Positions 1-33,937 of a stretch of 33,937 nt of DNA are shown piece after piece (position 1 is the stretch's first letter; each line of letters opens with the position of its first letter). Below the pieces are notes generated by a model, which was not told the origin of the DNA, did no database searches, and saw only the letters and a list, made by a program, of their open reading frames with translations. The position numbers and the translations under genes were made by a program. Origin of the DNA: an uncultured Myxococcales bacterium (GTDB lineage: Bacteria; Myxococcota; UBA4151); the NCBI GenBank assembly GCA_964013405.1, contig CAXGWI010000025.1, forward strand, positions 1 to 33,937, in the 5' to 3' direction.

Positions 1-934
1 CCACATTGTAGATGTTGATGAAGCTGTTGAACTCTCGATCGGTGATCGGGCGCCGAAACAGACGGTAGGCGGTGCGGCGTAAATAGGCTTCTGCACAGGA
101 GCGGTTACGACCGCGAGCACAGGCGAAGACCACACCATCCTGGCTGCGATCCTTTTCGAGAATCTTCTCAGCCACATGCCTGGCAGCGCTGGTGTAGCGA
201 TCAAAATCGGCCGCGGATAAGGACAGATCTTGGGTGTTGGGAATCGGCCCGGCGGCACCATCTGGCGGCAAGCGCTGATCGAGGCGATTTTCGTAATAGC
301 CAAGGACGCGGTGCACAACGGATCGATACTGCCACTGAGTCAGTCGAGCGGTCTTCATGGTCGGTAGTTGCTGACTCTGCTCCGCATCGAAGCGGGCCGT
401 CACCGGCGGACTATCACAGACATTGTCGCCCTCATCCACGAAGCTGTCTGGGGACTGCCCCTCCGGTGCGTCAGGACATGCGCCGCCCCGGGCGACGCGC
501 TCGACGAATGCCCGCAACATCTCCAGATTACGGCTGCCCTCCGGCAGGATGATCCCACCACCGTGATCGCCGCCCCCTGTGGGTTTCATGAGCAAGACGG
601 ACTCCCCAGCGATTTCCTTCGCAGCCATGCGTCGGGCGACCGCGAGATTGGCGCCCAACTGGGCGCCTCGCTCCAAGGGCTCCGCGAAGGGATCGACGGG
701 GGAGAGCACCAGTTCGCTGGCCCGGGCGCCAGCGCCCCCTTCCTGATGACAGCCGTAACAGGTGGAGCCCAGGAAAGGCTTCCAGATCGCGTCTTCAAAA
801 AACTCGACGATCGGTGCGCATTCGCCCGAGCCAGGGGGCACCGGTGGGGCCGGTGGTTCCACCTGGGATCCACAGGCTGAAGCGAAGGACACGAGGAGCA
901 CGACAAGGCTCCAAGCTCTGGGGGTCGGTAACAT
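1..934 (-). CDS. Partial DUF1587/DUF1595 (DUF1592-type) cytochrome c lipoprotein; runs off the window start
   Basis: Not in the ORF track (no stop in window). Hand translation from ATG at 934 gives MLPTPRAWSLVVLLVSFASAC (lipobox), CYGCH at 746-760, LLMKPTGGGDHGGG, RLTQWQYRSVV (DUF1587-like) and CAEAYLRRTAYRLFRRPITDREF (DUF1595-like). Confidence 0.8.
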   Translation of the reverse strand, partial: MLPTPRAWSLVVLLVSFASACGSQVEPPAPPVPPGSGECAPIVEFFEDAIWKPFLGSTCYGCHQEGGAGARASELVLSPVDPFAEPLERGAQLGANLAVARRMAAKEIAGESVLLMKPTGGGDHGGGIILPEGSRNLEMLRAFVERVARGGACPDAPEGQSPDSFVDEGDNVCDSPPVTARFDAEQSQQLPTMKTARLTQWQYRSVVHRVLGYYENRLDQRLPPDGAAGPIPNTQDLSLSAADFDRYTSAARHVAEKILEKDRSQDGVVFACARGRNRSCAEAYLRRTAYRLFRRPITDREFNSFINIYNV

Positions 935-1158
935 CGGTGTCCATTTATCATGGGGGCGCCATGCAGACAATCGGCTGTGAGCGGAGGGGGTCCCGCCGCC
1001 AAGAAGGCATCCCAGTCTGCCGGGGGCTCGCCTTGGTAAAAACTGCCCGCTGCGCCGCCTAAAACCCAACTCGGCACAGGTGCGGGCGCCAAGGGGTTCT
1101 CAGAGCCCTGAAATGAGTGCTAAGTCGCCCCCGACGTCCGTAAAGATGGAGAGGACCC

Positions 1159-1686
1159 ATGGAAGAAAGCCCCCCACCAAAACGCAGCACAGCGGAGCAC
1201 TTTGCGGATTTGCGCGCCTCCGTCGACACCATGCGAACCCAAATGATGGATGTGCACGACTACGTGGTCAAAGCACGGCAACGGCTCGACGAAAGCCGCA
1301 AGGAACTAGAACTAAGAATCCAAACAAAGGCGGCTAAGGATGCGGCCAGGGTTATTTTTCTCATTTATTGTACCACCTACAAACATCTAGCAAACCCGGA
1401 AAAGGGCGCTGAGGCCGATGAGCAAACGACCTATCTACATACGCTGCAGGACTTGATTCGAGAAGAACTCCGCAGCATGGGCTGTGACGTGTTAGCCCCT
1501 CAAATCGGCGAGACATTTCAAGCAACATGGATGACGAGCCTGGAAAAGAAACCACTGACACCTGGGGCTCAAGAGGGAACCGTCGCCCTCGTCTATAGCC
1601 CTGCGCTCGTAATTCCTGCTGCGACAAGGGTGATACTCGAGAAGGCCCAAGTCGCCGTCTTTCGCGCTGAGGAGACACAAGCATGA
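1159..1686 (+). CDS. Divergent GrpE-like nucleotide exchange factor
   Basis: Long N-terminal helix, then LRSMGCDVLAPQIGETF...GTVALVYSPALV...RVILEKAQVAV, which follows the GrpE C-terminal pattern. GAGGA RBS upstream and ATGA overlap with the Hsp70 gene. Confidence 0.75.
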   Translation: MEESPPPKRSTAEHFADLRASVDTMRTQMMDVHDYVVKARQRLDESRKELELRIQTKAAKDAARVIFLIYCTTYKHLANPEKGAEADEQTTYLHTLQDLIREELRSMGCDVLAPQIGETFQATWMTSLEKKPLTPGAQEGTVALVYSPALVIPAATRVILEKAQVAVFRAEETQA

Positions 1687-3233
1687 CACAACCCCCCGTT
1701 GGCATCGACCTGGGCACAACCTTTTCGGCCCTCTCCATCATCAACCCGGCCGGACGGCCGGAAATCGTTCCCAATATCGATGGTGAACGCACCACAGCCT
1801 CGGCGATCTTTTTCGCCCCTGGCGGGGGCGTCATCGTCGGCCAAGAAGCGGTGGATTCCGCGGCAGCCTACCCGGACCGTGTGGTCCGCTGGGTGAAACG
1901 GAAAATGGGCGATCCGGATTGGCGCTTCGAACTGGATGGTCAGTCCTATTCAGCCGTTCAACTCAGCGCGATGATCCTCAAGAAGCTCAAGACGGACTCG
2001 GAACGGGCGACGGGCCCCATCAAGTCGGTGGTGATCACCGTCCCCGCCTACTTCGACGAAGTTCGGCGGCAAGCCACCATGGAAGCGGCCAAGCTCGCCG
2101 GCTTGGAACCCTTACGCATCATCAATGAGCCCACGTCGGCGGCCCTCGCTTATGCCCAGTCCGGTCATCCGGCCGGCAAACTGCTCGTCTACGACTTGGG
2201 CGGCGGCACCTTCGATGTCTCGCTGGTCAATGTGGAGGATGAAAAAACAGTCTCGGTGATCGGCAGTGATGGCGAGCACGAGCTGGGAGGTCACGACTTC
2301 GATCTGGCTTTAGCCAAGCACCTCCTAACCGCGGCCTCGGAGCAACTCGGCTCGGAGATGAATCCGGAGGACAACCCAGCCGATTGGTTCAATCTGGTCC
2401 GCAACGCCGAACAAATTAAGCGCAGGCTCTCGAAACGAGAAGAAGTGCGGGCAAGCGTCCAGTGGCGCGGCCGCCTCGCCACTGTGCCCGTCACGCGGGC
2501 GGATTTTGAAGGTCTCATCGAGAAGCAACTCTACCAGACGAGGCTGCAGACCGAGAGCGTGATCGAAGAAGCGGACATGGAGCCGGAAGACGTTGCGAAC
2601 GTCCTGGTGGTCGGTGGTAGTACGCGAATCCCCAAGATCCAGGAGCTCTTACGTAAGCTCTTCGGTAAGGATCCCATCGATACCATCAACGTGGACGAGG
2701 CCATCGCCTGTGGCGCCGCGATTCAAGCCGGAATCATCATGGTCGATGAGGGCATGATCGAGCCAGTTGGCGCCATCGCAAACCAACTCAAGGATGCCCG
2801 AATCACCGATGTCTCGCCCCACAGCTTTGGGACCATCGTGCTGTCTAACTTCCACGGTGCCTCCCAGCTTCGGAATGACATTCTGATCCGGCGCAACACG
2901 CCCCTCCCAGCTAAACGGACGGAGACCTATTACACCGTGCAGGCGGACCAACGGTCGCTGGCTTGCAAGGTCACCCAAGGCGAAGATGAGGATCCGGAGT
3001 TCGTGAAGATTCTGAGTGAGGAGCCGCTGGAATTACCGCCGGGCCTCCCAGACTCCAGCCCCATCGAGGTCTCCTTCGCCTATGATCTCAACGGCATGCT
3101 CGCCTGCAGCTTTCTCGAGCCCGGCAGCAACAACCAACGGGATATTCGCCTGGAGGTCCTGCCGAGTCGTAGCCAAAGCGCGAAGACCGATGACCTCGAC
3201 GAAGCCGACTTCGACGATCTCGTGATCGAATAA
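1683..3233 (+). CDS. Hsp70 family protein (non-canonical DnaK paralog, 516 aa)
   Basis: Motifs GIDLGTT, VITVPAYF, IINEPTSAALAY, VYDLGGGTFDVS, VVGGSTRIP and DEAIACGAA. Beta substrate-binding domain present, helical lid apparently absent. Confidence 0.95.
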   Translation: MTQPPVGIDLGTTFSALSIINPAGRPEIVPNIDGERTTASAIFFAPGGGVIVGQEAVDSAAAYPDRVVRWVKRKMGDPDWRFELDGQSYSAVQLSAMILKKLKTDSERATGPIKSVVITVPAYFDEVRRQATMEAAKLAGLEPLRIINEPTSAALAYAQSGHPAGKLLVYDLGGGTFDVSLVNVEDEKTVSVIGSDGEHELGGHDFDLALAKHLLTAASEQLGSEMNPEDNPADWFNLVRNAEQIKRRLSKREEVRASVQWRGRLATVPVTRADFEGLIEKQLYQTRLQTESVIEEADMEPEDVANVLVVGGSTRIPKIQELLRKLFGKDPIDTINVDEAIACGAAIQAGIIMVDEGMIEPVGAIANQLKDARITDVSPHSFGTIVLSNFHGASQLRNDILIRRNTPLPAKRTETYYTVQADQRSLACKVTQGEDEDPEFVKILSEEPLELPPGLPDSSPIEVSFAYDLNGMLACSFLEPGSNNQRDIRLEVLPSRSQSAKTDDLDEADFDDLVIE

Positions 3234-3246
3234 GGGAGCGCCGTTC

Positions 3247-4443
3247 ATGCCTGAGCCCCAGAATCCCGAGGTCCTGCTCGCAGGCTTCGAGATCTTTATC
3301 GGCATTTGGCTGCTGTTCATGTTTCTGCGTTTTCTCGCCAGCCTCGGCGAAGACGACAACGCAGGTGGCGGGAGCTTCCAGCCTTTTCACATCACCATCG
3401 ATCCTTCCGATCTGGAGCTTGAGAGCGGCGAAACCCTCAAGGTCCGCAATGTGAAAGCCCATGGTCAGATCACCGTGCCTCGAGACCAAACGCCCTGCCT
3501 CTTCCGGGTCGGCGTTTTGGACGAGACGGAGGGTTCCGGCTTCCCCGTCCTCTGCCACGTGGAAGCCCTACGCAATGAACATGGCTTCTTCTATTACGAG
3601 GAGAGCCTGACCATCCCCCACCAGCAGAGCATCATCGAGGACTACCCCATCGTCATCGTTCCCACCGAGGCCCTCATCGCGCCCCGGCGCGGTCGGCGGC
3701 GCCTGCAGGTCTGGACCATCCTCTGCTCCGCCGATGGCAACGAGACAGTCTATGCCCATGCCACCCAAACCTTCACCTTCAATCAGGACACATACGGCTT
3801 TCTCGAACTGAGCGTTCGAGATCGGGAAGTGGACAAAGCCGTCGCTGAACTCGGCCTCGCCGTTTGTGCCTCCGATGGGCACATCGACCGGCGGGAAATC
3901 GCCGTCATGAAGGATTTCCTCGCGGAACGCTTGGCCAGTGATGAGGAAGAAGACGAGGAGCGTAAGGAAGAGTTAAACCAAGCGATGAAGTTGGAACTTA
4001 AGCGGGTAAAAGAGCGACTCGCTGCAGGCCAACCCATCGAGATTGAGCGCCCCTGCGAAACCCTCAGGAGCCAGGAGAACCCGGCCCTGCTACAAGTGGT
4101 CTATGAACTCTGCTTACGGATCGTCGCCGCCGATGGCGTCGTCGATGAGGGCGAGCAGCGGGCCTTGAAAAAGATTTCCGCCAAACTTGGCCTCGACCCG
4201 GAACTGGAGCGTGCGCTGCGGGATCGACATCTGCGCTTGAGCATGTTCGACGATAACAACGCAGACCAAGCGATCATTCTGCCCGCGGGTGCCACACTCA
4301 AGCAGAAGCGTAAGCTCCTCAAGGCCGAATACAAGAAGTGGAAGCGGCGGGTCACGAGCAATGATCCCGAGGTGGCCAAAGAGGCAGAAGAACGCATCGA
4401 GATGATTACCAGCATGTTGCACGAGCTCGACCAGCAGGGATGA
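3247..4443 (+). CDS. Membrane-anchored TerB-domain protein with C-terminal J-like helices (DjlA-like)
   Basis: N-terminal TM segment, TerB motifs AVCASDGHIDRRE and IVAADGVVDEGE, and tail KRKLLKAEYKKWKRRVTSNDPEVAKEAEERIEMI. GGGAG RBS. Confidence 0.8.
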   Translation: MPEPQNPEVLLAGFEIFIGIWLLFMFLRFLASLGEDDNAGGGSFQPFHITIDPSDLELESGETLKVRNVKAHGQITVPRDQTPCLFRVGVLDETEGSGFPVLCHVEALRNEHGFFYYEESLTIPHQQSIIEDYPIVIVPTEALIAPRRGRRRLQVWTILCSADGNETVYAHATQTFTFNQDTYGFLELSVRDREVDKAVAELGLAVCASDGHIDRREIAVMKDFLAERLASDEEEDEERKEELNQAMKLELKRVKERLAAGQPIEIERPCETLRSQENPALLQVVYELCLRIVAADGVVDEGEQRALKKISAKLGLDPELERALRDRHLRLSMFDDNNADQAIILPAGATLKQKRKLLKAEYKKWKRRVTSNDPEVAKEAEERIEMITSMLHELDQQG

Positions 4444-5543
4444 GCGATATCGCGGCACTGCGGCAACTCTGCCTGTCTATTCATTTTCCCGATGATGGCG
4501 CCGCGCAAATCGACTTCAACCGGCCTCAAGGCAGCCAGTCCGCCAGTTACTTCCTGAGTCGAGGTCTCACGGTCAGCCCCGAACTAACCCCTGAATTGCA
4601 TCGGTCGGTCCGGCGGGTTGCGGAGCGACTGCGCCTCGATGAAACACCCCCATGTGTCATTCTCAATGACCCCACACCCAACGCGTTTGCGGTCCCTTGC
4701 CGGGATCGCCAACTGGTCTTCGCGCTCACCAGTGGGCTGGTCCGTCTTCTGTCCACAGCCGAGTTGGAGTTCGTTATCGCCCATGAACTGGGTCATCACG
4801 GATTGGGCTTTGGCAGTCACCGGGAGCCCAAAACGCCCCACGCAACTCGGGCAGCGCTGGCTAAATCCCGGGCGGTTGAGCTCTCCGCAGACCGGGCGGG
4901 CCTCGTCGGCTGTCGCAGCCTTATGGCCGCCGCCAGTGCGTTGATCAAACAGGAGTGTGGGCTCAGTGACAGCCACGTCCGCTTCGACATTCCAGCCTAC
5001 GTGCGACAGATTCAGGCGACGAAAATCCCCGAGGCGGGACTCACTTGGGAATTGGAAGAAACCCATCCACCCATCCCCTTGAGAGTCCATTCCCTCATCC
5101 TGTTCGCGGAAACCGACCGCTACCTCGAGGTCAGCGGCTCTCCGGGCCAAGGACGCTCCAAACGAAGTGTAGACGACGAGTTACGCCAAGTCCTGGCCGA
5201 CCGTGGTGGCGCGGAAAACCGCCGACTTCACAGCAAGCAAGTCACCTTCGCTTTAGCCTGGCTCGTCGCCACGGGCGGCATCGACCAAACACAGGAGGTC
5301 GCCGGCGAAGACGGTGAGGATGTGGCGCAAAAAGCCCGAGACTACATCAGCAATTTCGGCCCGGAGTCCGGCCCTCGCAAGGTGGAAGAATCCCTCCGCA
5401 ACCTGGTTGATCTTGGCCTGGGGCCGGTTCGAACCTTCTTCGATGAACTCGAGACCCGCGGTCAAACCGCCAGCCTGCGCCAGTCAACGATCTGGCAGCA
5501 GCTCCCAAGCGACCTACGGCAGGCCCTCGACGATGGGCGCTGA
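4440..5543 (+). CDS. M48 family zinc metallopeptidase
   Basis: PNAFA, FVIAHELGH (HExxH), ELSADRAG and ETHP motifs. ATGA overlap with the upstream gene. Confidence 0.9.
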   Translation: MSDIAALRQLCLSIHFPDDGAAQIDFNRPQGSQSASYFLSRGLTVSPELTPELHRSVRRVAERLRLDETPPCVILNDPTPNAFAVPCRDRQLVFALTSGLVRLLSTAELEFVIAHELGHHGLGFGSHREPKTPHATRAALAKSRAVELSADRAGLVGCRSLMAAASALIKQECGLSDSHVRFDIPAYVRQIQATKIPEAGLTWELEETHPPIPLRVHSLILFAETDRYLEVSGSPGQGRSKRSVDDELRQVLADRGGAENRRLHSKQVTFALAWLVATGGIDQTQEVAGEDGEDVAQKARDYISNFGPESGPRKVEESLRNLVDLGLGPVRTFFDELETRGQTASLRQSTIWQQLPSDLRQALDDGR

Positions 5544-5564
5544 GTGTGAGGACAGGCTCAGGCT

Positions 5565-6674
5565 TTAAAGCCCGGTCAAAGCCACCTGACTCTTATGGGT
5601 CATCGATCCCATGCCCCCCATGCTGGTCTCTGTGTCCATCGTGCCCTTGAGACTGACCAGCCGGCCCATCTTGGGATCGAAGATGAGATCGAACTGACCG
5701 TTCACCTTCATCATCGGTGCCTTGCCACCCATGGTCGGCATGCCATCGCCTTCATCGCCACCCATGTCGTCCATGCCACCCATGCCGCCCATCATACCAC
5801 CCATGTCCATCCCGAAGCCGCCGCCCTCGTCACTTTCCACCGAGGCCTTGCCGCTCAGGTCCGGCTGATCGCCCTCCGTCCCCACAGTCGATGCGATGCG
5901 TAGTTTGCCCCCCGGCGCACCATGGACTTCTAAGCCCATGGTGTAATTGGCGATCTTGGCCTTGGTCTTGCTGCCCACGGAAACCGCGCCGTCGGGCAGC
6001 CGAAGCATCTCGAGAAAGCCCGTGGGAAGCAGGTCCACCTTCTTGGCATCTCTGCGCACAGCCACCTTTTTCTTTTTCGCCGGTGGCTCCGCCATTTTCT
6101 CGATCTTGTAGCCGCCCTTCATCGTGCCCGTCTTCGGATCAAACTCCGCGTAAACACTGACCTTCTCCCCATCCATTTGGGCCGATGCAGAAGCCCCGTT
6201 GGGGCCGACTTTAGCGCTGACCAACTGGCTGGTGCCAGACTTCTCATCCATCAGGATGTAGACCACCTCTTTAAAGGTAAAACGTCCTTTGGGGTCCACA
6301 TCCACCGACTGCTTCAAGGCTTTTGGCGGTAACTTATCGATGCCTGCGAGCCTGCGCCCCTTGGGGTCCGTGACTTTGAAGGATTCGATATGCAACACAG
6401 CTTCGGCGGTTCCATCGGCCCGGACTCGCTGCACTTGAAGGCCAAAGACGGTCTCCATCCGAGTGGTCATTCCGCCACCTGCGTTCATGCCCCCCATCAT
6501 CGCGCCCATACCCCCCATGCCGCTGACCTTCAGACTCACGGTATCATCGGAGACCACCCGGAAGCGCTGGGTTTGCCCGGCTTGCCAGCGATAACGGAGT
6601 TCCGCCGCCTGGCTTAAGGACGGCACCAACAAAGCGAAGGACAAAACGAAGAGAGAAAAAGCATTCATCATCAT
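5565..6674 (-). CDS. Secreted hypothetical protein with Gly/Met-rich loops
   Basis: Signal peptide (FSLFVLSFALLVPSLSQA), beta-rich body starting ELRYRWQAGQT, two GMGGM-rich tracts. Start placed at the first ATG of ATGATGATG. Confidence 0.8.
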   Translation of the reverse strand: MMMNAFSLFVLSFALLVPSLSQAAELRYRWQAGQTQRFRVVSDDTVSLKVSGMGGMGAMMGGMNAGGGMTTRMETVFGLQVQRVRADGTAEAVLHIESFKVTDPKGRRLAGIDKLPPKALKQSVDVDPKGRFTFKEVVYILMDEKSGTSQLVSAKVGPNGASASAQMDGEKVSVYAEFDPKTGTMKGGYKIEKMAEPPAKKKKVAVRRDAKKVDLLPTGFLEMLRLPDGAVSVGSKTKAKIANYTMGLEVHGAPGGKLRIASTVGTEGDQPDLSGKASVESDEGGGFGMDMGGMMGGMGGMDDMGGDEGDGMPTMGGKAPMMKVNGQFDLIFDPKMGRLVSLKGTMDTETSMGGMGSMTHKSQVALTGL

Positions 6675-6907
6675 GGCAGAGGACTCCAACACGAGCAGGT
6701 ATGAGGGCCCCTCGTTGAAGTGAAGTTACGGGCTGACGGCGGCGGGAATCAATCCCCCGCTTTTGCTCTCGTTTTATACGGCGGCAACGGGCCTGCTAAT
6801 CACTGACGGCTGGACCAACTTATGGCGACAGGAAAGCATCATTCAACCGCTGCGCAACGAGACGGAGCCGAGCAAAATATGCTAGCAACATCGGGAATGG
6901 AGCCAGC

Positions 6908-7135
6908 ATGCTTTACTACATCCTCGCTTTCGTCCTCGGCGCAATCATCAGTGGACTCATCGTCTACATTTTTAAAGAGCAACAGCTAAAAGAGCTTGAA
7001 ATCGAGGCCATGCAGGCGGTTCAGGCAGCTTATGACCGCGGCCTTGCTGACGCCAAGGAAGCCGAAGAGCCCGGATTCGGCGAAATTCTCAACGGTGTGG
7101 GCAGCGTGGCGACAATTATCGGTCTACTCGGTTAG
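6908..7135 (+). CDS. Small membrane protein (75 aa)
   Basis: GGAG RBS before the ATG, hydrophobic N-terminus, helical middle and hydrophobic Gly-rich C-terminus. Confidence 0.7.
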   Translation: MLYYILAFVLGAIISGLIVYIFKEQQLKELEIEAMQAVQAAYDRGLADAKEAEEPGFGEILNGVGSVATIIGLLG

Positions 7136-7144
7136 GCTGCCTCC

Positions 7145-7696
7145 CTAAAACGCCCAACCAATCTCCGTGTTCAACCAGCCCTGAGTTGCGGGGCTGAAGT
7201 CAGAACCGGGCCGATCATAGAAAAACACCGTCCATCCAAATCCATAGGCCCAACCCCCAAGGGTCTGCCAATGGAAACCCAGGTCTGCGTCGACAATGAG
7301 GCTCTCCATCTGTCGACGACGAAAGCCGTCAACCAGATAATGAAGGTTTGAGCCCGCATAGGGGCTGAAGAGCCCCGTGCGAAAATAGCGCCGAACACCC
7401 AGAGTGTAAGCAGCCCCCTGGACACATTCCGGGGCTTGAATCCCACAGCCTGTGACCACCGCACTGCCCCACTGAGCCGCCACTTCGTTGCGAGCATCGC
7501 CCAGTCGCTTGGACAGCCGTAAGCCCCCCAATAAGAACCAGTTGCTGCGGTAACTGATACCGAGAGACTGTTGCAGTCTGCGGGCTTCGCCCCCATCGGC
7601 CGCAGTGTCACCACGTGCAACCTCCAGGCTTTCGGCTTGCGCCATCGCTGGGCTGAACAGCAGCCCGACCACCGCACATCGTATCCAAAAGTTCAC
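7145..7696 (-). CDS. Putative small outer-membrane beta-barrel protein
   Basis: Start re-placed at GTG 7696 (AGAAAGGGG upstream), giving a signal peptide ending AMAQA. Alternating strands (YTLGVRRYF, SPYAG) and C-terminus EIGWAF. Confidence 0.7.
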   Translation of the reverse strand: MNFWIRCAVVGLLFSPAMAQAESLEVARGDTAADGGEARRLQQSLGISYRSNWFLLGGLRLSKRLGDARNEVAAQWGSAVVTGCGIQAPECVQGAAYTLGVRRYFRTGLFSPYAGSNLHYLVDGFRRRQMESLIVDADLGFHWQTLGGWAYGFGWTVFFYDRPGSDFSPATQGWLNTEIGWAF

Positions 7697-7731
7697 GCCG
7701 CAGCCCCTTTCTTGAGTCGCTTGGGAGCACC

Positions 7732-8112
7732 CTAATGGCTCCCTGGGTATCGCCGCCCACTCTTGCAGAGATAACGGAGGTCCCGGTTGCGAACCGAGCC
7801 ACACTGAGCCTTGCCGTAGTAGCGAAGGTCGCTGGAGCGAACCGATCCGTAGTTCGCCTTGCAATAATAGCGGAGATCTCGATTGCGAATGGAGCCACAA
7901 TTCGACTTACCATAGTAACGCAGATCGTGATTCCGGATCGAGCCGTAGTTCCCTTTGCAAAAATAACGCAGATCGCTGTTGCGGATCGAGCCGCACTGAC
8001 TCTTGCAGTAGGCCCGAAGGTCATGATTGCGAATGCTGCCGCAGCTCGCCTCGGCCGGGGCTGAAACCAGCCAGACCGTCCCAAAAGTCAGAACCAGACT
8101 CAAAGACTTCAT
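7732..8112 (-). CDS. Small secreted protein of six 16-aa Cys-containing repeats
   Basis: Signal peptide MKSLSLVLTFGTVWLVSAPAEA followed by six units of consensus xCGSIRNxDLRYYCKx. Confidence 0.85.
   Translation of the reverse strand: MKSLSLVLTFGTVWLVSAPAEASCGSIRNHDLRAYCKSQCGSIRNSDLRYFCKGNYGSIRNHDLRYYGKSNCGSIRNRDLRYYCKANYGSVRSSDLRYYGKAQCGSVRNRDLRYLCKSGRRYPGSH
7759..8046 (-). repeat. Intragenic tandem repeat, 6 x 48 nt, degenerate
   Basis: Six contiguous in-frame 16-codon units with no spacers. Confidence 0.85.
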
Positions 8113-8192
8113 TTCCCTATGCTCCCAAGACATCCATAGCGAGGCGCCCAGCGGTGCCCAAGCCGATCATGACCCATCCCCAAGCCCGCCAC

Positions 8193-9173
8193 TTAGGGCT
8201 GCTCAACGAAGCAGTACAGCCCCCCATAACCACCGCTGCAACCGATGCAATTCCCCTCACCGGCTCCATTCTGCAGGAGATTGGCCCCCTTACCACAGCC
8301 CCGAAGTGCGTGATCGCTCAACCACTGCTCTCCACCCCGGGCACCACCCCCCACCGCGCGCCGGGGAAAACTGTGCCCGCAGTAAAGTTGGGTCGGCGAC
8401 GGCTCGCGCCCACCACCAGCAGAGGCGGCCACTGAGCCATCGGAGCTGGTCCAGTCGTGACAGGTACTCTCGGGATTCGTGCTCCGCAGTCGACCTTCCT
8501 GATCACTACCGGTGGGGATGTCATGGGAATCACCGATGGCCGAGAGCGGAACGCCGCACTCGTCGGGCAAATCGGAGGTGGAGGCCGCATCACCATCGGG
8601 TCGACTCCCTAACAGCCCTTCGATCCCGGTGGCCACCAAACGCCCGTTGGCGTCGTACCAAGGACCTTCGCCGATGCGATCGATGGCGTGGACCGGATTC
8701 CCCTGTCCATCGTCGGTCGCGCTCAACATGGCTCGCCAGCGTTTGTGACCATGACCGGTGGCGATACCGATCAACTGACAGATCGAATCGGCTCCCTCGA
8801 GCCCCTGAAAGTCACCGCCAAAACCGCCAGACCAATCATCGGGTGCCGAGTTGGAGAGCGCCCAAATCGCGCCCATGCTGGTGACGAAGAAGCTGAACTC
8901 CTCGGGCTGCCCTTGGCACCACTGCACGAGCCGACCGGGAAAGGTCTTCGTCGGCTGGATGATCTGCACTGCGGCGCAAGTACAGGCTTGCCATGTCTGA
9001 CCATCGTCGGCGCAGGTTCTCGCGCCGGAGTCACCGTTCTCACAATTGCAGGCTTGGGTTGCGCCCGGATCGCAGCCTTCGAGGCCGCCGCCTTGGGGGC
9101 TAGGCTCGGGGGCACAGGCCACCATCAACAAGCCCGTCATCAGCCCCAAGGCAGCCTTTGTCCAAATCCTCAT
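8193..9173 (-). CDS. Lipoprotein with endostatin-like (DUF1554-like) domain
   Basis: Start at MRIWTK with AAAGGA RBS, lipobox LMVAC, short Cys-rich module, then FFVTS...GDFQGLEGADSICQ...WRAMLS...DRIGEGPWY...TGSDQEG...TCHDWTS...LYCF. Confidence 0.8.
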   Translation of the reverse strand: MRIWTKAALGLMTGLLMVACAPEPSPQGGGLEGCDPGATQACNCENGDSGARTCADDGQTWQACTCAAVQIIQPTKTFPGRLVQWCQGQPEEFSFFVTSMGAIWALSNSAPDDWSGGFGGDFQGLEGADSICQLIGIATGHGHKRWRAMLSATDDGQGNPVHAIDRIGEGPWYDANGRLVATGIEGLLGSRPDGDAASTSDLPDECGVPLSAIGDSHDIPTGSDQEGRLRSTNPESTCHDWTSSDGSVAASAGGGREPSPTQLYCGHSFPRRAVGGGARGGEQWLSDHALRGCGKGANLLQNGAGEGNCIGCSGGYGGLYCFVEQP

Positions 9174-9322
9174 GGTCTGTCCTTTCGTTCTTGGCGACTC
9201 GACGCCCGAAGCGGTGCTGTCCACCCTCAAATTATCGACCGGACTGCATGCCAAAGAAGCCATGGCGCCCGGCGAGACGCTTAGCACAGCTGAAGGCGCT
9301 CAGGTGCTCCCATCGCCGCCGA

Positions 9323-10261
9323 TCAGCCACAGGTGAGATCCAACCGACAGGCCTGGCCTTCAGGGCAATCGGTACTGTCAGAACACGAAACGAGTCCAGG
9401 GATCTCCACCGCAAGCACCTGTTCCGATTGGGCCCGCGATGCAACGCAGCCTTCGCCCACATCGGCGGTATTGGAGCTGACCCGAGTCAGAGCGACCGAG
9501 GGAAAGCCCGAATAACCCAGATCGAGCAGGTCGTTGATGAGCGTCGCTGGGATCTGAAACTGACCACTGTCTTCAGCGACGCAGACCACGCGGGCCGGCG
9601 TGCCCCCATGATTGGCGATGTTGAGTTCGATCTCGATGCGCACCGACGGGTCACCGGTGCTTGGCACCCACGTGAGCTGACCGGCCGTATCTCGCTCCAT
9701 CGCCATGGTCTCGTCGACGACTTCGAGGGCTGCCACCCCCAAACTGGAGATTGCGAAGGCTTCGCCCCCGTCCGCCCCTGTCGCCACCAGGCTCAGCGAA
9801 GCACCCTCAACAAAGCCCGGATGGGGCAAAGCCCCCACGTGATTATAGAAGTAGATGGGGGCCCGAGCCTCCATCTCCACCGGGGCGCTCAACCCTTCCA
9901 CCGTCACCGTCCCCACGCTCACATTGCTCGGCAACGCAACGCATTGGCCATCGTCGCCGCAGGTCTCACCCCCGGGACAGGGCGTGGCGCAAAAGAGTGT
10001 CTTGGGCCGAAGTAATTGGCAGGCCCCTTCCTGCCGACTCACCTCGGGAACATCCAAGGGGCGAACCCCGTCGGCGACGGCACCCTGCACCGACGTAAAG
10101 CCCGCTCTCAGGCTCATCTCAAATCCCCCCAGGTGGCGGGATGCGTCACAGGTCGCATAGGGTCCAAGGACCGAAGAAGGTGCTTCGGGTTCAGCGAGGG
10201 GTTCCTCCCCCCCACAGGCAAGCCCGAAGACCATCAACACCGAAAGATGCTTGCCTGCCAT
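9323..10261 (-). CDS. Cys-rich hypothetical lipoprotein
   Basis: Lipobox FGLAC, Cys-rich modules (CATPCPGGETCGDDGQC; CSDSTDCPEGQAC), GGGAG RBS, 16 bp downstream of the dikinase gene. Confidence 0.8.
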   Translation of the reverse strand: MAGKHLSVLMVFGLACGGEEPLAEPEAPSSVLGPYATCDASRHLGGFEMSLRAGFTSVQGAVADGVRPLDVPEVSRQEGACQLLRPKTLFCATPCPGGETCGDDGQCVALPSNVSVGTVTVEGLSAPVEMEARAPIYFYNHVGALPHPGFVEGASLSLVATGADGGEAFAISSLGVAALEVVDETMAMERDTAGQLTWVPSTGDPSVRIEIELNIANHGGTPARVVCVAEDSGQFQIPATLINDLLDLGYSGFPSVALTRVSSNTADVGEGCVASRAQSEQVLAVEIPGLVSCSDSTDCPEGQACRLDLTCG

Positions 10262-10277
10262 CGCCAATCGCTCCCTC

Positions 10278-12290
10278 TTACTGATAAGGCCGGGCCTGCT
10301 TCACGAAAAGGGCCGGCTCCTCGCCCGGCAGGCCATCGAATTTGAACTCGACGTCCATGGCCCACCAATTGCCGTTGGTGCCATAGGCCGGTGCGAAGGC
10401 CTGGCGAATCCGGTCCAATGCTTGGCCCAATTGAAAGCGTTGATTGGGGTTCAAGACGGGCTGCCCCCCCAAGGTCAGACTGGAGTTAGAGAGATAGGTC
10501 ACCGGCTGTTCGGCCCGGTCGAAGTAATAGAGGAAGCTATCGGCGGTCACGCCAGCCGGCGGCAACACCACAGAGGTCTCCCCCACCTGCACATTGATAT
10601 AGAAGGCCGGATCCAGGCCCGTGCGATCGAAGGGGTTATTGGTCAGCGCCACACCGTTCGCTTCCTCGTCGGGAAAGGAGCGATGCACCAACAGGGCCAT
10701 CGCAACGGAGAGATGGTCGATGCTGCGATAACTGCGCTCCTCGAAGGCCCGAAAGAACCACACGCTGGCCCAGACCTTCCGGACCGCATCGGCCACAGGC
10801 CGCTCGGGGTCGTTCAAATCAGCACTCTTCGATATGTAGAGACCGGCCCCGGTAAAGCCGTCGAGATCTTCCGCGTTGGTGCTGGAGCGAAATCGCATGC
10901 GGATGTTGGGATAATCCCGCTGCAACTTGGCGATCAACGCCGCTTCAAAGGCCGGATCGAGGGGCGCCGCCTTCATGTCCTCCCGCAGCTGCCCCAAGGC
11001 CTGATCTCGGTAGGCCGGATCCTGCTGGAAATCCCGATCCTCGAGCAAGGCCTCCACCCGTGCTGTGAAACCGTTGTCCTCCATGAACTGGAGATAGAAA
11101 TGAACCGGCACGGCAAAAGCCTTGGGCACCGGCAAGCCCTCGATCTGGGAGAGGGCGGCGTAATGGGCTGCTTTGCCCCCAAAGGCCCGGGTTGCGACCT
11201 TCACCGAGTCTTTCAAGTCGGGATGATCGGGGGCCAAGACGGCCTCGATATCGGTGAGTTCGACCACCTCTCGGTCCAGGCCCGGTACTTGAACGGACTG
11301 GGGCTTATTGGCTTCCCACCAGGCATCGGCTTCATCGGCCGAGACCGCCGCCACCGTGTAGCCCTCGCTGGCGACCCCAAAGCGCACCCACTGGCCCTCC
11401 AGGGCCCGCAACGCTGGGTTCTGAAAGGCCCCTCGCAGCGCCATGTTCGGTGTGCCCCGGTTCCTCGACAACACATTGATGTGAGACAAGGGCGTCTGGA
11501 AAGCCTCCGTGATGATCCCGCTGACCACGGAGATGTCATTGGGGACCTGGTCGAGGACCACCACATCCCGAAAGCCCAGATACTCCGTGGCGAGCGACTC
11601 GGCCGTGGCAAAGCGTAGGCGCCCGTAACTCTCCGCAAGATTCAATGGCTGGTAGTCGATCCCGGCAAAGAGTTCCGCTTGGGTGATGAGATTGAGGGCC
11701 TCCTCCTCGCCCCGCACGGTCACCTCAACGGCGGCCGAGCTGGCAAAGAAGCGGAGGTTCTCGCCGAACCAAGTCGCAGCTTTGATGTCCCCATAGGCTG
11801 AGAGAATCAGATCGACGCTCGCCTGGTCATAGGGGGCGATCTCATAGGTGTAGACGTCGGGCCCCTCGTAATGGGTCACCGCACCCAGCAAAAAACGCCG
11901 ACTGGGCGAGCTGTACTCGGTGGTATTGAAGTCGGCGAGGAGCGGGACCACGGGCAAGGCCCCGCCACTGAGCTGTTCCGAGGCAAAGGCCCAGTGGATC
12001 GGGTAGCGTTCACTGTGCTGAAAGTAGAGCCGGTCCTGATCGTAGCGATCGATGACCGTTTTCACGGAACGAGCGCCTGGGATGCTGGCGTCGGCCGGGA
12101 CCGAAGCCAGGCGGTGAAAATCCTCAAGACAGCCGAGTTCATGAAGAAAGTCGGGCACCTCGCCACCGTGACGGCAGGACCAAAGTGGCACCCCATCCCC
12201 ATCGGTGGACGAACACCCCATATTCGAGACGAGCGCGACGAGGGCGATCAAGGCCCCAGCAACTGGCCCTCTAGTCGTCCTGACAGACAT
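10278..12290 (-). CDS. PPDK/PEP-synthase-type dikinase with phospho-His domain and C-terminal ATP-grasp domain, predicted lipoprotein
   Basis: GIITEAFQTPLSHINVLSRNRGTP (His-domain pattern), FGGKAA, RFRSSTNAEDLDGFTGAGLY, VWASVW, DVEFK and FVKQARP. Start placed at MSVRT, followed by a hydrophobic stretch and NMGC. Confidence 0.85.
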   Translation of the reverse strand: MSVRTTRGPVAGALIALVALVSNMGCSSTDGDGVPLWSCRHGGEVPDFLHELGCLEDFHRLASVPADASIPGARSVKTVIDRYDQDRLYFQHSERYPIHWAFASEQLSGGALPVVPLLADFNTTEYSSPSRRFLLGAVTHYEGPDVYTYEIAPYDQASVDLILSAYGDIKAATWFGENLRFFASSAAVEVTVRGEEEALNLITQAELFAGIDYQPLNLAESYGRLRFATAESLATEYLGFRDVVVLDQVPNDISVVSGIITEAFQTPLSHINVLSRNRGTPNMALRGAFQNPALRALEGQWVRFGVASEGYTVAAVSADEADAWWEANKPQSVQVPGLDREVVELTDIEAVLAPDHPDLKDSVKVATRAFGGKAAHYAALSQIEGLPVPKAFAVPVHFYLQFMEDNGFTARVEALLEDRDFQQDPAYRDQALGQLREDMKAAPLDPAFEAALIAKLQRDYPNIRMRFRSSTNAEDLDGFTGAGLYISKSADLNDPERPVADAVRKVWASVWFFRAFEERSYRSIDHLSVAMALLVHRSFPDEEANGVALTNNPFDRTGLDPAFYINVQVGETSVVLPPAGVTADSFLYYFDRAEQPVTYLSNSSLTLGGQPVLNPNQRFQLGQALDRIRQAFAPAYGTNGNWWAMDVEFKFDGLPGEEPALFVKQARPYQ

Positions 12291-13377
12291 TCTCGGCCCC
12301 AGGCGTCGGCACGTCGCCGTCTTCATCAATGCTGCAGGCCTCGCCCTCAGCCCGATAGGCACTGGAGGCGGTGAGCCCATTGACTAAGGTCTCACCATCG
12401 CTCCCTAGGAGTTCAGCCACACTGCCATCGGCGAGGTCGACGATGGCCTTATTGTTGTCCAACACCAAGTAGCCGCCCCCCGGGACGGAGGCGAACTCAA
12501 GCCCCCGAATAGAGGCCAGTTGGGTGGAGCCCCGACGCAGGGCCCCCGTCGTTTCAAAGATACGGAGATAGCAACCGGAAACATCGGCAGCCTCGGCGGC
12601 AGCGTTGTAGATTTCGAGCCAATCCCCCTGGGTCACACCTTCGACACCACACTTGCTGTCTTTGTGGCAGACCTCGTTCAAACGCAGCCCGAGATGCTCG
12701 CAGGCCGGCGCTGCGGGGCGCTCGCAGGCGCTGGTTTCGAATTGTTTGCAATCGGCAGCACAGGCGAGCCTGCCGCCGGTAAAGCCCCCCAAGGCCTCAC
12801 AAGTTGTCAGGCCTGCGTCACCATCGCAGCGCTCGCCCTCATCCAGCTGGCCATTGCCACAATTCCTGCCCCTATTCTCGCGCCCGAAGGTAGGCTCGCA
12901 GAGGGCCCATTCACCGGCCACACGGCAGTACGAGATCTCGCCGTCACCGGCGCCGTAGGTCACTTGGTCGACCATGGCCAAGTCCTGATTGAGCAGGCTC
13001 ACCGTTTCACCGTCGCCGCTGAGACCAAAGGGGTGCATGCCGACCCCCACCCCCTTGTGGATGACCAAGTAGCCCCCCGGCGCGATCAAGGTACCTGGGG
13101 CGAAGACGAGCTCGCCTTCTTTGCTCGCTGGATCGTAGAGAGCGCCATTCACACCGTGATCGATGTCATCGGTAAGGTACCAGCCGGCCAAATCGACAGC
13201 TTCATCGCCCTGGTTATACAATTCCACCGGGTCCGTTCCGCTGCTCGCGAGTTCATTGATCTGTATCTGAATATCGGCCGGTGTCGGCGGTGGCGGCTCA
13301 GGAGGCGGCTCCGGCTCGCAGCCCGCGGCGAGGGGCAACCCCAGCAACACGAGACAGGCCATGGTCCTTCCTTGCAT
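12271..13377 (-). CDS. Lipoprotein with two lamin tail domains and a Cys-rich linker
   Basis: Lipobox LAAGC. First domain IQINELAS...DPVELYN...VDLAGWYLTD...PTFGREN; second LRLNEV...DWLEIYN...PTPGAEN. Confidence 0.85.
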   Translation of the reverse strand: MQGRTMACLVLLGLPLAAGCEPEPPPEPPPPTPADIQIQINELASSGTDPVELYNQGDEAVDLAGWYLTDDIDHGVNGALYDPASKEGELVFAPGTLIAPGGYLVIHKGVGVGMHPFGLSGDGETVSLLNQDLAMVDQVTYGAGDGEISYCRVAGEWALCEPTFGRENRGRNCGNGQLDEGERCDGDAGLTTCEALGGFTGGRLACAADCKQFETSACERPAAPACEHLGLRLNEVCHKDSKCGVEGVTQGDWLEIYNAAAEAADVSGCYLRIFETTGALRRGSTQLASIRGLEFASVPGGGYLVLDNNKAIVDLADGSVAELLGSDGETLVNGLTASSAYRAEGEACSIDEDGDVPTPGAENVCQDD

Positions 13378-13381
13378 CGCT

Positions 13382-14068
13382 TTACTTCGCCTTTCGTCGT
13401 CGCACTCGATATTGATAGCCTAGTCCCAGAATGTGCTCCACCGGGTCATCGGGGTCCGCGAGGGGGATCTGGGATCGGTAAAACACGCTGTATCGATGGG
13501 TTTTCGTCCCCGGCAAGGACGTCCCCACGGTGAGACGAATCTTGCGCCAACCGTCGTTGCCGGAGACACCGAGGCGGTGGAAGGTCTCCCCAGAAAGCGT
13601 CGGTTCCAGGCCCTGCCAGCCAGGAACAGCCAGAGAGAGCCGAGGTCGAAAGGTCTGGGTGCTTTCAATATCTTCACCGTCGCGCTCGTACTTCTCTTGC
13701 AGTCGTAACCGTAATGCGAGGGCAAGCGGGCCCACCCGGTGTTTGAGTCGGGCCTGCAAATGCAAGCGCTGGACCCGTTCCAACTCGTCCTTCTTCGTCC
13801 GCTCCCACTCCAAACGGTAACCGAGCCCGAGCCGTAGCCACTTCTGCAATCGCCAAGCGCCGGCGAGATCCGAGATGATGCTGTCGGTCTTGGTGAGGTT
13901 TTGGTCCCGGCGAATCTGCTGATCAAAGGTCAAGCTCACCTTTTTCACGGGGCGGTAGCGAAGGCCTCCATTCAACCACAACTGGGCGTCGTTGTTGGCC
14001 ACAGCATCGGTCGCGCCGAACATAGCACCGAGCAAAGCCAGGCTGATCATGGGTTTCAACACGATCAA
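13382..14068 (-). CDS. DUF2490-like outer-membrane beta-barrel protein
   Basis: Signal peptide, DAQLW start, LGLGYR, LRLRLQ, RLTVG and HILGLGYQY strands. Overlaps the stop of the DUF4956 gene; an alternative ATG lies at 14050. Confidence 0.75.
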   Translation of the reverse strand: MIVLKPMISLALLGAMFGATDAVANNDAQLWLNGGLRYRPVKKVSLTFDQQIRRDQNLTKTDSIISDLAGAWRLQKWLRLGLGYRLEWERTKKDELERVQRLHLQARLKHRVGPLALALRLRLQEKYERDGEDIESTQTFRPRLSLAVPGWQGLEPTLSGETFHRLGVSGNDGWRKIRLTVGTSLPGTKTHRYSVFYRSQIPLADPDDPVEHILGLGYQYRVRRRKAK

Positions 14069-14679
14069 TCTCCCGGACAGAAGACCGTTAAACGGACGGT
14101 ATCCCGTAGCAGATCCACTTGCTCCACCTGCACTCGGCGAACATCGAGCCCAGTCCGCTTACGCAAATCAGCGAGGAGCTCCGTTGGGTCCTCCCGCTGA
14201 ACCAACTCCAGGTTGTCGTAAACGATGGCATGGCTTTGGTCCCGACGAAACCAGGTCAGATACTCCAAAGTAAAGGTCAGGCCCGCAATCGCTCCGTTGA
14301 CGAGGAGCAGTTCCCCGAGGCTCACTTTCTTGTTCACCACCGCGTTGAGGATCGCGATACCAATCACCACAAACAAGTAGGTGAGATCCCGAGTCCGAAT
14401 GGGTTCTGTCCGGTAGCGTAAGATGCCGAAGACCGCGAAGAGGCCGAGTGCAAAACCCAGATCGACCGGCACCTTGCGTAAGAGAAAGCAGAGGGAAAAG
14501 GTGATCAGGTTAAACATGAAATACGTGAAGACGTACTCGGTCCGACCATAACGCCGAACGTAGACGAGGAGCACCACGAAGCTCGTGACCAGGAGGTCGA
14601 GGAGCAGACGAGAACCTAGTTTGGCAAAGTCTGCCGCGTCGATGATCGCTTCAGGATGAAGCCCCAGCAGTTCACTCAT
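14065..14679 (-). CDS. DUF4956 family membrane protein
   Basis: GFALGLFAVFGILRYRTEPIRTRDLTYLFVVIGI and IVYDNLELV...LADLRKRTGL signatures. GAGGAG RBS. Confidence 0.88.
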   Translation of the reverse strand: MSELLGLHPEAIIDAADFAKLGSRLLLDLLVTSFVVLLVYVRRYGRTEYVFTYFMFNLITFSLCFLLRKVPVDLGFALGLFAVFGILRYRTEPIRTRDLTYLFVVIGIAILNAVVNKKVSLGELLLVNGAIAGLTFTLEYLTWFRRDQSHAIVYDNLELVQREDPTELLADLRKRTGLDVRRVQVEQVDLLRDTVRLTVFCPGD

Positions 14680-14987
14680 CACTGATCTCCTCGCGGGGGC
14701 TAAAAGGCCACGCTCACGGCACCCAGCGTCCACTGACTACCGCATTTAGGCAAGAAGATCGCTGTATTGCAGGGGCTGGGGATTGAGAAGCAACTCGCCC
14801 TGCCCCCCACAACGCCGGCGATGTGGGGACGGCCACCGACGCGGGCATCTGCGCCGAAGGCCGCTGGTTGGTCCCGGGATGTAGCGAAGGACTGACCCCT
14901 GAATTTACGGCGGGATGTTATGTGCCCTGTGAAGAACCTGGCCTACCCTGCGACGATGGCAGCACCGCCTCTAGCTTCTTTGGCCCC

Positions 14988-15755
14988 TCAGGGGCGCTGC
15001 CGACGCCGGACCACGCCCTGATTTTCTTCAGCAAACACAATCGCCGCGTCATGGAGCCCATCGAGCCCCGCCCACCACCACTCTGAACGGGTCCCATCCA
15101 AGGGCCGGTGTTGATCGGCTCGACCGCTGTTGGCCGACAAGTGCACCTCCAAACAATGGGGTGAAGCAAGCAACGCTCGAGTCAAATCGAGATCCTGGCG
15201 CTGCTCACGACACGCGACGATGTTCAGGTGACTGAGGTCGAGGGCGAAGGGAACGGCCGCTTCGAGAAGCGCCTCGTAGTCGGACCAACAGTCCAACAAG
15301 AAGGCCTGCCGAGGATGGGGATACATGCCCTCCACAGCCACGGTAACCTCAAACTCATCATTCATGCGCCGCAGATTATCGAACATCTCGGGCAAAGCCA
15401 TCTGGCGTCTCGAGCCGGCGTGTAGTGAATAAACCGTCGCACCAAAGCAGGCGCTCAGTTCATCGAAGACCGCCAGACGCTCCCAGGCCCCGGCATCATC
15501 ATCGGCGGCGGTCACCTCCTGGGTTCCGGCCCGAGTTCTTAAGTTTGAATGCAGGCGGAAGGCCGTGTGGGGATGGCGGTCTTGCAGGCGCTCAGCGAGC
15601 CCCGCATCCACCGCCCCCCAACTCTGCGGACAGAGTTGAACATGGGCTGCATCTAATTCCTCCCGCAGCGCACAGAGCGCTATGGCTTCGGCGACCCCAT
15701 CTTCATAGCGAAGGCCTGGAAACATCGCCGTCGTCGGGTGGAGGCGCAGATTCAC
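14988..15755 (-). CDS. Xylose-isomerase-like/AP endonuclease 2-type TIM-barrel protein
   Basis: YSLHAG, VAVEGMYP, ALDLSHLNI and EVHLSANSGRADQH metal-ligand pattern. GTGA overlap with the upstream gene. Confidence 0.75.
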   Translation of the reverse strand: MNLRLHPTTAMFPGLRYEDGVAEAIALCALREELDAAHVQLCPQSWGAVDAGLAERLQDRHPHTAFRLHSNLRTRAGTQEVTAADDDAGAWERLAVFDELSACFGATVYSLHAGSRRQMALPEMFDNLRRMNDEFEVTVAVEGMYPHPRQAFLLDCWSDYEALLEAAVPFALDLSHLNIVACREQRQDLDLTRALLASPHCLEVHLSANSGRADQHRPLDGTRSEWWWAGLDGLHDAAIVFAEENQGVVRRRQRP

Positions 15756-17572
15756 GATGCAGATTCCACTCCGAGGGATTGGGCGAAGGCGCGGAGGTCT
15801 TTGGCCAACTGGCGGTAATCTTCGGCCACCGCCGGGGCCTCAGCCATGAGATACTGTCGGAGCGCCTCCGAGCGCCACTGGACCCCTTCGGGGGCCACTA
15901 ACCGCTCACACCAGCTCCAGACCGGCAACCGCAGCCCATGTTCGGAGAAAAGTAGATCATCGGGCAGGCGGATCCCGCGCTCGGATCGTCGTCTTTGTTC
16001 CAACTCAGCTTCGGCCGTCGCTCGGTCAGCGTGAATGGCGAAACTCAAGGCACCGTAGCCATCAAAGTTGACGTCACAGTAGGCTCCGTAGCTGCTACAC
16101 AACCCCATCACGAGCCACTCATCCCCCACCTGGACCAGGGCCGAACAATCCTGGATCCAGTCCCCCCGATCGGTCACCCAATCGCCGTAATTGCTCACAT
16201 CATGAACGATGGCATCTGGAAGCATCCAAACCACGTGCTCCAGAGGATTCATGGTGCGAGACCAGCATTCCCGCTCGGTCTCTAGGGCCTCTAGATCCAA
16301 ACGATCGGCTACAGAACCGGTGAACGACAGCTTGGGTGAAGGAAGCGTCATCTGCTCGTCGGCGACGATTTGCCCCCGGCTCGGCAGGTTCTCGTTGAAG
16401 TAAAAGGAGGCGGCTTCATAGGCATTCGCCATGGCCGGAGGTAAGGCGACGGGACCGGCTTCGGGCAACTCCAGACCCACACAGGCCAGCAGCCGGGCTT
16501 GCCAATCTTCGTTCCAGTCCCAGTTGTTGCCATCGCCCAAAAACATCTCGATCTGCAGGGCTCGGGCCTGGCGATAAAAGGCCCAATCGATGATCTTCAA
16601 ACCCCCATGATCGGCCGGATCAAAGCCATCGGGCCATTGGGTCGACGCATCGTACCAAGCGCTTTGTGACGCGCTGCTGCCCCGTCCAAAGTTGACGTCC
16701 GTCAGGTCGCTATCTCGGAGATTGGCTGCACAGAGGTTCGCTTGTCCCAATTGGGTGCCGACCAGTCGGCAGCCCGAGAGATCGGCCCCAACAAGGTGGG
16801 CCCGACTGAGGTCTGCCCCCCCCAAGTCGAGCCCGGCGAATTGGGCCCCATGGAAATAGGCTCGAGGCCCATAATAGGCCTCCTCTTGTCCGGCGAAATT
16901 GGCATCGCTCCAGGCGGATCCATCCCAATCCTGCCAGAGGCTGCCGACCTGCTCAGCCATGTCGGCTACAGCCTGTAGCATCTCAACCGAAGCGGGCGTG
17001 GCATTGCCAGTCTCCATGACCTTGAGCGCGCCCCGCATCCAACCGGGCGTCATCTGCGGCTGATCGAGGAAAGGCGACTCCGTCTCCAAGACCATCAGCT
17101 CCTCGTACCAGGCCTCATAACTCGCCTCGGCCTCCTCTCGGTTCAAGAAGACTTCCCGGCGATGGCTACCGCTAAGCTCCGCATCGGCATACTCAAGGAC
17201 CCCTTCCCGAGCGACCAAGACCTGATAGCGGCCGATCTCGATCAACCCGACTTCCCGCCAGTTCCCTGCCCCCTGCTCGTTGGATGTGGACAAGTTGTCG
17301 GCCCGCAACAGGTCACCGAGGGTATCCTCAGCCCAAGCTTCTTCCTTCAGTTCTCGAAGGGGCCCGACAGCTTCCCATGGATCGATCACCGCCGGAAAAA
17401 TCGTCTCCAAAAAGGGGTCGAGCAGGGATTCGTCGATGACGGCTTGATCGAGGGCTGGATTCTCCAGGGCATCTAACAGTTCCAGCCCCTGCCGAACCAG
17501 TTGGCTGTCGTCGCTGCCCAGCAATTTTGCGAGGGCTTCCTTTTCCTTGGCCATGCTTGCGTCACCAGTCAT
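15752..17572 (-). CDS. Pentapeptide repeat-containing protein
   Basis: AYFHG AQFAG LDLGG ADLSR AHLVG ADLSG CRLVG TQLGQ ANLCA ANLRD SDLTD, capped by YDASTQWPDGFDP. Acidic flanking regions of unknown family. Confidence 0.85.
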   Translation of the reverse strand: MTGDASMAKEKEALAKLLGSDDSQLVRQGLELLDALENPALDQAVIDESLLDPFLETIFPAVIDPWEAVGPLRELKEEAWAEDTLGDLLRADNLSTSNEQGAGNWREVGLIEIGRYQVLVAREGVLEYADAELSGSHRREVFLNREEAEASYEAWYEELMVLETESPFLDQPQMTPGWMRGALKVMETGNATPASVEMLQAVADMAEQVGSLWQDWDGSAWSDANFAGQEEAYYGPRAYFHGAQFAGLDLGGADLSRAHLVGADLSGCRLVGTQLGQANLCAANLRDSDLTDVNFGRGSSASQSAWYDASTQWPDGFDPADHGGLKIIDWAFYRQARALQIEMFLGDGNNWDWNEDWQARLLACVGLELPEAGPVALPPAMANAYEAASFYFNENLPSRGQIVADEQMTLPSPKLSFTGSVADRLDLEALETERECWSRTMNPLEHVVWMLPDAIVHDVSNYGDWVTDRGDWIQDCSALVQVGDEWLVMGLCSSYGAYCDVNFDGYGALSFAIHADRATAEAELEQRRRSERGIRLPDDLLFSEHGLRLPVWSWCERLVAPEGVQWRSEALRQYLMAEAPAVAEDYRQLAKDLRAFAQSLGVESAS

Positions 17573-17725
17573 AGGGGGCTCCAGATGAATGTGGACTCCC
17601 CCTAGCCGACCCCAGTCCCCCTTGTCAGCCCCCCACCGGAAACAGTTCCAGGCTCGTCATCGCTGGGGTCGTCGCCCTCGTCTTTGTTCGCTCTTTTGTG
17701 CTGGGTCGCCGGGACTCGTCACGCC

Positions 17726-17899
17726 CTAGGCTGTGCTCTCATCGCAATCACACCACTGGTGGCATCGGACCATCATGGTCTCGTTGGGTGACTCAATGGC
17801 ATCGAGGCCAAGCGCCATGGCTTCTTCCCAGTTTTTGGCGAAGATCACGACCCGCTCCCGGCGCAGCAGACTGTAGTAAACAAAAGCATGTAACTCCAT
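17726..17899 (-). CDS. Possible 57-aa small protein
   Basis: GGAGG 5 nt before an ATG in an otherwise empty gap of about 480 bp. No recognisable motif. Confidence 0.4.
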   Translation of the reverse strand: MELHAFVYYSLLRRERVVIFAKNWEEAMALGLDAIESPNETMMVRCHQWCDCDESTA

Positions 17900-18058
17900 G
17901 GTGCCCTCCAAAGATGCGGACGCTCATTGTAGGGCGCCGCCCATGGGGTCTCAAGGCCAAAATCAATTCACAGCGGGCATCTAGACCCACGTTTTTCGTC
18001 GGAGTGGGACAGGCAGAAATACGGATGGGATGAGTTCGAAGGACGGGGGTCGTCCCGT

Positions 18059-18799
18059 TCAGCGTTGGGCCTCGCCGGTCATGGGGACGAAACGCACAGC
18101 GAACACGGAGCGAGTCCGGTAGCCCTCCTCGCTCCGGGTGATCACCTGCATTTCTTGCTGCGCAGCACCCACGGGGATCACAAGGCGCCCACCGATCGCC
18201 AATTGGTCAAGGAGGGGTTGGGGCACCTTCTCCGGCGCAGCCGTCACCACGATGGCGTCGAAGGGTGCAGCCGTCGGCCAGCCTTGATAGCCATCACCGA
18301 TGCGTAAATGGAGGTCTGTATAGCCGAGGGCCTGTAAGTCGCTGGCTGCCCGCTGGCCCAAGGGTTCGACGATCTCGATGCTGTACACAGTCACGCCCAT
18401 TTCGGCCAAAACCGCCGCCTGATAGCCGGAGCCGGTGCCGATCTCGAGAACCCGCTCGCCGGGCTGCAGGTCGGCTGCCTGGGTCATAAAAGCGACGATG
18501 TAGGGCTGCGAGATGGTCTGCCCTTCCCCGATCGGCAGGGGATGATCTTGATAGGCCAGTTCCCGGTGGCGCGCCGGCACCAGGGCATGTCGAGGCACCG
18601 TCGCCATGGCCTTCAACACCGCCTCGTTGTAGATATCACGGCCCCGCAGCTGCTCCACCACCATACGGTCCCGCTCCCCTTGGCGGGCCTGGAAAGGCTC
18701 GGGACGCACCACCGATTCGGCCACCTTCTGCTCCCCATTGCTCCGCCAACTGCAGCCGATATGAACAAGGAGACAAAAGGCCGACAGCAAGCGCAACAT
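18059..18799 (-). CDS. pcm: Protein-L-isoaspartate(D-aspartate) O-methyltransferase
   Basis: PLPIGEGQTISQPYIVA, VLEIGTGSGYQAAVLA, APFDAIVVTAA, QLAIGGRLVIPVG and VRFVPMTG. Confidence 0.96.
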   Translation of the reverse strand: MLRLLSAFCLLVHIGCSWRSNGEQKVAESVVRPEPFQARQGERDRMVVEQLRGRDIYNEAVLKAMATVPRHALVPARHRELAYQDHPLPIGEGQTISQPYIVAFMTQAADLQPGERVLEIGTGSGYQAAVLAEMGVTVYSIEIVEPLGQRAASDLQALGYTDLHLRIGDGYQGWPTAAPFDAIVVTAAPEKVPQPLLDQLAIGGRLVIPVGAAQQEMQVITRSEEGYRTRSVFAVRFVPMTGEAQR

Positions 18800-18906
18800 G
18801 CCCGCAGTTTAAAGGGGCCCGAGCCGGGAGAAAAGAGGCACCGTCGATCGACAAGTAGCCGGGCTTCGAGATAGGCTCATGGCCCCACCACGAGAAGGAG
18901 CGCGCG

Positions 18907-19737
18907 ATGGGTCGGCTGTCCCTGACCGCCATGGTGCTGTTGGCCTGTACCGAATCCCCGCCTCCCGCCGCCGGGGAACTCCGGGCCGTCAGCTACAACA
19001 TCGCTGGACTCCCCGAAGGCATCTCCGGCTCTCAGCCAGCCACCTTCATTCCCCTGATCAGTGGGAAGCTCAATCCCTACGACCTGGTCTTGGTCCAAGA
19101 AGACTTTGCCTATCACGATGCCTTGCTGTTGGACATCGAGCACCCCCATGTCAGCGCCCCCAAACAGGCCAGCAGTCGTTTCTACGGCGATGGACTCACT
19201 CGCTTAAGCCGAAGCCCATTTAGAGACCACCAACGTGTCCAGTGGGACCTGTGTCATGGTGGGCTCACCGGGGCCAGCGACTGCTTAGCAGAGAAGGGAT
19301 TTTCGGCTGCATGGCATCGCCTCGATGGGGATCTCGAACTCCTCGTCATCAATCACCACGCCGAGGCGGGGGGTGGTGCGGAGGATGAGGCAGCCCGAGC
19401 CGACAACTTCGATCAACTGGCTCGGTTTTTGGAAACGGTCGCGCCGGGGAAAGCCCTCCTCATCGCCGGGGACAATAACCTTCACGGCTTTGCCGAGCCC
19501 GATGAAACGGTGCTGACGAGCTTCCTGACTCGCCTACAGTTGGAAGACGCCTGCCGTCACCTCCGTTGCGGTGACGAGCACATCGACCGTTTCTTCTTTC
19601 GCAGTGGGGCTGACATCCACCTGGAGGTCAGCCAGTGGGGCGTTGCGGAAGGATTCACCAGTGCAGATGGCAGCGATCTCTCCGATCATCCGCCCATCGA
19701 AGTCATGCTGAAGTGGTCCGCGCAGCGAGGGCTCTGA
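18907..19737 (+). CDS. Endonuclease/exonuclease/phosphatase family lipoprotein (sphingomyelinase-like)
   Basis: SYNIAG, LVQEDF, EKGF, AGDNN, IDRFF and LSDH motifs. Lipobox LLAC and AAGGAG RBS. Confidence 0.9.
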   Translation: MGRLSLTAMVLLACTESPPPAAGELRAVSYNIAGLPEGISGSQPATFIPLISGKLNPYDLVLVQEDFAYHDALLLDIEHPHVSAPKQASSRFYGDGLTRLSRSPFRDHQRVQWDLCHGGLTGASDCLAEKGFSAAWHRLDGDLELLVINHHAEAGGGAEDEAARADNFDQLARFLETVAPGKALLIAGDNNLHGFAEPDETVLTSFLTRLQLEDACRHLRCGDEHIDRFFFRSGADIHLEVSQWGVAEGFTSADGSDLSDHPPIEVMLKWSAQRGL

Positions 19738-19764
19738 CTCCCCTCCAGCCAGGCTGAGCCGGCA

Positions 19765-22074
19765 TCAACGCCCTTCCATGGCCTGGCGCCATTGGTCGTT
19801 GGAGACCACCCCCCGGTAGACTCGCACCTCATCGATGTAAATCTGCGTCCCGACAGCGCCGGAAATACCGCGCCCGCCGACACTGGGCGCTCCCCGCCCA
19901 TGGTCCTCGTTCGGATTGAGTAAGGATGGCGAGGTGGGCAGGTTGGTGATGTTCTCCGACCCCCGCACCTCACCATCCACGATCAACTCAATGGTGTTAC
20001 CGCTGACACGAGCACCGACGTGGTGCCATTGGCCATCTTTCAGATTCACGTTCCGGGCATAGGCATTGTAGTTCGTATCGTCCCGGTCGGAACCACCCCA
20101 GAATCGCAGATCGCCACCGCTCTGCAGATTCAGCGTATAACCCTGACGGGGGTTGCAGCAGGTGCCCAAGGTGATGATGCCGGCCCCATTACCGCCGCCG
20201 GAGGCTTTAATCCAAGCCATGAAGCTGTAATCGCCATCCATGTCCAAGTCGCTGATGTCTCCACCAATGCCCAGTTTGTCGGCGTCGGTAGCGCCCTCCG
20301 GCGACAGCATGGCGAACTGACCGTGGCGGGCATCACCGGTGAACGTGTTTCGGCCCACCATCGTGCCCACATTGGCAACGCCACCAGAGCGATCGGCCAC
20401 CGTCCCCTCGCCCGACTCGAAATCATAATAGAGAACCAAGCCTTCCAAGTTCACGTCCGGCAGGGTGCAATCTGCTTGGCAGCCATCGTCGTCATCCTGA
20501 TTGCCGTCATCACAGGCTTCAACACCGCCGTGGACGAAGCCATCACCACAGGTGGCTTCAACGCAGTTGGCGAGACAGGCGTCTTCGTTGGAGCCGTTGC
20601 CGTCGTCGCAGGCCTCTTCACCGGCCCAAACGAAACCATCACCGCATTGGGCTTCGTCGCATTGACCGGTGCAATCGTCTTCGTCGATGTCGTTGCCGTC
20701 ATCGCAGATCTCGTTGTCGAGGTGGAGAATCCCATCACCGCATTGGGCCTGGAGACAAGCATTGGTGCAATCGTCACCGTCGACGTCGTTCCCATCATCA
20801 CAAACTTCGCCTTCACGGTTGACGATGCCGTCACCGCAGACTGCGATCACACACTGATTATTGCAGCCGTCATTGGGGTCATCATTGCCATCGTCACAGT
20901 CCTCGCGACCAAGCCACACCTGGCCGTCACCACAGCGGGCAGCCTGACAGTTGGAGAGGCACAGGTCTGACTCGTCCTCATCACCGTCATCGCACTCCTC
21001 AAAGCCTGCGGCACCCTGCTCCAAGTCGTTGCGTTGAATCCCATCGCCACAAACCGCCTCCCGACAGCCCGTGGTGCAGGCATCTCCATCGCTGTCATTG
21101 CCGTCGTCGCAGGCCTCTCCCATGTCCACTCGCCCATTACCGCAACGCTCCTGCAGGCAGCGATCCGAGCAGCCATCACCTTCGGCCTCGTTGCCATCGT
21201 CGCAATCCTCGTAACCCAATTCTTCCGGGGCTAAATCAACCCGCTGAATCCCATCGCCACAGCGGGCTTCCTGGCAAAGGCCCGTACACCCATCGTCCTG
21301 CCGGGCATTGCCGTCATCACAGGCTTCGTGACCGGCCCAGATCACGCCATCACCACAGGCAGCAGCAGCGCAATTGCTCAAACAATTGTCTTCCTCGACA
21401 TCGTTACCGTCATCGCACTGCTCACCCTCTTGAATGACGCCATCACCACAGGCGGCCGGCTGACAGTTATTGCAGCCATCGGTGGGATCCTCGTTGCCGT
21501 CATCGCAGCCCTCCCCAGGGCCGATGAGACCATCGCCGCAGCGGGGCAAGCTGCAGTCCGTCCGGCACGCATCGTCGTCGATTTCGTTACCATCGTCACA
21601 GGCTTCGAAGCCGGAAACACCCTCTTGCAGGTCCTCTCGAAGGATCCCGTCACCGCAGCGGGCCAAGCTGCAATCGCTCAGACACTCGTCGGCCTCGATG
21701 TCATTGCCATCATCGCAGGCCTCAAAGCCCACGCTATCCTCTGCGATATCCAGCCGGATCAAACCGTCACCGCACTGGGCCAACTGGCAGTTGCTCAAAC
21801 AGGCATCTGTGTCCTCTTCATTACCGTCGTCACAGGCTTCGAAGCCCCCCTCGTCCGGACCGACATCCTTGCGAGTGACGCCGTCACCGCAGACGGCGAT
21901 TTCACAAGCGTTGGTGCAGCCGTCGGTGTTCTCGGCGTTGCCATCGTCGCATTGCTCTCCCACCTCGATCTCGCCATCACCACAACTGGCCTCCGTTTGG
22001 CGCACGACAACCTGTTCGCCGCAACTGGCGAGACAAAGACCCAGGAGCAGGACGGGACTGATCAGTTTCAACAT
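19765..22074 (-). CDS. Lipoprotein with 15 Myxococcus Cys-rich (DUF4215-type) repeats and a C-terminal LamG-like domain
   Basis: Lipobox LASC, 15 CG[DN]G...E.CDDG[ND]...C...C units counted by hand, then [27 protein letters not shown] and IDEVRVY. Confidence 0.92.
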
Positions 22075-22271
22075 GGCTTCTTCCTCACCAGCAAAGGCTA
22101 GTTGGTTTGCTCTGCTTCGCAAAGGCCCCGCACCAAGTGCTCCGTCCTCTGCGGCGAAAAGAAAGGCGAAGCGGAGCCCCTATTGATCTGCTAGGACCCC
22201 AAGCAGGTCATGGGATTTATCACGACAGGCGACGATCTTACACCGCTTCGAATGCGGCCGGGGAGCAGGGC

Positions 22272-22847
22272 ATGCTGGCCACTTTGACATTCCTAGCAGC
22301 GGTGCACATGCCCATCGATGAGCACCGCCGGTTTAAAGACCGTGGCGAAACATTGCGTGCCCCCCACCTGCGGGCCGCCGTTCGAGTCGGTGCGAACCAG
22401 GATACCGATGGCAGCCGGCAGGAGATCTGCATCGGGCTTGCCCCCTCGGCCCGCTGGTCTCTCGAGAGTTGCGGTACCGGCGCCGGGTTCTTCGGGCCTG
22501 CGAGTTCAGGCCCCGACTTGGCCCACTTCCGTCTCCGCTACCAAGCCTGGAGTCGCAGTGCCGGCGCGGGCTGGCTTCTGGCCGATTTCCAGGCTGGCTT
22601 TGCGGAGTTGGAGATTGGCGACGACGATCCGGGCTTTCATTTCACCTCGGCCGGGCCCCGGGGGCTCGAGACCGCGGGCCCTTCCGCTGGCGCCTCCCTT
22701 CGTTGGACGCAGCCCCTCCAGAATGCGCTCTATGTCTTCGGTGAAATCAACGGAAATCTAGTCTACTTCCATCACGCAGCCCAGTTAATACAACCCCAGT
22801 CACCCTGGCATCCAAGCCTCAGCCTAAGTCTCGGGCTGGGGTTCTAA
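22272..22847 (+). CDS. Hypothetical protein, probable small outer-membrane barrel
   Basis: GGGAG RBS before ATG 22272, alternating strands, C-terminus LSLSLGLGF. Confidence 0.65.
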   Translation: MLATLTFLAAVHMPIDEHRRFKDRGETLRAPHLRAAVRVGANQDTDGSRQEICIGLAPSARWSLESCGTGAGFFGPASSGPDLAHFRLRYQAWSRSAGAGWLLADFQAGFAELEIGDDDPGFHFTSAGPRGLETAGPSAGASLRWTQPLQNALYVFGEINGNLVYFHHAAQLIQPQSPWHPSLSLSLGLGF

Positions 22848-22875
22848 ATCGGCGAGTTTGGGGCTAGAAGTCCCC

Positions 22876-24033
22876 ATGGTTACCGTCCAATCCCATCACG
22901 TCCTCTACCGCGACGAGCGCTTCAACTGTGCGTTTCCATCTCTTCTCATGGGCGATGGAGAAATCCTCCTCGCCTTCCGCCGAGCTCGAGACCCCAGTTG
23001 GATTCACAAGGCGGCTGGGGATTGGACCCATCCCGACCGCTGGGCCACCCATGTGGATGCCCGCTCCCATATCGCCCTCGCACGACTGGCACCAGACAGC
23101 CTCGCCGTCCGTGGTGAGCCGGAAATCCTGCCCATCGATCCGGAAGCGGGTGATCAAGATCCCAACTTGTTGCGGCTCCCGAGCGGCGAGATCCTCCTGA
23201 GTTCATTCGCCTGGTATCCCCTACCCTCGGGCATGCTGCCGCTCCTGCCCGCATGGCAAGGACCAGGGAATTGGTCCCCGGAGGGCGTCGGCCAGCTTCA
23301 TCTGTGTTGGTATACATTCTGGGGAGGCTACACGAGGATCGGCAGCGCTGATGGCCGACAGTGGAGCCCCCACCAGTATCTGCCGGGGCTCCCAGACTCC
23401 AAAGACATCGTCGCTGACCGCCGCCCCCTCCATGGCGGTGCGCCACGAGGCCGGGCAGTCAAAGCTCCTGATGGTCGGCTCCTTCTTGCGACGTATGGGA
23501 TTCGAATGTCCCACGGTCCCAAACGGAGCGCCCATCTCTTCAGTTCAATGGACGATGGGGCAACTTGGGAGTTCACCACCACGATCGCCTCGGATCTCAG
23601 CGGCAAGATCGAGTTCACGGAACCGAGCCTGGTGGTGGACAGCAAAGACCGAATCTGGGCCTTTATCCGCAGTTTTGGAATCGACGACAAAGTGCTCACG
23701 GTCTGCTCTGAGGATGGAGGAGCGACTTGGTCCAACTATCAGGTCAATCCCTTTCAAGGCCACCCTCAGGACCCCCTTAAACTCAAAGATGGTCGTATCT
23801 TGCTGACCTATGGCTACCGTCATGGCCCCTACGGGATCCGAGCCCGCTTGCTCGCTCCCGATCTCTCCGATCTCACGCAGGCGCCGGAGATCATCATCCG
23901 GGACGATGGGATCGGCCCGGATCTAGGCTATCCCTGGGCCGTCGAACGGGAGGATGGAAGCGTCCTCGTCGCCTACTACTTTGCCGACGAAAGCGGGAAT
24001 CGCCACATCGCTGGCAGCGTGCTTCAGCTATAG
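22876..24033 (+). CDS. Sialidase-like BNR/Asp-box beta-propeller protein
   Basis: AFPSL, LLAFRR, DQDPNL, Asp boxes SMDDGATW and SEDGGATW, FTEP, LLTYGYR and DLGYP. No evident signal peptide. Confidence 0.88.
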   Translation: MVTVQSHHVLYRDERFNCAFPSLLMGDGEILLAFRRARDPSWIHKAAGDWTHPDRWATHVDARSHIALARLAPDSLAVRGEPEILPIDPEAGDQDPNLLRLPSGEILLSSFAWYPLPSGMLPLLPAWQGPGNWSPEGVGQLHLCWYTFWGGYTRIGSADGRQWSPHQYLPGLPDSKDIVADRRPLHGGAPRGRAVKAPDGRLLLATYGIRMSHGPKRSAHLFSSMDDGATWEFTTTIASDLSGKIEFTEPSLVVDSKDRIWAFIRSFGIDDKVLTVCSEDGGATWSNYQVNPFQGHPQDPLKLKDGRILLTYGYRHGPYGIRARLLAPDLSDLTQAPEIIIRDDGIGPDLGYPWAVEREDGSVLVAYYFADESGNRHIAGSVLQL

Positions 24034-26226
24034 CCCCTCGCCGGAGACCGACAGCCAGCGGGGAATCCAAGCGGTTCCATCCCGACGGAGCATGACCCGC
24101 TCGTCATCGGGCAAGAGCGTCGCCGAGCAGCCTGATGCCGTCGACCTACAGGCAACCGATCGGACCAGGCCATCCCGGGAGGCGACCGCGAGATCCCACA
24201 TCGTCTCTGCCGGCCACCATGGGCTGTCCATCACCACCTCCAAGCGGTCCTCGACACGATTCAGAACCAACCAGTCGCCCTCCTCAACCTCCACCGGCCC
24301 GGGCTGCCCCTCGCAATCAAAGTCGCGCTCCGCACCACTGGGAAAACGCAGCGTGCCAGCCCCCTCACTCACCATGATGACATGGGGCAGACCGAAGCGA
24401 AGTTCCCCCTGAACATCCCGCCGGCGCCAAGGCCCACCGGCAAGAGCTCGGACCCGGTACCCCAGGCCACTGGATGGCACGAGGGAAGGTCGGGGCTTCA
24501 CGCTACAGCGGGGCAGCGCCCCTTGGGCCGGCACCTCCGATTGGAGGATACTCAAACCGTTGAGCGGCACCGTGATGAGATCTAAAGCGCCGTCGTGATC
24601 CAAGTCGACCTTGGCCGCCCCACGGGCGCTCCACAATGGGCCGTCCTGCTGGGCATCTTCCCGGTTGTGCTGGACCAGGCCGACCTCTGCGCCCATCGCC
24701 ACAAAGGTCCCACCGGGTTGTTGGAGCAGGAGCAGATCTTCATGAACCGACTCGAATTCGGGCCCCAAGGCACCGTGGGTGACAAAGACGTCATCCAGGC
24801 CATTGCGGTCAAAGTCTTCATTCAAGGCCGACCAGGCATAAAGCATGGTCTCGCCGGAATAGGCTAAGCGGAGGCCCCGATCAGGGCCCTGATCTCGCCG
24901 AGGCTGCTCCAGGGCAAACAAACGATTCGGGCCCAAGTCGCTCACGAAGAGGTGCTCACCGATGCCATCGATGTGCAGCAGTGCGGCGCCCATAAAACTG
25001 CCGTAGGCCTCCGCCCCCTCCCCCAAGTCCTCCGGCCGATAGCGACAGTCCTCAAGAGGTGAACAGGCCATGAACACCCGGCCCGGTTCAAACTCCCCCA
25101 GTTGGACCGGTGCCCCCAAGTAGGTCCCCGCGTCGTTGAGCAGCACCATGTCCAGCAGGCCATCGTCGTTCAAGTCGGCTCCGGCGAGGGCCAAGGTCGA
25201 GCCCGGGTTCGCCAGCAGTCTGTCCAAGTCCGCCGGTGCCCGTTCAAAGGCTCCAGCAGGTCCCTGTAAAAAGGTGAGGTTGGCCATGATTTGATCGATG
25301 GGTGGCAGTGGGCGTCCGCCGGCTCCCTCGGCCCGCATCTGACAGCCCACGTAAAGATCGAGATCACCGTCATGGTCCATGTCAAAGATCAAAGCAGCGC
25401 CGGCTTCGCAGTAATGGCGAGGGTCATCTGGCTCCAGCAGGGTCCGTAACTCCGCCTGCTCCCGTTGGGGCGCAAAGCGATGAAACTGAATTGTCTCCCG
25501 CCCGAGAAGAATCATCTCTTCGAGGCCATCGCCTTCGAGATCGAGCCCGTAGGCAGCAAACACCTTGCCCAAATCTTGGTGACAAAGGCTCGGTTCAGCT
25601 TCGAAGACCAGCTCGGTCCCTCGAGCGCGGTTTCGATAGAGACATGGGGGCGAAGACGGTTGGGCATCCGACAGCCCACGACCTAAAAATACGTCCTGAA
25701 GACCATCACCGTCCACATCCACCAGGCCCCCACCCCAGCCGTTGGCAGCACCCCGATCGGCCGGGCTGGAATCAAAACTGCTGTGCTGGTTAAAAGGTGC
25801 GACCTCCCGGCGCTCGAAGAGAATACCGTGGGCGGGCGTAGGACGCTCAAGACAACGTTGGTCCCGGCAGCGCTCGTTCGTCGTACAATCCCTATGGATG
25901 AGGCATTCCCCCAAAAAGCACCGCCCTAAAAGACTGCATCGCTGGTCACGACCACAGTCTCTGTCCTGCTCGCAGGCCTCAGGCCCCTCAATACAATGCC
26001 CATTGGCGCACTGCTGCCCCACCGCACACTGACTTCGATCTTCACAATCCCCACCGGGGGCCTGAACACACTGCCCAGCCGAGCACAGTTGCCCCTCAGG
26101 ACAGGGGTCACATTCGGCCGACGATGGGGGAGGCGGTTCCTTCGGTTCCTCGATCGGCGGCTCTTCGTCGAAGACACAGGCAGCCCCGACGGCGACGAGC
26201 AACAGCACCACCCTTCGCCATCGCAT
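24028..26226 (-). CDS. Lipoprotein with Cys-rich modules and FG-GAP/VCBS repeats (CRTAC1-like)
   Basis: Lipobox GAAC, Cys-rich N-terminus, repeats DVDGDGLQD, DLEGDGLEE, DMDHDGDLD, DLNDDGLLD, DFDRNGLDD and DLDHDGALD. Confidence 0.88.
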   Translation of the reverse strand: MRWRRVVLLLVAVGAACVFDEEPPIEEPKEPPPPSSAECDPCPEGQLCSAGQCVQAPGGDCEDRSQCAVGQQCANGHCIEGPEACEQDRDCGRDQRCSLLGRCFLGECLIHRDCTTNERCRDQRCLERPTPAHGILFERREVAPFNQHSSFDSSPADRGAANGWGGGLVDVDGDGLQDVFLGRGLSDAQPSSPPCLYRNRARGTELVFEAEPSLCHQDLGKVFAAYGLDLEGDGLEEMILLGRETIQFHRFAPQREQAELRTLLEPDDPRHYCEAGAALIFDMDHDGDLDLYVGCQMRAEGAGGRPLPPIDQIMANLTFLQGPAGAFERAPADLDRLLANPGSTLALAGADLNDDGLLDMVLLNDAGTYLGAPVQLGEFEPGRVFMACSPLEDCRYRPEDLGEGAEAYGSFMGAALLHIDGIGEHLFVSDLGPNRLFALEQPRRDQGPDRGLRLAYSGETMLYAWSALNEDFDRNGLDDVFVTHGALGPEFESVHEDLLLLQQPGGTFVAMGAEVGLVQHNREDAQQDGPLWSARGAAKVDLDHDGALDLITVPLNGLSILQSEVPAQGALPRCSVKPRPSLVPSSGLGYRVRALAGGPWRRRDVQGELRFGLPHVIMVSEGAGTLRFPSGAERDFDCEGQPGPVEVEEGDWLVLNRVEDRLEVVMDSPWWPAETMWDLAVASRDGLVRSVACRSTASGCSATLLPDDERVMLRRDGTAWIPRWLSVSGEGL

Positions 26227-26239
26227 GCTCTGTCCCTTA

Positions 26240-26797
26240 CTAGCGATCACGGTCCCGTGGGCCCTTGCGGCGACTCAGGGCGATGCCGATAACCAGAATG
26301 CCCGCGAAGAGCATCCACGTGGAAGCGTCCACCGCCTCACAACTACAGCCGACGGCATCACCGGGATCGGGGCTTAGACCGCCATCCACGGGCTGAAGGC
26401 CAGCATCGATAGCCTGACTGCCCCAATCGGCCGGGGCATTCCCCCCATCAACAAGGGGCTCGCCTTCAGGGTAATCATCGGGATCACCGGGATGACTCAG
26501 ATAGGGCCCCGGAGCAGGCTCGCGTGGCTGCCAGGTTCCCGCTGGATCCCCCAGTTCAACACCATTGCTGAAGCCGTCGCCATCCGCATCCCCCTGGGCC
26601 AAGTCAGCCCAATCTCTGCCCGCCTCCCAAAAAGCATCCCCAAAGGAATTACGGGGAGATCCCCCCCCGCTCACATGGCAGGTGTTGCATCGCTGGCTCC
26701 CGGAATTTGGGATCTCGGACATGAAGGGGATTGTCGCCTCGCCCACGCTTGGGACGAGCATTGAGAGGATCAAGATCAAACAGCGCTGCATTGTCAC
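26240..26797 (-). CDS. Secreted CxxCH protein with temptin-like Ca-binding motif and MYXO-CTERM-like tail
   Basis: Signal peptide, IPN...CNTCH...RNSFGDAF...DADGDGFSNGVELGDP, then GCSC, a TM helix and a basic tail (RRKGPR). Confidence 0.75.
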   Translation of the reverse strand: MTMQRCLILILSMLVPSVGEATIPFMSEIPNSGSQRCNTCHVSGGGSPRNSFGDAFWEAGRDWADLAQGDADGDGFSNGVELGDPAGTWQPREPAPGPYLSHPGDPDDYPEGEPLVDGGNAPADWGSQAIDAGLQPVDGGLSPDPGDAVGCSCEAVDASTWMLFAGILVIGIALSRRKGPRDRDR

Positions 26798-26837
26798 TCC
26801 CTGTGTCCAGCTTGGCCCTGTCGAGGATCGGGCGCAA

Positions 26838-27698
26838 TCATTCGGCGCCCCGCCAACGGCCGCTCCGCAGTTGCTTCATGACTTGTTTATGGAGCCAACG
26901 GACCGGCATGAGCCAGCGCACGAATCGCATCGTGCGGGGGGGGCCAGGCGATGGTGCATACATGGGTACGCTCCGGGCTTCGGCCTGATCCACGACAAAG
27001 GCCGCCAGTTTCGCTGGACGCCCCATGGGCTGGTTCAAGGCCGCCCGTTTCGTGACCTCCCCCAGTTCAGCAAAATACTCGACAAAGGGCTGCTCGACGG
27101 CTGGTCGCTCCCCCCGGTAGGCGTCCCCCCGCTGTACGGAGGTGTCCCAGATTTGTGTCCGATAGCTGCCAGGCTCGATGACACAGGTGGACAGGCCCAA
27201 CGGGGTGGTTTCGAGGCAAAAGGCCTCAGCCAGGGCTTCAAGCGCACGCTTGGAGGCGGCATAAGCCCCCAGCATAGGCGTGGGCAGGAAAGCGCTCACC
27301 GATGAGATGAACAGCACGCGCCCCTTCGCTTCGACCAGGGGCGACATCAGCTGCCGCGTGACCCGCATGTGGCCAATGGTGTTGACTTCAAACTGGGCCC
27401 GCAAATCTTCTCGAGTGAGTGCAATCGTTGGCCCGGGATAACTGGTCCCAGCGTTGTTCACCAAACAGTCGAGACCATCTTCAGCCCAAGCCCTCACCAC
27501 CTCACCGAAGGCCTCCGTCGAGGCTTCATCGCAGAGATCGAGGAGGGCCACTTCGCAGCCAAAGCTGCGCAGTGCTTCGCCATCTTCGAGTTTTCGAACG
27601 GTGCCAAGAACTGCCCAGCCTCGAGCAGCGGCGACTCGGGCCACCTCCAGCCCAAAGCCTGACGAGCAACCGGTGACGACCATCCGCCGGGAGATCAC
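26838..27698 (-). CDS. Short-chain dehydrogenase/reductase
   Basis: TGCSSGFG, NNAG, ISS, YAASK and IEPG. GTGA overlap with the upstream gene. Confidence 0.93.
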   Translation of the reverse strand: MISRRMVVTGCSSGFGLEVARVAAARGWAVLGTVRKLEDGEALRSFGCEVALLDLCDEASTEAFGEVVRAWAEDGLDCLVNNAGTSYPGPTIALTREDLRAQFEVNTIGHMRVTRQLMSPLVEAKGRVLFISSVSAFLPTPMLGAYAASKRALEALAEAFCLETTPLGLSTCVIEPGSYRTQIWDTSVQRGDAYRGERPAVEQPFVEYFAELGEVTKRAALNQPMGRPAKLAAFVVDQAEARSVPMYAPSPGPPRTMRFVRWLMPVRWLHKQVMKQLRSGRWRGAE

Positions 27699-28390
27699 CG
27701 AGGTCCTCGAGCCCGACGCCTGAGTTCGTCAAAGACCGCAAACTGCTCGTCCCCGAGAATCGGCTTAATCTTTTCATTGCTGAGTTCCCGAAACTTGATG
27801 GCTTGGTCCCGGGCCTCATCCCAGGTCAACTCACCTCTTCGGGCCCGACGAAACCCCGAGCGAACCTGCTGCCGCTCCTCCTCGAGAATGCCTTCTAGAT
27901 CTGCTTGCTGATTGGCACTCAAACCTTCGAGCTCTGCCTCCTCCAGCTTCTCTGTCAGTCGTTCCATCCACCGAACGAAGCGCTTAGCTGAGTTCACCTC
28001 CCGCCGTTCCCGGCGATCCGCCTGGAAAATTTCTCGCATTCGCTCTCGGAATGCTTCGTCGTCTTCAAGCAGTTGGATCATCCGGGGCGCCAGAGGATCA
28101 CGGCTGTCCGCCGGCTCTTGCGCCGAGGCCCTGTCCCCTTCACCAGTTGACGATCCAGTGGTTCTTTTTCTCGCCGGCGGCAGAACTGCTGATCGCCCCA
28201 TCCCGTCGAGGGCTTGGGTCAGCATCTCAACCTGACGCTCAAGAGCTGCGACTCGCTCGTCTGCGTGGGCTGCTGCAGGCCGAGATTCAGCCACCGCAGA
28301 CTCCACCGTGGGGACGCTCGCCCGCCCCAAGGCGAAGAGCCCCCCACCAATCACCAAGCCAGAACAAAAAATTAGAATGGCGCTTTTCAT
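27695..28390 (-). CDS. Hypothetical membrane-anchored helical protein
   Basis: Hydrophobic N-terminus, coiled coil, charged helical C-terminal domain (LSANQQ...ILGDEQF). Confidence 0.75.
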   Translation of the reverse strand: MKSAILIFCSGLVIGGGLFALGRASVPTVESAVAESRPAAAHADERVAALERQVEMLTQALDGMGRSAVLPPARKRTTGSSTGEGDRASAQEPADSRDPLAPRMIQLLEDDEAFRERMREIFQADRRERREVNSAKRFVRWMERLTEKLEEAELEGLSANQQADLEGILEEERQQVRSGFRRARRGELTWDEARDQAIKFRELSNEKIKPILGDEQFAVFDELRRRARGPR

Positions 28391-28488
28391 GACAGCATTC
28401 CTAGCCGGATTCCAGGCCTGCCGCTAGCACGCCAGTCGGTTGTCCAAAACACTGCACTTGCCTAGGCTAACCAAGGAGCGAACCGACG

Positions 28489-30132
28489 ATGACTAACGCG
28501 TTTCTTTTCGTGAGCCTTCTCCTGAGCCCCCCCAGCCAAAGCAGCGCAAAGGTGATGGTGCAGCAGGGGGCGACCATCGTTGTCGAAGGTGACGGCGTTG
28601 TCCAATGGCGAATCGGTCTGCCGGTGATTGTCTTTCAACTGGGGGCGGCTACAGCACCTCCCCTGCCACTGGCCGAGGGCCGGGTTCAGGGCATAAGCGG
28701 TCGCAAAGCAGCGATTCGTCTCATCGGTGAAGTGGAAGGGATGAACCTACGCAATCAATGGGTCGCACCCCGCTACATGGTGGAAGCGGAACTCTTCACC
28801 GGCGAGGCCCCAAAGCATCCAGGGCCAGGTGACCAAGCAGACCCTACCGAAGCGACGCAACCGAAACCTCAGGCCTATCACCGCCCGCCAAAGCAGATCC
28901 GTTGGGGGCAGCCCCTCTGGCTTGAGATCACCAGTGATTTCGATTTGAGCGCCGTCAATGCTCACGTTCGCATGGGCCCGGCCGGTGAGTACACGAGCTT
29001 CGCCCTCAAGCCCCGCAAGACGCCGGGCCACTGGTCCGGGTCCAGCCAGTTGGACCTGGGCAAACGAGAGCAGACCTTTGCCCAGTACTTCATCACCGCA
29101 ACCTTCGCCGGCAAAGTCCACAGCGTTGCCGGCAATCCAGCCCACCCGAACAAGGTCGCGGTTGCGAGCGCACCTCGGCGACCCAGCCGGGCGATCATGC
29201 AACACGAGCGCATCAACCGAGCCACCTTTGGCGAGGCGATCGAACTCACCGCCAAAGTGGACCCACGGTTTCAAAAGCCCCAGTTGCACCTACGCATGGC
29301 CGGAGGAGGCACCTTCGACACCCTGGATATGAAACCCTTGGCCCCAGGGATCTTTAATGTCACGGTCCCAGCGGCCAAAATCGTCATGCCCCACTTCCGC
29401 TATTATCTGTCGGCCGAGGACAGCGAAGGTTTGCGGCTACCCGGCTTCGCCAGCGCGGCGAAACCTCACCGAGTGAAAGTAACACGGGGCAAGATCCTCT
29501 CGGCCAACAGCCGCCGCAACCGAATTTCGCTAAGTATGAAGGCTGTCGAAAACGATCCCGTTGACGATCATTATAGCGAACTCAAGATGGGCTATGAACG
29601 GATCTTCTTCCCCTTCCTTCTGGCCCGAGTCGGCTTCTCCAGTGTCACGGGCCGATCGTTACGACTCGACGAAAATGGTGAACTCAAGGGCTCGGACTTG
29701 GAGTTGACCGGGGGCAACGGCGGTATCGTGCTGCAAATCAAACATTACATCAGCCTCTACGGCGACCTTCAAGCCGTCGCCTATCCCGGCGGTTCGGCCT
29801 TCGGTACGAGCTACGGTCTACGCATCGGCGACGATCGGGGGGCAGCCATCGGTTTTGGTTACGGCTCGATGCGGGACGTGGACGACTGGAGCTTCATCGG
29901 CGAGACCGGTGAAGCCTATCTCTCTACCCCCCTGAGCAAGACGCTTCGCCTGACCGGGCGCATCGAGACCGATGACCTCTACCAAGACGCGCAGCGATCT
30001 TTGCGACTACTCATCGAAATCGCCGGCCGAGTTCGGGACCAAGTCGAGTGGAACCTAGAAGCCGGACTCAACACCCGGGACAGCCTCACGACTGGCGGCG
30101 TGGGCCGAGTCCGACTTGGCTGGATTTTCTAG
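28489..30132 (+). CDS. Secreted protein with two Ig-like domains and a probable C-terminal outer-membrane barrel
   Basis: AAGGAG RBS, signal peptide, two similar segments (HRPP..GQPLWLEI..YFITA and HERI..GEAIELTA..YYLSA), Gly/aromatic strands ending RVRLGWIF. Confidence 0.75.
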   Translation: MTNAFLFVSLLLSPPSQSSAKVMVQQGATIVVEGDGVVQWRIGLPVIVFQLGAATAPPLPLAEGRVQGISGRKAAIRLIGEVEGMNLRNQWVAPRYMVEAELFTGEAPKHPGPGDQADPTEATQPKPQAYHRPPKQIRWGQPLWLEITSDFDLSAVNAHVRMGPAGEYTSFALKPRKTPGHWSGSSQLDLGKREQTFAQYFITATFAGKVHSVAGNPAHPNKVAVASAPRRPSRAIMQHERINRATFGEAIELTAKVDPRFQKPQLHLRMAGGGTFDTLDMKPLAPGIFNVTVPAAKIVMPHFRYYLSAEDSEGLRLPGFASAAKPHRVKVTRGKILSANSRRNRISLSMKAVENDPVDDHYSELKMGYERIFFPFLLARVGFSSVTGRSLRLDENGELKGSDLELTGGNGGIVLQIKHYISLYGDLQAVAYPGGSAFGTSYGLRIGDDRGAAIGFGYGSMRDVDDWSFIGETGEAYLSTPLSKTLRLTGRIETDDLYQDAQRSLRLLIEIAGRVRDQVEWNLEAGLNTRDSLTTGGVGRVRLGWIF

Positions 30133-30153
30133 ACGAGGTGCCCCCGTTGCCCC

Positions 30154-30540
30154 CTACTTGAGGGTCATTTTCGTCCAGGCGAAATCACCACAACCTGCGT
30201 TGTCGGGATCGCTATCGTCCACACTCACCTCTTCATTGAGGGCTGCTTCTGCCGTCTCTTTACCGAAGGCGGCGATGCAGTAATAGAAGCTCTCCTCCAC
30301 CGGATCCGTGTAGATAATTTTCGAGTAGGTGCCCGGACTCCACTCGGCATCATCAGGCGTGCGCACGATGACCGTATTGGTGGAAGCGTCCCACTGATCG
30401 ATCGTGTTGGCACCCCAAGCATCCTCAGTGATGGTCTCTTCAGTATCGAAGTTGGTCGACCAGGTCCCCTGCAGGGACTCGTGCTCGGAAGCACAAGCGG
30501 TCAAAAGGGTGAAGGCGAACAGAATTGAAACGATGCGCAT
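30154..30540 (-). CDS. Small acidic lipoprotein of unrecognised family under a cobalamin riboswitch (paralog A)
   Basis: GAGGAGG RBS, lipobox LTAC, core GTWSTNF...GTYSKIIYT...FYYC...GCGDFAWT. Confidence 0.9.
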   Translation of the reverse strand: MRIVSILFAFTLLTACASEHESLQGTWSTNFDTEETITEDAWGANTIDQWDASTNTVIVRTPDDAEWSPGTYSKIIYTDPVEESFYYCIAAFGKETAEAALNEEVSVDDSDPDNAGCGDFAWTKMTLK

Positions 30541-30603
30541 GGGATTCCCTCCTCGAAATCAAAGTCTCGGGGGATCGATGCACAGAGACCACCGCGGCCC
30601 GGC

Positions 30604-30785
30604 ACCACCTCCACCCGAGGCGCTTTTTGCCTACCGCTGCGCACCAGTATCCTGGCTCCCGGTCATCCCCTGCCTGGAACGCCTTCCCAACACGCTATGG
30701 CGTCAGTGGCATCTGTCCCGAGGGTCCCGGTTACAGTTGCGGGGGCAGCGTCGGTGTCACACCGACTTCCTGGCCCGCAGCGGCT
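30604..30785 (-). promoter_or_regulatory. Cobalamin riboswitch, copy 1
   Basis: Minus strand reads AGGAAgtcGGTGtgacaCCgacGCTGCCCCCGCAACTGTAA...GCCACTG...GGGAAGGC...GAGCCAGGATAC. The closing stem is CCGCTGCG/CGCAGCGG. A downstream hairpin CGCCTC-GGGTG-GAGGTG has a loop complementary to TGCCC. Confidence 0.93.
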
Positions 30786-30791
30786 GAGGAG

Positions 30792-30820
30792 CCCTTAAAA
30801 GATCATGCGTTCAGTTGCAA
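30792..30820 (-). promoter_or_regulatory. Putative sigma70-type promoter of riboswitch copy 1
   Basis: TTGCAA-N17-TAAGGG just upstream of the first riboswitch stem. Both boxes are identical in copy 2 while the spacer has three changes. Confidence 0.55.
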
Positions 30821-30828
30821 GCCCGACC

Positions 30829-31350
30829 TCAGTCAGAGACTCGGGTCAAAAGGGTCCAGCCGAAGTCGCCGCAGCCCCGCTCAGCAGGGTTCTCCGCGTT
30901 CGCGATCGCTTCATCATTAAGCGCCTCGCTGGCCGTCTCCCGCCCGAATGCGATCTCGCAAACGTAGAAGCCGTCAACCGTGCGCCCCTCGACAGAGACG
31001 GGAGCTAACTCCGTGTAGACGAGCTTGGAATAGGTCCCCCGATTCCATTCGGCATCTTCGGGCTGCCGGACGACGACGATCCGGTCCGCTGCAAGCCAGG
31101 TATGGATGGACTTCCCATCCCAACGCTCCTGAGTGATCGTCACGGTGGTACCGAAATTTGTGCTCCAATCGCCCAACAGGTTCGTTGGGCCATCCTCCAA
31201 CCGACAATTCCGATCGCAGCCGTCCCCATCTTGCTGGTCGCCGTCGTCACATTCCTCGGTATTGAGCCAGACATCACCATCGCCACAGACGGGATCCCCA
31301 CCACATGCGGTTAGAGATGAGAGAAGAATTAGCCAAAGCCAAAAACGCAT
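30829..31350 (-). CDS. Lipoprotein paralog B under a cobalamin riboswitch, with one DUF4215-type repeat
   Basis: Lipobox LTAC, CGDGDVWLNTEECDDGD...CDRNC, then a core about 50% identical to 30154-30540 by hand alignment. Confidence 0.9.
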   Translation of the reverse strand: MRFWLWLILLSSLTACGGDPVCGDGDVWLNTEECDDGDQQDGDGCDRNCRLEDGPTNLLGDWSTNFGTTVTITQERWDGKSIHTWLAADRIVVVRQPEDAEWNRGTYSKLVYTELAPVSVEGRTVDGFYVCEIAFGRETASEALNDEAIANAENPAERGCGDFGWTLLTRVSD

Positions 31351-31416
31351 CACAAGACCTCACCGGTCGTTTGTCTGAACGGGAGCGGTGCACCCCAAGG
31401 TTCCAAGGAACCAGGC

Positions 31417-31598
31417 ACCGCCTCCACCCGAGACGTGGTTGCCAGACCGCTGCGCACCAGTATCCTGGCTCCCGGTCATCCCCTGTCTGGAAGGCATTCC
31501 CAACACGCCATGGTGTCAGTGCCATCTGCTCCGAGGGTCCCGGTTACAGTTGCGGGGGCAGCGTCGGTCTCACACCGAATTCCTGGCCCGCAGCGGCT
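31417..31598 (-). promoter_or_regulatory. Cobalamin riboswitch, copy 2 (variant core)
   Basis: Same architecture as copy 1 (GCTGCCCCCGCAACTGTAA, GAGCCAGGATAC) but GGCACTG...GGGAATGCC replaces GCCACTG...GGGAAGGCG. Confidence 0.88.
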
Positions 31599-31604
31599 GC
31601 GGAG

Positions 31605-31633
31605 CCCTTAAAAGGCCATGAGTTCAGTTGCAA
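31605..31633 (-). promoter_or_regulatory. Putative sigma70-type promoter of riboswitch copy 2
   Basis: TTGCAA-N17-TAAGGG, conserved with copy 1. Confidence 0.55.
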
Positions 31634-31640
31634 GCCCGGC

Positions 31641-32600
31641 CTAGGGAGCCATGAGCGCGTTCACCGCAGCCACCCAGTTTGCGTGGTTAGACTGGCCGGC
31701 TTCGGCGCATGTGTCGGTGTGGACGTAGGTGAAATCTTGACCATCGAGGACGATGATCAGCGGCAGACCGTAGGTTCCGGCTAAGCAGGCATTGACCCAG
31801 CCCCGATTTTCGCCACGAAAATCGCCGTAGAGAATCTCCTTAAAGCTGACCTCTTGACCATTGGGCGTCCGACCACTGTCCATCAGCGTCCGGGCCGGAT
31901 CTAAGCCTTTCGACCGGGCGTAATTGAGACATTGGGCCTGGGTCGGTGGGACTCGAGCGTTGGTCTCTCCCAGAACATAATAAGCATTGAGGTTCTCCGC
32001 ACCCAAGCGCTGGACGTTGCCTTCGATGTCAGGAAGCGCTTGGTCACAGCCCGGGCACCACTCGGTCGAGAGCACCACCAGTTGGGCTTTCGTCGTGCCG
32101 CAGGATTGGTGGAGACTCACCGTCTCGCCATTGCAATTCGTCAACCGCAGGTCCTTGAGGCGGTCGCCAATGGAGTTCCCCTCCCCATCGGTAAGGCAGC
32201 CGTCGGGACGACCGCTGCCGCCGCCACCGCCACCGCCCTGATCATTCACGCGGCAGGCGTTGCTACAAGCATCATCGTCAACGGTATTGCCGTCGTCACA
32301 GGCCTCGCCGGGATCGAGACGCCCATCGCCGCATCGAGGCCCATCCTCTTCTTCCGTGCACCGGTGATCGCAGCCGTCGCCATCGCGACGGTTACCGTCA
32401 TCGCATTCCTCATCTGGATCCACGTTCCCATCACCACACAGCGGCTCCTCATTTCCCCCCTGGTTGCCACCGCCAGGATCCAACTGCTCGCCGCTATTGG
32501 AATCGGCGGCCCGCTGCCCGATCTGCCCCGTGCCGTCGGAATCATCGGGTATGCAGCCAACCAAAAGGCCAATCAGCGCAAGGTGAACGGAGATTCTCAT
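31641..32600 (-). CDS. Lipoprotein with two DUF4215-type repeats and a thioredoxin-like (TlpA-type) domain
   Basis: Lipobox LVGC, two CGDG...CDDGN units, poly-Gly linker, IGDRLKDLRLTNCNGETVSL, STEWCPGC and GLPLIIVLD. AGGAG RBS. Confidence 0.88.
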   Translation of the reverse strand: MRISVHLALIGLLVGCIPDDSDGTGQIGQRAADSNSGEQLDPGGGNQGGNEEPLCGDGNVDPDEECDDGNRRDGDGCDHRCTEEEDGPRCGDGRLDPGEACDDGNTVDDDACSNACRVNDQGGGGGGGSGRPDGCLTDGEGNSIGDRLKDLRLTNCNGETVSLHQSCGTTKAQLVVLSTEWCPGCDQALPDIEGNVQRLGAENLNAYYVLGETNARVPPTQAQCLNYARSKGLDPARTLMDSGRTPNGQEVSFKEILYGDFRGENRGWVNACLAGTYGLPLIIVLDGQDFTYVHTDTCAEAGQSNHANWVAAVNALMAP

Positions 32601-32685
32601 AGGGGCTCCTGAGCCGCTGGGTGCTCAGTTATGCCACGTTGAGCTTGTCGCCGCACCCCTAAGTTTCCGGATGGTCCCGGCATCA

Positions 32686-33519
32686 TCAGCGGCCGAAAAC
32701 GAAGGCCCAGGCCCGGGTCTCCCGCTCGCCCTCATCCGGGTCGAATCGACCCACGGCCATATTGCCGACAGAATGGCCTTCCGCATTCGCCCCCAGCCCA
32801 AGCCATGAGTCGGGGGTTCGACAATCGGTTTCCTGATTTCCAAGGATCCCAATCCGCAGTCGATTGCCATTGTTGAAGCCCTCTCGGTTGCAGTTCAACT
32901 GAAGGGATCCCGACACCATGAGGTCCTTCCAGGCGGCCCGTCCGGCCTCTGTGCCCTGAAACCGCCCGTAGAAGAAGTACATGCGAAGGGGCTTCTCCTC
33001 CTTCATGTTCAAGTGCAGATACCGGGTCACGTGTTCCGGTTCCTGAAAGCCGATTCGGAACTCGGCAACCGGCATATGAAGGGCCGCTTCGGACTTCATC
33101 TCGACCAACTCAAGGTTCGTCGAGTTGGGGTTGAGGATCTCGCGGTTCGTCCACAGCGGACTCGAATAGGTAAAGGTGTCCTGCGTGCCATCGACCTTGA
33201 GCAAGAGGGTCCAACCCCCGCCCTCGTGGGTCATATCGCAATAGACCCGAAAGGCCTCGCCGTTCCCCTCCGGGTCCACCCAATAGATGCCATCGCCCCG
33301 ACTGTGCCCTTCACCGAGGATGCTCCAACAGGAAAGCCCCGCGCTGTTGCGATCCCGACCATCGCTTGGAAAAAACACCAGCCCAGCATCGCCGTCAAAG
33401 CCTCCTCCATCCACGTTCCCAGCATCGGCGAACCCGGCACCACCATCCACCGCAGATGGATCCACCTGGCCTATGGAACCACAAGCAACAAGGAAGCAAA
33501 GGCATGGTACGAGGCGCAT
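32686..33519 (-). CDS. Lipoprotein with fibrinogen-like VYCDM...GGGW domain
   Basis: Start at MRLVPC with GGAG RBS, lipobox LVAC, DGG/DAG linker, SCWSIL...DGIYWVDP...FRVYCDMTHEGGGWTL. Confidence 0.85.
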   Translation of the reverse strand: MRLVPCLCFLVACGSIGQVDPSAVDGGAGFADAGNVDGGGFDGDAGLVFFPSDGRDRNSAGLSCWSILGEGHSRGDGIYWVDPEGNGEAFRVYCDMTHEGGGWTLLLKVDGTQDTFTYSSPLWTNREILNPNSTNLELVEMKSEAALHMPVAEFRIGFQEPEHVTRYLHLNMKEEKPLRMYFFYGRFQGTEAGRAAWKDLMVSGSLQLNCNREGFNNGNRLRIGILGNQETDCRTPDSWLGLGANAEGHSVGNMAVGRFDPDEGERETRAWAFVFGR

Positions 33520-33803
33520 GAAAGGACTCCGCTGCGTAGACGTATTAGCCCAGAGTCTAGGAAGATCCCAGCGTCGCGCCCTCGAGCGCTCCCCAACGCC
33601 GACAGGAGGGGCAATGGATCCGCTCACCCCCATCCAAATCCCGGTTCCATCGCCAGCGAAAGCCGTCCACCTCAACGGGAAAAACTAGGTGTTCCCGGGA
33701 GCGTCACAGCCAAAGATACGGACAAAGCCCTAGTCACAAGGGCGGTTTGTGCTATGACCCACGCGGAAAAAGACCTCAACAGGCCGAATTGGAAGTCCAG
33801 CCT

Positions 33804-33937
33804 ATGCTCGTTCTCCACACCCTCTGGTCGAGTCGCGATTATCTCGCCCTATGGGTGGAAGATACGGAGCGTCCGGCCGCTGTGCCCGACTCATGGCAGC
33901 CCGGGGTGGTGCATCCTCATCCTCGAGCTGTGCCCCT
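33804..33937 (+). CDS. Partial CDS, possibly the N-terminus of a SNF2-family helicase
   Basis: MLVLHTLWSSRDYLALWVEDT...HPHPRA is open to the window end. It resembles the MxxLHxxW...LWxE...HP start of bacterial SNF2-type helicases, but only 44 codons are visible. Confidence 0.5.
   Translation, partial: MLVLHTLWSSRDYLALWVEDTERPAAVPDSWQPGVVHPHPRAVP

Follow-up and report, generated by a model that had tools for sequence, protein, structure and literature searches.

Two lipoproteins encoded behind cobalamin riboswitches in a marine Myxococcota genome share a predicted lipocalin-like domain linked to B12 uptake

Results

Two small lipoprotein genes, A and B, each lie directly downstream of a cobalamin riboswitch in the window (the whole 33,937-nt stretch analyzed here), and the domain that their products share, designated X, very probably has a role in B12 scavenging. 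We consider it somewhat probable that A and B are B12-repressed accessory capture lipoproteins of a Btu relay, with a predicted barrel that would hold the corrinoid.

The initial annotation had placed a riboswitch directly 5' of each gene and proposed that both leaders be checked against Rfam RF00174. Both leaders passed: aptamer A (30645..30772, minus strand, extending to about 30810 by alignment to B) scored 86.1 bits (E 4e-20) and aptamer B (31438..31624, minus strand) scored 74.3 bits (E 1e-16), against a gathering cut-off of 31.5 bits. The aptamers are on the same strand as the genes, 105 nt (A) and 88 nt (B) from the start codons, and are the only RF00174 matches in the whole Myxococcota genome. 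The leaders of A and B are 87% identical over 321 aligned columns. Each aptamer is followed on its 3' side by a P13-like hairpin, at 30606..30622 (minus strand; 6 bp with a GGGUG loop, competing with a longer downstream helix) for A and at 31419..31435 (minus strand) for B. Accessibility of the ribosome-binding site hardly differed between ON and OFF folding (0.37 vs 0.51 for A; 0.48 vs 0.49 for B), and no terminator was found in either leader. A candidate promoter, TTGCAA-17 nt-TAAGGG, was read from the sequence and is conserved in both leaders, at 30792..30820 (minus strand) in unit A and at 31605..31633 (minus strand) in unit B, where it overlaps the Rfam envelope; a sigma-70 scan of the leaders picked up no sense promoter.

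Gene A (30154..30540, minus strand) encodes a lipoprotein of 128 aa with one X domain at aa ~22-127 (30160..30477, minus strand) that starts almost at the lipid anchor. Gene B (30829..31350, minus strand) encodes 173 aa, with a cysteine-rich acidic region followed by one X domain at aa ~57-170. This region includes a repeat at aa 21-54 (31189..31290, minus strand) that matched TIGR02232 / DUF4215 (37.6 bits, cut-off 20.8) and, lying between lipid anchor and X domain, is likely a spacer. The description of A and B as small LTAC lipoproteins was borne out by signal peptides that end in LTAC (Cys16) in both, and the +2 residues after the lipobox Cys are Ala and Gly. The common domain proposed for them was recovered by BLASTP at 48% identity over 113 aa (E 5e-35), with X spanning ~105 aa, and every motif listed earlier (WSTNF, DAEW, GTYSK..YT, FY.C, AFG.ETA, GCGDF.WT) was found in the translations. 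All 431 aligned family domains retain the single Cys pair (C88/C117 of A). The window had also been described as lacking a TonB receptor, and none was present among the 28 ORFs, selected from 90 listed, that were scanned against Pfam. An orthologue of gene A in the same genus is 83-86% identical and has its own riboswitch; gene B is missing from the syntenic place in a same-genus genome. RNA-run contigs covered gene A in three of three marine metatranscriptome runs and did not cover the genes flanking it, and such contigs cannot rank expression.

Riboswitch linkage of X extends well beyond this genome. The suggestion that homologues would be enriched for upstream cobalamin riboswitches agrees with what was found in 45 X-bearing Myxococcota genomes: in 34, an RF00174 match over the cut-off lay on the same strand within 800 nt 5' of the first X domain. 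The count rises to 36/45 when two sub-threshold matches are included, and to 39 within 6 kb. Four X genomes had no such riboswitch, three with the locus at a contig edge and one with a divergent switch 1.9 kb away. All seven RF00174 matches in the six genomes of the window's class precede X. Among metagenome X loci with at least 1.2 kb of upstream sequence, 41/47 had a match within 1.2 kb (33 of them strong). X-linked riboswitches fall in several sequence subtypes. We estimate chance adjacency within 800 nt at ~1e-4 per gene, given 1-3 switches per 3-11 Mb genome, and therefore reject artefact or chance.

The genes around X point to B12 uptake. A BtuH-fold lipoprotein, Y, adjoins X in 28/42 genome loci; other neighbors included a TonB receptor (12 loci), a propeller lipoprotein (5) and a BtuF-type protein (4). 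The initial annotation asked for B12 context around homologues, and the great majority of X homologues do lie in such a setting. The best structural match of Y was BtuG1/BtuGH 8BLW_B (E 3.6e-5), with BtuH2 7BIZ at rank 9, and Y matched the NF033170 LIC_13355 family at E ~1e-10 to 1e-14. Two X-Y fusion proteins were found. Y co-occurred with X in 43/45 X genomes and was present without X in 179/401. Elsewhere in the genome of A and B, other contigs carry a gene for a btuB-like receptor and a BtuH-like one; since no riboswitch was detected for its Y (C23:17965-18747) or its receptor, B12 would tune X alone there. None of the 74 X neighbors scanned was a cobalt transporter or a cbi/cob gene.

Judged from gene content, the marine host appears to need B12 but not to make it. 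Methylmalonyl-CoA mutase was present in 39/40 X genomes tested, and the genome carrying A and B has three PF02310 proteins plus an adenosyltransferase; MetE, CbiC and CobS were not found in it. CbiC was found in 0/45 X-bearing genomes, which is weak statistically as the base rate of 26/401 predicts ~3. Given this absence of CbiC from all 45, cobalt binding by A and B, raised in the initial annotation, is unlikely.

Family X comprises 503 representatives with 1-5 tandem copies each, and the arrays sit on long acidic or flexible stalks, an arrangement that suits avidity capture. The claim that the family is unrecognised held in part. X had no Pfam match (E<=0.01), and searches of PDB sequences with X, likewise with Y, gave nothing below E 0.4; X is, however, a distant relative of an uncharacterised family, NCBIfam NF047669 (LIC13354 exoprotein of Leptospira). 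NF047669 matched A at E 2.7e-6 (27.8 bits) and family members at up to E 3e-27 (best relative 95.9 bits), with no match to B. Every tested score fell below the 130-bit cut-off, so we reject membership and place X and NF047669 in one homologous superfamily only. In the literature searched (open-access PMC and bioRxiv), the LIC13354 family has neither a function nor a B12 link, and the two cobalamin riboswitches reported for L. interrogans precede btuB and LIC20135, not LIC13354 (PMC3953431, in excerpt). P0193, P0221, P0223 and P0226 are eukaryote-looking X proteins, apparently membrane-anchored, with 3-4 domains and the aromatic rim intact; no Y domain was found in these array sequences. P0149 and P0175 may be of spirochaete origin from the look of their sequences. 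All clusters that an ESM Atlas search gave for A under 0.9 were hypothetical, and a search with P0193 gave nothing usable. Viral contigs held no locus for X or P0193, and plasmids none for P0149. P0004 looked chimeric and was left out of alignments, and the X domain tree was a quick version with many open forks.

The X model (113 residues, pLDDT 91) is a compact, 8-stranded, up-and-down antiparallel barrel that is lipocalin-like. In a lipocalin/calycin test, the 8-stranded barrel was accompanied by top VIA rows that were nearly all calycins (Z 5-9.5). Lipocalin SCR1 was represented by GxW in strand A (G25 in 99%, position 27 aromatic in 99%), and strand H has a basic residue, K/R124, in 61%. 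The best structural match was Tp0751 (PDB 5JK2; rmsd 2.8 A, 91 aligned, 9% identity), at a modest Z of 9.5 for the predicted model. Foldseek on X gave nothing at E<=0.001 and weak avidin/lipocalin rows alone. BtuG, BtuH and BtuJ were not among the matches listed in either structural search, and no solved B12 binder matched X in fold or sequence among the matches listed. A and B had been described as unlike BtuB, BtuF and BtuG; the predicted fold of X appears to differ from these and, going by the matches listed, from BtuH and BtuJ. The seven-bladed beta-propeller of BtuG/BtuK is ruled out by the ~105 aa and 8 predicted strands of X, and the DUF4465 jelly roll of BtuJ by the up-and-down barrel model and the lack of a Pfam match, with no DUF4465 match in A or B at E<=0.01.

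Tp0751 (pallilysin of Treponema pallidum) is an outlier lipocalin that resembles X in the GxW of strand A and in being a lipoprotein with a disordered stalk. What sets X apart from Tp0751 is its GCGxFxW motif together with an invariant, disulfide-type pair of cysteines. Tp0751 has no B12 link, and the common fold shows no common function. Tp0751 is a binder of the tetrapyrrole heme, with a Kd of 11.7 uM and the ligand docked at the rim (PMC7521688), and has no discernible pocket (PMC5040251).

Four aromatics of A, F31/W67/F92/F120, are predicted from strand order to lie at the barrel rim. At least three of the four were present in 64/66 riboswitch-locus domains vs 0/12 domains of riboswitch-less paralogues; the 12 come from only four proteins, two of them orthologous, so that the contrast does not represent 12 independent losses. 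The riboswitch-less paralogues include C61:9661-10320 and C22:23913-25685. Core aromatics were kept in 11/12 of the riboswitch-less domains. Aspartates D51, D108 and D111 are conserved in X, and no His or Met is. An aromatic cradle holds the corrin in BtuH (PMC13616437, in excerpt) and in BtuJ (PMC12751083). Putative direct corrinoid binding by X is a close call that leans towards binding.

Discussion

X loci resemble the Btu loci of Bacteroides thetaiotaomicron (BtuG/H/J/K/L; PMC13616437, in excerpt; PMC12751083), in which riboswitch-locus lipoproteins occur with BtuB/BtuF. They have a BtuH-fold neighbor and often a propeller lipoprotein, and X shares the stalk-plus-head design of Btu accessory lipoproteins. 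X differs from these in its predicted lipocalin-like barrel, as opposed to a propeller (BtuG, BtuK), the BtuH globule or the DUF4465 jelly roll. It also differs in occurring in Myxococcota, often in tandem and here alone behind its own switch, and in that its corrinoid binding is putative. In the open-access PMC and bioRxiv texts searched, nothing on cobalamin riboswitches in Myxococcota was found; PMC and bioRxiv likewise yielded no lipocalin tied to a cobalamin riboswitch and BtuB, and nothing on BtuH with Myxococcota beyond the DUF4465 paper.

Lipid-anchored in the envelope and encoded behind cobalamin riboswitches, A and B would, as capture lipoproteins, be repressed by B12. The aromatic rim of the barrel would hold a corrinoid, which would then be handed to the BtuH-like, BtuG-like and BtuB-like uptake proteins of the cell. 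A would stay near the membrane, its Cys-rich spacer would lift B, and X would provide extra capture capacity when B12 is scarce. Scavenging from prey, as first suggested, is unsupported.

The close association of X with Y, by co-occurrence, adjacency and two fusions, would also fit an X that binds no corrinoid itself and is a structural partner or adaptor of Y, placing it close to the receptor, stabilising it or bringing copies of it together as multimers, with the rim aromatics as a protein interface. LIC13354 and LIC13355 have consecutive numbers, and in host-like chambers each rose ~3.7-fold (PMC3953431, in excerpt), and the closed Tp0751 barrel was proposed to act via protein contacts (PMC5040251). 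Prediction of an X-Y complex gave weak support, with a median of 0.36 vs 0.00 for the best control; this mark was reached by 116/157 solved and 2/215 mismatched pairs, of which 18 solved ones and the two mismatched ones lay at <=0.60. The runs agreed in at least 0% of contacts, with partner pLDDT of at least 84, but the proteins modeled together, Y of G002 and A of G000, are not a cognate pair. Here, moreover, X is present in two B12-switched copies and no switch was detected for Y, so that the two seem uncoupled in level. In most genomes Y functions in the absence of X, and eukaryote-looking X arrays retain the aromatics and, as far as their sequences were read, show no Y domain. We regard an adaptor role as rather unlikely.

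Other roles seem less plausible still. X could be an envelope protein induced by B12 starvation that binds neither corrinoid nor Y and acts indirectly, by vesicle release as BtuL or by adhesion to particles or B12-producing cells. BtuL sets a precedent, and BtuL and BtuK2 of B12 operons did not bind cobalamin (PMC12751083). Tp0751 has been described as an adhesin (PMC5040251), host matrix and plasminogen are reported binding targets of LIC13355 (PMC11891782, in excerpt), and long stalks with tandem repeats are also adhesin-like. We nevertheless consider this improbable: the BtuH-fold fusion and the place of X between receptor and BtuF genes point to the uptake path, and rim aromatics track the riboswitch. 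A ligand other than complete corrinoid, such as cobalt, a small precursor (a lower-ligand base, e.g. DMB) or heme, is very improbable. Cobalamin riboswitches also govern genes for cobalt transport, namely cbtA/cbtB of L. licerasiae (PMC3493377), and a small hydrophobic ligand would fit a lipocalin. Heme is bound by Tp0751 (PMC7521688), and the conserved aspartates could bind metal. However, with no CbiC in any X genome and no CobS in the genome of A and B, cobalt or free base would not be convertible to B12 there, and both the lack of conserved His or Met and the absence of cobalt transporter and cbi/cob genes from the neighbors scanned argue against such ligands.

B12 is limiting for marine microbes. 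Its capture with the help of lipoproteins has been described mainly for gut Bacteroidota, and to our knowledge a lipocalin-like shape is not yet known to bind B12. In the marine Myxococcota class examined here, X, a predicted ~105-aa lipocalin-fold domain closed by a disulfide, is the sole B12-switched gene product. If it does bind corrinoid, the range of folds among B12 binders would grow by one, and the Leptospira gene pair LIC13354/LIC13355 would gain a function. It is possible, though doubtful, that X founds a new class of domains for B12 binding and is the first of them to have a lipocalin fold. On this view, stalked lipoproteins of B12-dependent Myxococcota and of spirochaetes (the LIC13354 kin) would carry it as one head or several in tandem, and eukaryotic microbes would have acquired it for catching B12, separately from CBA1. 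Should the eukaryote-looking copies prove algal, phytoplankton would have in X a candidate for a second protein of B12 acquisition.

Cobalamin riboswitches and genes A and B

Two RF00174 matches were found in the window, both on the - strand and well above the cut-off of 31.5 bits: riboswitch A at 30645-30772 (86.1 bits) and riboswitch B at 31438-31624 (74.3 bits). There was no other Rfam family-level match there. As the initial annotation had claimed, each lies upstream of an ORF for a lipoprotein whose lipobox is LTAC, gene A (30154-30540, -, 128 aa) or gene B (30829-31350, -, 173 aa), and the domain said to be common to the two proteins, here called X, was recovered with 48% identity over 113 aa. 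B, unlike A, bears a TIGR02232 Cys-rich acidic repeat (aa 21-54). The leaders were 87% identical; both contain a P13-like hairpin and, as read from the sequence, a candidate promoter (TTGCAA-17-TAAGGG), so A and B each look like their own unit. Folding models of the leaders did not reveal how they would gate translation. Across the 3.9-Mb, 94%-complete genome, the window pair were the sole RF00174 matches (150 candidates scored of the 358 from a first look), and a blastn search of this genome with the leader returned these two copies, one 23-nt fragment and nothing else.

Convergent with gene A is a gene for a 547-aa secreted protein without a Pfam match (28489-30132, +), kept in the same genus; its tail, with an alternating pattern and C-terminal Phe, resembles an outer-membrane barrel. 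A lipoprotein gene at 31641-32600 (-), ending 8 nt short of the unit B promoter candidate, encodes two Cys-rich repeats and a thioredoxin-like domain (AhpC/TSA, WCPGC) that could act in disulfide handling of Cys-rich envelope proteins. The window also holds a series of DUF4956, DUF2490, lamin-tail and PPDK_N-like genes (10278-14733, -) and a Temptin_C protein whose tail looks myxosortase-like (26240-26797).

The X family and its B12 context

X matched nothing in Pfam, or in the PDB by sequence. Its match to NCBIfam NF047669 (LIC13354 family exoprotein) was weak, at 27.8 bits for a cut-off of 130; relatives scored up to 95.9 bits. A full HMMER search gave 503 representatives at E≤0.001. Among 261 proteins examined, 153 had one X domain, 65 two, 26 three, 15 four and two five. 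A lipobox-like motif was present in 172 of 219 database proteins, and many of the proteins have long stalks, acidic or flexible. C88 and C117 were invariant; G25, W42, W/Y77, A100, D108, G116 and W122 were nearly so.

The suspected B12 context extended to homologues. Of 401 Myxococcota genomes searched, 45 carried X, and 34 of these 45 had, on the same strand, an RF00174 match above cut-off no more than 800 nt upstream of the first X domain (36 with two sub-threshold matches added; 39 within 6 kb). Of the four X genomes with none, three had X at a contig edge and one had a divergent switch in front of a TonB receptor. Across the six genomes of the window's class, RF00174 matched seven times, in each case ahead of X. 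Linkage was seen in at least 13 families besides the window's own and with several riboswitch sequence subtypes, kin not being independent. Among 80 metagenome loci, several of them near-duplicates and with three lacking a called X ORF left out, upstream sequence of 1.2 kb or more was present at 47; a sequence-only model derived from 26 X-locus switches matched 41 of these, 33 strongly.

Neighbours of X at 42 genome loci were a second lipoprotein family, Y (28), a TonB receptor (12), a propeller-type lipoprotein (5) and a BtuF-type binding protein (4); of the 80 metagenome loci, 53 had Y and 14 a receptor. CbiC was found in 0/45 X genomes versus 26/401 genomes overall, and methylmalonyl-CoA mutase in 39 of 40 X genomes tested. 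Two riboswitch loci had a Rieske [2Fe-2S] gene after X (L091:6504-6941; L092:2293-2730, genome G075), the L091 X array being broken by one TAA into 2+1 domains. At L073:5288-7595 (genome G060), molybdate/tungstate-type ABC transporter genes lay downstream of riboswitch-X.

Predicted fold and rim site

AlphaFold2 modelled X (123 sequences) with pLDDT 91 and pTM 0.82. Foldseek returned no significant match with this model; in VIA-align against 48,161 chains the top match was Tp0751 (Z 9.5, rmsd 2.8, 91 aligned), with lipocalins, avidins and designed barrels next (Z 5-7). Judged from strand order, F31 (loop AB), W67 (loop EF), F92 and F120 (loop GH) would all point towards the barrel's open end. 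These positions were aromatic in 84-90% of the family. At least three of the four aromatics were present in 64/66 riboswitch-locus domains versus 0/12 domains of four switch-less paralogous proteins, in which core aromatics persist. Tp0751, the nearest fold, is reported to bind heme (Kd 11.7 uM), docked at the rim (PMC7521688), and is described in one report as having no discernible pocket (PMC5040251). BtuH and BtuJ are reported to hold the corrin by aromatics and side-chain hydrogen bonds, the cobalt face unburied (PMC13616437; PMC12751083; bioRxiv 2025.08.21.671476).

Neighbouring lipoprotein Y and a dispersed operon

Y was present in 43/45 X genomes and 179/401 Myxococcota genomes overall, and two X-Y fusion proteins were found. 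No Pfam model was found for Y, which matched NF033170 (LIC_13355 family) below cut-off. Its predicted model (pLDDT 87) is BtuH-like by fold, since BtuG1/BtuGH (8BLW_B, E 3.6e-5) was the sole structural match under E 0.001 and BtuH2 (7BIZ) ranked ninth.

A sister genus has the operon order riboswitch, X, Y, TonB receptor, propeller. In the window's genome (G000) its counterpart is dispersed. A stand-alone Y lipoprotein without a riboswitch lies at G000:C23:17965-18747 (-), and the TonB receptor and propeller-like lipoprotein at G000:C20:25031-27867 (+), between recF- and dnaN-like genes. The receptor is compact and highly diverged (594 aa; 33% identical to that of the sister operon; orthologue in genome G002 Pfam-negative). 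Scans with RF00174 and the sequence-only model detected no riboswitch before these Y or receptor/propeller genes, and the latter are likely a constitutive btuB-btuG-like pair. In this genome X alone retained, and doubled, the riboswitch.

At the syntenic place, the same-genus genome has A and lacks B. In a quick tree, a switch-less paralogue on contig C61 grouped with A and B in one clade, as sister to B. A and B share 50% aa identity with four-fold sites saturated, against 86% for A and its orthologue; aptamer identities were nearly equal (91% and 92%). With A-B coding identity so much the lower of the two but the aptamers about equally alike, switch B may have been copied later or homogenised.

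The C61 paralogue (G000:C61:9661-10320, +) has a signal peptide and Cys repeat as in B and an altered C-terminal motif; 1.1 kb upstream lies a gene for a His-rich membrane protein that looks MerC-like. Another B-like N-terminus occurs at G000:C117 ~721-876. A 590-aa lipoprotein (G000:C22:23913-25685, +) carries five diverged X domains with rim aromatics lost and no riboswitch, possibly a repurposed array; a beta-lactamase-family gene precedes it, menB/aroC-like genes follow, and its orthologue is on G005:C19 (L093:5556-7394).

The host and its need for B12

The nearest named record is a Myxococcales MAG, and the class comprises six genomes. Reads matching the locus came from marine metagenomes. 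Contigs of 3/3 metatranscriptome runs covered gene A and those of one covered B partly, although contigs cannot prove transcription. The genome encodes a PduO-type adenosyltransferase and three PF02310 B12-binding proteins (open frames of 128, 1153 and 1220 aa), read from size as mutase subunit, IcmF-like and MetH. MetE, CbiC and CobS were not found in it. Hence the host probably relies on importing complete corrinoid. CobS was seen in the same-genus genome (G005:C47:7808-8512) and not found in G000-G003.

X beyond Myxococcota

Two proteins, P0149 and P0175, were the best LIC13354 matches and look spirochaetal. Growth of L. interrogans in host-like chambers is reported to raise LIC13354 and LIC13355 about 3.7-fold each, but the two cobalamin switches reported for this species lie before btuB and LIC20135 (PMC3953431; two-switch count PMC3493377). 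The main text of the LIC_13355 paper (PMC11891782) does not mention B12 or cobalamin. Four further proteins (P0193, P0221, P0223, P0226) each carry three or four X domains. Three of them have proline-rich stalks, and at least two have an N-terminal membrane helix but no lipobox; in P0193 the four rim aromatics are all retained. Their design looks eukaryote-like, and transfer of X to microalgae is possible.

Proposed role of X

Direct corrinoid binding by A and B is the reading we lean towards. As the main alternative, X might be a non-binding partner of Y, which we consider rather unlikely; prediction of a complex between G002's Y and domain A lent this weak support (0.36 versus 0.00 for the best control; agreement of contacts ≥0%, partner pLDDT ≥84). 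The mark for such predictions was reached by 116/157 solved and 2/215 mismatched pairs, with 18 solved and both mismatched pairs at ≤0.60. Partnership with Y and corrinoid binding are compatible if X passes B12 to Y. BtuL and BtuK2 are reported to show that operon membership is no proof of binding (PMC12751083), and an indirect envelope role without corrinoid binding was therefore kept open, improbable as we judge it. Capture of cobalt or free base is very improbable for hosts in which CbiC or CobS is missing.

Accessory lipoproteins in B12-switched uptake loci are already known in Bacteroides, and the X loci are of the same kind. No report of a lipocalin-fold B12 accessory lipoprotein was found in the main texts of the open-access literature searched, and a 2026 review mentions neither lipocalin, Myxococcota nor Leptospira. 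A role for X in B12 scavenging is highly probable. When intracellular B12 is low, both switches would open and A and B would be made and lipid-anchored. Corrinoid would be captured at the aromatic rim of their barrels, and its import would fall to Y, the propeller and the BtuB-like receptor; B12 repletion would switch X off.
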